In this document: piece after piece, positions 1-64,000 of the stretch
How positions within the stretch are numbered: position 1 is the stretch's first letter
How the letters are laid out: each line of letters opens with the position of its first letter
Source: Dehalococcoidia bacterium
Lineage (GTDB): Bacteria; Chloroflexota; Dehalococcoidia; Lucifugimonadales; QGNO01
NCBI GenBank assembly: GCA_965261825.1
Contig: OZ253484.1
Span: 532,695-596,694 of the forward strand
DNA length: 64,000 bases
Direction of reading: 5' to 3'
The notes under the pieces: generated by a model
What the model was told of the DNA's origin: nothing
Databases searched by the model: none
The model's input: only the letters and a program-made list of their open reading frames with translations
Program-made: the position numbers and the translations under genes

Positions 1-1
1 T

Positions 2-409
2 TCATCCAACCCTGGCGCGGTCGACCTTCAAGATCTGTTGGTTTCGTCGGGCGTAGACAGTGCAAGGCCTCTGTATCAACAGGTGGCGCTGCAGGTCGGC
101 TCATGGAACCAGCATGGGAACGCCGGGCTGGTCTTGGGTGCAACGTACCCGGAGCAAATAAAAGAGGTGCGGGCCCTTTGCCCTGACATGCCGTTTCTAA
201 TTCCCGGCATAGGTTCGCAGGAGGGAGCATTGGAGCAAGCGGTGAGAAACGGCATTGCGGCTCAGGGCAGGCGTATCTTGATCAACTCGTCGCGGGGCAT
301 CATATACGCTTCGCGGGGAGATGATTTCGCCGAATCGGCAAGGAAGGCAACTGCCGATCTGCAAGACGCTATCAACGCTGTTCTGGCCGCTGTGGATGCT
401 GAATGGTAA
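2..409 (+). CDS. pyrF: Orotidine-5'-phosphate decarboxylase, 3' part (gene starts before the window)
   Basis: Frame open from base 2: [30 protein letters not shown] and [12 protein letters not shown] motifs of OMPDC subfamily 2. Confidence 0.93.
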
Positions 410-627
410 GGGAATACCATTTAAATGACATATTGAGGCTGAAGAAACCCCACCCTTGCGGCAGCTACCAGTGGAGGGTGGTTAGGCTTGGGGCCGACAT
501 TGGACTGAGGTGCCTGGAATGCAATAGAAGGGTGCTGCTGGAGCGAGGTGTTTTGAACCGCAGGATCAGGGAACACAAGGCGGCGGCCATTGCAGAAGAG
601 CCAAATCATAAATGTTCAGAGAAGTAG
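403..627 (+). CDS. DUF951 family small protein
   Basis: [31 protein letters not shown] signature. Confidence 0.9.
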
Positions 628-706
628 TTACTACTAATTGTGGAACAAGGCCATTAGCACCTGCGAGAATGTTGACATCACCTGTCACTTTTGGTGTATT
701 TCTAAT

Positions 707-829
707 ACCACCCTTATCGCTTCGCCGGTAGGGTCGAGACCGCCCTTTAAGGGGCGGTCTCTGTCCTTGTATGGGGGAGTAACGAATGATTATGGGACTG
801 TTGCCGAACTCGACCTAGGGAGAGGTGGT
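707..829 (+). ncRNA. Candidate structured intergenic RNA or leader (unassigned)
   Basis: Hairpin GAGACCGCCCT-TTAA-GGGGCGGTCTC (736-761), long-range GGTCGAG/CTCGACC (732-738/809-815) and ACCACC/GGTGGT (707-712/824-829). Confidence 0.3.
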
Positions 830-927
830 TGATATGATCTATGTGCGAATTCGGGCTGGGGAAGGGAGGAAACGCTAGAATTGGGCGATCAACGGCGTTG
901 CGAAGGATTCCATTCCAAGAGGAGACA

Positions 928-1467
928 ATGAGAAAGCGGCCCCTAAGGATGAGCGATGAAGTGGTTGCCGCTACTACCGGCAGGCGCTGGAGCGAGTGGT
1001 TCGACATTCTTGACGACGCTGGCGCCTTGAAGATGAAGCACACTGACATTGCTCGGATGCTTTGGGAGCGGCACTCCGTCTCCGGATGGTGGGCGCAGAC
1101 GGTGACCGTGGAGTATGAACGCGAGCGTGGCCTGCGCGACGTTCACCAGACCGAACGCGGCTACGAGGTGAGCGTGAGCATGACCATTCCCGCATCCGCC
1201 GAAGCTATCTTCGCCGTCTGGGAAGACGAGCAGCGGCGTGGCGAGTGGCTAGGGGCGCCCATGAAGGCCAGCCCTATCAGGTCCATGCGTCTCGAAACGG
1301 GCGAGCGCGGCAGTGACCTGTCCGTCAGCCTGTACTCTAAAAGACCAGACCGGTGCCAGGTTGTAGTTCAACAGACCAAGCTCCCGGACCGTGATGCCGT
1401 AGAAGATCGGCGCGCATTCTGGAAAGATGCGTTGGCCAGGCTCGTATATGCTGCTTCCCAGCCTTAG
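928..1467 (+). CDS. DUF4287-like N-terminus plus SRPBCC/AHSA1-like domain protein
   Basis: SDEVVAATTGRRWSEWF..LD, GWWAQTVTVEYERERGLR and C-terminal FWKDALARL; ATG 928 preceded by GAGGAG. Confidence 0.75.
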   Translation: MRKRPLRMSDEVVAATTGRRWSEWFDILDDAGALKMKHTDIARMLWERHSVSGWWAQTVTVEYERERGLRDVHQTERGYEVSVSMTIPASAEAIFAVWEDEQRRGEWLGAPMKASPIRSMRLETGERGSDLSVSLYSKRPDRCQVVVQQTKLPDRDAVEDRRAFWKDALARLVYAASQP

Positions 1468-1549
1468 TGTAGACCGTCAGTAGGGACTGGTGCCGCTAGC
1501 GGAAGTGTAAACTGTTGAGGCCGCCTGCCCATTCCTTGATGAGCTTTCC

Positions 1550-1578
1550 TTGACATCTCCAAAGGAGAATGTTAATTT
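1550..1578 (+). promoter_or_regulatory. Sigma70-type promoter of the metal ABC transporter genes
   Basis: TTGACA-17 nt-TAATTT with extended TG. Confidence 0.65.
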
Positions 1579-1595
1579 ACTTTTGCTGCATTCAT

Positions 1596-1627
1596 TGATA
1601 CTAAGTATCATGACAGTCACACTATCA
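1596..1627. promoter_or_regulatory. Fur/Zur-family-like operator (perfect 7-1-7 palindrome plus adjacent imperfect copy)
   Basis: TGATACT-A-AGTATCA (1596-1610) followed by TGACAGT-CAC-ACTATCA (1611-1627), just downstream of the -10 box and upstream of a Zn/Mn transporter. Confidence 0.7.
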
Positions 1628-1712
1628 TACACAGACTTGCTGGCGATCACGGAGGACATGGAGTACGGTTTGAGACAGGGCCGCGCCGGGGATATACAGA
1701 GGAGGTAAGAAG

Positions 1713-2477
1713 TTGGCGACAATGACCTTCGATCCGGAAATAGCCGTCGAAGACGTAACCGTGGTGCGCGGCGGGCACAAGGCGTTGACCGACGTTACTT
1801 TTGACGTGGGACCGGGCACGCTGATGGGTGTCTTGGGTCCCAACGGCGCCGGCAAGAGCACCCTGTTCGACGCTATTGCGGGAGTCTTGCCAGTAACAAA
1901 CGGCACGGTGACGCTGAGAGGCGCAGCAACGCCGCGGGGCGCGCTGGCATACGTGCCTCAACGCGCCGCCATCAACTGGGCCTTTCCCGCCACCGTTCAG
2001 GACGTGGTGACCATGGGCTGTTGCAACGTTGGGCTGTTCAGGCGGCCTGGCAAGAGAGAGAGAGAGATGGTCCGAGCCTGTCTAGGGCGGGTCGGGTTGT
2101 GGGAGCAGCGCTCGTCCCTGATAACTGATCTGTCCGGCGGTCAACGCCAGAGGGTCTTCATAGCGCGCGCCTTGGCCCAAGAGGCCAGCGTGATTCTGCT
2201 GGACGAGGCGTTCAGCGGCGTTGACGTGGGCGCACAGGAGGAGATTGTAAAGGTACTCCAGTCCCTGCGCGACGAGGGGAGGGTAGTGCTCCTCGCCACC
2301 CATGACCTTACCAATCTAGCCGAACGGTTCGATCAAGTTCTGTGCATCAACCACCACGTGTGCGCCTACGGCCCTCCCGAAGATGCGTTCACCCCAGAAG
2401 TGCTCGAAGAGCTGTACGGGTCCCACGGAATCGAATTCGATCCCAACCACTTCAGTCCTGGGAGCAGCGCGGGATGA
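1713..2477 (+). CDS. Zn/Mn ABC transporter ATP-binding protein (ZnuC/MntA-like)
   Basis: GPNGAGKST Walker A, AYVPQR, LSGGQRQRVFIARALAQ, LLDEAF. Confidence 0.92.
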   Translation: MATMTFDPEIAVEDVTVVRGGHKALTDVTFDVGPGTLMGVLGPNGAGKSTLFDAIAGVLPVTNGTVTLRGAATPRGALAYVPQRAAINWAFPATVQDVVTMGCCNVGLFRRPGKREREMVRACLGRVGLWEQRSSLITDLSGGQRQRVFIARALAQEASVILLDEAFSGVDVGAQEEIVKVLQSLRDEGRVVLLATHDLTNLAERFDQVLCINHHVCAYGPPEDAFTPEVLEELYGSHGIEFDPNHFSPGSSAG

Positions 2478-3325
2478 TAGACTACATCGTTGAGCCGTTC
2501 CAATACAGCTTCATGGTTCGGGCACTGATCGTGTCCGTGCTCGTAGGGGTGATGTGTCCGGTACTAGGCGCCTACGTCATTACGCGCGGACGTGCGTTCA
2601 TGGGCGACGCTCTGGCGCATTCCGTGCTGCCGGGTATGGTTGTCGCTTTCCTGTTGGGAATCAGCCCGTTCTATGCAGCGGTTCCTACGGGAATCCTAAT
2701 AGCTTTATCCATGGGTTCCGTCGCCCGGCGCACGGGTATCAGCGAGGACACGTCCATAGGCATCATCTTTGCCGGCATGTTTGCCCTGGGCCTGGTAATG
2801 CTTTCCAGTGCCGACAACATCAACGTCAACATTGAAGATTTACTGCTGGGCCAGGTGCTTGGCGTATCTCAAACGGACGTTTACGTTTCGTTGGGGTTGG
2901 CGGCAGTAGTGCTGGTGGGGCTCTATGCGTTCCACCGTCAGCTTATATACACCACCTTCGACCCTGTGGGGGCAAAGGTAGTTGGGATCAAGACTGGATT
3001 GGTGGAATACGTGCTCCTAGCCCTCCTCGCCCTCGTCATCGTGATTGGCATTCAGGCGGCGGGGATCGTCTTGGTCATGGCAATGCTAATAACCCCCGCG
3101 GCGGCGGCGTACCTGCTCGCCAAGAGGTTCGTAGGAGTCATGACAATTGGTGCGCTGGTAGGCGCCCTCTCGGCAGTGGTAGGCCTGTATCTGTCCTACT
3201 ACGCTGACCTGCCCTCTGGGCCTGCCATGGCCCTGGTTGCGACCGCAGCCTTCGGAATAGCGGCCGTATGGAAGAATGCGTGGAGGGCACCGAGCGCCGA
3301 CCGCAGCCTCGCAGCCGATTACTGA
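2474..3325 (+). CDS. Zn/Mn ABC transporter permease (ABC-3 family)
   Basis: FMGDALAHSVLPG, EDTSIGIIF, LITPAAAA; ATGA overlap with the ATPase stop. Confidence 0.92.
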   Translation: MIDYIVEPFQYSFMVRALIVSVLVGVMCPVLGAYVITRGRAFMGDALAHSVLPGMVVAFLLGISPFYAAVPTGILIALSMGSVARRTGISEDTSIGIIFAGMFALGLVMLSSADNINVNIEDLLLGQVLGVSQTDVYVSLGLAAVVLVGLYAFHRQLIYTTFDPVGAKVVGIKTGLVEYVLLALLALVIVIGIQAAGIVLVMAMLITPAAAAYLLAKRFVGVMTIGALVGALSAVVGLYLSYYADLPSGPAMALVATAAFGIAAVWKNAWRAPSADRSLAADY

Positions 3326-3383
3326 TCCTTCGCCCCTTCGACAATTCGGCAAGCTCACTGCAGGCCGGCTCAGGGCGAAGCGG
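3326..3383. repeat. Degenerate REP-like palindromic element of the CCCTTCGAC...GCTCAGGGCGAA type
   Basis: TTCGCCC...GGGCGAA closing stem with CCTTCGACAA and a nested TTCGGCAAGCTCA; single copy in the window, family resemblance from memory. Confidence 0.4.
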
Positions 3384-3442
3384 AGAAAGGCCTCATAGCT
3401 GGCGTGAAGAGCGCCTTCGTCCAAGCTATAATACGTAGTAGG

Positions 3443-3694
3443 ATGAAAGCACGAGTCAAGCTATTTGCCGCCCTCAGAGAAATGGCAGGTGAATCAGAAG
3501 TTGAGTTAGACCTGCCGGACACGGCCACGGTGGCACACGTTGTAAGAGAGTTGGATAGACGTTACGCAGGCATGATGAAGAGCGGCGTTCCCATTATGAT
3601 AGCCGTCAACGCCGAGTACGTTTCCGAGGACCACCCCGTTCATGAGGGCGACGAAATAGCCTTCATACCGCCGGTCAGCGGAGGCGCTTTGTGA
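3443..3694 (+). CDS. moaD: Molybdopterin synthase sulfur carrier subunit
   Basis: VKLFAALRE, IAVNAEYV, GDEIAFIPPVSGG. Confidence 0.92.
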   Translation: MKARVKLFAALREMAGESEVELDLPDTATVAHVVRELDRRYAGMMKSGVPIMIAVNAEYVSEDHPVHEGDEIAFIPPVSGGAL

Positions 3695-4122
3695 TCAGGA
3701 TAAGCAGGGATGTTCTAGACCCCGAGGAGATAACTTCCACGGTGTGTGCACCTGACAAGGGCGGGGTGGTCACTTTCCTGGGAACGGTGCGCGACCACAC
3801 AGGCGGCAAGCGCGTTCTTTACCTTGAATACGAGGCCTACGAGGAGATGGCCGAGAAGATGCTGTCCCGCATTGCCGGGGAGGTAGTTGAGCGCTGGGAC
3901 GACACTGTAGTATCGATTGCGCACCGCCTTGGGCGTATGGAGGTGGGTGAAATCAGCCTGGTGGTGGTGGCGGCCTCACCGCACCGCGCCGAGGCATTCT
4001 CGGCATGCCAGTACGTAGTAAACCGCATCAAAGAGAACGTGCCCATCTGGAAGAAAGAGGCGTTTGAGGGTGGCGAGGTATGGGTAGGCATGGAAGGTCG
4101 GCCCGCGCCCGCTTCCATGTAG
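3691..4122 (+). CDS. moaE: Molybdopterin synthase catalytic subunit
   Basis: GGVVTFLGTVRD, LEYEAYEEMA, HRLG, SPHRAEAF, VPIWKKE. Confidence 0.95.
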   Translation: MIRISRDVLDPEEITSTVCAPDKGGVVTFLGTVRDHTGGKRVLYLEYEAYEEMAEKMLSRIAGEVVERWDDTVVSIAHRLGRMEVGEISLVVVAASPHRAEAFSACQYVVNRIKENVPIWKKEAFEGGEVWVGMEGRPAPASM

Positions 4123-4172
4123 CCTCTGCTTTTTATACCCGCTGGAACGGCCCGGACTTAACCAACGCTCCC

Positions 4173-4916
4173 CTATCCCTCAACCAGCCAGGCAACCAGC
4201 TGTGCCCAGAGCCGGTCATGGTGGCGCCAGTTCAGGTACTCCGCCGGGCCCCAGTGCGGTCCGCAGTCAGAAGCGAAGGCGGCAGACCGGCCTTTGCCGT
4301 ACTGCCAGACGACGAGAAACGGATCGTCGCCCGCGGTTGCCAAAACATCCGCGTCTGAACGGGCGGTAAGCCTGTTGTAGCCCAAAAAGGCTGGCCACTC
4401 GCCATCGATTCCACGAACAACGGGGTGTTCGGGACTGGTTACCAGGGGAACCACGCCTTCAGGGACCTCAACGCGGTCATCCACCTGGCTTATGTTCACG
4501 GGCAGCGCTTCTTCCACCGGCGTGCCGTGATACCTGGCTCTGCCGTCGATGCCCTGAAACGTCATGTATCCGCCAATCATGACCAGAGCCCCTCCGCCGG
4601 CTACATAGTCACGTATGGCTTGGAGGCGGTTGGGAGTCTTCTGAGACTTGATGAAGGTATCGGGATGGTGAAGCAGCGTGTTGCTGCCGCAGTCGCTGAG
4701 CATCACCACTTCGTAGTTGCGCAGGGATTCTACCGTAGAAGGGAAATCGGTCGCCACCAGGTGATTGGGCATGTGATGCACGGTGTGTCCCGCTTTCTCC
4801 AGAGCGGCCTTCAACCAGCGCACGCCTTCTTCATAGCCGCTGGTGACAAAGCTGTCGAAGCCCTTGATGTGGACGGTGTGCGTAACCCATGACTCGCCTG
4901 CGACTAGAACTCTCAT
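4173..4916 (-). CDS. DUF1355 / class I glutamine amidotransferase-like protein
   Basis: VLVAGESWVTHTVHIKGFDSF, LSDCGSNTLL, MIGGYMTFQGIDG, SDCGPHW. Confidence 0.85.
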   Translation of the reverse strand: MRVLVAGESWVTHTVHIKGFDSFVTSGYEEGVRWLKAALEKAGHTVHHMPNHLVATDFPSTVESLRNYEVVMLSDCGSNTLLHHPDTFIKSQKTPNRLQAIRDYVAGGGALVMIGGYMTFQGIDGRARYHGTPVEEALPVNISQVDDRVEVPEGVVPLVTSPEHPVVRGIDGEWPAFLGYNRLTARSDADVLATAGDDPFLVVWQYGKGRSAAFASDCGPHWGPAEYLNWRHHDRLWAQLVAWLVEG

Positions 4917-6442
4917 GCTCTCTCCTTTACCTTGCCGAGTATCCTGACTTGGAAGCCAAGCGCCTGGCTCAATGCCACCATCTCCTGGAATATGTCGCCA
5001 TAAGCTACGGCAACGTGGTTGCTGAGATAGTGCGCCATGAGGGTATCCTGACTGATGCCCAGGTAAGCTGCCATGAAGGGCCACTCCCTGGTGGTGCCGT
5101 TCCACCACTCATCTCTCAGCTGTTCCGGCAGCTTGACTACTTCTCCTTTGCCGATATCCATCCAGAGCCTGCCATCCTTGATATAGGCGCGTGCCCAGGT
5201 TATATCGCCGGGCAGGCTCTCTCCGGCAAAGGTGCCGCCAGGAGTGGGAAAGTATCCCGAAGGCTGCCGGTAAGAGTGGACTCCTCTCAGCGTATCCGGG
5301 TCGTGGTTGAAGGCGTAGGCCCCGGAGGAGCCGGAGTTCAGCAGCACCCAGATGAACCGCCCTTCGTGTTCCGCTCCCCAGCGGACATCGTGGAACAGTA
5401 CGGACTGATGCAGACCCTTGGCTTTGAGAAGGCGCTTCATCATCTCCATTGCCACAAGGTTGCCTTGGTCGGCTTCGGTGGCAGTGGCAACGGTGTCTCC
5501 GTTGGACTCCGGCCTGCATACCGAATTCAGCAGCCCCTCCGCGAAATCGGACGGTGGACGGAGGTTGAGGAGACCCAGCTGGTACTGCCAGCCCAGACAG
5601 TCGGCCTTAAACTCGTCGATCAAGTCTAGGACGGTCAGATAGTCGCGCAGCTGCTCCCTGGTGGCGTTTTCGTCGAAGTCCTCAGCGCCTTCTACTCCAT
5701 AGTGGAAGGCAACACCGTTGCTCCTGACGAACCGGTAGGCATCCTCTATCCGCTTGTCGGAGATGCTTCTGCCCCGATCTATAATCCAGGCTTGGTCAAC
5801 CTTGTGCTCGGTGAACCCGATGGGATTGAGCAAACGTGGTCCAAAATAGCCGTTGATCATGCCCATGGAGGTGTCTCCGAGCATCAGGGCCAGCACCCGC
5901 TTGTCTCTTATGCCCTGTTCAACGGTCTTGGCGATAGTCTCAGCGTTGGAGGAGATGCCTGTCTGATATGAGAGCTCATCTTCAGGGTAGTCTATGGCTC
6001 CGGTGGAGCACCACTCTTCCAGCCTGGACATGAACCGTTCATCGGCGGTCCAGTCTTGGGCGTTCGTCCAGACCCTGGAGAATTGCCGACCCACGCTTTC
6101 CAGACAGGCGCCAGTATTCAGCAGGCCAACCAGCCCCGGCCACTGGCCGGAGAAGTTGCTTGCCAGGAGCAGAGGAGTGTCCTTGCCTACAACGCCATCC
6201 GTGGTATGAGGGCCGTACAACCAGTGGGTGCAAACGCCAATCATTGGGTCGTCTATAGGCCCCAGCTTCTCTATGGACTGATGAGGTCTGCTTATGAATC
6301 CCTCCACACGGTAGGGAGAGTACCCCAGCTTTACCAGGGCTTTCTCCAGCTGTGCGGTGGCTTCTTCCACGCCGGGAAGGGCCCATTCGTTGGGCTTGTC
6401 TCTGTAGTCCCCGGGCCAGAATAGAGCGATTCTCTGTTTCAT
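4913..6442 (-). CDS. L-fucose/L-arabinose isomerase family protein
   Basis: WLYGPH, NFSGQWPGLVGLLN, GWQYQLG, ATEADQG, HDVRWG, SNHVAVAYG. Confidence 0.8.
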   Translation of the reverse strand: MKQRIALFWPGDYRDKPNEWALPGVEEATAQLEKALVKLGYSPYRVEGFISRPHQSIEKLGPIDDPMIGVCTHWLYGPHTTDGVVGKDTPLLLASNFSGQWPGLVGLLNTGACLESVGRQFSRVWTNAQDWTADERFMSRLEEWCSTGAIDYPEDELSYQTGISSNAETIAKTVEQGIRDKRVLALMLGDTSMGMINGYFGPRLLNPIGFTEHKVDQAWIIDRGRSISDKRIEDAYRFVRSNGVAFHYGVEGAEDFDENATREQLRDYLTVLDLIDEFKADCLGWQYQLGLLNLRPPSDFAEGLLNSVCRPESNGDTVATATEADQGNLVAMEMMKRLLKAKGLHQSVLFHDVRWGAEHEGRFIWVLLNSGSSGAYAFNHDPDTLRGVHSYRQPSGYFPTPGGTFAGESLPGDITWARAYIKDGRLWMDIGKGEVVKLPEQLRDEWWNGTTREWPFMAAYLGISQDTLMAHYLSNHVAVAYGDIFQEMVALSQALGFQVRILGKVKERA

Positions 6443-6446
6443 GGTC

Positions 6447-7895
6447 TCATTGCCCTCCTCTTAGCTTTGCCATGATGACACCGTCGCTGAATTTTTCGTG
6501 GAGGTCGGTGTATATGGAGTAAAGCTCATCGTAGCTCTTTGTGGTCGTGGAATTGGGCACGTATTCCTGCTGGCCCACGCCGCCCATGTTATGAGGCGAG
6601 GCTCCCGCCGCCATTGCGGCCAGCATAGCGCTTCCCACCGCCGATGCCTGGCTGGTCCTGGCTATCCGTATTCTCCTTCCCGTCACGTTGGCGAACACCT
6701 GCATGATGAACGGGTTTCGCTCAGGGAGTCCTCCGGAAGCCCTCAGTTCAGCTATGGGAAGTCCGGCCGTTTCATAGGCCTCGATGATCCGCCTTGTCCC
6801 GAAGGCCGCTGATTCGACTAATGCCCGGTAGATCTCCTCCGGCGTGGTGTCCAGGGTGAGTCCCACTAACACACCGCTTAGGTCCGCTCTTTGCAGCTCC
6901 CTGCTGCCGTTCCACCAGTCGAGGGCTACCAGGGAGCCCGGTTCGCCGGAGCCTCTATGGGGAAGGTTGAATTGCTGCGAGAACCAGGCGAACATATCGC
7001 CTACCGCCGCCTGGCCTGATTCGTAGCCAAAGTAACCGGGGAGGATACCGTCTTCCACCGCGCCGCACATACCAAGTACCTGCACCTCTTTCCCGGCCAG
7101 GGTCAAGTGGCAGAGACTGGTGCCCATCACAAGCAGCATTGCCCCCGGTTCTGTGATTCCGGCCGCGGGCACGGCGGCATGGGCGTCCACGGTACCCACC
7201 GCCACCAATGCGTCTCCGTAGTTGCCGGCCCGTCCTGCCGGTGCGCCCACCGGCAGTATGCTTGAGCCGGTCTTCTCCCGTACAAAGCCCGCCATGGACG
7301 GGTGGAGCGATTGGAAGAAGCTATCAGATGGAAACCCGTCTCTCTTGTGCCACATGGCTTTGTACCCGGCGGCGCAGGCGTTCCTGGTCTCCCTGCCGGT
7401 GAGCTGCCAGACAATCCAGTCCGCCTTCTCAATGAACCTACCGGCTTCCCGGTAGAGGGTGGGGGCTTCTTCCAGCGTATGCAAAACCTTGGGGAAGAAC
7501 CACTCGCTGGATATGCGCCCATAGCGGGAAAGCCATGATTCGCCCCGCTGCAACGCCAGCTCATTCAAGCGGTCGGCCTGAGGCTGAGCGTCGTGATTCT
7601 TCCAGATCTTCACCAAGGAGAGAGGATTGTCAGACAGGCGGGAAAGCGGCGTCCCGTCCGCTTTACAAGGCAGGACACTGCAAGCTGTAGCATCTACGCC
7701 TATAGCGTCCGAGGGGCCTAGCTCTCTGAGGACGGAGTCCATGGAATGAAGGTAGTCATCCGGGTCGTGGTACTTGCCATCGATGACGCCGTGTTCGTAC
7801 TCCGAGATGGCGGCGGCTATCTCTTCGCCGCTCTCCACGTCCATGAGGACCCCGCGTACGCTTTCAGTACCAAAGTCAAGGCCGATGGTCTTCAT
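6447..7895 (-). CDS. FGGY-family sugar kinase (ribulokinase-like)
   Basis: IGLDFGTESVR, SSEWFFPK, CAAGYKAMW, VDAHAA, MGTSLCH, ALDWWNG. Confidence 0.88.
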   Translation of the reverse strand: MKTIGLDFGTESVRGVLMDVESGEEIAAAISEYEHGVIDGKYHDPDDYLHSMDSVLRELGPSDAIGVDATACSVLPCKADGTPLSRLSDNPLSLVKIWKNHDAQPQADRLNELALQRGESWLSRYGRISSEWFFPKVLHTLEEAPTLYREAGRFIEKADWIVWQLTGRETRNACAAGYKAMWHKRDGFPSDSFFQSLHPSMAGFVREKTGSSILPVGAPAGRAGNYGDALVAVGTVDAHAAVPAAGITEPGAMLLVMGTSLCHLTLAGKEVQVLGMCGAVEDGILPGYFGYESGQAAVGDMFAWFSQQFNLPHRGSGEPGSLVALDWWNGSRELQRADLSGVLVGLTLDTTPEEIYRALVESAAFGTRRIIEAYETAGLPIAELRASGGLPERNPFIMQVFANVTGRRIRIARTSQASAVGSAMLAAMAAGASPHNMGGVGQQEYVPNSTTTKSYDELYSIYTDLHEKFSDGVIMAKLRGGQ

Positions 7896-7976
7896 AACGG
7901 TAGAAACTTTATCTTCTCCGTGAACGGCGGGCAAGCGGGCAAGTGGCCATGTGGGCAAGCACCGCCTAGAATAGCG

Positions 7977-8010
7977 TTGACAGTGAAAGGATATGTGGTA
8001 AACTTCGCAA
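7977..8010 (+). promoter_or_regulatory. atp operon promoter with overlapping Rex-like operator
   Basis: TTGACA (7977-7982)-16 nt-TAAACT (7999-8004) with extended TG; ATGTGGT-AAAC-TTCGCAA (7993-8010) vs Rex consensus TTGTGAA-N4-TTCACAA. Confidence 0.6.
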
Positions 8011-8027
8011 AGTCTGACGGGGGAGGC

Positions 8028-8258
8028 ATGAATAGGCGTGGGTTTGTCATCGCCATGCGGTTGCTTGGACTTGGTTGGTATGTGGCGATTGCCATCATAC
8101 TTGGCATAGCCGGAGGGATTTGGCTGGACAACAGGATGGGCACCCTTCCGCTATTCACGTTGATAGGTGTCTTGCTGGGTAGCGTGGCTGCATTTTACGG
8201 ACTGTACAGAATGGTTGAGCCTCTATTCAACGAGGATGAGCATACAGACGACCTGTGA
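8028..8258 (+). CDS. AtpZ/AtpI-family (ATPase gene 1) membrane protein
   Basis: GGIWLDNRMGTLPLFTLIGVLLG motif; first gene of the atp operon; GGAGG RBS. Confidence 0.88.
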   Translation: MNRRGFVIAMRLLGLGWYVAIAIILGIAGGIWLDNRMGTLPLFTLIGVLLGSVAAFYGLYRMVEPLFNEDEHTDDL

Positions 8259-8282
8259 TAGGGCGACATTTGTAGCTGATCA

Positions 8283-9224
8283 ATGGATACTAAGAACCTG
8301 ATAAGAGCCCTTGGCCTAGCCCTTGTAGCCCTCTTTGTTTTTGGATTCATAATAGGAGCCATAGGAACCGCCTTGTTTGGAGGAGAGGACGGAGAACCGT
8401 TCCTTCCCACCCCTGAAGTCCACCTTCCTCCGCAACCCGTATTGGAAGCGGACGCCCATGAAGCGGAGGAGCTTCACCAGTTGCCCAACCGATTCATACT
8501 GACCAACACCATCCTTTCCTCTTTGATAGCAAGCGCCGTGCTGATACTCCTCTTCTACTTTGGAACGCGTAACATAAGCGCGGACAAACCTCCCAGGGGG
8601 CTGCAGAACTTTGTGGAATCCATAATCAGCAGAATGTACGGTTTTGTGGAGAGCGTGGCCGGCCCCCGGTACGCCAGGGCGTTCTTTCCCCTGTTTGCCA
8701 CCATTTTCTTGTTTGTGATAATAAACGCCTGGCTGGGCCTGCTACCGGTCTATCAAAGCTTTGGCTTTGTCGAAGACGGTCACCTGACGCGGCACGCGCT
8801 GCGCCCCGCCGGTACCGATCTGAACATGCCGCTTGCTCTTGCGTTGATCTCCTTTGTGTTTGTAGAGTTCTGGGGGATCAGAGCCCTGGGGCTGTCCTAT
8901 TTCGGGAAGTTCTTCCGGTTTGGGGCCTTGCTCAGAGGCCGTATATTTGAAGGAGTCATAGACGTATTCGTCGGCTTGCTGGAGGCGTTGAGCGAATTCA
9001 TACGCATTGTGAGCTTTACGTTCAGGTTGTTTGGGAATATGACCGCCGGTGAGATATTGCTGCTGGTTACGGCCTTCCTAATACCGTTTGCGTTCTCGCT
9101 GCCTTTCTATGGATTGGAGTTGCTGGTTGGGTTCATCCAGGCGTTGATATTCGCCGGTCTCACGTTGGTATTCGTAACCACGGCGGTTACGCCTCATGAA
9201 CATGGAGCGGAGGAAGGCCACTAG
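8283..9224 (+). CDS. atpB: F0F1 ATP synthase subunit a
   Basis: PRGLQNFVE, NAWLGLLP, SFTFRLFGNMTAGE (essential Arg), LELLVGFIQALIF. Confidence 0.96.
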   Translation: MDTKNLIRALGLALVALFVFGFIIGAIGTALFGGEDGEPFLPTPEVHLPPQPVLEADAHEAEELHQLPNRFILTNTILSSLIASAVLILLFYFGTRNISADKPPRGLQNFVESIISRMYGFVESVAGPRYARAFFPLFATIFLFVIINAWLGLLPVYQSFGFVEDGHLTRHALRPAGTDLNMPLALALISFVFVEFWGIRALGLSYFGKFFRFGALLRGRIFEGVIDVFVGLLEALSEFIRIVSFTFRLFGNMTAGEILLLVTAFLIPFAFSLPFYGLELLVGFIQALIFAGLTLVFVTTAVTPHEHGAEEGH

Positions 9225-9245
9225 CCTTCCAGCCTGAGGAGCTGA

Positions 9246-9614
<369 letters not shown>

Positions 9615-9655
9615 ACTTGTAAGGTCGGCAGACCTAGCACAAACGGGAGAGGGGT

Positions 9656-10162
9656 ATGGCAGAACTAGGCTTCCATATACCCAGCTTGGTGGTTTACTTG
9701 GTCAATTTTACCATCCTGCTGGTCATATTGTACTTGGTGGGTTACAAGCGCATCTTGCGTGTTCTTGATGAACGCTCAAAACGCATCAAAGAGAGCATGG
9801 AGCAGGCCCAGCATCTGCAGGAGGAGTCTGCTCAGCGCCAGAAAGAGATGGAGGAGCAGATCAGAGAGGCGCGCCGTGAGGGTCAAGGCTTGATTGAACA
9901 GGCCAGGCAGTCGGCTCAGAGGTTCCGTGATGAAGAGCGAGGGAAGACGCGTCTGGAAGCGGATGCTTTTCTTTCCAATGCCCGCTCCGAAATACAAAGA
10001 GAGCGTGATGCAGCGATAGAGGAGGTGCGGCACCAGTTCGCCGACCTGGCAATACTGGCTGCTGAACGCGTGGTGCGCCGCTCGCTGGACAAAGAGGCTC
10101 ACAAAGAGCTCATAGAGCAGACTTTGTCGGAAAGCGATCTGTTCCAGAGGAACGAAGGCTGA
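9656..10162 (+). CDS. atpF: F0F1 ATP synthase subunit b
   Basis: N-terminal TM (VNFTILLVIL), LDERSKRI coiled coil, operon position. Confidence 0.95.
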   Translation: MAELGFHIPSLVVYLVNFTILLVILYLVGYKRILRVLDERSKRIKESMEQAQHLQEESAQRQKEMEEQIREARREGQGLIEQARQSAQRFRDEERGKTRLEADAFLSNARSEIQRERDAAIEEVRHQFADLAILAAERVVRRSLDKEAHKELIEQTLSESDLFQRNEG

Positions 10163-10701
10163 TGGCTCGAAGGCCCGTAGCCAAGCGCTACGCCCAAGCG
10201 GCATTTGCTATTGCACAGGAGCAAGGCCGCTTGGAAGAGTGGCTTGCCGAATTGCAAACAGCGGTCTACGCCCTAAGCGATGGCGAGACGATGGCCTTCC
10301 TTCAACTGCCCAAAGTGAGCTTGGACCGCAAGCTTCAACTGCTGCGAGACGTTCTCAAGGACCTGAGCCCAGCGGTCCTCAACTTGTTGGGTCTGCTCAC
10401 TTCAAAGGGCGGCCTGCCGGTGCTGCCCGGTGTGCTCAGTGAATATCAACGGCTGCTGGACGAGAGCCAGGGCAGAGAGCGCGCTAAGGTTACGGCTGCC
10501 CTTGATTTGGATGAGGCGCAGAGGGAGAAGCTTGGCCAGCTGTTGAGCACGCTGTTGGACAAGGAAGTGGTACTCACCACCAGGACGGATGAAGAAGTCC
10601 TTGGGGGAGTGCTTGTTAGAATTGGAGATAGGATCATCGACGGGAGCGCACGCGGAAGACTGCGATCGTTGCGGCAAAGCGTGCTGGCTACCCCAAGTTA
10701 G
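10162..10701 (+). CDS. atpH: F0F1 ATP synthase subunit delta
   Basis: VAKRYAQAAF, LGGVLVRIGDRIIDGS. Confidence 0.95.
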   Translation: MARRPVAKRYAQAAFAIAQEQGRLEEWLAELQTAVYALSDGETMAFLQLPKVSLDRKLQLLRDVLKDLSPAVLNLLGLLTSKGGLPVLPGVLSEYQRLLDESQGRERAKVTAALDLDEAQREKLGQLLSTLLDKEVVLTTRTDEEVLGGVLVRIGDRIIDGSARGRLRSLRQSVLATPS

Positions 10702-10719
10702 AACGGGAGAGATGGAGCT

Positions 10720-12234
10720 ATGACCACACGAGGCCAGGACCTGGCTGCTGTAATAAAGCGTCAAATTGAAGAGTTTGGCGGCGATTTGACCATGGTGGAC
10801 GTAGGCACAGTCACCGAGGTGGGCGACGGCATAGCCAGGATTCACGGCCTTGGAGGAGTGCAGTACACGGAGCTGCTGGCTTTTCCAGGAGACGTCATTG
10901 GCATGGCCATGAACCTGGAAGAGGATGCCGTGGGCGCCGCGATCATGGGTGACGACTCCGGAATAAAAGAGGGTGATGAGGTGCGCTCCACGGGCCGCGT
11001 TGCCGAGGTCCCGGTAGGAAACGATCTCATTGGCCGTACAGTCGACGCATTGGGCAGGCCTATAGACGGCAAAGGCCCTCTGAGAACGGAGAACACGCGT
11101 CCCATAGAGCGCGTTGCCCCCAACGTGGTGACTCGCCAGGCAGTGAACGTGCCGGTGCAAACGGGCATCAAAGCCATCGACAGCATGATCCCAATAGGCC
11201 GGGGCCAGAGAGAGTTGATCATTGGAGACCGCTCAACGGGTAAGAGCGCCATAGCCCTTGATGCCATCATCAACCAGAAGGGCGGCGATTTGATCTGCAT
11301 CTACGTGGCAATAGGGCAACGAGTGGGTAAAGTAGCCCAGACCGTCGCTATCTTGGAGCAGAACGGGGCCATGGAGCACACCGTAGTTGTGGCCGCCAAC
11401 GCCTCTGACCCGGCGCCTCTACAGTACCTTGCTCCGTATGCAGGCTGCGCCATAGGCGAAGAGTTCATGGAGCAGGGCAGGGACGCGCTGATCATCTACG
11501 ACGATTTGTCCAAACATGCATGGGCATACCGCCAGCTTTCGTTGCTGCTGCGCAGGCCTCCCGGACGGGAAGCCTATCCCGGAGACGTTTTCTATCTGCA
11601 CAGCAGGCTCTTGGAAAGGGCGGCGCGGCTATCCAATGAGCACGGGGGCGGTTCACTCACCGCTTTGCCCATCATAGAAACCCAGGCCGGGGATGTATCG
11701 GCTTACATCCCAACCAACGTCATCTCTATCACCGACGGCCAGATCTACCTGGAGGCGGACCTGTTCAATGCCGGTATAAGACCCGCGGTAAACGCCGGAC
11801 TTTCCGTGTCCCGCGTAGGCGGGTCGGCGCAGAGGCGCGCCATGAGGAGCGTGGCGGGCAGATTGCGTCTGGATTTGGCGCAGTACAGGGAACTGGTGAC
11901 GTTTGCCCAGTTTGGCACCTCCGACCTGGATCGGGCCACGCGAGAGCAGTTGGAGCGCGGCCAGCGCATCACGGAGGTGTTGAAACAGTCGCAGTACCAG
12001 CCCTTGTCACTGGAAATGCAGGTTTCCATCATGTTTGCCGTTACCAACGGCTACCTGGATGACGTTCCCGTTTCCAGGGTGCGTGAGTGGGAAAGCGGCT
12101 TCCACCAGTACCTGGCCGCCAATCAGCCCCAGATATTGGAAAGCATTGCCACCACGTACGAAATAAACGAGGACAATCAGAAAGCGCTTAGGGACGCTAT
12201 AGAGGCGTACAAGCAGACCGTCACCTTGGAGTAG
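10720..12234 (+). CDS. atpA: F0F1 ATP synthase subunit alpha
   Basis: [41 protein letters not shown]. Confidence 0.98.
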
Positions 12235-12241
12235 AGGACAA

Positions 12242-12469
12242 ATGGGATTAGCAGAACAGGCTCTAAGGCACTTCAAGAACAAGCCTATAGTGATTGTTAC
12301 CACTGTAGAGAGTGAGGGTTCCTTGCAGGAAGTGGCCGGCGTCCTGGAAGACGGCGCCGACGATTATCTATTGGTGCGTGACCAGGACAACGGCATGCCT
12401 ACAGTTGTCAACGTCTCCCGCGTAGCGTGGATATATGAAGAGACCCAAGAGGAAGAGGAAGCAGAGTAG
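12242..12469 (+). CDS. 75-aa hypothetical protein, predicted Sm/LSm(Hfq)-like fold with acidic tail
   Basis: AGAGGA RBS, packed between atpA and atpG; helix-5 strand pattern LRHFKNKPIVIVT..EVAGVLED..DYLLVRD..PTVVNVSRVAWIYE; fold is inference. Confidence 0.75.
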   Translation: MGLAEQALRHFKNKPIVIVTTVESEGSLQEVAGVLEDGADDYLLVRDQDNGMPTVVNVSRVAWIYEETQEEEEAE

Positions 12470-12474
12470 TAGAG

Positions 12475-13344
12475 ATGGCAGTAGTCTCTAACGTAAGGAC
12501 AATAAGACGCCGCATCAGAAGCGTGCAGAACACGGCCAAGATCACCAAGGCCATGCAGATGATTGCGGCATCCAAGATGAGGCGTGCTCAGCAGCTTTCC
12601 ATTGCAGGCAGACCGTATTCCGAAAAGATGCGGACTGTGCTGGCGGACCTTGCCTCGCAGGCCGGAGAGGACGAACAGAGCCATCCACTGCTGCAAAAGC
12701 GTGACGTGCAGCGCATTCAGATAGTGCATATAACTCCCGATAGAGGGCTCTGTGGAGGCTTGCCCTCCAACTTGAACCGGGCTGCAGGTCTGTTCATCTT
12801 GCAGAAGGAGTTGCCCGTAAGCATACTCAGCGTGGGTAGAAAGGGACGCGATTTCATGGCGAGAACGGGGCGCGACTTGCGCGCCGTATTCACCGATCTA
12901 GGAGACCGCCCCACTCTGGAAGACACGCTGCCCATAGCCCGCCTGGCCATAGAGGACTACGTCAGCGGCCTTGCCGACGAGGTATACCTTGCATACAGCG
13001 TATTCGTCAGCACCGCTACACAGCGCCCTACAATGCAGAGGCTGCTTCCAGTGGAACCGGCGGAGTTGGAGCCCGGGCAGGCGGTGGGCTACATCTACGA
13101 ACCGCACAGCCTGCAGGTCTTAGGAGAGCTTCTTCCCAGGTTTGTGGAGATGCAGATATATCACGCGATGTTGGAGTCGGTGGCCAGCGAGCATTCGGCG
13201 CGTATGGTGGCGATGCAGAACGCCACCGACGCCGCCAACGATATGGTAGATGGCCTTACACTGCTGCTCAACAAGGTGCGTCAGGAATCCATAACCAAGG
13301 AGCTCCTGGACATTGTGGGCGGCGTTGCCGCGCTGGAAGCGTAG
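12475..13344 (+). CDS. atpG: F0F1 ATP synthase subunit gamma
   Basis: KITKAMQMIAASK, DRGLCGG, SEHSARMVAMQNATD, RQESITKEL. Confidence 0.98.
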   Translation: MAVVSNVRTIRRRIRSVQNTAKITKAMQMIAASKMRRAQQLSIAGRPYSEKMRTVLADLASQAGEDEQSHPLLQKRDVQRIQIVHITPDRGLCGGLPSNLNRAAGLFILQKELPVSILSVGRKGRDFMARTGRDLRAVFTDLGDRPTLEDTLPIARLAIEDYVSGLADEVYLAYSVFVSTATQRPTMQRLLPVEPAELEPGQAVGYIYEPHSLQVLGELLPRFVEMQIYHAMLESVASEHSARMVAMQNATDAANDMVDGLTLLLNKVRQESITKELLDIVGGVAALEA

Positions 13345-13371
13345 AGCGGTTACTTTTACAAAACGGAGTGA

Positions 13372-14787
<1,416 letters not shown>

Positions 14788-14792
14788 CGGAC

Positions 14793-15203
14793 ATGGCGCC
14801 AATGCTGCTAGAGATAGTGACGGCGGAGCGCCTGGTCTACTCCGACGAGGTCGATATAGTTGTCGCTCCAGGCATGGAGGGGGAGCTGGGCATCCTGCCG
14901 CACCATGCGCCGTTGTTGACAATCCTCCAACCTGGAGAGTTGCGAATTCACAGGACGGGACAGGAAGACGTGTACATGGCGGTCACCGGCGGCTTTCTAG
15001 AAGTGACGGGCAACCGGGTTATCGTGCTGGCCGATGCCGCGGAGCGTTCCGAAGAGATTGACGAGGCGCGGGCGCAGGAAGCGTTGCGCAAAGCCGAGGA
15101 GAGGGTGGAGAGAAGGGAAGAGGGCGCGGACCTCCAGCGGGCGCTGGCTTCGATCAGGCGATCAAGGTTGAGGCTGGACGTAAAACGTCGTCGCCGCCGT
15201 TAA
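14793..15203 (+). CDS. atpC: F0F1 ATP synthase subunit epsilon
   Basis: EIVTAER, GELGILPHHAPL, VTGGFLEV. Confidence 0.96.
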   Translation: MAPMLLEIVTAERLVYSDEVDIVVAPGMEGELGILPHHAPLLTILQPGELRIHRTGQEDVYMAVTGGFLEVTGNRVIVLADAAERSEEIDEARAQEALRKAEERVERREEGADLQRALASIRRSRLRLDVKRRRRR

Positions 15204-15215
15204 CTGCCCTCTTGA

Positions 15216-15869
15216 TCAGACGTTTGCCACGTAATACGTCATCGACTGTAGTGCAAGCACCGGGTCTATGTTGCGCGCCTTGACCTCAGGCGGGACCTGG
15301 ATTCCCACCGGTGCGTAGTTCACTATAGCTTTAACTCCGCACTTCACCAGTTCGTCTACTACAGACTGAGCGTCATCGGCTGGTACGGCCGTGATGCAGA
15401 TTTGAATGCCTTCAGCACTGATCACTTCGGCCAGCCTGTGCATGGGCTGGACCATTATGCCGCCCACCATCTGTCCAATCTGGCGTGAGTCGGCATCAAA
15501 TGCGGCAACAATGTTGAACCCCTCTGGCGCAAAGCCTGGATAGCTTAGAATAGCGCGCCCCAAGCGGCCTATGCCGACCAGGCCTACCTTCCACTCAATA
15601 TCCAAGCCCAGGATGCTTCGCAGCTCTGCAATTAGATTGGAGATGTTATATCCGCGGCCCTGCTTGCCAAACCTACCAAAGTAGCTGAGGTCCTTGCGGA
15701 TCTGGGCGGGGGTCATTTGTATTAGCTCGCCCAGCTGCTGGGAGCTGGCTACCTTGATCCCCTGGTTGCTCAGGCGCGCCAGTATCCGCAAGTACTGCGG
15801 CAGGCGCATTATCACCACCTCAGGGACTTCTGCGGATGAGCTTCCCATAGTAGCTGCGTTGGTGGTCAT
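15216..15869 (-). CDS. rex: Redox-sensing transcriptional repressor Rex
   Basis: RLPQYLR, AQIRKDLSYFGRFGKQGRGY, LVGIGRLGRA; start codon uncertain (15869 or 15848). Confidence 0.95.
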   Translation of the reverse strand: MTTNAATMGSSSAEVPEVVIMRLPQYLRILARLSNQGIKVASSQQLGELIQMTPAQIRKDLSYFGRFGKQGRGYNISNLIAELRSILGLDIEWKVGLVGIGRLGRAILSYPGFAPEGFNIVAAFDADSRQIGQMVGGIMVQPMHRLAEVISAEGIQICITAVPADDAQSVVDELVKCGVKAIVNYAPVGIQVPPEVKARNIDPVLALQSMTYYVANV

Positions 15870-15954
15870 GTTGAACCACCCTTGGCCAGGGACCTTTGAC
15901 AAAAACGCACTTATTCAACCAGCTTTTTCACGATTTCTGTCCTAAGGGAAGTTG

Positions 15955-15983
15955 ATTGTAGTAGCTTTCACAAACACCGTCAA
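15955..15983 (-). promoter_or_regulatory. rex promoter with embedded Rex operator (autoregulation)
   Basis: Minus strand TTGACG-17 nt-TACAAT; TTGTGAA-AGCT-ACTACAA (15956-15973) spans the spacer and -10. Confidence 0.8.
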
Positions 15984-16042
15984 GAAAGTGTGCGTGTTCT
16001 TCCCTTCTATGCCAACTTTCCTTCCTGTCTCCCATCCGCCGA

Positions 16043-16140
16043 GTTCCCTGCCACCTACTGAATGCTCTGTTCCACGCAAATGTGGGGGCGTTCCGCCATC
16101 AACAGCCAAACGCACGTCGTTGGGTTCCCGTGCAGGGAAT
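16043..16140 (+). ncRNA. Candidate ~100-nt rod-like structured RNA (unassigned)
   Basis: Nested stems TTCCCTGC/GCAGGGAA, ACCTACTGA/TCGTTGGGT, CTGTT/AACAG with two apical hairpins. Confidence 0.4.
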
Positions 16141-16167
16141 GCTGTTATACTGGCCTTACCTTCTGAA

Positions 16168-16461
16168 ATGAACGTAGGCACCTGCAAAATACGGCTCCGT
16201 CTGCCTGGAAATGGAACCCTCAAGGGCAAGCGCCAGGCGGCCCGCTCCATCACCAGCCGGATAAGGAATAAATTCAACGTTTCCATTGCTGAGGTGGACG
16301 AGAACGATGCTCACCGGATGCTCGTTTTGGGGGTCTCCTGTGTGAGCAACGACTCGCGCCATGCCAACCAGGTACTGTCGAACGTGGTGGAGTATGTACA
16401 GGATATCCATGGCGATGCCGAGCTCTTGGACTATGAAGTGGACATAATCTCTGGTGTTTAG
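16168..16461 (+). CDS. DUF503 family protein
   Basis: LKGKRQ, RIRNKFNVSIAEV, LGVSCVSND. Confidence 0.92.
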   Translation: MNVGTCKIRLRLPGNGTLKGKRQAARSITSRIRNKFNVSIAEVDENDAHRMLVLGVSCVSNDSRHANQVLSNVVEYVQDIHGDAELLDYEVDIISGV

Positions 16462-16464
16462 CTG

Positions 16465-18744
16465 ATGGACGTACCCGGCTTCCTGGAGGCCGTCAAACGA
16501 GCTTCCGACTACAACGACCAGATTGTCCACGAGGAAGTGGTGCCGGCCAGGACTGCTCGGTACGGATCGCTCTCCCCGCGGCTTGACCCTAGATTGGAGG
16601 CGGCTCTTGCCAGGAGCGGCGTGCCTCAGCTTTATTTGCATCAATCGGAGTCAGTGCAGGCTGCCCGGGCCGGGGAGAACCTGATAGTCGCCACCGGTGC
16701 GGCCAGCGGCAAGAGCCTGTGCTACCAGGTCCCGCTTCTGGAGGCTGCCCTTCGGAAGAAAGCGAGCCGCTCTCTGCTAGTGTTTCCCACCAAGGCGCTG
16801 GCCCAAAACCAGCTCAGGTCGCTCAACGGCCTGTGCAGCGATCTGATTCCGTTCAAGGCGGAGATATTCGATGGGGATACCCCCGGTGACGTCAGGTCTG
16901 GGATCAAGAGGACGGCGCAAGTTGTGATCACCAACCCGGATATGCTGCACCTGGGCATCCTGCCCAATCATGGCACCTGGCAGCGCTTCTTTAGAAACCT
17001 GGACTACGTAGTTCTTGATGAGGCGCACGCCTATGCGGGCGTATTCGGCTCACACATGGCAAACGTGATTCGTAGGCTGAGGCGCTTGGCCGGTTACTAC
17101 GGGAGCAATCCCAGCTTCATCCTGTGTTCCGCTACCATCGCCAATCCCAGAGAGCTGGCCGGAGACTTGCTCGGCGCACCCGTCAAGGTGATTGACCAAG
17201 ATCACTCGCCCCAAGGAGGAAAGCACTTTCTGTTCTGGAACCCGCCTTTCCTAGATGAGTCCAGGGCAAAGCGCAGAAGCGCTATTGCGGAAGCGGCCGT
17301 GGTCTTCAGAGAGCTGCTTCTGCGCGGCGTACGCACCCTGACCTTTACCAGGACCCGCCGCCAGGTGGAGCTGATCTACGTCTCGGTCAGGGACTACTTG
17401 GCCGAGCACGTTCCAAGCCTGGCGTCCAAGGTCAGCCCCTACCGGGCAAGCTATCTTGCGGAAGATAGACGCGCCATTGAACAACGCCTGTTCAACGGCG
17501 AGCTGTTGGGCGTGGCGTCCACCAACGCCCTGGAGCTGGGCATCGACGTAGGGACCTTGGACGCGACCATTCTGGGAGGATATCCTGGAAGCGTCAGCAG
17601 CGCCTGGCAGCAGGCCGGCCGCAGCGGGCGGCGGCAGGAAGGGTCATTGAGCGTACTGGTCGCCCGCCACGACCCGCTCGACCAGTATCTAATGCGCCAT
17701 CCCGATTTCTTCTTTGGCAGATCGCACGAGCACGCACTGATTGCTCCCAACAACCCTCGCATACTGGACCAGCACCTGCTCTGCGCCTCTTACGAGAGGC
17801 CGCTTGGCAGAAGAGACGAAAGATTCTTTGGCCTGGACTTGCAAAGCCGCCTGGCCGCGCTCCAGGCTGAAGGCCTGCTGCACAGGGAGGGCGAACGGTG
17901 GTTCCCCAGCGCCGGCGTGGTCTATCCGGCGGAAGAAGTCAACATCAGATCAAGCTCGCGTGGTTCCTATGCGGTGGTGAGCGGCGAGTCCGGGGCGCTT
18001 CTGGAAATGGTGGACGAAGGGAGTGCATTTTCCCAGCTCCATACGGGCGCCGTATACCTACACTACGGAGAGCAATACCTGGTCGAGCGGTTGGACCTAG
18101 ACTCGAATACGGCTTACGTCACTCCCCGGGAGGTGCAGTATTACACCCGGGCCCACGAACTGACCGATATTCAAATGCGGCACATCCTGGATCAGAGATC
18201 CGTAGGCGGCATAGACGTATACCTGGGCGAAGTGGAGGTGTCCAGCCAGGTGGTGAGCTACCAGAGGAGGGCTCAGTTCAGCGACGAGCCAATAGGAGAC
18301 GAGATACTGGACCTGCCGCCACAGCAGTTCTCCACCGTTGCCCTTTGGTTCAGTCCACGAGAGGAAGACCTGGCCAGGATCAAGGGCCAAAGGCTGGACC
18401 TACCGGGAGGGCTTCACGCCGCCGAGCACGCCGCCATTGGCGTACTGCCGTTGTTCGCCCTCTGCGACCGAAACGACATAGGCGGGGTGTCCACGCCGTT
18501 TCACCCGGACACGGGCAGGCCGCAAATCTTCATCTACGATGGCCACGCGGGAGGCGTTGGCATTGCGGAAAAGGGGTACCAGATTATAGAGGAACTTTGG
18601 CGGGCAACGCTGCAGGTGCTCCAGGAGTGTCCCTGCGAGGATGGCTGTCCCGCCTGCATACAGTCGCCCAAGTGCGGCAACAACAACCACCCGTTGGATA
18701 AAGGAGTGGCGGCCATGCTGCTGCGAGGCGCTTTGGGCTTGTGA
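16465..18744 (+). CDS. MrfA/YprA/Hrq1-type DEAH helicase with C-terminal DUF1998 (4-Cys)
   Basis: TGAASGKSL, PTKALAQ, LDEAH, TNALELGIDVG, QAGRSGR, CPCEDGCPACIQSPKCGN. Confidence 0.93.
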   Translation: MDVPGFLEAVKRASDYNDQIVHEEVVPARTARYGSLSPRLDPRLEAALARSGVPQLYLHQSESVQAARAGENLIVATGAASGKSLCYQVPLLEAALRKKASRSLLVFPTKALAQNQLRSLNGLCSDLIPFKAEIFDGDTPGDVRSGIKRTAQVVITNPDMLHLGILPNHGTWQRFFRNLDYVVLDEAHAYAGVFGSHMANVIRRLRRLAGYYGSNPSFILCSATIANPRELAGDLLGAPVKVIDQDHSPQGGKHFLFWNPPFLDESRAKRRSAIAEAAVVFRELLLRGVRTLTFTRTRRQVELIYVSVRDYLAEHVPSLASKVSPYRASYLAEDRRAIEQRLFNGELLGVASTNALELGIDVGTLDATILGGYPGSVSSAWQQAGRSGRRQEGSLSVLVARHDPLDQYLMRHPDFFFGRSHEHALIAPNNPRILDQHLLCASYERPLGRRDERFFGLDLQSRLAALQAEGLLHREGERWFPSAGVVYPAEEVNIRSSSRGSYAVVSGESGALLEMVDEGSAFSQLHTGAVYLHYGEQYLVERLDLDSNTAYVTPREVQYYTRAHELTDIQMRHILDQRSVGGIDVYLGEVEVSSQVVSYQRRAQFSDEPIGDEILDLPPQQFSTVALWFSPREEDLARIKGQRLDLPGGLHAAEHAAIGVLPLFALCDRNDIGGVSTPFHPDTGRPQIFIYDGHAGGVGIAEKGYQIIEELWRATLQVLQECPCEDGCPACIQSPKCGNNNHPLDKGVAAMLLRGALGL

Positions 18745-18788
18745 GTGCGGGGAACGGCGGTTGGGAGTGAAGCGTGCCTCAATGCTGC

Positions 18789-19076
18789 GCTGGCGGATGC
18801 TGCCTTTCATGGGCCGATATCCCTCTTCCATAAGTTCTTAAAATATTCATTCCACTCCTCATTCAATTTACCCATCTTCAGATCCAAATTCTCTGCCTGA
18901 AGTTTGGAAACCCGATTTTCGAGCTCTCCTATCCTTCGATGTGTGCTAGCCCACTGTGGGACCCATTTGGATATGCAGACAAGAAGACACGCGAGGGACA
19001 ATACTGCACTGATGATGGAAACGATGAGGTTGCTGATATCCAAGAATCACCTCCTGCTGGCGGATGAAGCCGTTCA
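18789..19076. repeat. 21-bp imperfect direct repeats bracketing the 78-aa ORF
   Basis: GCTGGCGGATGCTGCCTTTCA (18789-18809) vs GCTGGCGGATGAAGCCGTTCA (19056-19076), 18/21 identical. Confidence 0.65.
18807..19043 (-). CDS. Hypothetical 78-aa protein, N-terminal TM plus coiled coil
   Basis: TTG start with AGGAGGTG RBS; hydrophobic N-terminus then IGELENRVSKLQAENLDLK heptads; AT-richer than flanks. Confidence 0.7.
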   Translation of the reverse strand: MDISNLIVSIISAVLSLACLLVCISKWVPQWASTHRRIGELENRVSKLQAENLDLKMGKLNEEWNEYFKNLWKRDIGP

Positions 19077-19078
19077 CT

Positions 19079-19352
19079 TCAACTGAGGTCTATTGGCGTC
19101 GTTAGCTCTACTTTGTAAATGCCGTCTTCGGTTACGGAATCAACGCAGCGTACAATGGCCTTCAATAGATTAGGCGCGATGGTTAGACTAGCACGCCGTA
19201 AGTCGTTGAAGCCCAGTTCGTTGGTGGAGTCCTCAATGGCGCACGGAAACTCTCCCGGCATTCATGGAAACACTGATAGACTCAGCCTTTAGTTTCCCTC
19301 CATATTCCAGATGGGACGGATATCGTACATTAATGTGAATGTTATTGTTCAT
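19079..19352 (-). pseudogene. Hypothetical ~90-aa gene split by an apparent +1 frameshift near 19240
   Basis: RBS-preceded ATG at 19352 gives MNNNIHINVRYP...AGRVSVRH* (stop 19233); removing one base joins it to ...AIEDSTNELGF...TPIDLS*. Confidence 0.55.
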
Positions 19353-19366
19353 TGCTTCTCTCCCTT

Positions 19367-19621
19367 TCATGCTTGTAGCCCCTCGCCGTCAAAGGTCGCC
19401 TCAACAGCAATTTGCAGTGGGAAGGGAACTTCTTTTCCATTCGCATCTCGCAATATGAGCCTGTGCGACATTCGCCCTTGCACCGTATCAGTCACGCGCG
19501 TACCAGCTCCCTTCAATGCCACATAGAGAGGGTCATCGTCGGCGGATGACAAAGAGATCTCCCGAGCCAAAGCTTCCGCCGTGTCCCATTTCCTAAGAGT
19601 GTTCTTAATGACATCAGCCAT
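19367..19621 (-). CDS. Hypothetical 84-aa protein
   Basis: Starts 1 nt after the MTase-HNH stop; no recognisable motif. Confidence 0.6.
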   Translation of the reverse strand: MADVIKNTLRKWDTAEALAREISLSSADDDPLYVALKGAGTRVTDTVQGRMSHRLILRDANGKEVPFPLQIAVEATFDGEGLQA

Positions 19622-19622
19622 G

Positions 19623-21080
19623 TCACAGCACCGCCATTTCCTTTAGTCTTGCTACCAGGTACTCCTGCGGCCTGTCGCCCTTGATGCGATTGCAGTGCGA
19701 GCAGAGCATCTGTAGATTGTCCCGGTGGTCCGTGCCACCCCTGGAACGCGGGATGACGTGGTCAACTTCCAGCCCCCTGAACTCGAAGTGCCCCCGGCAT
19801 CCCGCACAGTAGCCCATCTGCTCACCGTAGATGACGTGCGCCTGTTTGCGGTAGTTGACAGGTGCTTCGATGTCCGTGCGCTGGGGTATGTCGGTGCGGG
19901 CGGTGACGTAGCGGTGATGAAAGAGGCTGCCCATTGCCTGCTGTAGGCGCATGTTCACCAGCTCCACCGCCTTGGGCGATATGTCGATGCCCACCCACTT
20001 GCGATTTAGCTTGTCGGCGGCGACGCAGGCGGTGGCGCAGCCGCAGAACGGGTCAAGCACCACGTCGCCCTCGTTGGAGGACGCCTTGATGATGCGCTCC
20101 AGCAGGGCCAGGGGCTTCTGCGTGGGGTAGCCGATGCGCTCGTCAGTGCCCGCACTGACACCCATTTCATTCCAGATACCTTCCACCACCTTGCCAGGGG
20201 CATCTTGTAAGTAGTTCTTCAATCTTGGAATGCCACCCTTCTTCTTGGGCCAGTGAATCATGCCGAGGTCATCTAGCACGTCAAGCTTGGCGTGGATGCC
20301 CAGTTTTCGCCAGTCATCTTCAGGGGGAAGGTTCCACCATTCTGGCAACAAACTATGTCTTGGAAGTGCCCACGCTCTACCCGGACTTGGGCTGATCCCC
20401 CTCCATGCTTCATACGCCTCTGGACCTCCAGGCCTTGCCCCTGTAATCGGATGTGATTGATATTGGCCGTTGTCGTCCGAGTATCTAAAAGCCTGTTTTA
20501 TGTACGGCTCAAGGTAAGGCTCATACTGAGCATTCCACACCCAAGTATCGCCCTTCGAGTACATAAGCAATACATCGTGAAGCGCAGGCCACTGTTTCGC
20601 CCCAAGGCTGTGTGAATGAGCGTGCCTACGCCAGACGACCTCGGAGCGATATCGCCTCTGCCCGAACACTGCATCCATGAGCAGCTTGAGATAGTGGCTT
20701 GCCGTCGGGTCGCAGTGGAGGTAGATGCTGCCGGTGTCCTTCAGCACGCGCTGCATCTCTATGAGCCGCACCGCCATCATGGTGAGGTAGGACTGCATAC
20801 CCTTGCCATGAGTGAGGCCCGCCGTCTTCAGCACGTGGGCTGTGGCGGGCTGCTCATCGGCTATGAGGCCCATCCAAGCAACGTCCAGGTCGGAGAGGGT
20901 CCAGGTGTCCTTGAAGGCGGCTCCGGCGGCCTTGCTTCCCACGGGGGCGGCGTAGTTCTGGTTGGAGTTGAAGGGCGGATCAAGGTAGATGAGGTCAACG
21001 CACTCGGAGTTCATCCCTCGCAGGATGTCGAGGTTGTCGCCTGTCCAGATGGTCTTGTCGGCGAAGTTGGGTTCGGTCAT
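19623..21080 (-). CDS. Beta-class N6/N4 DNA methyltransferase fused to a C-terminal HNH endonuclease
   Basis: DLIYLDPPFNS (motif IV), YPTQKP, VLDPFCGCAT (motif I), then CAGC...EVDHVIPRSRGGTDHRDNLQMLCSHCNRIKG. Confidence 0.93.
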   Translation of the reverse strand: MTEPNFADKTIWTGDNLDILRGMNSECVDLIYLDPPFNSNQNYAAPVGSKAAGAAFKDTWTLSDLDVAWMGLIADEQPATAHVLKTAGLTHGKGMQSYLTMMAVRLIEMQRVLKDTGSIYLHCDPTASHYLKLLMDAVFGQRRYRSEVVWRRHAHSHSLGAKQWPALHDVLLMYSKGDTWVWNAQYEPYLEPYIKQAFRYSDDNGQYQSHPITGARPGGPEAYEAWRGISPSPGRAWALPRHSLLPEWWNLPPEDDWRKLGIHAKLDVLDDLGMIHWPKKKGGIPRLKNYLQDAPGKVVEGIWNEMGVSAGTDERIGYPTQKPLALLERIIKASSNEGDVVLDPFCGCATACVAADKLNRKWVGIDISPKAVELVNMRLQQAMGSLFHHRYVTARTDIPQRTDIEAPVNYRKQAHVIYGEQMGYCAGCRGHFEFRGLEVDHVIPRSRGGTDHRDNLQMLCSHCNRIKGDRPQEYLVARLKEMAVL

Positions 21081-21135
21081 TAGCTCACCATGGAGGCGCC
21101 CACTTTAGGGCAAATGTTTGTTTTGTCCCATCATT

Positions 21136-21161
21136 GTACAACGACGAAGTACAACGACGAA
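21136..21161. repeat. Perfect 13-bp tandem duplication
   Basis: GTACAACGACGAA x2. Confidence 0.9.
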
Positions 21162-21232
21162 ACGCAAGATGGCGCTACCGTCAAGCACCGTATGGGTCAA
21201 CCGCTTGCTGAAGGAGTGCCGAAACTTACCAC

Positions 21233-21339
21233 TAAAAAGAGGAGCTGACTATCCGGAAACACCCGGAAGAGCCCAGGGGCTCTTGTCATCAGCTCGGGAC
21301 ACCATGCACAATTTACTTAACTCTTTTCGTACTTGTCAA
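21233..21339 (-). ncRNA. Candidate promoter plus ~70-nt three-way-junction RNA/attenuator upstream of the MTase-HNH gene
   Basis: Minus strand TTGACA-18 nt-TAAATT (21339-21310); stem GAGCTGA/TCAGCTC enclosing two hairpins, followed by CTCTTTTT. Confidence 0.4.
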
Positions 21340-21362
21340 AGCTCACCTTATCTGATTCTTAA

Positions 21363-21839
21363 ATGAAGCCTAGATTCATTATGGACGTAAACGTGGGGCG
21401 ACTGGCCAAGTGGCTGCGCGCCATGGGCTACGACGCCTCCTTTGTGCCGGACGTCGATGACGGCGATCTGCTGGCAATAGCGCATAGTGAAGGGCGTGTA
21501 GTCCTCTCCAGGGACAGGCGCTTGTTGGAACGCCGCCTGGTTACGTCCGGTTACGCTAGCGTACTCCTTCTGTACAGCGATAAACTGTTCGAGCAGGTGC
21601 AGCAAGTGACCGGTGAATTCAAACTTAGTGCTTCGGAGGAGTTCTTACGTTGTATAGAGTGCAACGTTGAGCTGCGCGGCTTGGACGCGGAGCAGGCGGA
21701 GGATAGAGTGCCGGTTTACGTTTTCCAGACGCAGGAGATGTTCAAGGAGTGTCCCCGTTGTCTCAGGGTCTACTGGCGCGGCACCCACTGGCAGAACATG
21801 AGGCGGGACTTGGAGCGCGCACTTGGAGAGTCGGGATGA
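21363..21839 (+). CDS. Mut7-C RNase domain (DUF82, PIN plus Zn ribbon) protein
   Basis: DVNVGRLAKWLRAMGYD, LSRDR, RCIECN, CPRCLRVYWRGTHW. Confidence 0.92.
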   Translation: MKPRFIMDVNVGRLAKWLRAMGYDASFVPDVDDGDLLAIAHSEGRVVLSRDRRLLERRLVTSGYASVLLLYSDKLFEQVQQVTGEFKLSASEEFLRCIECNVELRGLDAEQAEDRVPVYVFQTQEMFKECPRCLRVYWRGTHWQNMRRDLERALGESG

Positions 21840-22960
21840 GCGGCGCGGCATTCGTCTACACTGACCGGCTTTCCAGCCATGTATTGCGTGAAGGCCATCC
21901 CATGCGACCGGTCCGGCTCCGCCATACGTACGAGTTGCTGGAGGCGCTGGGTGCATTCCAGCTCCCTGATTCTTCCGTGGTGGAACCGAGACCCGCGTCC
22001 GAAGAGGAGATCCTAACCTGCCACACGCGGGACTACGTGGATGCGACCAGAAGCCTGAGCGCCGGGCTTTCCACCGGCGACCCGGCAAGATATGGATTCA
22101 GCGCGGCGGGGGACAACCCAATCTACAAGGGCATGTACGATGCGGCGCTGCTCTCTACCGGGGCATCCCTTGTTGCTGCTGAAAAAGCTCTGTCAGGAGA
22201 GGTGAGTGCCGCTTTCAATATATCGGGAGGGCTTCATCACGCCATGCCGTCTAGCGCCTCCGGCTTTTGCATTTTCAACGATCCGGTCGTATCGATAAAG
22301 GCGATGGTGGGTAGAGGGCTTCGCGTAGCCTACGTGGATATAGACGCCCATCACGGAGACGGCGTACAGCAGATGTTCTACGATACGGATTCCGTGCTGA
22401 CCATCTCGCTGCATGAGTCCGGGCAGTACCTTTTCCCGGGGACGGGCTTTGTCGAAGAGAAGGGGAGTGGTCCTGGAGAAGGCTACTCCGTCAACCTGCC
22501 TCTTGCGCCCTATACCAGCGACGAAGTGTACCTATGGGCGTTTCAGCAAGTGGCGATTCCGTTGCTGGAGCTGTTCAAACCGGATGCGCTGGTGACGCAG
22601 CTGGGCGTGGATACGTACTACTCTGACCCGCTGACCCACCTGGCTCTTACCAGCAGGGGATTCGTGTCGGTGGTGGAATCCCTGGCACAAGCCGCAAAGG
22701 ATGTGCCCTGGATTGCCCTGGGCGGCGGCGGTTACGACCTCTCCGCCGTGGCCAGGTGCTGGGCCCTGGCTTACGGTGTCATGGTAGGCCAGGAGTTGTC
22801 GGATGTTGTGCCTGAGTCGGAAAAGGGCAGGCTGGGGAAGGATAGAGTGCGAGACCTTGAGGACCCTCCCATGACGAGAGATGCGGTCCAGGCGACAAGG
22901 CAGTTCGCCGAGGCAAGCGTCAGGATGGTGGAGAAGATCATCTTTCCCCACCATGTCTAG
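21836..22960 (+). CDS. acuC: AcuC/histone deacetylase-family protein
   Basis: HPMRPVRL, GGLHHA, SGFCIFND, YVDIDAHHGDGVQ, SLHESG, GGGGY. Confidence 0.88.
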   Translation: MSGAAFVYTDRLSSHVLREGHPMRPVRLRHTYELLEALGAFQLPDSSVVEPRPASEEEILTCHTRDYVDATRSLSAGLSTGDPARYGFSAAGDNPIYKGMYDAALLSTGASLVAAEKALSGEVSAAFNISGGLHHAMPSSASGFCIFNDPVVSIKAMVGRGLRVAYVDIDAHHGDGVQQMFYDTDSVLTISLHESGQYLFPGTGFVEEKGSGPGEGYSVNLPLAPYTSDEVYLWAFQQVAIPLLELFKPDALVTQLGVDTYYSDPLTHLALTSRGFVSVVESLAQAAKDVPWIALGGGGYDLSAVARCWALAYGVMVGQELSDVVPESEKGRLGKDRVRDLEDPPMTRDAVQATRQFAEASVRMVEKIIFPHHV

Positions 22961-22976
22961 CACGCGGAAGAATACA

Positions 22977-23010
22977 AAGAAACGGGTCTCATGAATGAGA
23001 CCCGTTTCTT
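22977..23010. terminator. Bidirectional hairpin terminator between convergent acuC and dnaK
   Basis: Perfect inverted repeat AAGAAACGGGTCTCAT-GA-ATGAGACCCGTTTCTT. Confidence 0.88.
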
Positions 23011-23023
23011 ACTGAAGTGACGA

Positions 23024-24910
<1,887 letters not shown>

Positions 24911-24951
24911 TTTGTTCCTCCGTCTAAGGCGGTTTCCCAGCCTTGAAAGCT

Positions 24952-25509
24952 CTACTCCTCTTCTTCCGGATGTTGTTCTTGCGCTATTGCAACCTGCGCT
25001 GCCCTCAGTATCTTGTTGCGCATCTTGTAGCCCGGCCTGATGACTTGGGCCACAATGCCAGGCTCATGCTCGTTGCTCCGGAGGGACATGATCGCTTCAT
25101 GTTCCCACGGGTCGAACGGCTTGCCCTCCGCTTCTATTGAGGTTACGCCCTCCGATTCAAGCAGTGCTTTCAGGTTCTTCTCTATAATCCGTACCCCTTC
25201 CACCCAGGGAGCGTCTTCTCCCTCTGAAGGGGCCTGCTCCAGGGCCCTCTGCAGGTCATCCACAATGGGGAGCAGCTTGTTGATAACGCGAGACGCAGCG
25301 GCATCGAAGATATCTCCTCGTTCCTCTTCCATCCGCTTGCGATAGTTGGTCAAGTCTGCCTGGGCCCGCTGCGCCATCTCACGAAACTGACTGCGTTCCC
25401 GGTCTGCTTCCTCAAGCTGGGCCTCCAGCTCTTGCCTGGAAGTGGGAATTTTTTCAGGTTCGTTGTTCAGCTCTTCCGGCCTATTGGGTGAGTCCGTTAT
25501 CCCTGGCAT
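24952..25509 (-). CDS. grpE: Nucleotide exchange factor GrpE
   Basis: [31 protein letters not shown]...ILRAAQV. Confidence 0.96.
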
Positions 25510-25512
25510 GGG

Positions 25513-26034
25513 CTACTCCATCTCTCTAGGAAGGTCCAGGCTTTCCATAGCCACGTCAAGCAACTGTAGCATCCTATCGAAGTCCTGTGCCACTACTGTC
25601 CTAAAGTCGCGTTGTGCTTCCAGAGCGGCGATTCGCTGCCTGGCCTGCCTAATCCGCCCAAGCAAGTCGAGTACAAGCTCCACTCCTGCCAGGTTCATGC
25701 CCAGGTCGTCTACCAAGTGCTTGATCAATTTGAGCCTGGCTATGTCCTGCTCGGAATAGAGCCGCAGCTTGCCGATTGTTCTGGGTGGACGTATAAGACC
25801 GGCGCGCTCATACTTGCGCAGCGTTTGAGGATGCATTGCCAGCAAGCGGGCGGCAACGCTGATGATGTAGAGGCCCTCTACGGGTTTCTGGTTGCCTTCG
25901 CTGGGAATTTTCCCCTCGGGTACGTCCCTGCGCATAGGCAGCGATTCGCCGGGAAAGGGAGAGGGGATAACTTCGCTGGTACGGCTGGGGGTCTTCCCCC
26001 GGTAGGGTTGTTCTCTTCGAGTTCTGCTTGTCAT
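25513..26034 (-). CDS. hspR: HspR-type MerR-family heat-shock repressor
   Basis: YIISVAARLLAMHPQTLRKYERAGLI, RLYSEQDI, LGMNLAGV; upstream of grpE-dnaK; start uncertain. Confidence 0.85.
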   Translation of the reverse strand: MTSRTRREQPYRGKTPSRTSEVIPSPFPGESLPMRRDVPEGKIPSEGNQKPVEGLYIISVAARLLAMHPQTLRKYERAGLIRPPRTIGKLRLYSEQDIARLKLIKHLVDDLGMNLAGVELVLDLLGRIRQARQRIAALEAQRDFRTVVAQDFDRMLQLLDVAMESLDLPREME

Positions 26035-26072
26035 TGCTGCCTTATGGATCAGTTCAAGTGACTATGGAAAGT

Positions 26073-26101
26073 ATTATAAGCATTGATATGGAGCATGTCA
26101 A
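26073..26101 (-). promoter_or_regulatory. Consensus sigma70 promoter of hspR-grpE-dnaK with overlapping HAIR-like inverted repeat
   Basis: Minus strand TTGACA-17 nt-TATAAT; TTGATAT-GGAGC-ATGTCAA (26083-26101) has the TTGA-N11-TCAA spacing of HAIR. Confidence 0.85.
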
Positions 26102-26297
26102 GTTATATAATAGTCACTGATGTATAGAATTTGAGATGCGAAGTCAACTGACAAAAGGTGAGTCTGATTCGTTATTACGTATATCGACAACAAATTGACG
26201 AATCCAGCAGCAGGTTTTCGTCGTATCTCTCTTAATACTGGTATCGAAAGGTAAATTAAAGGGAGAGGAATCCGGGACACAGGAGGTAGAAACAGAG

Positions 26298-26471
26298 ATG
26301 ATATACTTCAAAGCTTGCCCGCGCTGCAAAGGAGATATGACTTTGACAGGTGATCATTATGGCTGGTTCAAAGAGTGCCTGATGTGTGGCTACGAGGCGG
26401 ATGTGCAGGGTGATTCCGGCATGGAGATGCCCGCCAAGCTGGTGGAGGAGGTAGCCACCGAGGCAGCTTAG
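26298..26471 (+). CDS. 57-aa zinc-ribbon microprotein (not in ORF track)
   Basis: AGGAGGT RBS; MIYFKACPRCKGDMTLTGDHYGWFKECLMCGYEAD...; own terminator. Confidence 0.88.
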   Translation: MIYFKACPRCKGDMTLTGDHYGWFKECLMCGYEADVQGDSGMEMPAKLVEEVATEAA

Positions 26472-26492
26472 AGCAAACCGGCCCTCTTCGGA

Positions 26493-26540
26493 GAAGTGCC
26501 CTCCAGGGCTTCCCTTGGAGGGCACTTCCTTTTTGTTTTG
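26493..26540 (+). terminator. Intrinsic terminator
   Basis: GAAGTGCCCTCCA...TGGAGGGCACTTC then CTTTTTGTTTTG. Confidence 0.9.
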
Positions 26541-26588
26541 TCCTGTCACTATACTGGCAGGCGAGCAAACCCATCAGCTTAAAAGGCG

Positions 26589-27986
26589 GTGTTCTTGGAG
26601 AACATAGAAGGGAAGAGCAGAGATGGAACGGTGTCTACGGAAGAGGCCTCTTCCGTAGAAGGCCGCGTGCGCCGAGTGGCGGCAGCCCTGGAAGAGGAGA
26701 TCAGCGGCAATTCTCTGGTGATGCTGGCACAACTGCATCCGGCCGACCAGGCCAGCGTTATACAAGTAGTCTCTTCCAGGGTGCGCAATGCACTTGCCGC
26801 GGCGCTGACTCCCTGGCAATTCGCGGATATCCTGGAGAATCTGGACGAAGAGGATGCCGCCTCCGCTCTACGCTCTCTAGACCACCCGGCGCTGGCTGCC
26901 GTACTGGACGAGGTGCGGCCGGAAGTTGCCGCAGACGTTTTGCAGCAGCTTCCGGCTGAAAAGGCCGAACGGGTCCTGGTTGAGTCCGCTCATGCCGATG
27001 AGATAGCTCCTCTGATAGCCTTCCCCAAGGAAAGCGCCGGCGGCCTGATGGCGCCGGTCACCATCACAGTCTCCGACGAGACTACGGTAGGCCAGTTCAT
27101 GTCTCTGCTGAGGCATTTTGGCCGTTCTGCGGAGGGCTTGGGCAGCTACTTTGTAGTGGATACGGAAAGCAGGCTGCTGGGAACCGTTGCACTGGGAGAC
27201 CTGGTCTTTTCCGAGCCCGGCTCTCGCATCCAGGACGTAATGCACAAACCTGTCGCCACGGTTGATCCGAAGCTGGACCAGGAAGAAGTGGCAAGGCTGA
27301 TGGACCGCTACGGCTTATCGGAGATTCCTGTGGTGGACACGGAAGGCAGGCTGTTGGGAGCCATTACCTTGCAAGAGGTATTTGAAGTGGCGCAAGAAGA
27401 GGCGACGGAGGATATGCATCGCCTGGCCGGGTTGGGTTCAAGGGAAAGGACGAGCTCTACAATTGGCAGGTCAGTGTTGAAGAGGTTCCCCTGGCTGCTC
27501 CTCAACCTTGCCACTGTGGTCCTTGCCGCCGCGGTCATAGCCGCATTTGAAAACACTATATCCAGGCTGGTGATCCTTGCCGCTTTCATACCGGTGGTTG
27601 CAAGTCAAGGAGGGGCGGCCGCCACGCAGACGCTCACCCTAATAGTAAGGAGCCTGGCCTTGGGGGAGGTCACCTTTCGCGGCGCGCGCCGCATTGTCCT
27701 GAGAGAGGCGTTATTGGGAGTGATTCACGGACTGCTTCTGGGACTGCTCGTTGCCGTCCTGGGATTTGTCCTGGAGGATAAGGCTGCCCTGGGGTTGGCG
27801 TTGTTCATTGCCATGACGGCCAACATGGTGGTGGCGGCGCTGGCGGGAGCTCTGGTACCTCTGGGGTTCCGTGCCGCCGGCATTGACCCGGCACTTGCCT
27901 CCGTTGTGGTTGTGACCACGGTTACGGACGTGGCCGGCTTCGCCATATTTCTGAGCACTGCCGCTCTGCTTCTACGAATTCTATAG
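26589..27986 (+). CDS. mgtE: Magnesium transporter MgtE
   Basis: ESAGGLM, CBS pair, DQEEVA, EATEDM, RFPWL, IDPALAS, TTVTDV; start uncertain. Confidence 0.92.
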   Translation: MFLENIEGKSRDGTVSTEEASSVEGRVRRVAAALEEEISGNSLVMLAQLHPADQASVIQVVSSRVRNALAAALTPWQFADILENLDEEDAASALRSLDHPALAAVLDEVRPEVAADVLQQLPAEKAERVLVESAHADEIAPLIAFPKESAGGLMAPVTITVSDETTVGQFMSLLRHFGRSAEGLGSYFVVDTESRLLGTVALGDLVFSEPGSRIQDVMHKPVATVDPKLDQEEVARLMDRYGLSEIPVVDTEGRLLGAITLQEVFEVAQEEATEDMHRLAGLGSRERTSSTIGRSVLKRFPWLLLNLATVVLAAAVIAAFENTISRLVILAAFIPVVASQGGAAATQTLTLIVRSLALGEVTFRGARRIVLREALLGVIHGLLLGLLVAVLGFVLEDKAALGLALFIAMTANMVVAALAGALVPLGFRAAGIDPALASVVVVTTVTDVAGFAIFLSTAALLLRIL

Positions 27987-28014
27987 CTGCCCCGGTTGGC
28001 TACGGGCTTCCGGG

Positions 28015-28614
28015 TTATGCAAACCTCTCTTCCTTCCAGGGGTTGCCGTTCTTGTGGTAGCCGAGCTGTTCCCAGAAACCAGGGCGTTCTTCATCCATGA
28101 ACTCCAGACCGTTGACCCATTTGGCGCTCTTCCAACCGTATCTGCTGGACACCACCAGCCGCATGGGGCCGCCGTGCTTGCGCTCCAACGGCCTGCCGTC
28201 GTGCATATGCGCAAAGAGAACGTCTTCCTCCATGAGTACGTTGAGTGGAAGATTGGTGGTGTAGCCCCCGTAGCAGTGCACCATGACCTGTTTCCCTTCC
28301 GGTTTGGGGCTGATTTGCTTCATAAGCTCGCTGAATTGCACGCCCTGCCATAGGTTATCCAGCCTGCTCCACTGGGTTACACAATGGAAATCATGGGTAA
28401 TGGTTGTTTGCGGCATGGACATGAAATCTTCCCAGTTCAATTCAAGCTCTTGGTCTACCAGGCCGAAAACCCGGAACTTCCAGTCCTTGGTCTCTACCAC
28501 CGGTGTTTGGCCGTAGGTAAGGACGGGGAATTTATCAGTGACGAATTGCCCCGGTGGAGCCTCGACTCCCTCTTGCTTTTTGATAGCAGTGGTCCTGCCC
28601 AGCTTCTTGAGCAT
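28015..28614 (-). CDS. Sulfite oxidase-like molybdopterin oxidoreductase (YuiH/MsrP-like)
   Basis: PPGQFVTDKFPVL, DFHCVTQWS, YTTNLPL, HGGPMRLVV, YGWKSAKWV, GFWE. Confidence 0.9.
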   Translation of the reverse strand: MLKKLGRTTAIKKQEGVEAPPGQFVTDKFPVLTYGQTPVVETKDWKFRVFGLVDQELELNWEDFMSMPQTTITHDFHCVTQWSRLDNLWQGVQFSELMKQISPKPEGKQVMVHCYGGYTTNLPLNVLMEEDVLFAHMHDGRPLERKHGGPMRLVVSSRYGWKSAKWVNGLEFMDEERPGFWEQLGYHKNGNPWKEERFA

Positions 28615-28725
28615 GTCAAACACCTCAGTTCTTTGCGCGTTGCCTAATAAGGATACCTTCCACGTTGAGGCGTAGTAAAGCGCAACTTGTGACCCCATGC
28701 CTTCTGGTCTATATTGCACTGAATC

Positions 28726-29442
28726 ATGGGAAATTCTTCTTCCAAAGAGGCAATCAGCATCCAGGGAGCCACCAAGTCCTACGGCGCTGTTCCCGTACTT
28801 CACAACCTTGATCTGGAGGTGGGCTGGGGTGAACGGTTGGTCCTATTCGGCGTCAACGGTTCCGGAAAGACCACCCTGGTCAGGCTGCTGGCCACATTGG
28901 CCCGGCCCAATTCGGGACGGATAGAGATAGCGGGGCTGGACGTGCGACGCCACGGTGCGCAAGCGCGGCGCAGCATGGGCGTGGTCACCCACCAGACCCT
29001 GCTCTACGATGACCTCACCGCTTACGAAAATCTCCGTTTTTACGGCAGAATGTTCAGGGTAGCGGACCTGGAGCAGCGCATAAGCCGGGTGGCCGATTTG
29101 ACAGGCATAGAACATCGTTTGAAAGCACGGACGCGAACCCTTTCCCACGGTATGCAGAAGCGCCTCTCCCTGGCGCGAGCGCTGCTTCATAGCCCTCCCA
29201 TTCTGATCATGGACGAACCGGAGACCGGCCTTGACCAAGAGGCTTTGGAAGTGCTGGAAGGTGTGGTGCAGAACACGGCAAAAGCGGTGTTGATGACTAC
29301 GCACAACCTGGATAGGGGACTCAGCCTGGCCAGCAGGGTGGCCATTCTGGCAAAAGGACGCATCGCCTATCAGGCGCCGCGGGAAGGCCTGGACGCCAAC
29401 GAGTTTCGCCGCATCTTTGATACCTATAGGGAGACCTTCTGA
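28726..29442 (+). CDS. ccmA: Heme exporter ATP-binding protein
   Basis: GVNGSGKTT, HQTLLYDDLTAYENL, LSHGMQKR; upstream of ccmB/C. Confidence 0.9.
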   Translation: MGNSSSKEAISIQGATKSYGAVPVLHNLDLEVGWGERLVLFGVNGSGKTTLVRLLATLARPNSGRIEIAGLDVRRHGAQARRSMGVVTHQTLLYDDLTAYENLRFYGRMFRVADLEQRISRVADLTGIEHRLKARTRTLSHGMQKRLSLARALLHSPPILIMDEPETGLDQEALEVLEGVVQNTAKAVLMTTHNLDRGLSLASRVAILAKGRIAYQAPREGLDANEFRRIFDTYRETF

Positions 29443-30114
29443 ATGAACGACTTCCTATTGCCGATACTGGTCATTGCCTGGAAAGACGTTTTGTTGGAGC
29501 TGCGGACCAAAGACGTAGTGGTGACCGTTCTCATTTTTGCCCTGCTGGTTGGAGCAATCTTCAACTTCGTTTTTGCTCCCACGGAAGAGCTCATTGGCTT
29601 GATTGTACCGGGGACACTCTGGGTGGCTATCACGTTTGCCGGCGTCCTGGGGTTCAACCGCTCCTTTGTACTGGAGAAGGACAAAGGCAGCCTGGATGGA
29701 CTGCTCCTCTGTCCGGTGAGCCGTGACGTAATCTACTTTGGGAAGCTGCTTGGTCTGCTCATCTTCATGACAGTGGCAGAGATGGTGATTGTGCCCCTGT
29801 TTGCCGTGCTGTTCAACGTTTCCGTACTGGACATAAGGATCCCGCTGGTGGTCCTGCTGGCTACGGTAGGCTTTGCCAGCGTTGGCACCCTCTTTTCCGC
29901 CATCTCAGTCAATACGCGTTCGCGGGAGGTGATGCTTCCCATACTCTTGCTGCCCGTTGCCGTGCCGGTGATAATCGCCGCCGTGGAATCCACGCGCGCT
30001 ATTCTGGAAGGCTCTTCGCTAGGAATAGGACGCTGGGTTCAGTTGCTAGTCGCCTTCGATGTGATATTCTTGATTGTGGCTTCTTTCACTTTCGGCGCCG
30101 TTCTGGAGGAATAG
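29443..30114 (+). CDS. ccmB: Heme exporter permease
   Basis: WKDVLLELR, EKDKGSLDGLLL, REVMLPILLLPVAVPV. Confidence 0.92.
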   Translation: MNDFLLPILVIAWKDVLLELRTKDVVVTVLIFALLVGAIFNFVFAPTEELIGLIVPGTLWVAITFAGVLGFNRSFVLEKDKGSLDGLLLCPVSRDVIYFGKLLGLLIFMTVAEMVIVPLFAVLFNVSVLDIRIPLVVLLATVGFASVGTLFSAISVNTRSREVMLPILLLPVAVPVIIAAVESTRAILEGSSLGIGRWVQLLVAFDVIFLIVASFTFGAVLEE

Positions 30115-30115
30115 C

Positions 30116-30832
30116 ATGAGATCAGGGTTAATCGGTGGGCCGGATGGAGGATTCGCCGTAAGGACGGCGCTGCTTCTTGCTGCGGCGTCGACCATGATCC
30201 TCAACCTTGCGCTGATCTACTTCTGGGTCCCTACGGAGCAGGTCATGGGAGTGGTGCAAAGGGGGATGTACTTCCACGTCCCGCTGGCCTGGGTGGCGTT
30301 TCTTGCCTTTTTCATTGTTCTGGCTGGCAGCGTCATGTATCTGTGGAAGGGCTCTGAGAAGTGGGACGCCCTAGCGCACTCTTCCGCTGAAGTAGGCGTG
30401 CTGTTCACAACGCTGGTGCTGGTCACGGGCGCCATTTGGGCTAAACCGGTCTGGGGCGTCTGGTGGACGTGGGACTCGCGCTTGACGACATCCACTATTC
30501 TCTGGCTCATGTACATAGCTTACCTGATGCTGCGGGCTTACGCTCCTTCGCCTCAGCAGGGCGCGCGTTACGCGGCGGTTATGGGCATTGTGGCCTTTGT
30601 CAACGTACCCATTGTCTATTACGCCACCATCCTCTGGCGTACCGTGCATCCGGGGATGGTGGTGGGCCCCGCCGCCGAATCAGGCAGCCTTGATCCTACT
30701 ATGCGTTCCGCTCTGCTATTTTCCACCCTGACGTTTACCCTGTTGTTCGCTTACCTGGTGTCCGAGCGGCTGGCCATTCGCAGGGCATTCGATAGTCTCG
30801 TCTCGGTGCGCTACCAGGAAAGGACTGCTTGA
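30116..30832 (+). CDS. ccmC: Heme exporter/cytochrome c assembly protein CcmC
   Basis: YFHVPLAW, WAKPVWGVWWTWDSRLT (WWD), WRTVHP. Confidence 0.93.
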   Translation: MRSGLIGGPDGGFAVRTALLLAAASTMILNLALIYFWVPTEQVMGVVQRGMYFHVPLAWVAFLAFFIVLAGSVMYLWKGSEKWDALAHSSAEVGVLFTTLVLVTGAIWAKPVWGVWWTWDSRLTTSTILWLMYIAYLMLRAYAPSPQQGARYAAVMGIVAFVNVPIVYYATILWRTVHPGMVVGPAAESGSLDPTMRSALLFSTLTFTLLFAYLVSERLAIRRAFDSLVSVRYQERTA

Positions 30833-30833
30833 C

Positions 30834-31112
30834 ATGAAGATACACCGGCTCACTGGCAAAGCTAGGCTCTTGGCCGCTTTTCTTGCAATGCTGCTCTGGC
30901 TGGTGTTCGTCGGCATTGCCAGCGCCGCCGGCAACGCTCAGAATGCTTCAGACCCGGAGTCCAACCTTCCCTTTCTATTTGCCATCTATACAATCACCTG
31001 GCTGGCGTTCTTTGCTTACGCATTCTACATGACCAGGCGACAGAGCGAACTCAACCGCGAGATTCAGGAGCTGCGCCGTATACTGGAGCAGCGCGAACAG
31101 CGCGACGCTTAG
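30834..31112 (+). CDS. CcmD-like protein with N-terminal signal-peptide-like extension
   Basis: FLFAIYTITWLAFFAY..YM.RRQ.EL.REI pattern directly after ccmC. Confidence 0.75.
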   Translation: MKIHRLTGKARLLAAFLAMLLWLVFVGIASAAGNAQNASDPESNLPFLFAIYTITWLAFFAYAFYMTRRQSELNREIQELRRILEQREQRDA

Positions 31113-31128
31113 CTGCTCTTGGAGGCGG

Positions 31129-32430
31129 ATGGTTCTTCTACTGGCACTGCTTCTTTTGGTGACCGTAGCGTGCTCCCAGCCTGCAGCGCCGCCCACGCCC
31201 ACCGCGCCCACCGCGGCTCGCAGTCCCATGGCGCTCACTTCCACGACCCAAGCACCCGCCTCCACGCCAACATTGGGGTCGCCCGTCATTACGGATACGC
31301 CCGCGCCGCCAACACCTACCTCTGCCAGCACGGCGGCATCGGCTCCGTTGCTTCAAAGCATTGATGTCGAAGTCGCTTTTCCCAACCTCAGCTTCGAGCG
31401 CATGGTGTTCCTCACTCACGCCGGAGACGGTACGAACAGGCTGTTCCTGGTGCTTCAGCCGGGGCGGGTCATGGTCTTCCCGAATCAAAGCGATGTTTCA
31501 CGCGCCGAGGTATTCCTAGATATACGGGACAGGGTCAACGATAGGGGCAACGAGGAAGGCCTGCTAGGCTTGGCGTTTGATCCAGGATTTGCCAAAAACG
31601 GTTACTTCTACGTCTACTACTCCGCATCCAACCCCCGTCGCTCCGTACTGTCTCGCTTCTCCGCTAGTGAGGAGCACGCCAACCTAGATAGCGAACGGGT
31701 AGTTCTGGAAGTCCCGCAGCCGTATTCAAACCACAACGGCGGCGCCATCCACTTTGGAGCGGACGGCTATCTCTACGTAGCCTTGGGAGACGGCGGCTCA
31801 GCCGGCGACCCTCAAGGAAACGGGCAAGAACCGGGTACCCTCTTGGGATCGATTCTGCGAATAGACCCCGCCGCTGCCAGCAGCTACGGCAACTACTCCG
31901 TACCGGGGGACAACCCGTTCCTGGGCGTATCAGGGTTCCGCGACGAGATTTGGGCCTTCGGGTTTCGCAATCCCTGGCGCTTTTCCTTTGACCGTGAGAC
32001 GGGCGACCTGTGGGCGGGCGACGTAGGACAAAGGGGCTATGAAGAGATTGACCTGGTGAAACGCGGCCTCAACTACGGATGGAACGTCATGGAGGGGTTC
32101 CACTGCTACCCGCCATCCGTTTCTTCCTGCCGGCAGGACGGTTTGGAGCCTCCCCTGGTGGAGTACCCCCTCACTTCAGGAAACTGCGCCGTCACGGGTG
32201 GGTACGTTTACCGTGGCAGCCGCGTTCCTCTGCTCCAGAGCTCCTACTTGTATGGCGACTTCTGTAGCGGCAGGATATGGGGACTCATCTACGATGGGCA
32301 AGAGGTGTCCGATACACAACTGTTGCTCGATTCCTCCCTGGAGATATCCTCCTTTGGCGAGGATGAAGCGGGAGAGCTGTATATCCTGTCGTTTGACCGG
32401 AAGATATACGGATTGAGGCAACAGGGGTAA
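31129..32430 (+). CDS. PQQ-dependent sugar dehydrogenase (glucose/sorbosone family) lipoprotein
   Basis: Lipobox TVAC, Pro/Thr linker, EEGLLGLAF, NHNGG, LGDGGS, GFRNPWR. Confidence 0.9.
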   Translation: MVLLLALLLLVTVACSQPAAPPTPTAPTAARSPMALTSTTQAPASTPTLGSPVITDTPAPPTPTSASTAASAPLLQSIDVEVAFPNLSFERMVFLTHAGDGTNRLFLVLQPGRVMVFPNQSDVSRAEVFLDIRDRVNDRGNEEGLLGLAFDPGFAKNGYFYVYYSASNPRRSVLSRFSASEEHANLDSERVVLEVPQPYSNHNGGAIHFGADGYLYVALGDGGSAGDPQGNGQEPGTLLGSILRIDPAAASSYGNYSVPGDNPFLGVSGFRDEIWAFGFRNPWRFSFDRETGDLWAGDVGQRGYEEIDLVKRGLNYGWNVMEGFHCYPPSVSSCRQDGLEPPLVEYPLTSGNCAVTGGYVYRGSRVPLLQSSYLYGDFCSGRIWGLIYDGQEVSDTQLLLDSSLEISSFGEDEAGELYILSFDRKIYGLRQQG

Positions 32431-32497
32431 ACGGCACCTCTTGCCGCACGTGTGCGCCACAGCTATGATGCGGGGCGAAAGTGGAGGAGGTATTGCT

Positions 32498-34078
32498 ATG
32501 GTTGATCTGCTAATCAAGAATGGCCTGATCATAGACGGCACGGGGAATCCCGGTTTCTACGGCACGCTGGCGGTGGAAGGGGATACTCTGCGCATTCTCA
32601 GAGGCGACGTAAGCAGCATAGAGGCCGGCCGGGTTATCGACGCCGCGGACCACGTGGTCTGCCCCGGATTCATAGACCTGCACTCGCACGCCGGTTTGAC
32701 CATGCTGCGAGAGCCTGAGAACGAGCCCAAGCTCCGGCAAGGCGTGACCACGGAGCTCATCGGAATCGACGGAAACTCGGCTGCGCCGTTCAAGACTCGC
32801 GAGGACCTGGAGGCGTTCGTCGAGATGGACTCAGGACTGAACGATGTGATGCCGGCTGGCCGCGACTGGCGCAGCGTCGATGATTTTCTCTCCCTGTACC
32901 AGAAAACCGTGTCGCCCAACATAGCATTCATCGTTGGCAACTCGCCGGTACGGATATGGTCCATGGGCTGGAACGACCGTCCCGCCAGCGGCGAGGACAT
33001 GGAGGACATGAAGGCGGTGCTGCGAGAGACCATGGAAGAAGGGTCGTTCGGGCTGTCTACGGGCCTGGACTATCCGCCTGGTGCATACGCGGACACCAAT
33101 GAGCTGATTGAGTTGAGCAAGGTAGTGGCGGAAAAGGGCGGTTTCTACCATACGCACACCAGGGCTCAGCTGAGGAGAGTGTCACACCTGGCGCCGTTTG
33201 AGGAGGCGGTGGAAATCGGTCGGGGCAGTGGCGTCCCGGTGCATCTCACGCACTACCGGCAGCCGGCGCAGGGCACGGGGACCCACTTCGATTACTTGGG
33301 GCTGGTGGAGCAGTCGCGCGATGAAGGAATAGACGTCACCTTCGATTGCTACACCTACGTTTACTCAGGGACGAAGCTACTGATCGAGGTGCCTAACTGG
33401 GCCAAGGACGGAGGCCCGGAGCCGCTCAAGGAGAACCTGAGGTCGGGAGAGCAGAGGAAGCGCATGAAGGAGGACATGCTCTCCGGGCCAAGGGCCATGA
33501 ACATGGAAGAGATGTGGCTCACCGCGTTCCGAAAGGCGGACAACGCCAAGTACGACGGCCACTCGCTGGCGGAAATAGGCAGAATGAGGGCGCAGGACCC
33601 GCTGGACGCACTATTCGATCTGCTGCTAGCAGAGGACCTGGGCATATCGTTCGTGGCGGTGGGGACCAACCCGCAAACGCTTCCCGACTTTGTGGCGCAC
33701 CCCCATGGTATGGTGGCCAGCGACGCTATTCTGTTTGGCGAGTGGCCCAGCCCGCGCACCTACGGGTGCTTCCCCGTTGTACTGGCTGAGTTTGTAAGAG
33801 CTGAAAAGCAGCTCAGACTCCCCGAGGCTATCCGCAAGATGACCTCCTTTCCCGCACAGAGGCTGGGACTGAGCGAGCGAGGCATATTGAGGGACGGCGC
33901 AAAGGCCGACGTGGTGATATTCAATCCCAAGACGGTGAAAGCGCCGGCAACCCGTGCCAATCCCAAGCAGTACCCCTTGGGCATTCCCTACGTGATTGTC
34001 AACGGCCAGGTGGTGGTGGACGAAGGCCAGCACACCGGAGCAACGCCGGGCACCGTGCTGAGACACGGTAGGTCCTGA
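32498..34078 (+). CDS. N-acyl-D-amino-acid deacylase family amidohydrolase
   Basis: PGFIDLHSH, GLSTGLDYPPG, PRTYGCFP, AIRKMTSFPA, ADVVIF. Confidence 0.9.
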   Translation: MVDLLIKNGLIIDGTGNPGFYGTLAVEGDTLRILRGDVSSIEAGRVIDAADHVVCPGFIDLHSHAGLTMLREPENEPKLRQGVTTELIGIDGNSAAPFKTREDLEAFVEMDSGLNDVMPAGRDWRSVDDFLSLYQKTVSPNIAFIVGNSPVRIWSMGWNDRPASGEDMEDMKAVLRETMEEGSFGLSTGLDYPPGAYADTNELIELSKVVAEKGGFYHTHTRAQLRRVSHLAPFEEAVEIGRGSGVPVHLTHYRQPAQGTGTHFDYLGLVEQSRDEGIDVTFDCYTYVYSGTKLLIEVPNWAKDGGPEPLKENLRSGEQRKRMKEDMLSGPRAMNMEEMWLTAFRKADNAKYDGHSLAEIGRMRAQDPLDALFDLLLAEDLGISFVAVGTNPQTLPDFVAHPHGMVASDAILFGEWPSPRTYGCFPVVLAEFVRAEKQLRLPEAIRKMTSFPAQRLGLSERGILRDGAKADVVIFNPKTVKAPATRANPKQYPLGIPYVIVNGQVVVDEGQHTGATPGTVLRHGRS

Positions 34079-34107
34079 GCCGGCTGCCGAGATAGATTTA
34101 AAGAAAT

Positions 34108-35121
34108 ATGGGGCTCTGGAAGAAATGGTGGGTGCGACAGGGAAGCATTCTCCTTGTAGGCGTTGCTTTCAGCGTTGTGCTCGGCTGGTTGACGATCCAA
34201 GGAATAGAGTGGGGCAGGGTTAGAGAGCGGGTCGTAGAATTCCCGTTGCCGTTGCTTGTGCTGGCCCTGGTTTTGCTGGCCGTCTCCGGCTACTTGCGAG
34301 CGGTGCGCTGGCGCGTCCTATGGTCCAAGGAGCGGGTATCTGCACTGCGCTTGTTCTGGGTAGAGAACGCCGCTATTGGACTCAATAATCTATCGCCGGT
34401 GCGCGCCCTGGACGAACCGTTGATCCTGGGGATTCTGGCGCTCCGAGACAGATTGCCCGGGGGCACCATCGTCGCTACCATGGTGATGACCCGGGTTCTG
34501 GACCTGGCTTTCTCGCTGGTGGTGATAGGTATAGCCGTAGCAACGCTGCCCGTGTTGCTGCGCTATACGCCGATCATAGTAGGCACGAGCCTCTATTTCG
34601 TCATACTGATAGTAGTCCTTCTCAACCTGCGGCGGATTATCAAACGCTTTCCATCGCTCAATCAGTTGCCCGGCATATCCGGCTTTCTGGATGCCATACA
34701 CGCCCTGAAGCTGGATTGGAGAAGAACGGGGGTTGCTCTGGGCTTCACCGTTGTCTACTGGCTTATCCTTGGGCCCATAGCCTGGGCTATTGCCGGGGGC
34801 GTAGGCCTGGATATCGACCCGTACAGGCTGATTGTTACCGCGCTTGGCGCCATCTTCTTCTCGACGGCACTGCCGGGACTACCCGGAGCCCTGGGAACCT
34901 TCGAGTTTGCCGCGGTAACGCTGTTGGAGTTCTGGGGAGCGCCCAAAGAGGAGGCGCTGACCTTTGCCATCATCCTACATTCGATTCTGTTTGTACCGCC
35001 CTCCCTTGTTGCAGTGGTGATACTGCCGCGCGAGGGCATAGGCTCAATCGCGGCTCTACGGAGGTTGCTCAACGAGAGGAGACTCCGCCCCGAAAAAGCG
35101 ATGCCGGCAAACGAGGATTGA
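34108..35121 (+). CDS. Lysylphosphatidylglycerol synthase TM / flippase-like membrane protein
   Basis: LRAVRW, NNLSPVR, RVLDL, PGALGTFE. Confidence 0.85.
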   Translation: MGLWKKWWVRQGSILLVGVAFSVVLGWLTIQGIEWGRVRERVVEFPLPLLVLALVLLAVSGYLRAVRWRVLWSKERVSALRLFWVENAAIGLNNLSPVRALDEPLILGILALRDRLPGGTIVATMVMTRVLDLAFSLVVIGIAVATLPVLLRYTPIIVGTSLYFVILIVVLLNLRRIIKRFPSLNQLPGISGFLDAIHALKLDWRRTGVALGFTVVYWLILGPIAWAIAGGVGLDIDPYRLIVTALGAIFFSTALPGLPGALGTFEFAAVTLLEFWGAPKEEALTFAIILHSILFVPPSLVAVVILPREGIGSIAALRRLLNERRLRPEKAMPANED

Positions 35122-35181
35122 GTTTGGTGCAGCCTGACTGTAAAAACCGGAAGCGGGGCGGAATGTGCGCTACGAGTTTGC

Positions 35182-35907
35182 TCAGGCTTCCGTCTTCTGA
35201 AGCACGAAATCTATTTCCAGGCGGATGTTGTTCTCCACGCTGAGCACTACGGCAACGCTGGGAACCGCCAGATTGAACTCGTCGAAGGTGAAGTTCGTGG
35301 TCGCCGTCCCCGTGATACGGTCATCGCTGAACTGAGCGCTGGTCTCCCAGGTCACCTCCTTGGTGACATCTCTAATGGTCAGATCACCGGTAATGGAGAA
35401 AGAGGCTTCGCCAGTTGAAGGAAGAGGCCATTCCAAGCCGCTGATTGCGTTGGGCACAAAGTCCGTATAGGGGTACTGGCCGGTGCCAAGCGTGCGGCTG
35501 CGAACGTAGTTGTCACGCCGGTCTTCGTCACTTTGCAATGTGCTCAGATCAACCCTGATCAGGGAGCTTTTGGCACGTACGGTACCATCCGGCCCAAGAA
35601 CAAGCTTGCCTTCCACTTCTTGGGTAACGCCCACGGCGTCGTTGGGTAAGCTCAATCTGGCTAGCTGCTCCTTGACCAAGTAGCGTGCTTCCGAGCTGGA
35701 GGAGATCTCCAAAATGACCTCGTCCTGGCCGGCGTCGGACTGAGATGGAGTGACGACCGTTTCGGGCGTTTGTTGGGGTGAACTATCGGGAGTAGGAGTA
35801 GGAGTAGAAGTAGAAGTGGGAGTGGGGGTGGGAGTTTCGCCGCCGGAGCAGGCAACGACGCTCACCATGAGTAGTGATGCGATAGCAAGGGGAAAGCCAG
35901 TTTTCAT
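35182..35907 (-). CDS. YceI-family lipoprotein
   Basis: Lipobox VVAC, Thr/Pro linker, SEARYLVKE, LQSDEDRRDNYVR, GDLTIRDVTKEV. Confidence 0.9.
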   Translation of the reverse strand: MKTGFPLAIASLLMVSVVACSGGETPTPTPTSTSTPTPTPDSSPQQTPETVVTPSQSDAGQDEVILEISSSSEARYLVKEQLARLSLPNDAVGVTQEVEGKLVLGPDGTVRAKSSLIRVDLSTLQSDEDRRDNYVRSRTLGTGQYPYTDFVPNAISGLEWPLPSTGEASFSITGDLTIRDVTKEVTWETSAQFSDDRITGTATTNFTFDEFNLAVPSVAVVLSVENNIRLEIDFVLQKTEA

Positions 35908-36006
35908 GGAGCACCTACAGTATTTGATTAGCACCTGCCAAAGCACGCCCGTGAGGTTTAACAACTGGGGCGGCTATACTGTCAGGCGTCATTGCTAGAA
36001 TGGGTT

Positions 36007-36582
36007 ATGATTGATAGGACATCAATGTCGCAACCATATTGGGCGAAACGCATCAACGTAGTGGGAACCACCGGCGCTGGCAAGACCACGGTGGCCCGCC
36101 GGTTGTCCGAGGTCTTATGCATCTCCCACGTAGAGATAGATTCGCTGTTCTGGGAGCCCAACTGGACGCGCGCGCCTGTGGGTATTCTAGCACAGCGCGT
36201 GGCTGAGGCGGCCAGTCCGGGCAGATGGATCTTGGACGGAAACTACAGTGTGGTGCGTGACTTGATATGGCCAAAGGCCACTGGTATTGTTTGGCTGGAC
36301 TATCCGTTTCCGGTCATCTTCCTGCGGTTGTTCTCACGCACGGTTAGACGGGCGTTCTTCAAAGAGGAACTATGGAATGGGAACAGAAAGCGCTTCCTCA
36401 CCCAGTTCATGAGCCGTGATTCTCTCTTCCTCTGGGCTCTGAGGTCCCACCGTAGACGGAGAAAAGAGATCGAAGCGCTTTTGCAACAGCCGGAGTATGC
36501 TCACCTGGAAGTGTTCCACCTCCGTTCCTCGAAACAGACTAACCGGTGGCTGCAGGATTTCGAAGGGCTTACGGCTCAGTGA
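36007..36582 (+). CDS. Adenylate kinase-like P-loop protein (FlaR/topology modulation family)
   Basis: VGTTGAGKTT, IDSLFWEPNW, WILDGNY, WLDYP. Confidence 0.85.
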   Translation: MIDRTSMSQPYWAKRINVVGTTGAGKTTVARRLSEVLCISHVEIDSLFWEPNWTRAPVGILAQRVAEAASPGRWILDGNYSVVRDLIWPKATGIVWLDYPFPVIFLRLFSRTVRRAFFKEELWNGNRKRFLTQFMSRDSLFLWALRSHRRRRKEIEALLQQPEYAHLEVFHLRSSKQTNRWLQDFEGLTAQ

Positions 36583-36585
36583 GCA

Positions 36586-37617
36586 ATGCCTAGCTGGAAC
36601 TTATACGGACAAGACCATCTGTTGAGCGCCCTGGAACGTGGCCTCAGCCAGGGGCTGCTTTCTCATGCCTATCTGCTGGTGGGGCCGTCTCAAGTGGGCA
36701 AGGGCGCCTTGGCAATGAAGATTGCCCAGGCGGTGAACTGCCTGCAAGACTCCCCTCCTTGTGGAGAGTGCGCGTCGTGCAGCCGCATACAGCGCGGCAT
36801 ACATGCCGACGTGCAGGTCATAGCGCCGGCGGCGGACGAGCGCACGGGAAGAATGCGGTCAGAGATAGGAATAGACCAGGTACGTGCTATGGAGCATACG
36901 GCCGTTCTGGGAGCGTACGAAGGAAAGTACCGCGTATTCATAATCGACGGTGTGGAGAAGATGAGCCTGGAAGCGTCCAACGCATTGTTGAAGACGCTGG
37001 AAGAGCCTCCGTCCGGGGTCATCTTCCTGCTCCTTTCTTCACAGGAAGACGAGCTGCTATCAACCATCCGTTCGCGGTGTCAAAGACTGGAGGTCAAGCC
37101 GGTGCCTGAGAGGGAGATGGTGGAACTGCTAGTCAATGGGCACGGCCTGGGGACTGAAGACGCCGAGCTACTGGCCAGGCTTTCCGCGGGCCGGCTGGGC
37201 TGGGCGCTGACGGCGGCAAGGGAACCTAGAATACTGGGCGAGCGGCAGCAAAAGCTGGACGATTTGATGGATGCCCTGGAGGGCGGAGCGGAACGCCGCT
37301 TCCGGATCTCGCAGGAACTCGCTTCCCTGCAATCGCGTGACCGCCGGGCAGTACAGGAAACGCTGGCGCTCTGGTTGTCCTGGTGGCGCGACCTCCTCAT
37401 GCTCAAAGAAGGCAAGCCGGAGTTGGTGGCAAACCGGGACTGTATGAAAGCGTTGGAAGAGAAGCAAACGGAGTTCAGCACAGAGCAGATAGTGGCGATT
37501 ATAAGGGAAACCCTTGCTACCCAGGAGCGGTTGACGCAAAACGCCAGCCCCCGGCTTGCGCTGGACGTGCTAATGCTGCTGCTGCCTGAGGGTGATAAGG
37601 TCCGCTCTAGCTCTTAG
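36586..37617 (+). CDS. holB: DNA polymerase III subunit delta'
   Basis: HAYLLVGP, PCGECASC, ASNALLKTLEEPP, TIRSRCQ. Confidence 0.93.
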   Translation: MPSWNLYGQDHLLSALERGLSQGLLSHAYLLVGPSQVGKGALAMKIAQAVNCLQDSPPCGECASCSRIQRGIHADVQVIAPAADERTGRMRSEIGIDQVRAMEHTAVLGAYEGKYRVFIIDGVEKMSLEASNALLKTLEEPPSGVIFLLLSSQEDELLSTIRSRCQRLEVKPVPEREMVELLVNGHGLGTEDAELLARLSAGRLGWALTAAREPRILGERQQKLDDLMDALEGGAERRFRISQELASLQSRDRRAVQETLALWLSWWRDLLMLKEGKPELVANRDCMKALEEKQTEFSTEQIVAIIRETLATQERLTQNASPRLALDVLMLLLPEGDKVRSSS

Positions 37618-38131
37618 CCCAGGGAATGAATGGCAGCCACTCTTCTTGGAGAGAGCGGTGATAGAACATGGAGTAGGGGTTTGGCCTGGGCGTCCTTGGA
37701 ACGTTGAGAAGCTTCATGCTTGCTTCCTTGGGTGTGCGTCCCGCCTTGCGGTGATTGCAGGGGATGCAAGCGGCCACCACGTTTTCCCAGGAGTGGGCGC
37801 CTCCCCTATAGCGGGGCAATACGTGGTCCAGCGTGAGGTTCTTGCTCTGTTTGCCGCAATACTGGCAGGCAAAGCTATCACGAAAGAAGACCTCTTTTCT
37901 TGATAGTCTGCGCCGAGCCAGGGGGCGCTTCACAAGGTTTATCAGCCTTATTACGGACGGCGCGGGGAAAGCCGTTGTGGTGGTGCGCAACTCACCTCTA
38001 CCATTGATGAGAAGCTCCGCTCTGCCTCGGGTGAGGAGGACTACCGCCCGCCTCACGTTGCACACGTTGAGGGGCTGGTAGTTCTGGTTGAGAACCAGAA
38101 CGGGAAGCCGGATTATGCCTTGCATCACCAT
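37607..38131 (-). CDS. Stand-alone HNH endonuclease
   Basis: VLVLNQNYQPL, RDSFACQYCG, LTLDHVLPRYRGG, WENVVAACIPCNHRK. Confidence 0.92.
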   Translation of the reverse strand: MVMQGIIRLPVLVLNQNYQPLNVCNVRRAVVLLTRGRAELLINGRGELRTTTTAFPAPSVIRLINLVKRPLARRRLSRKEVFFRDSFACQYCGKQSKNLTLDHVLPRYRGGAHSWENVVAACIPCNHRKAGRTPKEASMKLLNVPRTPRPNPYSMFYHRSLQEEWLPFIPWAKS

Positions 38132-38144
38132 CTGTATCCCTTAG

Positions 38145-38732
38145 TCAGGCAGCCTCTTGCTCAGCCAACTTATCAATCTGCTCTAAGGCTATCTTATAAT
38201 CACCGGGTACAAAACCCAAGGCACTGCCGGGCAACCAGTCGGTTACGTTTATGAACACGGCAGTAAATTTGGAGAAGACGAGTGCCTTTTGCAAGCTGCC
38301 CCTGAATTCCTTCGTCTCGATGACAGTGCCGATGGTGCCCTCTGTGGGAAGGTCGCTGGAAAGGCGCACTGCTCCCAAAATGAGAACGCTTGTGAGTCCA
38401 ATGCCGAACAGCAGCCCTGCGACTATGGCCCCCAGCGATCCTACCCATCCCAAGAGTGGCAGCTTTATTGCCTCCTTGGCAAAGCGCTGGGCAGCTAGGG
38501 CGCAAATAAACACACCGGTGAAAATAACCGCGTAGGCAAGGACGGTAGCGATGGCATCTGCAGCGCCTTGGTCGGTAAACCAGCCGGCAATATCGTCACT
38601 GAGATTGGCAGCGAGCAACGACGCTACAAGGACACCTGCGGCGTAGAAAACTGCGCCTATCAGACCTACACGAAACCCAGCAAAAAGTCCCGCCAAGGCC
38701 ACGACAACGATGACAAGGTCAAACCAGTTCAT
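38145..38732 (-). CDS. CvpA (colicin V production) family membrane protein
   Basis: MNWFDLVIVVV...GFRVGL; several TM segments. Confidence 0.8.
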   Translation of the reverse strand: MNWFDLVIVVVALAGLFAGFRVGLIGAVFYAAGVLVASLLAANLSDDIAGWFTDQGAADAIATVLAYAVIFTGVFICALAAQRFAKEAIKLPLLGWVGSLGAIVAGLLFGIGLTSVLILGAVRLSSDLPTEGTIGTVIETKEFRGSLQKALVFSKFTAVFINVTDWLPGSALGFVPGDYKIALEQIDKLAEQEAA

Positions 38733-38811
38733 AGCATTCTTCTTGCCTTGCAAGACAATCCAATTCACCGGTCACTGGCTGGCGGACCCCGCTTGACGTC
38801 CTTTGCTGGGA

Positions 38812-41172
38812 TCAGGATGTTCGCAGAGCAGCTTCCAGCACCTCTGCCATCCCTTTCACAAAAACAAAATTGATATCCTTGCGTACGTTCTTTGGTATAT
38901 CGTTGATATCCCCGCGATTCTCCGCGGGGAGGATGAAAGAAGGAATGCCAGCTCTGTGAGCCGCCAGGACTTTCTCCTTGATGCCGCCAACGGGCAGGAC
39001 CTTGCCTCTGAGCGTTATTTCCCCGGTCATTGCCACGTCCTTGCGCACAGGCTTGCGGGTCAGCGCAGAGACGAGCGCCGTGGTCAAGGCGGCGCCGGCG
39101 GACGGTCCCTCCTTGGGCATAGCGCCAGCCGGTATGTGGATGTGAATATCCTTTGTAGAGAAGTATCCTTCCTTCAGATGCCACTCCTCAGACCTGGCGC
39201 GGGAATAGCTCAGCGCAGCCTGTGCCGACTCCTTCATCACTTCGCCAAGCTGTCCGGTAAGCATCAGGTTGCCCTTACCCCTCATCAGGGCTACTTCTAT
39301 GGAGAGTATGTCGCCGCCGGAGGGCGTGTATGCCACGCCCGTGGCCACGCCAATTTCGTCCTGCTCCTCGGCCATGCCCCAAGTGAACCGGGGATGACCA
39401 AGGTACTTGGCTATGGACTGAGGCACTATAAGAGCGCCCCCTTCGCGCCCTTCCGCGACGCGTTTGGCTACCTTCCGGCAGATGGCGCCAATCTCTCTCT
39501 CCAAGTTGCGAACGCCGGCTTCCCTGGTGTACTCACGGATGATGCGCCGTATGCCGTTATCGGAGAATCTCAGGTGTTCCTGGGAGAGACCGTGCTCTTT
39601 GAGCTGGCGGGGAAAGAGGAACCGTCTTGCAATCTGCAGCTTCTCCTCTTCCGTATATCCGGGAAGCTCTATGATCTCCATACGGTCTCGCAGGGCGGGA
39701 AGAATCGGGTCCAGAACGTTCCCCGTACAGATGAACATCACGCTGGATAGGTCGTAGGGGATTTCCAGGTAGTGATCACTGAAGGAATGGTTCTGCTCCA
39801 GGTCCAGCACCTCCAACAAGGCGGAAGAGGGATCGCCGCGGAAATCTGCGCCGACTTTGTCTATTTCGTCCAGCATGAATAGGGGGTTGACCGTGCCGGC
39901 CTGTTTCATGGTCTGGAGGATGCGTCCGGGAAGAGCGCCTATGTAAGTCCGGCGGTGACCGCGTACCTCGGCTTCGTCTCGGATACCGCCCAAGCTGACA
40001 CGGACGAATTTCCTCCCCATGGCTTCGGCGATGGACCGGCCCAAGCTGGTCTTGCCGACGCCGGGAGCGCCGACAAAGCAGAGGACGGGGCTTCTCAGCT
40101 TACCTTCTGAGAGTTTGCGTACCGCCAGGTACTCTAGTATGCGCTCTTTCACCTTGGGCAGCCCGTAATGGTTGGCCTCCAACACCTTGGAGGCCTCCTT
40201 GATGTCCAGATTGTCTTCGGTCTTAGTCTGCCAGGGAAGCTCTACCAGCCAGTCCAGGTAACCCCGCACCACGGAGTGCTCCGGCGATGCGGGAGGTATC
40301 TGGGTCAGCCTTTCCAACTCTTCATTGGCTTTCTTGGCCGCGGCTTCAGTCAAGCCGGATTCCTGGATCCTTTGACGTATGCGTTCGATCTCTTGCTGCT
40401 GAGGGTCGGTGCCGGTAAGCTCCCGTTGGATGGCCTGCATCTGCTCGCGGAGGAAGTACTCCCGGTGTGATTTGTCCAGCGACTCCCTGACCTCGTCATC
40501 AATGCGACCCTGTATCTCCAGCACTTCAACTTCGTGGGCAAGGAGGAGATTGACAGAGCTGAGCCGCTTAGCGGGGTCCAGAGTCTCCATCATCTCCTGC
40601 CGCTGCTCCATCTCCAGATTGAGGGACGAAGCAATGAGATCGGCGAGCCAGCCCGGTTTGTCGGCATTCAGTGCGGCAACGTAAGCGTCCCAGGAAAGGA
40701 CTGGCGACAGTTGTACGCACTTTTCAAACAGAGCAAGCACCGACCGCATGGAAGCCTGCTGCTCTACGGAATACTCTTCAGGCTCTGTCAATACCTGCAC
40801 CTTGGCCTTGTAGAAAGGCTCGGTCTGCGTCACCTCCAGGATGCGGACTCTCTCCTCACCCTGCAGCCACACTGTGGATGCGCCCTCCGGCAGTTTCATC
40901 ATACGGCCCACCATGGAGACAGTGCCCACGCCGTACAAGTCGTTCACGTCGAACTCCGAACTTTGGACGTTGCGGCGACCGACAATCACGATGCGCCTAT
41001 CCCCGGCAACAGCCTCCTGTAGAGAACGCTGAAACGTGGGACGGAATACCGCCAATTGGGCAACCAGCTTGGGGAAGACGAGCGCTTCACGCCGGGGAAG
41101 AAGGGGCAACTCTTCTATCTGGGCTTCCGGCTCTGGAGGTGGAACCGAGCGGGCTTTGCGTTTGTTTGCCAA
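38812..41172 (-). CDS. lon: ATP-dependent protease La
   Basis: [41 protein letters not shown]. Confidence 0.97.
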
Positions 41173-41327
41173 CTCATATCTCCTGATTTACAGTTGGGAT
41201 TATACTTAGGAGCAATTACAGATTACCATACAGCACCCGGAGTTGACCGTACAACTTTCCTGCACAGTCCCGAGGTGTTGCATAGATTGACAAGCAGGTT
41301 TGGCCCCTAAGGGATAACTGAGGACCC

Positions 41328-42203
41328 ATGCTTCGCCATACGTTCGCTCTTCTCTGTTCCGGCTTGGCTATCCTGATATTGGGTTGCGCGTCCCCAACCG
41401 CAACGCCCACGCCCACGGCTACGGCTACTCCCGCACCGGAGCCAACGGTCGTTTGGCCGTCTCTGGCCTCCATTGAACCGCAAACGGTGTCTCCCGGAGA
41501 GAAAGTCCTGATTTCGGGAAGCGGGGGATACCTCTTCGTACCGCCTGGTGGGTACATAGAAGACAGCAGGATTTTTGAGGCCTTCTTTGACGGTGAGCCC
41601 ATAGGTTCAGTGACGTGTTTCGTCAATACGTGTCAGGGAGAGTTCAGTGTGCCTGAAACCGCGGAACCCGGGGAACACACAGTATCGTTGGAAGGCGGGG
41701 CACAGGCTTCCATCCTGGTAGAGGAGGTCTCATTGGACGAAATCAAGGAGAGGCTAGGCTATGCCCTGCTGCCGGAGTACGTCCCCAACGGATTGAGGTT
41801 CAGCGCGGCAAACGTGAGCGGCTTGAGGGGGCACCTCATCTTCGATGGCCCCGAGGGCAGGCTCTACGTATCTTATCCCGTCTCCTTTTCAGAGGAGGGC
41901 TTCCTAGTGGAGGGGGACCCGAATTCCGCAAGACGCCCTGACGACGCGGTTACAGAGGTAGAGTTGGAAGGAGGGATGGGCCACCTGGTGCGGGGCAAGT
42001 GGTCGGATGCAACCGTGGCTATGGGGCCGTTCATGGATCCGGAACTGGCACAGTGGGAGTACGATGGCGTCCTGTCCCTGTTCTGGAGCACGCGTGTCCA
42101 GGAAAGCAACGTAGACTTTGTGATACAGGCGCGGGGCAGTTCATTAGACTGGATAGGACAGGAAGACATGGCCCAGATCGCTGTGTCTCTGAAGCAAAGG
42201 TGA
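41328..42203 (+). CDS. Hypothetical lipoprotein (Pro/Thr linker, Ig-like N-terminal domain suspected)
   Basis: Lipobox ILGC, PTATPTPT linker; no catalytic motif recognised. Confidence 0.75.
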   Translation: MLRHTFALLCSGLAILILGCASPTATPTPTATATPAPEPTVVWPSLASIEPQTVSPGEKVLISGSGGYLFVPPGGYIEDSRIFEAFFDGEPIGSVTCFVNTCQGEFSVPETAEPGEHTVSLEGGAQASILVEEVSLDEIKERLGYALLPEYVPNGLRFSAANVSGLRGHLIFDGPEGRLYVSYPVSFSEEGFLVEGDPNSARRPDDAVTEVELEGGMGHLVRGKWSDATVAMGPFMDPELAQWEYDGVLSLFWSTRVQESNVDFVIQARGSSLDWIGQEDMAQIAVSLKQR

Positions 42204-42205
42204 GT

Positions 42206-42997
42206 TCATACCTGGGCCAGCATCTGAAAAACGGCGCCCGCTATCATCAATACACCCACGCTCAGGACAAACGGTCCAAGGTTGACTCGTTCAGCCAGCC
42301 GCAGCAGGACTCTTATGCTGAGGAGGCCTACCAGAAACGCGACAACGCTTGCCACTATACCTTCTATCCCCATGAGTGCGTTGTCCCTGAAATAAGCGAA
42401 TAGCGCCGCACCCAATCCGGCGGGAACGCTCATGAGGAAGCTCAGAGTAAGGGACTCCCGTCTGTCCAGTCGACGGGCAAGAAGCACGGCCACGGTCAGT
42501 CCGGAGCGACTCAGGCCGGGCAGTACGGCCACTCCCTGGAATATGCCGCACAGTAGGGCGTCCTTCAGTGATACGCAGGCCAATCCCCTGACACCGCAAC
42601 CGCGTCTACGGAGCTGGACTGCCCCGGTGAAGAGCAGCAGTACACCTACAATAACCATTGCCGGCGCACCCATTCGATTCGACAACTCGTCCAGGAGCAG
42701 CAGCAGCGGAACTGCTATCGCCGCACTGATTAGCGTTGCCACCACAAGAAAGCGCAACAGGGGGGAGGGGGCTAGGGGAGTAGACGTCATCTCTTTGATC
42801 AGGTCACTGGCCTGCCTGCGAAAGGCAACCAGCGCGGAGAAGGCGGTGCCCAAGTGCAGCCACAGGGCATAGGCCACGGCTTCAGAAAGGGACGTGTTCC
42901 GCAGAAGAGAGTAGGCGGCGGCAACGGCGCCCTCCGAGCTTATGGGCAGCCACTCCGTGACACCTTGAACGACTCCGAGCAGGACGGCTATATCCAT
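42206..42997 (-). CDS. uppP: Undecaprenyl-diphosphate phosphatase (BacA)
   Basis: QGVTEWLPISSEG, LHLGT, LPGLSRSGLT, SFLMSVP. Confidence 0.9.
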   Translation of the reverse strand: MDIAVLLGVVQGVTEWLPISSEGAVAAAYSLLRNTSLSEAVAYALWLHLGTAFSALVAFRRQASDLIKEMTSTPLAPSPLLRFLVVATLISAAIAVPLLLLLDELSNRMGAPAMVIVGVLLLFTGAVQLRRRGCGVRGLACVSLKDALLCGIFQGVAVLPGLSRSGLTVAVLLARRLDRRESLTLSFLMSVPAGLGAALFAYFRDNALMGIEGIVASVVAFLVGLLSIRVLLRLAERVNLGPFVLSVGVLMIAGAVFQMLAQV

Positions 42998-43205
42998 ATG
43001 GTCAGCATCGCTTTCGCTGATGTTGTAGACTGGGACTTTCCACTAGAATAACCCGGCGACGTGGTCATCCCTGTTGCAAGCATATTCAAGACGGGGATTG
43101 CAGCCTGCTTCGAACTTACCATACTGGCCGGCACATGAAACAGCCCCTGTTGTGCGACGCATTTCTGACGCCTATAATCACAGCACTTAACGTACGCTTG
43201 AGAAT

Positions 43206-43880
43206 ATGAGTAGGCCCAATACCATAGCTATAGACGGTCCAGTTGCATCGGGCAAGACGTCCGCAGGGCGCATGCTGGCCGGGAAGCTGGGGTATAGATT
43301 CCTGGATACCGGCTTGATGTACCGCGCCTTAACCTGGGCGGCCGTTCACAACAATATAGACCCGATGGATGTCGATACGGTAGTCAGACTGGCGCAGGAA
43401 CCGATTATAAACGTGCACTTTGACGATAGCCGAGTGGCGTCCGTATATCTTGGAGATTGGGACGCCACTCCGTATCTGAGAGACCCGGATGTTGAGAGGC
43501 ACGTCTCACATGTGTCACGTATAGCCGCGGTGCGGAGAGAGTTGGTTAGGCAGCAACGCGTCATAGCCGGGGGCGGGCCAATTGTAATGGCGGGCCGGGA
43601 TATAGGCACCGTGGTGCTTACCAATGCGGATCTCAAGATATTCTTGACCGCTTTTGCCGAAGTGCGCGCCAGACGCCGCAGCGAGGAGCAATCCGCTATG
43701 GGACAAGAGGCCTCTTTTGAAGAGGTGCTGGCGGAAATACAAGCGAGGGACTTGATGGACTCCCAGCGCAGGGTGGGACCGCTCAAGCCCGCGGAAGACG
43801 CCCACATTATCCACACCGATGATCTATCGCTGGAGCAAGTGGTAGAGTGGGCGATGGAGTTGATAGAGGAGATGCGGTGA
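43206..43880 (+). CDS. cmk: Cytidylate kinase
   Basis: IAIDGPVASGKT, LDTGLMYRA, GRDIGTVV, RDLMDSQR. Confidence 0.95.
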   Translation: MSRPNTIAIDGPVASGKTSAGRMLAGKLGYRFLDTGLMYRALTWAAVHNNIDPMDVDTVVRLAQEPIINVHFDDSRVASVYLGDWDATPYLRDPDVERHVSHVSRIAAVRRELVRQQRVIAGGGPIVMAGRDIGTVVLTNADLKIFLTAFAEVRARRRSEEQSAMGQEASFEEVLAEIQARDLMDSQRRVGPLKPAEDAHIIHTDDLSLEQVVEWAMELIEEMR

Positions 43881-44539
43881 CGCTTGTATACAAAGTGAGC
43901 AGGGTTCTGGGCAGGTTCTGCTTCTTCACCTTTGGGCGCTGGGAAGTTGTAGGCCAGGAAGGGATCCCGCCTAGAGGAAGGTTGATAGTGGTGGCCAATC
44001 ATCAATCCAACGCCGATCCACCTGTACTGGTCGCCGGCATAAACCGTCCCCTCAACCTGGTGGCGAAACGCAGACTGTTCCGCCATCCGGTGGTGTCCTG
44101 GTTTATGCACCAATGGCATGGCTACCCAACCGGCAGGAACGGACGTGACGTCTATTTGCTGAGGCGGCTGCTCAGAAAACTGGAAGGGGAGGAAGTGGTG
44201 GCATTGTTCCCCGAGGGGACCAGAAATCCTCGCGGCATTGGCCCGGTGAACAACGGCGTGGCATACCTTGCTTTGAAATCCAACGCGCCCATCCTACCCG
44301 TGGGCATTACTGGCACGGAGAACGTCCAATCCTTCAAGCGCTTGCCGTTCCCCTTTACACATTTAAAGGTCAATATCGGCCAGCCGTTCAGCTTGCCCCC
44401 CATCGAAGGCAAGGTCAGGGGCCCCTTGCTCGATTCGCTGACCGAGATGATCATGGACCGTGTCGCGGCATTGCTGCCTGAGGAGTATAGGGGGGAGTAC
44501 CTGGCAAGGCGTACAATACCCCGGCGCGATCTCGCCTGA
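43877..44539 (+). CDS. plsC: 1-acyl-sn-glycerol-3-phosphate acyltransferase
   Basis: NHQSNADP, FPEGTR; GTGA overlap with cmk. Confidence 0.88.
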   Translation: MTLVYKVSRVLGRFCFFTFGRWEVVGQEGIPPRGRLIVVANHQSNADPPVLVAGINRPLNLVAKRRLFRHPVVSWFMHQWHGYPTGRNGRDVYLLRRLLRKLEGEEVVALFPEGTRNPRGIGPVNNGVAYLALKSNAPILPVGITGTENVQSFKRLPFPFTHLKVNIGQPFSLPPIEGKVRGPLLDSLTEMIMDRVAALLPEEYRGEYLARRTIPRRDLA

Positions 44540-44560
44540 ACGCGTCGATACCTAGTCATT

Positions 44561-46405
44561 ATGTGCGGAATCATGGGCTATATAGGGAGCAAGGAAGCGG
44601 CGCCAATACTCCTACAAGGGTTGGAGCGTCTGGAGTACCGCGGGTATGACAGTGCGGGCATTGCCGTTGTGAATGGAGAGGGGCTTGTTGCCGTGCACAA
44701 GGCCCCGGGAAAGCTGAGTGCGCTTGTCAAATCGCTGAACGGCAGCCTTCCCCTGGGAATGGTGGGCATTGGACACACGCGCTGGGCTACGCACGGCAGC
44801 CCCAACGAGGTAAACGCGCACCCTCACGGAGATTGCAATAGGGACGTGGTGATAGTCCACAACGGCATTGTGGAGAACTATCTCAGCCTGAAGCAGCAAC
44901 TCCAAGAAGACGGCCATAGATTCAGCTCACAAACGGATACCGAGGTCATAGCCCACCTTGTCGAGACTTTTATGGCGGAGGGCGCCCCCTTCGAAGAGGC
45001 GGTTGCCTCGTCGGCCAGGGCAATACAGGGAGCTCAAGCCGTGGTGGCCATGCTCGCTTCACAGCCGGATCGCCTGGTCGCCTTCCGCTTGGGTAATGCC
45101 GGCGGGATCACGGTTGGCTACGGCGAAGGGGATATGTATCTTGCCAGCGATCTGCCTGCCCTGCTTCCCTACACCTCCCGTGTTGTCTACCTTGGCCCCG
45201 GTGAGCTGGCAGAGATATGGCCCGACCGCGTCCACTACCGTTCGCTGGACAATGGCGCTGTGGAGAGACTGCCGCAGCAGGCCCCCTACGGCACCCTGGC
45301 CCTGGCCAAGGGTGGTTTCAAACATTTTATGCTGAAGGAGATAATGGAGCAGCCCCAGGCTTTGCTTCAGACCCTGTCCGGCAGAGTTTCCTTTGACCCT
45401 CCGCGTGTAGTGCTGGAAGGATTCCCGTTCTCCGACTCAGAGATAGCAGATTTGAATAGAGTGGTGCTCACCGGCATGGGCACCAGCCTGCTGGCGGCAC
45501 AGGTAGGCCGCCACTATATAGAGAAGCTGGCCGGTCTGCCAGCAGAGGCGGACAACGCTTCCGAGCTGCGATACAGGGATCCCGTAGTAGACAAGCGCAC
45601 CCTGGTTGTTTCGGTCAGCCAGTCGGGAGAGACGGTGGATACCCTTGCCGCAATAGAGGAGGCAGCGCGCAAGAACGCCAGGCAGATCTCCGTCTGCAAC
45701 GTGGATTCCAGCCAGGCGACCCGTATTGTAGACGGCACGGTGAACATAGGCGTAGGGCCGGAGATTGGGGTTGCCACCACAAAGTGTTTTACTGGGTCCA
45801 TTGCGGCGCTCTACCTGCTCGCGGCATATTTGGGTAGAGCCAGGCAGGCTATTGACGACGAGATGCTGAGCAAACTGCTACAAGACCTTTCCTCCATTCC
45901 AAGGTTGATGGGCCAGGCGCTGGAACAGGAGAAGCGCATAGAAGAGCTGGCCCAGAAGCTGCATAGATATGAGAACTTCCTCTACCTGGGCCGCGGCTTG
46001 AACATGCCCGTTGCCCTGGAGGGCGCTCTGAAGCTGAAGGAGGTCAGCTACATCCATGCCGAGGGCTACCCTGCGGGAGAGATGAAGCACGGCCCAATAG
46101 CACTCATAGATGAGAATATGCCGGTGGTGGTGATTGCGCCGCGGGACGGTCTGTACGATAAAATGCGGGGCAACGTTGAGGAGGTTAAGGCAAGAGGAGG
46201 AAGGATAATAGCCCTGGTTAGCGAGGGCGACAAAGACATTGCGGCCCTGGCCGACGAGGTCATTGAGATTCCACAGACACCGGAGCTTCTTACTCCCATA
46301 GTCTCTGCCGTGCCCTTGCAGATGCTGGCCTATCACGTGGCGGTGCGTAGAGGCTGTGACGTGGACCAGCCAAGGAATCTGGCAAAGACGGTAACTGTGG
46401 AGTAG
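44561..46405 (+). CDS. glmS: Glutamine-fructose-6-phosphate transaminase
   Basis: MCGIMG, LEYRGYDSAG, HTRWATHG, SQSGET, PRNLAKTVTVE. Confidence 0.97.
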   Translation: MCGIMGYIGSKEAAPILLQGLERLEYRGYDSAGIAVVNGEGLVAVHKAPGKLSALVKSLNGSLPLGMVGIGHTRWATHGSPNEVNAHPHGDCNRDVVIVHNGIVENYLSLKQQLQEDGHRFSSQTDTEVIAHLVETFMAEGAPFEEAVASSARAIQGAQAVVAMLASQPDRLVAFRLGNAGGITVGYGEGDMYLASDLPALLPYTSRVVYLGPGELAEIWPDRVHYRSLDNGAVERLPQQAPYGTLALAKGGFKHFMLKEIMEQPQALLQTLSGRVSFDPPRVVLEGFPFSDSEIADLNRVVLTGMGTSLLAAQVGRHYIEKLAGLPAEADNASELRYRDPVVDKRTLVVSVSQSGETVDTLAAIEEAARKNARQISVCNVDSSQATRIVDGTVNIGVGPEIGVATTKCFTGSIAALYLLAAYLGRARQAIDDEMLSKLLQDLSSIPRLMGQALEQEKRIEELAQKLHRYENFLYLGRGLNMPVALEGALKLKEVSYIHAEGYPAGEMKHGPIALIDENMPVVVIAPRDGLYDKMRGNVEEVKARGGRIIALVSEGDKDIAALADEVIEIPQTPELLTPIVSAVPLQMLAYHVAVRRGCDVDQPRNLAKTVTVE

Positions 46406-46427
46406 TATGCCCGCTTGGGAGGATTTT

Positions 46428-46643
46428 ATGGACAGAGACAAAATAGGCATCTACGTAAACCCCGGCGAAGGAGCTGTAGTGCGGATAACGTCCCCCTACT
46501 GGCTTCCTGAAGAGCCCGCCTGGAAGCTTGTGACCAGCGATCCCAACGCTACGCTGGTAGCCGTCAGGCAGGCCATTAAAGACAAGGGCATAATGCAGGA
46601 CGCCTCCGGCGTAGTCTGGATCAGCATTCCCGACAGGGGATAG
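46428..46643 (+). CDS. Hypothetical 71-aa protein
   Basis: GGGAGG RBS; MDRDKIGIYVNP...VRITSPYWLP; directly after glmS. Confidence 0.7.
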   Translation: MDRDKIGIYVNPGEGAVVRITSPYWLPEEPAWKLVTSDPNATLVAVRQAIKDKGIMQDASGVVWISIPDRG

Positions 46644-46695
46644 GCCGGCATACTCTACCATGACCGTAAAGCATGGTGATTTCCTCTTTATCTAG

Positions 46696-47958
46696 ATGTC
46701 TTTGCTGACTGCCTTGAGTTCACGGTTGAGCCTGTTCGAGGCGCTGCAATACCGGGACTATCGCATCTTCTGGTTCGGCCAGGTGGTCTCCGTCATGGGC
46801 TTTCAGATGCTCATCGTGACCATTGGCTGGCTGATGTATGACATCACGGGCTCGTCCGTACAGTTGGGGCTTGTCGGGCTGTCCATGGCTGTACCCGCTA
46901 TCGTTTTGAACCTGTTTGGAGGTGTGGTAGCGGACAAGGTGAACCCCAGACGCCTGATAATGATAGTGCAGTCGCTGAACGCGGTAGCCGTAGGCACTAT
47001 GGCCACCCTGGCCTTGATGGGACTGGTACAACCCTGGCACATCATGGCTAACGCATTCATAATGGGAGCTCTGGGCGCCTTCGACCAGCCGTCGCGGCAG
47101 GCTATCTTTCCTCATCTCATAGACCGGCGGGTGATGATGAACGCCGTGGCGATGAACTCCATGATATGGCAGGGCAGTAGAATAGTTGGTCCTGCCATAG
47201 CCGGGGTGCTCATCGCCTGGGTTGGAGCGCCTTTGACGCTGTATCTTGCCACCGCCGGCTTCCTGGTATTTGTGGTGTTCCTAAGCGCGATACGCATGCC
47301 CAGGATCCCGAGGTCCCGTTCGTCAACCTTCTTCAGAGACCTCCTGGATGGCCTGTCCTTCGTGCGGAAACACCACATCTTTGCCTTTCTGCTGGGTATG
47401 ACCTTCTTCAACAGCTTCTTTGGCCTGGCCTATGTTTTCCTGCTGCCCATATTCCAAAAAGACATTCTGGGAGTTGGACCGTCGGGGCTTGGCTTCCTTC
47501 ATGCCATGAGTGGAATAGGGGCGGTGACTGGGACTCTGATAGTGGGGTCTTTGCGTGATTTCCAGAACAAGGGTCTTGTGCTCATTGGTGGCGCAATTGC
47601 CTTTGGAACGCTGCTCATCCTGTTTGGCTATTCCAATTGGTTCCCTGTTTCTCTGGCGCTGGTGGCTTTGGCCGGGATGTCCACTGCCAGCTACATGATT
47701 CTGGCTCAGAGCACGTTGCAACTGCTGGTGCCCGATCAACTGCGCGGCAGGATTATGGGACTGTGGGGCATGACCTTCAACATAATGCCGCTCGGCGGGT
47801 TTTATGCAGGAATGCTCGCCAGCTACATCGGTGCTCCAAGCGCTGTGGCAATCGGCGGCGCGGCGGTGATAGCTTTTGCCGTATTCGGCGCTGCTCGCGA
47901 CCGGCAGGTGCGCAGGCTGGACATACCGTCCCTACAGAGCACGATCAAGGGAACATGA
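46696..47958 (+). CDS. MFS transporter (MFS_3/DUF894-like)
   Basis: YRDYRIFW, GGVVADKVNPRR, FDQPSRQA, VPDQLRGRIM. Confidence 0.9.
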   Translation: MSLLTALSSRLSLFEALQYRDYRIFWFGQVVSVMGFQMLIVTIGWLMYDITGSSVQLGLVGLSMAVPAIVLNLFGGVVADKVNPRRLIMIVQSLNAVAVGTMATLALMGLVQPWHIMANAFIMGALGAFDQPSRQAIFPHLIDRRVMMNAVAMNSMIWQGSRIVGPAIAGVLIAWVGAPLTLYLATAGFLVFVVFLSAIRMPRIPRSRSSTFFRDLLDGLSFVRKHHIFAFLLGMTFFNSFFGLAYVFLLPIFQKDILGVGPSGLGFLHAMSGIGAVTGTLIVGSLRDFQNKGLVLIGGAIAFGTLLILFGYSNWFPVSLALVALAGMSTASYMILAQSTLQLLVPDQLRGRIMGLWGMTFNIMPLGGFYAGMLASYIGAPSAVAIGGAAVIAFAVFGAARDRQVRRLDIPSLQSTIKGT

Positions 47959-48086
47959 ACGCGGTGGTAGGCAGGATGCCAGGGAGACGCGCCGGTTCGT
48001 TATCCGGTCCGTTATGGGGAATCTGCCCCAATAGCGGTCTCTATGCTAAACTGGTAGGACGGTTGACCTGATGTTGGAGAGTTGGC

Positions 48087-49286
48087 ATGGCTGAACAGCC
48101 TAAAGACCTGATCTACATGGACCACGCCGCCACGTCCAAGATGCGGCCTGAGGTTCTGGAGGCCATGTTGCCGTATTTCATGGAGAGCTACGGCAATCCC
48201 TCTAGCATCTACACCCTGGCTCAAGAAGCGCGCAAGGCCGTGGATGAGTCCAGGGAGACGGTGGCGCGGATTCTGGGTTGCCGTACCAGCGAGGTGATTT
48301 TCACCAGCGGAGGCACGGAGTCCGACAACACGGCGGTCTACGGAGCGGCCATGGCTCTGCAGCCCACCGGCAACCACATCATCACAACCGATATTGAGCA
48401 CCATGCCGTGCTCCACGCCTGCCATTCCCTGGAAAACCTGGGATACGACGTGACGTATCTGCCCGTGGATAGGTACGGTATGGTCGACCTGGAGGATCTG
48501 AACAAGGCCATCACGGATCGTACCATCCTGGTCAGCATGATGTATGCCAACAACGAGATAGGCACCGTCCTACCCGTGGCGGAGGCGGCAAAGCTGGTCA
48601 AAGAGCGTGCCGCCGCCATGGAGCGCAGCATCACGTTCCACACGGACGCCGTTCAAGCCGCGGGATACCTGGATATAGACGTGAAACGGCTTGGAGTGGA
48701 CATGCTGAGCCTTTCCGCGCATAAGTTTCACGGGCCCAAGGGCGTGGGCATCCTCTATGTAAAACGGGGTACTCCTTTCACGCCGCAGCACGTGGGCGGC
48801 AGCCAGCAGAGGCAGCGACGCGCCGGCACGGAGAACGTGGCTGGCATCGTCGGCAGCGCCAAGGCACTCCGGCTGGCCGTGGATGAGCAGGAGTGGCTCA
48901 ATCGGCACACCAGGAGCCTGAGGGACAGGCTTCTCCATGGTATCCAGGAGAAGATACCCTCCGTTTTCTTGAACGGTCACCCGGAACGGCGTCTACACAA
49001 CAATATCAACCTCTCATTCGAGCACCTGGAAGGCGAACCGTTGCTGCTGGGACTGGACTTCGCGGGGGTGGCGGCATCTAGTGGAAGCGCCTGCACGTCG
49101 GCATCCCTGGAACCGTCGCACGTTCTTGTCGCCATAGGGTTGACGGCGGAGCTGGCACAGTCCAGCCTGCGGCTGACGCTGGGCCGGGAAAACACCGATC
49201 AAGACGTGGATTACGTTCTGGAAGTTCTGCCTGATCTGGTGCAAAGGCTGAGATCCATGGCATCCATATCGTCAATAACTGCGTAG
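48087..49286 (+). CDS. iscS: Cysteine desulfurase (IscS/NifS class I)
   Basis: [41 protein letters not shown]. Confidence 0.93.
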
Positions 49287-49324
49287 CACTGTTATCATTA
49301 TTCCTAATTCCGAGAGACCACAAG

Positions 49325-49882
49325 ATGACCAACCGAGCACTGACCACGTCTGCACTAGTTATTCTCTTCTCCCTGCTGGCCCTGTCCGCGTGTATTTCGG
49401 GGTCGAGCGCCACGGACTGGGCCTTTGGAGAGGCCCTCACCGTCAGGGTAAAGGAGATGCGCCTTGTGGATGAGGTGGCCTACTCAATAGAAGACAACCA
49501 TTACGTGATAAGGCCTTCCCAAGAAGGCAGAATGATTGCGGCAGCTCACCTGGAGCTGCGCAACCGTCAGGCAAACGTTGTATTCCTCTCCATAGACGCG
49601 CAGTCGGCCAGGCTCAGAGACGCCGAGTTCTTTGACTACAGGCCTCTCAATCCATTCCAGGACAGGAGCGAGGTGGCTGAGGCGCTGCCTTCGGATGGAA
49701 GACTGCTTCCCTTCCTCTGGGGAGACGGCATAGACGCTCCTGCCGTGGATCTGCATGAGACCTGTGACGAGGCAGGCTCTCCCTGCGAGCTGGTGGGATG
49801 GATGTTCTTCGAGGTTCCCAGTGAAATAGAGTACTACCAGTTCATTTGGGAGTCCGCGGATACAATATTCATGCGGTTCTAG
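49325..49882 (+). CDS. Hypothetical lipoprotein (DUF4352-like beta-sandwich suspected)
   Basis: Lipobox LSAC; C-terminal GWMFFEVP. Confidence 0.7.
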   Translation: MTNRALTTSALVILFSLLALSACISGSSATDWAFGEALTVRVKEMRLVDEVAYSIEDNHYVIRPSQEGRMIAAAHLELRNRQANVVFLSIDAQSARLRDAEFFDYRPLNPFQDRSEVAEALPSDGRLLPFLWGDGIDAPAVDLHETCDEAGSPCELVGWMFFEVPSEIEYYQFIWESADTIFMRF

Positions 49883-50080
49883 TAGAGCAGGACGCACCAT
49901 GGCACGGGTGGCAGGGGTGAAACAGTGTGGTGTTGTCGGCGCGGTCTTTGTAGTTGCGGGGCTTATAGCAGTGTCAACCAACCCAGCGGGCGCTGGCATA
50001 TTGCTGTTTGTGGGGGCTGCTAGTCTGGGTGGGGGTCTAGCACCGCCGCTAGTTCAAGCTGCCGCAGGGGCTTCTAGCCC

Positions 50081-50558
50081 TTACCAACGCCATGCACAAG
50101 CCTTGATCGCTATCTGGAGCAACAGCAAAGCTCCCGATAGGTACGCAACCGCTGAAAGCCCCACGTAGGCTCTCGGCTCGTTGCTTACGAGGTAAGAACG
50201 GTGCGTACATGGCCACTAATGCCGCCGCTAGGACGCAGGAGGTTGCAAAGAGGGCGGTCTTGCGCTGGCCATACTGCCATACCACAATAAGGGCGGCGAC
50301 GATGGCAAGCGCGGGGCAGCCAATGAGCACCCACAGTTGAATCTCCGAGACCTCGGCTAGGTAGTTGACAGAGGGGGATACCGCCAGAGCCAGCAACTCC
50401 GCCCCGTTGCGGCTATCGGGCGTCCCTTCAAGCCTTAGCCAGGGCAAGAAGAACGCGCCAACAATCCCCAGCGACGCCGCAAAGCTCAGCAGCCACACTG
50501 GACGGGAGCGCAACCTTAGCGCAACCATCAAGCGCCAGTGCGCGAGCCGCGTTTTCAT
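50081..50558 (-). pseudogene. FLPW-motif membrane protein with apparent +1 frameshift near 50195
   Basis: Three TM segments then polar tail in the track frame; the shifted frame gives LVSNEPRAYVGLSAVAYLSGALLLLQIAIKACAWRW* (fourth TM). Confidence 0.65.
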
Positions 50559-51220
50559 TGACTTGTCCTCGCGGGGTCAAACGGCGATAGGGTGATGCTG
50601 CGTATGTTCTCTGAGGCGGCTTGAAAAGCGGCAAGCTCAGCATTTAGGGCGGCGATCTCGGCTGGCACCTTGTCAAACCCGCTGGCGCCAAAAGAGAACT
50701 CCGAGGCCAGCTCCAGCTTGCGTAAGTCCGTGTCAAGGTCAGCAAGGCGCTCCATGATGCTAAGAGCCTCCGCACGGGTATTATGAGCGCGCTCTTGCCA
50801 TTGCTGGAAGAGGGACAAGTCCAGCCTGTCGCTCATCTCCGCCTGTGCCCGCCTTTCCTCGCTGTTGTAACGCGATGTCAGTGCTTTTTGAGCCGCTAGG
50901 TAGGTCGCCGCCCTGGTCTCGGCGTGGCGGATCGCGGCGTCAAACCTGCTGTACGCAGCTTGGGCGCTGGCATACCGAGGCTGCCATTCTTTGATTAGAG
51001 CAGGTAAGTCGGTTATCTGCCCAACGCCTGCGGCGGCAACAAAGCTTTGGTTATCGGCAAGGGACGCTCCGAGCGCTTCCGTCTGGTGCTTAACCATGAC
51101 AAAGCTCTCATCGGCAAGGCTCGCCTCGGAAGCGGAGAGCTCAACATAACCCGCCCAACCGATACCCACAAGCACAGCAAGCACGGCGGCTTTAGAGGTT
51201 AGGTTAAAGAGCCTTTTCAT
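50555..51220 (-). CDS. Hypothetical membrane-anchored helical/coiled-coil protein (weakly DUF2959-like)
   Basis: N-terminal hydrophobic segment, long Ala-rich amphipathic helices; ATGA overlap with the downstream gene. Confidence 0.7.
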   Translation of the reverse strand: MKRLFNLTSKAAVLAVLVGIGWAGYVELSASEASLADESFVMVKHQTEALGASLADNQSFVAAAGVGQITDLPALIKEWQPRYASAQAAYSRFDAAIRHAETRAATYLAAQKALTSRYNSEERRAQAEMSDRLDLSLFQQWQERAHNTRAEALSIMERLADLDTDLRKLELASEFSFGASGFDKVPAEIAALNAELAAFQAASENIRSITLSPFDPARTSQ

Positions 51221-51313
51221 GCCTCGCAGTATAAAGCGGGCGGCGGAGAGTTGCAAAAATAACGTACCCCCGCTAGGCACGGGTTTCCCCTATAGCAAGG
51301 GTGCGCACCGCAC

Positions 51314-51342
51314 TTGACAGTCACAATGGCTGGTGTTAACTT
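51314..51342 (+). promoter_or_regulatory. Sigma70 promoter of the ilv-leu leader
   Basis: TTGACA-17 nt-TAACTT with extended TG. Confidence 0.7.
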
Positions 51343-51370
51343 TGCAAAGATACTAATAAGTGAATACTCT

Positions 51371-51603
51371 GCTTTGAACGGGAGTAGTAGGAGAGGCTCG
51401 GTCACAGAGAGCCGGCGGCATCTGAAAAGCCGGTGACAAAGAGGCCCTGAACTCGCCCGGGAGCGGTTGGCTTGGGCTGTTATGGCTGGAGCCAACGGGG
51501 TTGCACCGTTATCGCAATCGAGAGCCCTGATATGATGTTGGGGAAGAAGGGTGGTACCGCGGGAACCGTTTCCCGTCCCTTAGTGGGACGGGATTTTTTT
51601 GTT
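51371..51603 (+). ncRNA. T-box riboswitch, Leu (CUC) specifier, transcription-termination type
   Basis: AGTA, AGAGA and CTGA stem I motifs, GAA-CTC-G specifier (51449-51455), CCGTTATC, T-box AAGGGTGGTACCGCG (51547-51561), terminator TCCCGTCCC/GGGACGGGA plus T-tract. Confidence 0.95.
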
Positions 51604-51650
51604 GGCAATCAAAACTGAATCTGAAAGAGCTATACGGAGGTAGAGGAGAA

Positions 51651-53375
51651 ATGAAGCTCACAGGCGCCCAGATGGTTTGTGAGAGCCTTATACGTGAGGG
51701 TGTGGACCTGGTATTTGGGCTTCCAGGCGGCGCGATACTACCCCTCTACCAGACGATGCCTCAGTATCCGCAGATACGCCATATACTGGTGCGCCATGAA
51801 CAGGGAGCAGCCATGGCGGCAGACGGGTATTTCAGGGCGTCTGGCAGGGTAGGGGTTGCCTTTGCCACCTCCGGGCCGGGCGCAACCAACCTGGTCACGG
51901 GCATTGCCTGCGCAAACATGGACTCTTCTGCAATGGTCTGCATCACGGGCCAGGTAGCCCGCGCCGCAATTGGCAAGGACGCTTTCCAAGAAGGCGATAC
52001 CACGGGAGTCACACTGCCCATTACCAAGCACAACTATCTTGTGATGAAGGCGGCGGATATTCCCAAGGTCATTCATGAAGCGTTCTACATAGCAAAGACG
52101 GGCCGGCCAGGCCCTGTGCTGGTGGACATACCCAAGGACGTATTCATAGAGAAAGCCGACTTCGAGTATCCGGAGGAGGTGGACTTACCCGGATACAAAC
52201 CGACTCTAGAGGGCCATTCCAGCCAGATCAAGAAAGCGGTCAAGCTGATCAAGGACGCTCAGCGACCAGTGATACTTGCCGGGCACGGCGTGATCATTTC
52301 CCACGCCTATGAGGAGCTGAGGGAGCTTGCCGAAAAGGCGGAGATTCCCGTCATAACCACGCTGCTCGGCCTGAGTTGCTTCCCGGAGACACACGTGCTC
52401 AGCGTGGGGATGCCCGGTATGCATGGGGTGGCCTACGCAAGCCTGGCCATCGACAGGTCTGACCTGGTGATTTCACTGGGTGCGCGGTTTGACGACCGTG
52501 TTACGGGTCGTGTCAGCGCTTTCGCACCCAAGGCCAAGGTGATCCACGTTGACATAGACCCGGCGGTTATTGGGCAGAACGTGAAGACGCATGTTCCCAT
52601 TGTGGGTGACCTGCGTCGCGTACTCAGGACACTCAACAAGCAGATAGAGCCGGCAACCCGTTCAGAATGGCTGGACGAGATCGAGCAGCTGCGCAGAGAG
52701 CATCCGTCGTTGCGGATGCCCAACAATCCCAAGTTGACCCAGCAGTTCATCCTCAAGCAGCTTTCAGATATCACGCAGGGCAAGGCGATTATAGTTACCG
52801 GAGTGGGGCAGCATCAGATGTGGGCGGCTCAGCTATACACGTTCACGGAACCCAACACCATGATCACATCTGGCGGCGCTGGAGCCATGGGATTCGAAGT
52901 GCCTGCCGCCATGGGTGCTCAGCTTGCCCGGCCCGGCGAGGTGGTCTGGTCGATTGCGGGTGACGGCGGCTTCCAGATGACGATGTCGGAGCTGGCGACC
53001 ATGGTGGAGAACAAAATACCGGTGAAGTTTGCCATAATGAACAATCGGTTCCTGGGTATGGTTAGGCAGTGGCAGCACATGTTCTACAACGATACTTTTT
53101 ACGCCACCGAATACACTGGGAACCCGGATTTTGTGAAGCTGGCCGAGGCGTTCGGGGTGCTGGGCATCAGAGTAACCGAGAACTATCAGGTGGCGGGCGC
53201 CATTGAAGAGGCGATGGCGTATGAAGGCCCGGTTATTGTGGACTTTGTGGTGGATCCGGAAGAGAACGTTTACCCAATGATCCCGCCCGGAGAGAGCGTC
53301 AACGAGCTTATAGAGGCGCCGGAACAGTTTGAGGCCGTGCTGGAGGCAAATCCAGACATGATGCCGCCGTCCTAG
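51651..53375 (+). CDS. ilvB: Acetolactate synthase large subunit
   Basis: FGLPGGAIL, RHEQGA, TSGPGATN, VGQHQMW, GDGGFQMT, GMVRQWQ. Confidence 0.96.
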   Translation: MKLTGAQMVCESLIREGVDLVFGLPGGAILPLYQTMPQYPQIRHILVRHEQGAAMAADGYFRASGRVGVAFATSGPGATNLVTGIACANMDSSAMVCITGQVARAAIGKDAFQEGDTTGVTLPITKHNYLVMKAADIPKVIHEAFYIAKTGRPGPVLVDIPKDVFIEKADFEYPEEVDLPGYKPTLEGHSSQIKKAVKLIKDAQRPVILAGHGVIISHAYEELRELAEKAEIPVITTLLGLSCFPETHVLSVGMPGMHGVAYASLAIDRSDLVISLGARFDDRVTGRVSAFAPKAKVIHVDIDPAVIGQNVKTHVPIVGDLRRVLRTLNKQIEPATRSEWLDEIEQLRREHPSLRMPNNPKLTQQFILKQLSDITQGKAIIVTGVGQHQMWAAQLYTFTEPNTMITSGGAGAMGFEVPAAMGAQLARPGEVVWSIAGDGGFQMTMSELATMVENKIPVKFAIMNNRFLGMVRQWQHMFYNDTFYATEYTGNPDFVKLAEAFGVLGIRVTENYQVAGAIEEAMAYEGPVIVDFVVDPEENVYPMIPPGESVNELIEAPEQFEAVLEANPDMMPPS

Positions 53376-53393
53376 CGATTGGTATAAGAGAAC

Positions 53394-53948
53394 ATGATTA
53401 CAGCGGAAAAGCACTCTCACACCCTTGTGGCTCTGGTTCTAGACAAGCCAGGTGTATTGAACCGCATAGCCAGTATGTTCAGGCGGCGCGGCTACAATAT
53501 CCACAGCTTGGCCGTAGGTCATAGCGAGATACCCAACCTTTCTCGCATGACTTTTGTTGTGGAAGGCGACGATACCACGGTGGAGCAGGTCACCAAGCAA
53601 CTCTACAAGCTGATCGACGTTGTGCGGGTTACCAAACTCTCGGACATGGATTGCGTGTCCCGTGAGATGGCGCTGATCAAAGTGCGCTCCACGGCACAGA
53701 CCCGCAGTGAGATCATCCAAATGGTTGATATTTTTAGGGCGAACATCGTGGATGTTTCCGCGGAGTCCATGATCATTGAAGTGACCGGAGACGAGGACAA
53801 GATAGATTCGCTGTATACGCTGCTCAAACCGTTTGGCGTAAGAGAGATGATGCGGACGGGCCGGGTGGCTATGAACCGCGGGCCGCTTACGTCGCACGGC
53901 CTGGAGAACGGGAGAGTAAAGAGCAAGAACCTGGGCAGTTCAGGGTAA
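53394..53948 (+). CDS. ilvN: Acetolactate synthase small (regulatory) subunit
   Basis: DKPGVLNRI, RRGYNIHSLAVG, EQVTKQLYKLIDV, RTG. Confidence 0.95.
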   Translation: MITAEKHSHTLVALVLDKPGVLNRIASMFRRRGYNIHSLAVGHSEIPNLSRMTFVVEGDDTTVEQVTKQLYKLIDVVRVTKLSDMDCVSREMALIKVRSTAQTRSEIIQMVDIFRANIVDVSAESMIIEVTGDEDKIDSLYTLLKPFGVREMMRTGRVAMNRGPLTSHGLENGRVKSKNLGSSG

Positions 53949-53981
53949 CGGTGAGTCCAAGAGAAACTCAAGGAGCAAAGC

Positions 53982-54980
53982 ATGGCAACGGTCTACTATG
54001 AGAATGACGCCGATCGATCACTGATCCAAGACAAGACAATTGGAGTCATTGGATACGGCAGCCAGGGGCATGCCCACGCTCTGAATCTGAAAGACAGCGG
54101 TCTGAACGTCATTGTAGGCCTTTACGAGGGAAGCGGGAGCTGGTCCAAGGCGGAAGAGGACGGCTTCAACGTTGCCCTCACCTCCCAAGCCGCCAAAGAG
54201 TCGGACATTATAGTCATGCTGCTCCCCGACACCTCCCAAGGCGAGGTCTACAAGCGTGACATAGAGCCAAACCTCAGCGCCGGAAAGAGCATTGCTTTTG
54301 CTCACGGTTTTTCCATCCACTACGAGACGGTAGTTCCGCCCAGCAACGTGGATGTCTGGATGATAGCTCCCAAGGCTCCGGGACATAGAATGCGCGAGGT
54401 ATACAGACAGGGGAACGGGGTGCCTTCCCTGGTAGCGGTGCACCAGGACGCCACCGGCAACGCCAAACAAACGGCGCTGGCCTATGCCTGGGGAGTGGGC
54501 TCGCTCAGGGCGGGTGTACTGAATACCACGTTCAAAGAGGAGACGGAGACCGACCTCTTCGGCGAACAAACCGTTCTGTGCGGCGGCGTTACTTCTTTGG
54601 TCAAGGCGGCGTTTGAGACCATGGTAGAGGCGGGCTATCAACCGGAGTCGGCTTATTTTGAGGTGATGCACGAACTGAAGCTGATAGTTGACCTGCTGTA
54701 TCAGGGCGGTATGGAGTACATGCGTTATTCGGTCAGCGATACGGCAGAGTACGGCGACTACACCCGTGGTCCCCGAATCATAGACGAAGATGTCAAAGTG
54801 AAGATGCAAAAGGTGCTGAGTGAGATACAAGACGGTACCTTTGCCAGGGAGTGGATTGCGGAAAATGACGAGGGCCGTCCCAGATTCAAGCTTCTACGTG
54901 AGGAGAACGCTGGCCACCCTATAGAGAAGGTAGGCAAGGAACTGAGGGGCATGATGCCCTGGCTCAAGAGCACTACGTGA
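53982..54980 (+). CDS. ilvC: Ketol-acid reductoisomerase
   Basis: [42 protein letters not shown]. Confidence 0.97.
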
Positions 54981-55114
54981 TGATTGCCAATCCATCATTT
55001 CAAGATGCGTTGGAGGTACGGCGCGTGGTCCGTTGCGAAGACCGGGTCTTAGCAAGGCTGGGTCTAGCGGACCGCGTTGTCCTGTGACCCTTAGCTTTCC
55101 TCCAATTCCGTACC
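54980..55114 (+). promoter_or_regulatory. Candidate leuA leader: 35-aa uORF (54980-55087) overlapping a long structured RNA
   Basis: TGATG coupling to ilvC; hairpin 55023-55077; competing helices TTGGAGG/CCTCCAA and GGTACGG/CCGTACC. Confidence 0.5.
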
Positions 55115-55156
55115 CGCCGGGCACTATCCCAAATTGTTAACTAGGAGCACCAGACC

Positions 55157-56707
55157 ATGGTAGAGGACAAGGTATATATATTCGATACCACGCTGCGCGA
55201 CGGCGAACAGTCGGCCGGCGCGGCAATGACCGTAGATGAAAAGCTGGAGGTAGCAAGACGGCTGGAAGCAATGGGCGTGGACATAATAGAAGCGGGGTTC
55301 CCTGTAAGCTCCCCCGGTGATTTTGAAGCGGTGAGGGCCGTTGCCAAAGAGATACGCAAGCCCATCATCTGCGCCTTGGCACACGCCAATCCCACCGCCG
55401 TGGATAAAGCGGCGGAAGCTTTGAAGGAAGCCAGGCATCCCCGCATCCACGTTTTCCTCTCCAGCTCTGACATTCACATAATGCATCAGCTTCGCAAAGG
55501 CCGGGAAGAGGTCATGGATATGGCTGTGTCCAACGTGGAACGCGCCAAGAGCTACGTTGATGACGTGGAGTTTTCGCCCATGGACGCCACGCGAACGGAA
55601 CCGGAATACCTCTATACAATGCTGGAAGCCTGTATCAATGCCGGCGCCACTACAATCAACATCCCGGATACCGTGGGCTACACAACACCCTCCGAGTTTA
55701 CCGCGCTGCTGGAGGGCGTAAAGAAAAACGTGCCCAACATAGGCAAAGTGAGGCTAAGCGTCCACTGTCACAATGACTTGGGGATGGCCGTGGCCAACAG
55801 CCTTGCCGCCGTAAAAGCCGGGGTGCGGCAAATAGAGGGATGCATCAACGGCATAGGCGAAAGGGCCGGCAACGCGGCCATAGAAGAAGTGATCATGGCC
55901 CTGCACACCAGGGAGGACCACTACAATGTCAGGCTGGACATAGATACAACCCAGATCCACCGTATCAGCAAGATGGTAAGCGATATCACAGGCTTCTCGG
56001 TGCAACCCAACAAGGCTGTGGTGGGGAGAAACGCCTTCAGACACGCCTCAGGCATCCATCAGGACGGGTTTCTGAAGGAGCGCACCACCTATGAGATAAT
56101 GGACCCGCAGAGCATAGGCTGGCCCAGCAGCGAAGTGGTGCTGGGTAAGCTCAGTGGCCGGCATGGCCTGAAGTCCAGGCTCGACGAGCTGGGATATCAG
56201 CCTACCGACGCTGAGCTAGGCCGTATATTCGAAAGCTTCAAGGAACTGGCCGACAAAAAGCGCGAAGTAACCGATAGAGACCTGGAGTCTCTGATGGCCA
56301 ACCAGCGCCGCAGTTTCGATGACGTATACAAGCTTGACCACATCCAGGTCTCATGCGGCAATCACGAAATACCGACGGCTACCGTACGGCTGATTGGGCC
56401 GGACGGTCAAATCAAGACCGACGCCGCTACCGGCACGGGACCAGTCGACGCCGTGTATCAGGCCATCAACCGGGTTATAAGAGTGCCCAACACACTGACC
56501 GAATTCAGCGTACAAGCCGTTACGGAGGGCATAGACGCCGTAGGCGAAGTGAGCATTCGCATTGAGAGCGGCGATCAAGCGTTTGTTGGACGCGGCGCCG
56601 ACACCGACATCATAGTTGCCAGCGCAAGGGCATACATGAGCGCCCTGAACCGTCTGCTCAGCATGGGAGACGTGGAAAAACCGGCTGAAGCAGTAAGCTT
56701 TGCCTGA
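55157..56707 (+). CDS. leuA: 2-isopropylmalate synthase
   Basis: [46 protein letters not shown] regulatory domain. Confidence 0.97.
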
Positions 56708-56754
56708 TTGACAAGAGACACAGTATGGCTTACAATCCTTCCTATAAGTAAGGA
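56708..56754 (+). promoter_or_regulatory. Internal sigma70 promoter plus palindromic operator of the TA module
   Basis: TTGACA begins at the base after the leuA stop, 17 nt, TACAAT (56731-56736); imperfect palindrome TCCTTCCTATAAGTAAGGA (56736-56754). Confidence 0.8.
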
Positions 56755-56773
56755 ATGGAAGGAGGGTGGCCAA

Positions 56774-57241
56774 ATGCCTGTTGTAACCATGACCAGCAAG
56801 AACCAAATAACGCTGCCCATAGAAATAGCCAGGCAGCTGAACGTTAAGCCCGGAGACAAACTGGTAGTGGAGCTGATTCAAGACCATGTTGTTCTCATGC
56901 CGCAGCCCGGAAGCTGGGCTGACCACGTGGTTGGCAGTGTCAAGGGAGTGTACGGAGCTCGCAAAGAAGATATAGACAGCTATATCAGCGAAGTCCGCTA
57001 CGGTGATGGAGGTGAGGCGGATGAGGAACTGTTGGACGCACTCAACCTGGATGAGGAACTTCGCGCTGTGTATGAGGCCGTTTCCTCTAGAGATATGTCC
57101 AGCTTGAGCCAGATCAGAGAAAGTTCAGGCGTATATCTTGCCCAGCAGAAGCTGGAGAGGCTGGGAGAACTGAAAGCAATTAAAAAGTGGGAGAATCCGG
57201 CACACAAGTCTGAAATTTACTATCGCAGAGCCGGTAAATGA
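56774..57241 (+). CDS. AbrB/MazE-type antitoxin with long C-terminal extension
   Basis: MTSKNQITLPIEIARQLNVKPGDKL; overlaps the PIN gene by ATGA. Confidence 0.88.
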   Translation: MPVVTMTSKNQITLPIEIARQLNVKPGDKLVVELIQDHVVLMPQPGSWADHVVGSVKGVYGARKEDIDSYISEVRYGDGGEADEELLDALNLDEELRAVYEAVSSRDMSSLSQIRESSGVYLAQQKLERLGELKAIKKWENPAHKSEIYYRRAGK

Positions 57242-57708
57242 GGAAGAATCCTCTCATTGGCCCCTGGCTGGAGCAATTGAGGCAATACCGCAGCGTTGCT
57301 TTAGACACCAACCTGATAATCTATGCGCTGGAGGGCGTCGCACCCTATGATGAAATGGCGCTGCATCTGTTCAGATTGATGGAGCGGGGGATACTTCAAG
57401 GGGTTGCATCCACTATTGTCGAGGCTGAGACTCTGGTCAAGCCCATACGCAACCGTGACCGGCTTGCCATAGACAAGATAGAGCTCTTCTTTAGAAACCT
57501 GCCCAACTTGCTCGTGAAACCGGTGGATAGCAGGCTGGCCAGAACAGCGGCAAGGGTTAGAGCCGACAACCGACTGACGCTGTTTGATGCGGTTATAGTG
57601 GCCACTGCCCTTGAGCAGGGGTGCGACGCTATAATAGGCAATGATCGCCTCATGGGACAAAGGGTCACTGGGATACCCTACGTTTACCTTGAAAACTATC
57701 TTATCTAA
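57238..57708 (+). CDS. vapC: PIN-domain VapC toxin
   Basis: [29 protein letters not shown]: four acidic active-site positions intact. Confidence 0.9.
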
Positions 57709-57718
57709 GAGGGAAGAG

Positions 57719-59125
57719 ATGCCCAATACTATGTTCGAGAAGATCTGGAGTGAGCACGTAGTCTACGAGGAGCAGTATAAGCCGGCTATCCTCTACATAG
57801 ACTTGCACCTTATACATGAGGTCACCTCACCACAGGCGTTCGACGGACTCCGCATGAACAACCGTAAGGTCAGGAGAACGGATCTGACGGTTGCAACCGT
57901 GGACCACAACGTGCCCACAACAGACCGCGCACTGCCTGTTGCTGACCTGATTTCCCGCGCTCAGATAGATGCTTTGAACCGGAACGTAGAGGAGTTTGAC
58001 ATAACCTACTACGGGATGGACAGCCCCGGCCAAGGGATTGTCCACGTCATAGGGCCGGAGATGGGATATACCCAGCCTGGCAAGACAATCGTCTGCGGTG
58101 ACAGCCATACCTCTACACATGGCGCATTTGGCGCACTGGCCTTCGGCATAGGCACCTCTGAGGTAGAACATGTGCTGGTGACACAGACCCTGCGCCAGGC
58201 GAAGCCCAAGACCATGGAGATTAGAGTCGATGGGATGCTGCCTTATGGCGTTACCGCCAAGGACATCATCCTGGCTATTATCGGCAAGATAGGTGTTGGG
58301 GGGGCCACCGGCCACGTGGTCGAGTATACCGGTGAAGCCATCCGCGGCCTCTCCATGGAGGGCCGCATGACTGTGTGCAACATGTCTATTGAGGCAGGAG
58401 CAAGGGCAGGTATGGTGGCTCCGGACAGTAAGACGATTGAATACCTCAGGGGAAGGCCGAGAGTTCCCCAAGGGGACGCTTTTGAAGCCACCGCAGAAAA
58501 GTGGCTCTCCCTGAAAACGGACGCGGACGCCGCATACGACACCACGGTTGAGCTGGACGGGTCTACTCTGTCGCCCTTCGTCACCTGGGGGACTAACCCC
58601 GGCATGGTGGTGCCAGTGACGGAGCACGTGCCTGACCCGGGTTCGTTCGAATCCGCGGTGGAGCGTGAGGCGGCGGAGCGCGCCTTGACGTACATGGACC
58701 TGGAACCCGGCAGACCAATGCAGGAGGTACTCCTTGACCGTGTCTTCATAGGCTCCTGTACCAACTCACGCATAGAAGACCTGCGCGCCGCCTCAGAGGT
58801 GGTCAGCGGGCGCAGAGTGAACGACAAGATTAGGGCAATGGTGGTGCCCGGCTCCACGGCGGTGAAAGCTCAGGCGGAAGTGGAAGGTTTGGATAGGATA
58901 TTCGTGGACGCGGGGTTCGAATGGCGTGAATCGGGGTGCTCCATGTGCCTGGGTATGAACCCGGACATCCTGGGCCCCGGTGAGCGTTGCGCCTCCACGT
59001 CCAATCGCAACTTTGAGGGAAGGCAGGGACCGGGCGGGCGCACGCACTTGATGAGCCCGCAGATGGCCGCCGCAGCCGCCATTGCCGGGCATATTGTGGA
59101 CATTAGGGAGTGGAACTTCAGCTAG
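57719..59125 (+). CDS. leuC: 3-isopropylmalate dehydratase large subunit
   Basis: [52 protein letters not shown]. Confidence 0.97.
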
Positions 59126-59134
59126 GAGAAAATC

Positions 59135-59728
59135 GTGGAACCGTATGTAAGAGTGACCGGGAGAGCCGTTCCTTTGGACAGGGCCAACGTCGATACCGAC
59201 CAGATAATCCCAGCCAAGTATTTGAAGCGCATTGAGCGCACGGGATTCGGGGAGTTCCTCTTCGACTCGTGGCGAAAGCTGCCAGACGGGAAAGCCAACC
59301 CCGACTTTATTCTCAATGATCCGAAATACAAAGGCGCCACGGTCCTTATCACCGGGACTAACTTTGGCAGTGGCTCCTCCAGGGAGCATGCTCCCTGGGC
59401 GCTGGAGGACCACGGGTTTCGCACCATCATCAGCTCCGGCTTCGCTGACATCTTTCGCAACAACTGCTATCAGAACGGCATGCTGCCGGTGCAGCTTGCA
59501 CCAGAAGACGTTGACCACTTCATGGGCAAAGCCAAGGAGGGCGCGGACTATGAGATCACCGTCGATCTAGAGCGCTGCTTGGTTACGGGGTCGGATGAGT
59601 ACACGGCGGAGTTCCAGGTGGACCCGTTTCGTCGCGACTGTTTGCTGAAGGGCCTGGACGATATAGGTCTAACCCTGGAGCACGAATCCGCTATTTCTGA
59701 ATACGAGCAGTCACACGCTACAACGTAG
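59135..59728 (+). CDS. leuD: 3-isopropylmalate dehydratase small subunit
   Basis: NVDTDQIIPA, NFGSGSSREHAPWAL, FADIFRNN, GLDDIGLTL. Confidence 0.97.
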   Translation: MEPYVRVTGRAVPLDRANVDTDQIIPAKYLKRIERTGFGEFLFDSWRKLPDGKANPDFILNDPKYKGATVLITGTNFGSGSSREHAPWALEDHGFRTIISSGFADIFRNNCYQNGMLPVQLAPEDVDHFMGKAKEGADYEITVDLERCLVTGSDEYTAEFQVDPFRRDCLLKGLDDIGLTLEHESAISEYEQSHATT

Positions 59729-59802
59729 TCATCCGGCTTGGTTGACTTCCCTGTTTGATAGTGCTAGGAATACATGCATTCGTCCAAGGGGTGCTCTAGC
59801 AG

Positions 59803-60498
59803 ATGAGTGTCAAAGGTCTCATTCAGCAATGGGACATATCTTCAGGTCTTGTCCTCACTGATCCTGAGTCCAAGGAGTTGCTGCATGAGGCTGGAATACA
59901 GGTGGCTGAAACCAAGGCGGTAACGTCCGCCGATGAAGCCGTCTCCGCAGCCAGGGCTTCCGATTTCCCCATCCTGCTCAAGCCCGTATCCAGGCAGCGG
60001 CTCCTGCTTGATGGTGGAGCAGTTGCACCGTTGTCGTCTGAAGCGGACCTGCGCAACGCCTTCCCCACGCTCCTTGCTCAGGCAAAGTCCTGGGACGCCA
60101 GTGTGGAGACGCTCTCTGTAAGCAAGGCGCCGCCTCCAGGCGTAGAGGTGATAGTCCGCCTGCACCGGGACCCGCTGTTTGGACCCGTCCTCTCGTTCGG
60201 CTATGGAAAGATGGCCGTAGAGGTGTGGGAAGACGTGACATACCGCATTGTGCCCCTCACCGGTAAGGACGCCAAGCTGATGATACGCGAGCCAAAAGGA
60301 AGCAGACTTCTGCAGGGATACGGAGCGCTGCCCGCGCCGAGGGCCTCCCTCCTGGAAGAGATGCTTCTAAGAGTCTCCGGCCTTGTCCATGAGAACCCTG
60401 AGATAGAGAACATGGAGCTGTTCCCCGTCTACGCTTATAGAGAACAGGTGCTGGTTGCAGAAGCAAGGGTAGAGTTGAAGGGAAGAGAAGAGGCCTGA
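59803..60498 (+). CDS. ADP-forming acyl-CoA synthetase beta (ATP-grasp) subunit, degenerate motifs
   Basis: LT..ESKELL..AGI, GVEVIV, DPLFGPVLSFG, VEVWEDVTYRIVPL, LLQGY. Confidence 0.8.
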   Translation: MSVKGLIQQWDISSGLVLTDPESKELLHEAGIQVAETKAVTSADEAVSAARASDFPILLKPVSRQRLLLDGGAVAPLSSEADLRNAFPTLLAQAKSWDASVETLSVSKAPPPGVEVIVRLHRDPLFGPVLSFGYGKMAVEVWEDVTYRIVPLTGKDAKLMIREPKGSRLLQGYGALPAPRASLLEEMLLRVSGLVHENPEIENMELFPVYAYREQVLVAEARVELKGREEA

Positions 60499-61901
60499 TG
60501 CACAAGCTGGAACGAATCTTCAGTCCAAGAAGCGTTGCCGTTGTTGGCTCCAAGCAGGTGGATAACCACAACTGGCTGCGCACCGTGCTGCCATTCCAGG
60601 GACCCAAGTACCACATCAACATAGACAAGAATGAATGGCCCAGCGCGGAAGAGCTGGGGTTCCCCAACTATGAAAGGCTGGTGGACGTCCCCGGGGACGT
60701 GGACTTCGTGATCGTATCCGTGCCTGCGCAGGTGGTGCCCTACGTAATCAAGGACTGTATAGCCAAGGGCGTGGCCGGGGTGCATCTCTATACGGCAGGC
60801 TATGGCGAGACAGGGATGGAGGATGGCATTCACCGGGAGCGGGAGTTGCTCCAGCTTGCCCGCGACGGTGATTTGAACGTAGTGGGCCCCAACTGCCTGG
60901 GTGTTTTCAATCCCAAGATAGGCATTGGGGTGAACCTGGGCGGGTACCACGGTGATGCCGGGAACTTTGCCTTCATCTCTCAGAGCGGTTCTCAGTCGGG
61001 AGGATTTGCCAGGGGATGTCTGGCCAACGGGATCAAAGTAAGCAAGCTGGTGAGCATGGGCAACGGCATCATTCTGGACAGCACGGATTACCTGGAGTAC
61101 TTTGCCCAGGACGAGGACACCACGGCAATAGGCATGTACTTGGAGGGGATCAGAGACGGCAGGCGTTTCTACGAGGTCCTGCGCCAAGTATGCGCCAAGA
61201 AGCCCGTCCTTGTCTGGAAAGTTGGAGAAACGGAGGACGCGGCACGGGCCGTAGCATCGCACTCCACCTCCATGACAACGGAATCCGCGGTCTGGGACGC
61301 TATGCTCCGTCAGTGCGGCGCCATCAAGATGGAAAGCGTTGACGAGGTCTTCGAGACGGCCAAGCTCCTCCTGCAACTGCCACCGACCACCGGCGACAGG
61401 CTGGGGCTGATGGCGTTGTCCGGCGGGCATGCCACTGAAATGGCCAATGTCTTCTCCAAGGCTGGCTTCAGAGTGCCTTCGCTACAAGAGAGCTCCTATC
61501 AACGCATACTGGAAAAATTCGACATCGTAGGAAGTACGTATACCAATCCCATCGAGGGTCGCACGCTGAGCAACCCCGATCACCTGAACAACGTCTTGGA
61601 CGTGCTGAACGACGATCCGAACGTGGACATCATCGTCCATGAGGTGCATACCGTAGTCAGGGACGGCGAGCCTTCACTATATAGGGGGCATGGCCCGGAG
61701 TTCCTGGCCGAGTTCCGCAAGCGGGCCAAGAAGCCGTACGTAGCCGCCATCTCTACGTCGCATCCCCACCCGCCCCAGGAGGTAGCGGACGAGTTCTACA
61801 AGAGGCTTACGGATGCGGGCATACCCGCTTTGCACGGGCTGCAGGGCACGGCGGCGGCTTTGCGGAAATTTGTCGACTATTACCAGTACCGAGAGGCTTA
61901 G
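60498..61901 (+). CDS. ADP-forming acyl-CoA synthetase alpha (CoA-binding) subunit
   Basis: FSPRSVAVVG, VGPNCLG, ISQSG, SMGN, YLEG, AVASHS (phospho-His), TNPIE. Confidence 0.88.
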   Translation: MHKLERIFSPRSVAVVGSKQVDNHNWLRTVLPFQGPKYHINIDKNEWPSAEELGFPNYERLVDVPGDVDFVIVSVPAQVVPYVIKDCIAKGVAGVHLYTAGYGETGMEDGIHRERELLQLARDGDLNVVGPNCLGVFNPKIGIGVNLGGYHGDAGNFAFISQSGSQSGGFARGCLANGIKVSKLVSMGNGIILDSTDYLEYFAQDEDTTAIGMYLEGIRDGRRFYEVLRQVCAKKPVLVWKVGETEDAARAVASHSTSMTTESAVWDAMLRQCGAIKMESVDEVFETAKLLLQLPPTTGDRLGLMALSGGHATEMANVFSKAGFRVPSLQESSYQRILEKFDIVGSTYTNPIEGRTLSNPDHLNNVLDVLNDDPNVDIIVHEVHTVVRDGEPSLYRGHGPEFLAEFRKRAKKPYVAAISTSHPHPPQEVADEFYKRLTDAGIPALHGLQGTAAALRKFVDYYQYREA

Positions 61902-61912
61902 CAGAAGGTACA

Positions 61913-63247
61913 GTGGCGGAGTCCTCTTCAGATTTACCGGCTGAAGTAGAAGCAAGACCTGTTGGCCGTGTCCGCGGCTCTGTGCTCGCTTTCGAAGTAG
62001 CCAACTTTCGCATCTTATGGGCCGGCCGCGCCAGCTCCAACATGGCCCGGCAGATGCGTGTTTTCCTCCGTGCCTGGATGGTCTGGGAGATAACGGATTC
62101 TCCCTTCCTGTTGGGCTTTGTTACCTCCTCTCTGGCATGGCCAATGCTCTTCATGCCGTTTCTCGGCGGCTTCCTGGCGGACAAGATCGACCGCCGTCTG
62201 CTGGCTAAAGTCACGGAATCGCTCCTTGTGGTGCTCTGGGCCGCCGTTGCTGTTTTGATAATTTTGGATCTGATCCATTGGTGGCACTTCCTGGTTTCAT
62301 CCGTGCTTAGCGGCGTGATCCAGTCGATTGGACGGCCGAGTCATCAGGCGCTTCTGGGCAGCATTGTGGACAAACGGCGGCTCTCCAACGCCGCGGCATG
62401 GGACAATGTGGCCGACACCTGGCCTAGGGTAGCCGGCCCGGCGGTGGGCGCTATATTGATAGGCGTTATAGGCGCGGGATGGGAGGGGATTCTCTTCGCG
62501 TCAACGGCGGCAATGCAACTGTTCACTGCGGTAACGGTGTTTCTGCTGGACTGGGACCCTCAGGAGCAGCGCGCCAAGCAGCGAGGATCCGGTGAAAGAG
62601 GTTCCTTTGCGGAGGGCTTCAAGTACGTCTGGAACGAGAGGGTGCTCTTTGGCCTGATCAGCATAGGCGTGACCTTCTCCGTGATTGGAGGCGCCGCCGG
62701 GTTCATGCTGCCCATTTTTGCCGATGCAATGCTGGGAGAGGGCGCTTCCGGGTTGGGGTATCTAATGACCGTTTCCACGCTGGGCGGCGCCGTTGGCGCG
62801 CTGACCGTTGTGGCTCTTTCCAATTTTGGGCGCAGGGGTTACCTGTTGCTGGGCGTGGCTGTGCTCAATGCGGGTCTGCTCATAGCTTTTTCCAAGTCGG
62901 ACGTATTCATACTAACCATGGTACTGGTCTTTGGCATGGGACTGGCGCAGGTGATGTTCCGCGCCATGCGCATAGTGGCCATGCAGGTGCTAGCCCCCGA
63001 CGACCTGCGCGGCCGGGTGATGAGTTTCCAGACCAGCATTCAAGGGATGAGCTGGATAGGCGTTCTTCTATTGGGCGGCGTTGCGGAGGTGTTGAAGCGC
63101 CCCGGAGGGCTGGACCTTGGTTTCGTGCAGCTGGGCGGTAGCATAGCCAGTGGAGTAGCCGATACCGTGCTGATAAGCGGTATAGCCTACGGAGTGGTTA
63201 CTCTGATCTTCTTTGCCGTCTTCTCTTCGTTGAGAAGCTTTAGATAG
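61913..63247 (+). CDS. MFS transporter (MFS_3/DUF894-like)
   Basis: NFRILW, GGFLADKIDRR, PSHQA, APDDLRGRVMS. Confidence 0.88.
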   Translation: MAESSSDLPAEVEARPVGRVRGSVLAFEVANFRILWAGRASSNMARQMRVFLRAWMVWEITDSPFLLGFVTSSLAWPMLFMPFLGGFLADKIDRRLLAKVTESLLVVLWAAVAVLIILDLIHWWHFLVSSVLSGVIQSIGRPSHQALLGSIVDKRRLSNAAAWDNVADTWPRVAGPAVGAILIGVIGAGWEGILFASTAAMQLFTAVTVFLLDWDPQEQRAKQRGSGERGSFAEGFKYVWNERVLFGLISIGVTFSVIGGAAGFMLPIFADAMLGEGASGLGYLMTVSTLGGAVGALTVVALSNFGRRGYLLLGVAVLNAGLLIAFSKSDVFILTMVLVFGMGLAQVMFRAMRIVAMQVLAPDDLRGRVMSFQTSIQGMSWIGVLLLGGVAEVLKRPGGLDLGFVQLGGSIASGVADTVLISGIAYGVVTLIFFAVFSSLRSFR

Positions 63248-63292
63248 CCCTCTGCCCTTGCTTTGCTTGTAAGCTTTTCCTACCATTCCACA

Positions 63293-64000
63293 ATGAACGC
63301 CAAATTCGAGCTTCATACGGTTGACGGCGCCGCTCGCGCCGGAGTTTTGCGTACGCCGCACGGCCCCGTGCCGACCCCGGTGTTCATGCCGGTGGCCACT
63401 CAAGGCTCGGTTAAAACGGTGACCCCCCAGGAGCTGCGTTGCCTGGGTGCCGCTTTACTCTTGGGCAATACCTACCACCTGTATCTTCATGGCATTGAAA
63501 CCGTGCGCGACCTGGGAGGGTTGAGCCAGTTCATGGGCTGGAACGGCCCTACGCTCACGGATAGCGGCGGGTTCCAAGCTTACAGCATAAGCGGCCGCGC
63601 CAAGGTCACCGACGACGGAATTGAGTTCCGATCACATATTGACGGCTCACGTCACCTGTTCACCCCCAGGCAGGTCATCGACTATCAAGAATGCCTGGGG
63701 GCGGACATAATCATGAGCTTGGACCAGTGTTTGGCCTATACCAATGACAAGGATGCGGTGCAGGATGCCATGGAGCGTACCCACCGCTGGGCGGAGATAT
63801 GCCGTGAGGCGCATTCCAGGGATGACCAGGCGCTCTTTGGAATTGTGCAGGGGGGGATGTTCGAGGATCTGAGAGAGGAGTCGGCCTCTTACCTCAAAGG
63901 ACTGGATTTTTCGGGATATGCCATCGGCGGCCTGAGCGTGGGTGAGCCCAAGTCGATCATGTACCCGCTCGTGGAGCATACTGCCGGGCTGCTGCCGGAG
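63293..64000 (+). CDS. tgt: tRNA-guanine transglycosylase, 5' part (runs off the window; not in ORF track)
   Basis: ARAGVLRTPHGPVPTPVFMPVATQGSVK, GNTYHL, TDSGGFQ, FGIVQGG, YAIGGLSVGE. Confidence 0.95.
   Translation, partial: MNAKFELHTVDGAARAGVLRTPHGPVPTPVFMPVATQGSVKTVTPQELRCLGAALLLGNTYHLYLHGIETVRDLGGLSQFMGWNGPTLTDSGGFQAYSISGRAKVTDDGIEFRSHIDGSRHLFTPRQVIDYQECLGADIIMSLDQCLAYTNDKDAVQDAMERTHRWAEICREAHSRDDQALFGIVQGGMFEDLREESASYLKGLDFSGYAIGGLSVGEPKSIMYPLVEHTAGLLPE

Follow-up and report, generated by a model that had tools for sequence, protein, structure and literature searches.

A conserved gene between atpA and atpG in Dehalococcoidia encodes a small acidic protein with a predicted Sm-like fold

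Bacterial F1Fo ATP synthase is generally regarded as an invariant machine of eight subunits, with very few known helpers. Within its operons the F1 genes are tightly packed, and insertions among them are unusual. What, then, is an extra gene doing between those for the alpha and gamma subunits? The question is posed by a 64,000-nucleotide stretch of Dehalococcoidia DNA (the window, meaning the whole stretch that was analyzed), where an open reading frame of 75 codons beginning with ATG runs along the + strand from 12242 to 12469, stop codon included. We call it ORF75. Wedged between the alpha and gamma genes across a clade, such a gene could specify an assembly factor or a regulator that is new to the enzyme. 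Full-text searches of open-access articles turned up no description of a gene between atpA and atpG or of an extra atp-operon protein in Dehalococcoidia, and passages of a preprint on rotary-ATPase evolution mention nothing like ORF75.

The setting is a complete atp operon. Reading frames and Pfam assignments give a cluster of 11 genes, all on the + strand and with ORF75 eighth in order, which is the count already reached by a sequence-only reading of the same DNA. The Fo and stalk part (8028..10701) comprises an atpZ-like gene (PF09527), for which an internal start at 8028 is the probable one, atpB (8283-9224), a reading frame for a hydrophobic peptide of 32 amino acids (9247-9345), atpE (9381-9614), atpF (9656-10162) and atpH (10162-10701). 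The alpha gene, atpA, follows at 10720..12234 (PF00006, PF00306 and PF02874). Beyond ORF75 lie atpG for gamma (12475..13344; PF00231 at E 3e-92, and synteny), atpD for beta (13375..14787) and atpC for epsilon (14793..15203), the last ending in a KRRRRR tail whose codons fall at about 15183-15200. The window epsilon keeps its long C-terminal helical domain (PF00401). By Pfam, reading frames other than ORF75 supply all eight core F1Fo subunits as well as the PF09527 gene. Pfam and NCBIfam scans taken to E <= 10 match ORF75 itself to no F1Fo subunit, and not to AtpI, ATPase_gene1, zeta/DUF1476, Atp11 or Atp12.

ORF75 fits its slot closely. The atpA stop codon ends at 12234, 7 nt before ORF75 begins, and only 5 nt part ORF75 from the atpG start at 12475. 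A GAGGA site resembling a Shine-Dalgarno sequence (12234..12238, + strand, a consensus match only) overlaps the atpA stop codon and ends 3 nt before the ATG; its duplex with a generic anti-Shine-Dalgarno sequence is worth -6.0 kcal/mol, in the same range as the other atp genes. The encoded protein contains the peptide EVAGVLE and the tail EETQEEEEAE and has no YKHA motif. On all these points, from the 75 residues and the ribosome-binding site to the two gaps and the motifs, the sequence bears out what had been read from it beforehand. Promoter and terminator scans across the operon returned counts at the level of shuffled sequence, with none at ORF75, and an Rfam scan of 7000-16500 matched no family. 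We also considered a foreign origin on grounds of composition. GC3 is 0.59 in ORF75 against 0.70-0.74 in atpA, atpG, atpD and atpC, but it is lower in other atp genes as well (atpE 0.48, atpF 0.64, atpB 0.65, atpH 0.65), so there is no clear sign of one.

Is ORF75 a gene at all, or a chance reading frame in a well-used operon? A word-indexed protein search returned 18 relatives among 22 candidates, 17 of them full length and 81-95% identical. When HMMER was run exhaustively over 1.84 billion cluster representatives, six matches reached E <= 0.001. Five of them, 40-47% identical, are small; the sixth (P0024, 1400 aa, E 9e-4 over a 34-residue stretch) is an fn3/Big_13 repeat protein that we treat as spurious. 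With a profile built from 20 members, 92 clusters were recovered, the list below about E 1e-22 holding only shorter proteins of 48-63 aa that are apparently fragments. None of the 92 carries a precomputed Pfam domain. The 11 clusters that have a source name are all called 'hypothetical protein', and wherever an organism is named (8/8) it belongs to the Dehalococcoidia or to the Chloroflexi/Chloroflexota. Judged by these searches, then, the family is unannotated and, as far as sampled, confined to a clade of Dehalococcoidia (Chloroflexota). Relatives at 39-56% identity still retain the length, the pattern and the motifs. Among 11 close copies, compared by the Nei-Gojobori method over 68 codons with 54 of 55 pairs kept (dS > 0.05), the median dN/dS is 0.17 (range, 0.02-0.46). 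Because this ratio is low and distant relatives retain the length and pattern, ORF75 is more than a chance frame: it is a genuine gene under purifying selection.

The next issue was what kind of protein it encodes. An AlphaFold2 model from the single sequence was poor (pLDDT 53.6) and was replaced by one built on an alignment, a shallow one of 10 sequences, which reached a pLDDT of 83.8 and a pTM of 0.69. In this model, residues 3-11 (codons 12248..12274) form a helix, and strands at 15-22, 27-39, 42-46, 53-57 and 61-66 make up a five-stranded barrel core (residues 15-66, codons 12284..12439). Gly33 sits in strand 2 and is invariant in the 26 family members that we aligned. A helix followed by five strands, with a glycine in the second, is just the pattern proposed from the letters. 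The acidic C-terminal tail (codons 12437..12466) is probably disordered, since model confidence falls below 50 at residues 72-75.

When the model was compared with the PDB by Foldseek, the best match was the spore-coat protein GerQ (8zra_A; E 4.6e-4, TM 0.73, rmsd 2.1 A over 66 columns), the only one below E 0.001 among the matches listed. After it come MnxE/F (9bxa), Hfq from several species, archaeal Sm proteins and many snRNP chains, all of them weak at E 0.008-0.07. The Hfq structures 3hfo, 6gwk, 1kq2, 3qsu and 4y91 and the archaeal SmAP structures 1jri, 1th7, 1loj and 1jbm fall at E 0.009-0.07 and TM 0.52-0.66. Thirteen of the best 40 matches are named as Hfq or archaeal Sm (TM 0.52-0.66), and a further 14 of those 40 are snRNP or spliceosome chains of 60-90 residues, which we infer to be Sm/LSm proteins. 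A few small beta-barrels of the Tudor, SH3 and WYL kinds are also on the list. Hfq and the archaeal and eukaryotic Sm/LSm proteins share with the ORF75 model its topology, an N-terminal helix and then five bent strands. The model thus supports assignment of ORF75 to the Sm-like fold class, the one the sequence-only reading had suggested, and the Hfq, Sm/LSm and weak DUF2642 matches are of the sort it had predicted.

Sequence profiles point the same way, faintly. For the window protein, the only subthreshold Pfam match is to Spore_GerQ (PF09671), at 14.7 bits and E 0.031, short of the gathering cut-off of 25 bits. Across the 26 members, matches at E <= 1 are to Spore_GerQ in 5 (best E 0.0031), DUF6897 in 2 (best E 0.0089), DUF2642 in 2 (best E 0.052), DUF150_C in 2 and Phage_Gene47 in 9 (best E 6.9e-4); the last family is uncharacterized and its matches are below threshold, so that we set it aside as a small-barrel lead only. 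The neighbors of ORF75 in the ESM Atlas are DUF6897 and DUF2642 clusters, with scores of 0.90-0.93. These two families, which we take to be members of the Sm-like clan, are likewise small barrels of 60-75 aa, with all matches below threshold; they have no known function and, unlike ORF75, no known atp linkage. Other searches gave little. In the PDB, the ORF75 protein had 0 sequence matches at E <= 10, and the family profile had 5 (best E 0.034), to short stretches of unrelated enzymes. NCBIfam matches to response-regulator receivers (E 0.027-0.1) are at chance level and far below their cut-offs. PHROGs offered only matches at E 0.03-0.1 to families of unknown function, and the BFVD viral fold library offered only uncharacterized small barrels, along with two entries labeled 'RNA binding protein'.

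If ORF75 has an Sm-like fold, does it form a ring? In Sm-fold rings, strand 4 of one subunit pairs with strand 5 of the next. Strands 4 (PTVVN) and 5 (VAWIYE) are the best conserved in the ORF75 family, with mean column entropies of 0.63 and 0.58 bits against 1.1-1.3 bits for the other strands, a pattern that a conserved subunit interface would be expected to show.

How firmly the gene is tied to the ATP synthase can be judged from its neighbors elsewhere. A genome scan, seeded with two peptide patterns of the ORF75 family itself and hence informative about carriers of the gene, matched 95 stretches. Seventeen encode an ORF75 relative, every one of them in a MAG of the Dehalococcoidia or Chloroflexota. 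By tblastn with the window's atp proteins, the homologue is flanked directly by atpA and atpG in 16 of the 17 loci; every free-standing copy (16/16) occupies that slot, and among the 17 loci there is none outside it. The sequence-only reading had named a sporadic location away from atp operons as the finding that would tell against it, and what we see is a fixed slot. Co-location with the atp genes, which one looks for in an accessory protein, is conserved. The spacers beside the gene differ between operons (3-118 nt on the atpA side, 2-167 nt on the atpG side), and such variation in length indicates that the atpA-ORF75-atpG arrangement has been retained through local change. Across the operons that carry the gene, alpha is about 79-98% identical to that of the window; ORF75 drops to 42-54%. 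Pair by pair, ORF75 has diverged in step with alpha and gamma (Spearman 0.71 over 105 pairs drawn from 15 operons), which fits one old insertion inherited with the operon. Synteny kept within one clade could stem from inheritance alone.

The junction with atpG deserves a closer look. Between the ORF75 stop codon and the atpG start there are just 2-6 nt in the window and its close clade, and the best Shine-Dalgarno-like match upstream of atpG, a GAGGAA, is inside the tail codons of ORF75 at a poor spacing of 14 nt. Given that small gap and that weak, ill-placed site, gamma translation in this close clade is probably coupled to translation of ORF75. The coupling is not family-wide, since 24-167 nt stand between the two genes in more distant operons. 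Taken to its limit, the same evidence might mean that translation alone matters, with ORF75 delivering ribosomes to atpG and its peptide doing nothing. We find this scarcely credible. The amino acid sequence of ORF75 is constrained (omega 0.17) and its fold is confidently predicted; distant members retain the protein despite spacers of up to 167 nt; and a copy fused to another protein, which we come to now, keeps the ORF75 domain.

The fused copy is the one exception to the fixed slot. Locus L005, on the same chromosome as the operon locus L008, holds a 253-bp copy at 87% identity, made up of the final 26 nt of atpA, the ribosome-binding site and all of ORF75 but its stop codon. The frame runs on into a membrane protein of 824 aa, outside the atp operon. 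In order, this protein consists of the ORF75 domain, a stretch of about 65 residues rich in E, R and Q, one hydrophobic segment, a Pro/Thr-rich linker and a large domain with an HEVAH motif; its only Pfam match, to Peptidase_M1, is subthreshold. A nucleotide tree places the L005 copy, with weak support, inside the close clade, where the L008 copy of the same genome is not its sister. No other longer relative turned up in a set of 5.8 billion proteins, where finding few counts as weak evidence. The fused ORF75 domain is still constrained, with omega of 0.10-0.21 against every other copy. A constrained copy in such a place implies that the domain can function outside the atp setting, as an N-terminal and presumably cytoplasmic module of another protein, and it fits a generic module for oligomerization or binding.

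This brings us to the chief alternative to a part in the ATP synthase, that ORF75 is a passenger: an Sm-like protein, perhaps a generic oligomeric scaffold or a binding module, whose role has no bearing on the ATP synthase, and which entered between atpA and atpG once in an ancestor and stayed because the site ensures good expression and nothing removed it. The second copy, fused to the HEVAH membrane protein and under purifying selection there, suits this account. So do the narrowness of the family, its divergence in step with the operon as vertical inheritance predicts, and the absence of any connection between ATP synthase and the nearest structural relatives, GerQ, MnxE/F and Hfq. Against it, all 16 free-standing copies have kept the same slot despite turnover of the spacers and none was found standing free elsewhere; in the close clade no more than 2-6 nt lie between ORF75 and atpG; and the block of F1 genes is, as noted at the outset, an unusual place for an insertion. 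On balance we consider a passenger unlikely, while giving it real weight.

Every one of the 26 aligned members is strongly acidic (median pI 4.05, net charge -7 to -21). The tail, whose acidity had been noted in the window protein and turns out to be a property of the whole family, carries -3 to -14, and the barrel core alone carries -4 to -9. The RNA-binding faces of Hfq are basic. Acidity throughout the family, core included, argues against an RNA role of the Hfq type and for a protein partner, so that on its sequence ORF75 is probably a binder of proteins sooner than of RNA, and RNA binding by it is unlikely.

The sequence-only reading had entertained, as one of two roles, the processing of atp mRNA by a ring-forming Sm/Hfq-like protein. 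An Sm ring on the atp mRNA might tune the processing or translation of what lies downstream and so set the ratio of alpha to gamma; the gene is indeed placed where translation must drop from three alpha to one gamma, Hfq is among the structural matches to this Sm-like fold, and enterobacterial Hfq also has an acidic tail. The comparison falters beyond that point. The Sm2 motif of Hfq is [YF]KHA[IV]; the corresponding region of ORF75 reads NVSRVAWIYE, without YKHA. Pfam models for Hfq and LSM give no match to the window protein at E <= 10 and none to the 26 members at E <= 1. The protein is strongly acidic where Hfq is basic, in core and tail alike, and the operon contains no Rfam element. Of the label Hfq-like, therefore, the Sm-like fold stands and membership of the Hfq family does not, ORF75 having no place among Hfq, Sm or LSm at the level of sequence. 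Processing of atp mRNA is disfavored, and we rate an RNA chaperone as very unlikely.

If the partner is a protein, which one? Two basic candidates are encoded close by. One is the start of gamma, whose first 40 residues have a net charge of +10. The tail of epsilon, whose very basic nature had also been remarked on beforehand, is a conserved feature: an RRRR run is present in all 15 ORF75-bearing operons in which epsilon was captured, and R132-R134 never vary among 10 aligned sequences. When the protein is aligned to epsilon subunits of solved structure, the match ends at or before query residue 133, which places the arginine run largely past the aligned helical domain. A complex prediction with gamma, epsilon and ORF75 scored 0.01 where the mark was 0.32, an outcome that has no bearing on binding either way.

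One way to use these charges is inhibition. ORF75 would then be a stoichiometric inhibitor or regulator in the manner of zeta, IF1 or Rof, its barrel docking on F1 while its poly-glutamate tail either takes hold of the arginine run that ends epsilon or imitates the acidic DELSEED-type loop of beta. In this way ORF75 would control the lock that epsilon places on ATP hydrolysis. The complementarity is certainly conserved (acidic tail in 26/26 members, RRRR in 15/15 operons), and epsilon has retained the long C-terminal helical domain (PF00401). There are precedents too. An extra inhibitor of F1 can be restricted to one lineage, as zeta is to the alphaproteobacteria in the passages of PMC9317440 that concern it, and the Sm-like protein Rof inhibits the hexameric ATPase rho (PMC11018626, in the part devoted to Rof). 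Against this, in the L013 and L016 operons the ORF75 tail is down to 5 residues (net -3 or -4), and the L013 epsilon still has its RRRR tail (the L016 locus ends before epsilon). Zeta, moreover, is encoded outside the atp operons, according to the same passages of PMC9317440. We think a dedicated inhibitor of this kind distinctly unlikely.

The reading we prefer is broader: a real, lineage-specific, Sm-like protein that associates with itself, binds protein and serves F1 as an accessory, whether chaperone or regulator. We put this at somewhat short of an even chance, and it is from synteny, charge and analogy only that we infer it. On such a scheme ORF75 would be made together with the F1 subunits and, by analogy with its nearest structural relatives, would self-assemble through the conserved strands 4 and 5. 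Its targets would be the basic parts of the rotor, either the N-terminal helix of gamma or the poly-arginine tail of epsilon. It could act as an assembly chaperone that keeps the basic subunits of the rotor covered before their entry into the alpha3beta3 hexamer, or alternatively as a regulator of the epsilon-dependent inhibited state that engages the arginine tail. A bolder form of the idea makes ORF75 a ninth component of the F-type ATP synthase, an acidic Sm-like ring or cap sitting on the basic elements of the rotor and either chaperoning rotor insertion or gating the auto-inhibition by epsilon; we regard that as doubtful, if attractive.

Several known proteins offer parallels in structure or function, and the analogies are worth setting out with their differences. 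GerQ (YwdL), a component of the spore coat, has an ordered core (PF09671; PDB code: 8ZRA) that is 23% identical to ORF75 over the 66 columns of the match and that also consists of helices and five strands (PMC11405398, in the account it gives of the structure). That account describes rings of nine subunits, formed by completion of beta-sheets between neighboring subunits, and GerQ is thought there to recruit the enzyme CwlJ. GerQ also has a long N-terminal region, its ordered core being residues 91-169 (PMC11405398, same account); ORF75 has only 75 residues in all. Unlike the spore-coat protein, ORF75 sits in a Dehalococcoidia atp operon, has no link to sporulation and ends in a poly-glutamate tail. 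MnxE and MnxF, the second-best structural matches (9bxa_E, E 0.008; 9bxa_B, E 0.019), are small proteins encoded in an operon with the Mnx manganese oxidase, and in the sections of PMC5622069 that describe them they form an MnxE3F3 hexamer that is bound to MnxG and required for its activity. Their identity to ORF75 is 8-14%, and the rmsd is high (4.5-6.4 A); theirs is a different enzyme, and MnxE/F bind copper.

Rof (YaeO) supplies the functional precedent, as a small Sm-like protein that binds a ring ATPase, and so a protein and not RNA, and inhibits it (rho; PMC11018626, again in its treatment of Rof). It differs from ORF75 in target and in genomic context and is absent among the Foldseek matches listed; we claim no homology. 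Helpers of the ATP synthase make up the other side of the comparison. AtpI/UncI, AtpZ-like proteins, zeta (DUF1476), IF1, Atp11/Atp12, PAB and BFA1/BFA3 are non-core and often lineage-restricted, as we propose for ORF75, and none of them is known to be an Sm-like barrel. In Pfam and NCBIfam, ORF75 matched not one of these families at E <= 10. PAB is an assembly factor that interacts with the gamma subunit of chloroplast CF1, in the part of PMC7607909 where it is characterized. No test applied here makes PAB, zeta, MnxE3F3 or Rof a homologue of ORF75.

What is new, then, is not the fold class, which was already known, but an unannotated family and an atp operon with a gene for a putative Sm-like accessory protein in it. 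Should ORF75 prove to be a passenger, the finding reduces to a new small family with an Sm-like fold. Were it a ninth component of the enzyme, it would be the F1 counterpart of Rof, the Sm-like protein that controls the related hexameric ATPase rho. The clade that carries it is made up of Dehalococcoidia that have not been cultured and about whose energy metabolism little is known, and if ORF75 does serve F1 as an accessory there, the roles of Sm-like barrels would widen beyond RNA biology, alongside GerQ, MnxE/F and Rof.

The epsilon subunit encoded in the same operon as ORF75, our 75-residue acidic Sm-like protein, ends in a poly-arginine tail, which in the window reads KRRRRR (15183-15200, + strand, at the end of atpC). 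An RRRR-type tail is present in every ORF75-bearing operon in which epsilon was captured (15/15, among L001-L017, the loci encoding an ORF75 relative), usually with a short proline-rich end after it. Directly 3' of the operon, on the opposite strand, lies a gene for a Rex-type redox repressor (15216-15902, - strand; PF06971 and PF02629), and then comes one for an MrfA-like DEAD-box helicase that carries a zinc-binding domain (16465-18744, + strand). Among the 14 atp loci that reach past atpC, Rex adjoins atpC in 13 and the helicase is retained in 10.

The atpZ-like gene is listed as an ORF of 170 residues (7746-8258, + strand), which overlaps an FGGY kinase gene running convergently to it (6447-7958, - strand). 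Only residues 105-156 of this listed ORF match PF09527, and GGGGGAGG sits directly 5' of an internal ATG at 8028. We consider that ATG, rather than the listed 7746, the more likely start of the gene.

Between atpB and atpE is a hydrophobic ORF of 32 residues (9247-9345, + strand). No Pfam family was found for it, and its similarity to the c subunit is not significant (E 0.20). Searches by tblastn recovered it in seven of the eight close atp loci spanning the atpB-atpE region; the frame is apparently disrupted in L003, L013 gave a weak match (44% identity), and no match was found in L011, L012, L015 or L016.

One ORF75 relative has found itself in other company. In L005, a second atpA 3' end together with a copy of ORF75 is fused to a gene for a predicted membrane protein (5975-8475, + strand). 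The copy, atpA end and ORF75 alike, has diverged to 87% DNA identity, and its ORF75 portion is in frame with the membrane protein, giving 824 residues in which a long charged helix and a Pro/Thr linker accompany an HEVAH motif. The fused copy shares one chromosome with the normal operon copy, L008.

In two distant operons neighbouring F1 genes stand about 640-710 nt apart, atpD and atpC in L013 (gap at 8704-9348) and atpG and atpD in L017 (gap at 2714-3424); additional insertions may therefore exist in the F1 gene block of the ORF75-bearing clade.

Follow-up and report, generated by a model that had tools for sequence, protein, structure and literature searches.

Why should leuA need a leader of its own in an operon that opens with a T-box? 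In the 64,000-nucleotide stretch of DNA analysed here (the window), a spacer of 176 nt separates ilvC from leuA. The sequence-only reading had placed there an undescribed ribosome-mediated translational attenuator, with an ilvC-coupled, Leu/Val-rich upstream open reading frame (uORF) lying over a switchable RNA structure. The genes and signals concerned are the following.

51365..51583, plus strand: T-box leader at the head of the ilvB-ilvN-ilvC-(uORF)-leuA operon (Rfam RF00230, 108.1 bits against a gathering score of 93, E 1.5e-23)
53982..54980, plus strand: ilvC, ketol-acid reductoisomerase (NF004017, 550 bits); its TGA stop overlaps the uORF ATG
54980..55087, plus strand: uORF of 35 codons plus stop (TGA, 55085-55087), coding for the leader peptide (from the sequence and the ORF list)
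55143..55159, plus strand: Shine-Dalgarno (SD) sequence of leuA, AGGAG at 55143-55147, with the ATG at 55157-55159 (from the sequence)
55157..56707, plus strand: leuA (NF002086, 780 bits)
55005..55091, plus strand: the 87-nt conserved core for covariance model R1 (93.1 bits, E 5.6e-27)

Judging from its position in the Rfam alignment, the T-box specifier would be CUC (Leu). A cmscan of 48000-64000, with E up to 1, found no Rfam match in 54980-55156; the search returned only the T-box and a weak DUF805b match, both near 51400.

The element defined by R1 is a property of one bacterial order. Of 151 genomes searched in the order, 89 gave R1 matches, spread over 48 of 88 genera, at about one copy per genome. 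Outside the order only three weak matches appeared in 150 genomes of the class and three in 150 genomes of the phylum; genome G143 gave one weak second match. We regard all these weak matches as chance: none is near leuA, ilv or leuS, and by eye several apparently fall in coding sequence. A multicopy repeat can be ruled out, as the spacer occurs once in the 2.5-Mb genome (best other match E 1.3 over 15 nt) and the element about once per genome elsewhere. Among 99 aligned copies, one of them interrupted by a contig end, 97 lie directly upstream of leuA. This linkage was established by tblastn for 95 copies, by ORF and NCBIfam for one (L136) and by coordinates for one (L024). The element accompanies leuA also where ilvC and leuA are apart (G029, G023) or where other genes intervene. 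A second copy in genome G129 precedes leuS (TIGR00396, E 7.5e-76), the only such case at 30 leuS loci examined. Within the genus of the window the spacer is kept in 9/9 genomes with 91-94% identity, and the core at 55008-55087 is nearly invariant. These comparisons establish that the element exists, that it is conserved, coding and structured, and that it goes with leuA and, in one case, with leuS.

The uORF begins within the ilvC stop: TGA 54978-54980 shares a base with ATG 54980-54982, giving TGATG. (The ORF list shows the frame starting at GTG 54977.) This arrangement, and a peptide of 35 residues in which Leu occurs 5 times, Val 6 times and Ile once, are as first described. Conservation in relatives, also checked, is clear: the frame is kept in 9/9 genus relatives, with indels solely 3' of the stop, and order-wide an in-frame ATG is found in 91 of 98 copies, compared with 10/98 and 0/98 for the other two frames. 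The four length variants of the element (+9, -6, +3 and +36 nt) are all multiples of three, and the uORF spans about 25-36 codons across the order. Outside the genus it has its own ATG, typically 4 codons 5' of a Glu codon (47/98). A peptide consensus, MxxxExxxVVRRxGRVLAGLGxADCVxL, can be recognised across families, and Leu positions with varied synonymous codons argue for decoding by ribosomes. The comparative evidence thus identifies a conserved uORF with the marks of a translated, coding sequence.

The peptide is Leu/Val-rich only in a modest sense. The composition in the window stands, while order-wide the core peptide holds 12% Leu (mean 3.2, dispersed) and 18% Val, and the 99 aligned copies contain no run of Leu codons. 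Most Val codons lie within the stem described below, so that RNA pairing alone can account for them. A further motif in the frame seems to be kept at the nucleotide level.

55012..55016, plus strand: SD-like GGAGG within the uORF (codons Glu-Val), present as GGAGG in 57/99 copies; another 26 have AGAGG or GGAGA

In 54 of 58 representatives the Glu codon ends in G, which suggests a constraint on nucleotides. As an SD of an internal start GGAGG can be ruled out, since 8 nt further on 51/58 representatives have the codon GTA. We also dropped a programmed frameshift, at the SD-like sequence with the hairpin or at CUU-UGA: no conserved slippery site was found in model columns 13-18.

The central part of the uORF folds into a very stable hairpin.

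55023..55077, plus strand: conserved 23-bp hairpin wholly within the uORF (folding energy and covariation)

For the segment 55020-55081 the folding energy is -38.2 kcal/mol, with a mean of -23.8 for shuffled sequences (z -4.70; 0/200 shuffles as good); the fold of the entire 191-nt spacer is unremarkable (z -1.17). The arms first proposed (55023-34/55066-77 and 55039-50/55054-65) are identical to the RNAalifold consensus. The covariation check was also clear: compensatory changes occur in 18 of the 23 stem pairs, a figure reached by 0/500 shuffles, and 91.3% of hairpin cells are paired compared with 34-47% in slid controls. A simple 23-bp hairpin explains this covariation. The stem consensus is GUAGUYCGCC...GGCGGACURCG, with many columns below 0.5 bit of entropy in 58 representatives; in the same set, the internal and apical loops hold no conserved unpaired nucleotides except G-G-C at the apex. 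Pairing appears to take precedence over the peptide. Synonymous change in a Val codon at model column 23 is accompanied by an Arg/Cys/Tyr replacement at 69, its pairing partner on the opposite arm, a pattern in which the RNA wins over the amino acid, and the middle of the peptide is freely replaced where the stem still pairs (for instance RRDGLAPTGSGP and RYTPQRREGDGA).

Downstream of the hairpin the frame ends in a fixed codon and a pyrimidine-rich tail.

55082..55084, plus strand: terminal Leu codon, CTG here and immediately before the TGA stop; invariant as CTN (99/99 copies)
55078..55095, plus strand: uORF tail and first post-stop bases (UGUCCUGUGACCCUUAGC), pyrimidine-rich and anti-SD-like, the proposed partner of the leuA ribosome binding site (RBS; duplex prediction)

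When Leu codons were checked for conservation, this single codon emerged as fixed, and it is the sole invariant column of the peptide alignment. It is CTT in 58 copies, CTG in 36, CTC in 4 and CTN with a masked base in 1, the third base being free and within an unpaired stretch. The stop follows 0-1 codon past it in 61/99 copies and at least 2 codons past it, up to 32, in 35/99.

Order-wide, the predicted tail x RBS duplex is stronger for cognate pairs (-13.7 kcal/mol) than for non-cognate ones (-10.7 kcal/mol; permutation p ~2e-4, n=53), p-values that are optimistic, as related genomes are not independent. Seven other region pairs gave no cognate advantage at p below 0.03. At the level of predicted duplexes, then, a lineage-specific tail-RBS complementarity is established. 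In full-leader ensembles, at least 2 expected pairs between the tail and the SD window are found in 36/87, and the minimum free energy (MFE) fold of the G129 leuS copy pairs leuS GAGGAGA with CCUCCUC, which follows the stop immediately. With a ribosome footprint modelled over the tail or stop, the predicted accessibility of the RBS is higher by about 0.05 (up in 39-40 and down in 14-15, of 87). In the genus of the window, predicted tail:SD pairing is weak: the duplex reaches -8.9 kcal/mol, the folded spacer of the window gives an interrupted tail helix with 55136-55155 (-11.8 kcal/mol), and the full-length ensemble has 0.00 expected tail:SD pairs, the SD pairing diffusely elsewhere.

No terminator-like site occurs in 54700-55300, and order-wide only 2 of 91 spacers are terminator-like. 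In the absence of a terminator, a ribosome-mediated leader acting on translation is the best reading. The attenuator first proposed is thus supported in part: the uORF is conserved, goes with leuA and contains a fixed Leu codon, and no terminator was found; the competing helices and the coupling to ilvC are not general. A classical attenuator with 1:2, 2:3 and 3:4 pairings was rejected. Besides the missing terminators, the hairpin arms have no lineage-specific complementarity to the spacer or the RBS (3' arm x spacer p 0.30, 5' arm x spacer 0.18, 5' arm x RBS 0.17, 3' arm x RBS 0.035), and stalls modelled at Val codons of the 5' arm or at the Leu codon of the apex make no difference to how accessible the RBS is predicted to be.

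We hypothesize that leuA is under leucine-responsive translational attenuation of the erm/cat type, in which the leader would respond to charged tRNA-Leu, a proposal to which we give an even chance. With no ribosome on the uORF, its tail and a few post-stop bases would pair with the leuA RBS and keep leuA translation low, and each ribosome reaching the end of the uORF would melt this helix. If Leu-tRNA were scarce, the ribosome would wait on the terminal CUN codon, the leuA SD would be exposed for longer and leuA translation would rise. Both the ribosome stall at this codon and the response of leuA to it are presumed here. The stalling model accounts for neither the 23-bp hairpin nor GGAGG, the most conserved parts of the element. 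In the genus of the window, the start of the uORF is additionally fused to the ilvC stop.

The same tail:RBS complementarity would also fit a leucine-independent translational coupling, in which translation of the uORF opens a mask over the leuA RBS and fixes the ilvC:leuA ratio with no sensing of leucine; in this genus TGATG would hand ribosomes on from ilvC. The Leu content of the peptide is modest, and UUR occurs at the terminal Leu position in 0/99 copies, so that the invariance of the codon could reflect only the CCU of an anti-SD and not leucine. We nevertheless consider such coupling unlikely, since it is leuA, not ilvC, that the element accompanies, being kept with leuA alone or with genes between, and was once recruited to leuS, a second leucine-specific gene; moreover, a pure coupling device would need neither a frame of conserved length nor a conserved hairpin. 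A shade less likely still is a Rho-dependent, tna-like attenuation of transcription, by which a stalled ribosome would block Rho loading on the C-rich spacer and its fast release would lead to termination before leuA, the hairpin perhaps making RNA polymerase pause and thereby keeping transcription in step with translation. The genome has a rho gene (598 bits, cut-off 509), intrinsic terminators are lacking, and the fixed Leu codon adjoins the stop. Between the uORF stop and the SD, 67 of 90 spacers are richer in C than in G (mean C 0.32, G 0.24; C 0.39 and G 0.13 in the window), the flanks having more G than C. Against this, spacers are short, with a median of 53 nt when the SD region is left out, their C-richness is equally expected of a pyrimidine strand pairing with a purine-rich RBS, and the Rho model does not predict the cognate tail:RBS complementarity.

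Other readings start from the hairpin or from the peptide. The stem is conserved in sequence far past the needs of pairing and the stalling model leaves it unexplained; it might then be the binding site of a trans-acting factor (protein, RNA or small ligand) to which uORF translation only modulates access. For the actinobacterial LEU element, its authors make a case for a protein factor (PMC1262725). We find this doubtful: the loops offer no conserved unpaired nucleotides beyond the apical G-G-C, and the double constraint of coding and pairing can yield part of the stem conservation. To the related idea that the hairpin and GGAGG are themselves the sensor, binding a protein, uncharged tRNA-Leu or leucine itself as a report of leucine status, we likewise give little credence; the uORF ribosome would here merely reset the hairpin element, and, if true, this would be a new class of leucine riboregulator joining ligand or factor sensing with translation. 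A hairpin this stable, 40 nt past the ilvC stop in the window, could also set mRNA stability or processing between ilvC and leuA; the ilvBNC and leuA segments would then decay differently and the frame would be incidental. Differential processing is known for the ilv-leu transcript of B. subtilis. This is very improbable, since neither the frame, with its ATG and 3n indels, nor the fixed Leu codon is incidental, and the element follows leuA rather than ilvC. The least probable reading, in our view, is a functional micro-protein of about 30 aa acting on LeuA or on leucine metabolism. It would draw on the recognisable peptide consensus; the peptide, however, has one invariant column only, its middle is exchanged while stem pairing is kept, the change at columns 23/69 favours RNA over amino acid, and no family match was found in Pfam or NCBIfam.

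Returning to attenuation by a stalled ribosome, close parallels are the ermC and cat leaders, in which a short leader ORF is followed by an SD held in a helix with the leader, and a stalled ribosome frees the SD with no terminator involved. The element shares with them the short leader ORF, a proposed SD-leader helix and independence from a terminator. In ermC/cat, antibiotic and nascent peptide cause the stall, whereas here it would be scarce Leu-tRNA at a fixed Leu codon; the presumed stall site in the element is the last leader codon(s), with a large extra hairpin upstream. As in enterobacterial leuL (Rfam Leu_leader, RF00512), a short leader peptide precedes leucine genes and the speed of ribosomes at Leu codons is the presumed signal. 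Unlike leuL and classical attenuators, the element has no Leu-codon run, no terminator/antiterminator pair and no Rfam match, and it probably acts on the initiation of translation, not on the termination of transcription. Like the Leu T-box at the operon head, it would report tRNA-Leu charging in the same pathway, both acting on leuA in series; the T-box, at 51365-51583, binds tRNA directly, and the element has no T-box match.

The actinobacterial LEU element (Seliverstov et al. 2005, PMC1262725) also lies upstream of leuA. It is described there as a uORF that has consecutive Leu codons, together with a pseudoknot or an alternative hairpin. By this description, the two share a uORF directly before leuA, a proposed pairing of Leu codon(s) with the leuA SD and the lack of a terminator (PMC1262725). 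They differ, again as compared by description, in that the Leu-codon run and the pseudoknot or alternative hairpin belong to Actinobacteria, and the element reported here has a single fixed CUN at the uORF end, a 23-bp hairpin inside the ORF and an internal GGAGG, and is restricted to one Dehalococcoidia order (PMC1262725). Rfam 15, as searched, holds no model of the LEU element.

The claim that the element is undescribed held up: nothing corresponding to it was found in Rfam, Pfam, NCBIfam or the literature searched. Leader-peptide control of amino-acid genes is textbook knowledge in proteobacteria and is known in some Firmicutes and Actinobacteria; for Chloroflexota, the same literature and databases gave no description of it. 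The element is most likely a leucine gauge read by ribosomes, of a previously undescribed build. Its build is unusual in combining one fixed terminal Leu codon in an anti-SD-like tail with a conserved hairpin that would be translated through, and in lacking a terminator. An uncultured, environmentally widespread Dehalococcoidia order would gain a regulatory RNA and peptide linked to leucine, which occur in about 100 natural variants, and the operon would stack two tRNA-Leu-dependent controls, a T-box and a leader peptide. As a compact natural case of what may be amino-acid-sensing translational attenuation, the leader is suited to a heterologous reporter. For annotation, the covariance model flags a small gene missed by gene callers.

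Two runs of one metatranscriptome study gave one contig each, from a relative ~94% identical, spanning the end of ilvC, the uORF and the start of leuA; these contigs come from an RNA library, carry no ends, strand or level, and could include DNA carry-over. The remaining two runs covered only conserved coding parts.

Several features of the window turned out to be local.

55099..55105, plus strand: CCTCCAA, partner of TTGGAGG 55010-16 (centroid fold; CCTCC kept in 7/10 genus genomes)
55110..55124, plus strand: small local hairpin GUACCCGCCGGGCAC, with one A.C mismatch in this genome (genus alignment)

The two overlapping 7-bp helices proposed to compete are both predicted in this genome, TTGGAGG 55010-16/CCTCCAA 55099-105 in the centroid fold and GGTACGG 55015-21/CCGTACC 55108-114 in the MFE fold, and neither is a general feature. 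For the former, CCTCC in just 7/10 genus genomes tells against generality. The latter is perfect only in this genome, and relatives keep the local hairpin GTGCCCGCCGGGCAC instead. The overlap of the ilvC stop with the uORF start is likewise peculiar to the genus, the uORF elsewhere having its own ATG. Nor does the GGAGG 5' flank pair specifically downstream: order-wide, its own tail is worse than foreign ones. A decoy model, in which the GGAGG of the uORF pairs with the tail as an anti-anti-SD, accordingly has no support order-wide (cognate -8.6 against non-cognate -9.8 kcal/mol, p 0.9998). Pairing of GGAGG with the tail is nonetheless predicted in 18/87 individual folds and in the leuS copy. 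A genus-level consensus fold of 55078-55162, with 12 pairs and no covariation, was discarded. The local hairpin has the form GTGCCCGCCGGGCAC in most genus genomes and, by eye, GCGCCC..GGGCGC in G002, where both sides are changed.

The ilvC-leuA junction of this genome contains a genuine, conserved and undescribed leuA leader, composed of a uORF and a hairpin, found in one Dehalococcoidia order, Lucifugimonadales. The element sits inside a branched-chain amino-acid operon with a T-box at its head.

Features of the operon (window positions)
51365-51583, T-box leader (Rfam, 108 bits)
51651-53375, ilvB
53394-53948, ilvN
53982-54980, ilvC
between ilvC and leuA, spacer of 176 nt
55157-56707, leuA
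56708-57708, two small inserted ORFs between leuA and leuC
57641-59125, leuC
59135-59728, leuD

The TGA stop of ilvC (54978-80) shares bases with ATG 54980-82 (TGATG, 54978-82), the start of a frame of 35 codons that closes with TGA at 55085-87. Overlap, peptide and amino-acid content agree with the sequence-only reading. Where the specifier falls in the Rfam T-box alignment, the sequence appears to be CUC (Leu), in which case two successive tRNA-Leu-dependent controls would act on leuA in this genome. A scan of 54700-55300 detected neither a sigma-70-like promoter nor an intrinsic terminator. In one metatranscriptomic study, two runs gave one contig each, from a relative ~94% identical, that reaches from the ilvC end across the complete uORF to 320 nt into leuA. 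These contigs, which carry neither ends nor strand and could derive from library DNA, are compatible with ilvC-uORF-leuA co-transcription.

The hairpin proposed earlier (55023-55077) is confirmed as a strong structure: it folds at -38.2 kcal/mol (z -4.7), a stability that none of 200 shuffles matched. The fold of the whole spacer is unexceptional (z -1.17). RNAalifold returned exactly this hairpin from 16 diverse copies, which align without gaps across the 87 columns of the core (column 1 is 55005), with compensatory changes in 15 of the 23 pairs. Among the 98 distinct rows of an alignment of 99 copies, 91.3% of stem cells are paired, whereas shifting the partners by 1-3 columns leaves 34-47%, and both-sided changes occur in 18 of the 23 stem pairs. 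None of 500 shuffles reached any of five structure measures. Where coding and pairing conflict, pairing prevails: synonymous GUG/GUA changes in the first stem Val codon are matched on the opposite arm by CGC/UGC/UAC (Arg, Cys, Tyr), and some families have an entirely different sequence in the apical third of the leader peptide with the stem still paired. Constraint at the nucleotide level was assessed in 58 representatives (<85% identity). It affects an SD-like R-G-A-G-G at columns 8-12 (55011-16), whose Glu codon has G as third base in 54/58, and column 77, where a C is fixed at a third codon position in 52/58 and makes CCU with the invariant C78 and U79.

Reading-frame conservation indicates that the element is translated. 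Looking back up to 20 codons from the conserved Glu codon, an ATG uninterrupted by a stop is present in the uORF frame of 91/98 distinct copies, most commonly four codons upstream (47 copies); in the other two frames this is so in 10/98 and 0/98. The core is exactly 87 nt long in 94/99 copies, and the four true length variants (96, 81, 90 and 123 nt) all differ from 87 by multiples of three; an 86-nt copy is cut by a contig end. The codon at columns 78-80 (55082-55084), in an unpaired stretch, varies at the third base only: 98/99 copies have CTT, CTG or CTC, and the remaining one reads CTN because a base is masked. This terminal Leu is the sole invariant column in an alignment of 46 peptides, and the stop follows immediately in 33/99 copies and one codon later in 28/99. 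The uORF and Leu-codon conservation that the sequence-only reading proposed to look for in relatives is present, and so is covariation in the hairpin. Two copies look like damaged ORFs with the RNA core retained: that of genome G018 (L020:2073-2159) has an in-frame TAG at the core start and no canonical start after it, and that of locus L178 has a stop four codons before the fixed CTN codon.

A 901-nt junction query matched 37/41 related genomes, including 9/9 of the same genus over its full length (91-94% identity). In the genus alignment (10 sequences), 55008-55087 is almost without variation, uORF codons 1-9 vary without indels, and indels are confined to the region after the uORF stop. In other families of the order the spacer ranges from 33 to 1339 nt, and many hold a recognisable core homologue directly upstream of leuA, even with extra genes after ilvC. 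A covariance model of the core matched 89 of 151 order genomes sampled (E 1e-7 to 1e-26), essentially once per genome, corresponding to 66/98 high-quality genomes and 48/88 genera. Outside the order, it gave just three weak matches per sample (150 genomes from the rest of the class, 150 from the rest of the phylum), none near leuA, ilv or leuS genes. Since the element is missing from G039 and from the closest neighbouring genera within the family, its distribution within the order is patchy; these genomes have short ilvC-leuA spacers of 75-116 nt (loci L017 in G039, L018 in G010, L022/L030 in G011 and G012). The spacer is single-copy within the 2.5-Mb genome, so it is not a multicopy repeat, a possibility the sequence-only reading had allowed for.

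By tblastn, leuA lies downstream of 95 of the 99 copies, at a median distance of ~65 nt. At locus L024 it is ~50 nt downstream (coordinates from the junction-query search), at L136 the downstream gene is leuA with an apparent N-terminal extension, and the L191 copy is cut by the contig end. In G029 and G023, leuA is apart from ilvC and the element is still directly upstream of leuA. In G135 (L136:1573-3087) the leuA frame stays open for ~110 codons ahead of the point where conserved LeuA sequence begins, overlapping a leader uORF of 55 aa; either the protein is extended at its N-terminus or its true start may lie further downstream. The one true departure from leuA linkage is in G129, which carries a second, diverged copy ~135 nt upstream of leucyl-tRNA synthetase (leuS; TIGR00396, E 7.5e-76 on 206 N-terminal residues), the only case in 30 leuS loci scanned in the order.

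L176:705-794 and L211:2200-2286, minus strand, second, leuS-linked copy in G129 (MISSSEVSSVVRSEGGVLALLRWADCVVL)

The element is very probably a cis-regulatory leader, and we rate it as a variant form of leader-peptide control. Intrinsic terminators are lacking, with terminator-like sites in only 2/91 spacers. Predicted leuA RBS accessibility stayed the same when a modelled ribosome covered the apical Leu codon or the Val codons of the 5' arm, and rose slightly, by 0.05, when it covered the terminal Leu codon or stop (39-40 up, 14-15 down, of 87). Folding from the tail (uORF 3' end and first bases after the stop) to the leuA start predicted in many families a long-range helix in which the leuA SD region pairs with a stretch running from the last uORF codons through the stop to ~10 bases beyond it, with lineage-specific extensions such as UGUCCUUUGGUC with GACUAAAGGAGCA, or ..UAGCCC.. 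with ..GGGCUA... In an alignment-free duplex test on 53 representatives (tail, 20 nt from column 74; RBS, 29 nt; own versus other lineages), cognate duplexes averaged -13.7 kcal/mol and non-cognate ones -10.7 (permutation p ~2e-4). Nothing comparable emerged from seven further region pairs, and for the 5' flank with the tail cognate duplexes were worse than non-cognate (p 0.9998). In the leuS-linked copy, a post-stop CCUCCUC is predicted to pair with leuS GAGGAGA in the MFE fold, which shows the same SD-masking logic as in the leuA copies. On this basis, translational attenuation is favoured. The uORF end would pair with the leuA SD and mask it; scarce Leu-tRNA would make the ribosome dwell on the terminal CUN codon, unmasking the SD. 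We give an even chance to this model, which does not account for the large hairpin and the GGAGG.

Other readings have to be considered. Membership of the anti-SD might by itself explain why CU is fixed, because UUR is used at the terminal Leu position in 0/99 copies. As 67/90 copies have a C-rich, G-poor spacer and rho is present in this genome, a tna-like, Rho-dependent variant of control is kept in mind, although we consider it improbable. Attenuation by a stalled ribosome at the level of translation, as the sequence-only reading proposed, is partly supported: the observation itself is confirmed, the element is leuA-linked and probably translated, and tail-RBS pairing is predicted across the order, but the helix is weak in its own genus. 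There, the tail-SD helix is weak and interrupted (duplex -8.9, folded spacer -11.8 kcal/mol) and has zero weight in the full-length ensemble; in this window the leuA SD shows diffuse predicted pairing, partly with the ilvC 3' end. The genus has three features of its own: the TGATG overlap, a CCUCC at 55099-55103 and a small local hairpin (55110-55124) with a both-sided change once, in G002. Of two competing helices suggested earlier, TTGGAGG/CCTCCAA (this CCUCC with the internal GGAGG) appears in the centroid fold but its CCUCC is kept in just 7/10 genus genomes, and GGTACGG/CCGTACC is present but perfect in this genome only.

The claim that the element is undescribed holds against the databases: no Rfam family matched it, 0/46 leader peptides matched an NCBIfam family, and Pfam gave just two stray sub-threshold matches. 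The sole relevant match in a full-text literature search was the actinobacterial LEU element (PMC1262725). As outlined there, it combines a pseudoknot with a leuA uORF whose Leu-codon run is proposed to pair with the leuA SD; the paper's authors were sceptical of classical attenuation and put forward a protein factor instead (PMC1262725). The present element would share with it the principle of Leu codons doubling as anti-SD, and differs in architecture and taxon.

Several loci carry inserted genes. In several families small genes have been inserted after ilvC and ahead of the leader, which always adjoins leuA. Such genes occupy spacers of 1122, 1339 and 726 nt (L025, L026, L029); by eye, one resembles an Mrr-type restriction-enzyme domain and others small DUF-like proteins. 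In the window, the first small ORF after leuA encodes 177 aa with an AbrB/MazE-like domain (TIGR01439, E 1.9e-9), and the second, before leuC, 156 aa without family match, overlapping the first by 4 nt. The pair looks like a toxin-antitoxin-like insertion within the leu operon.
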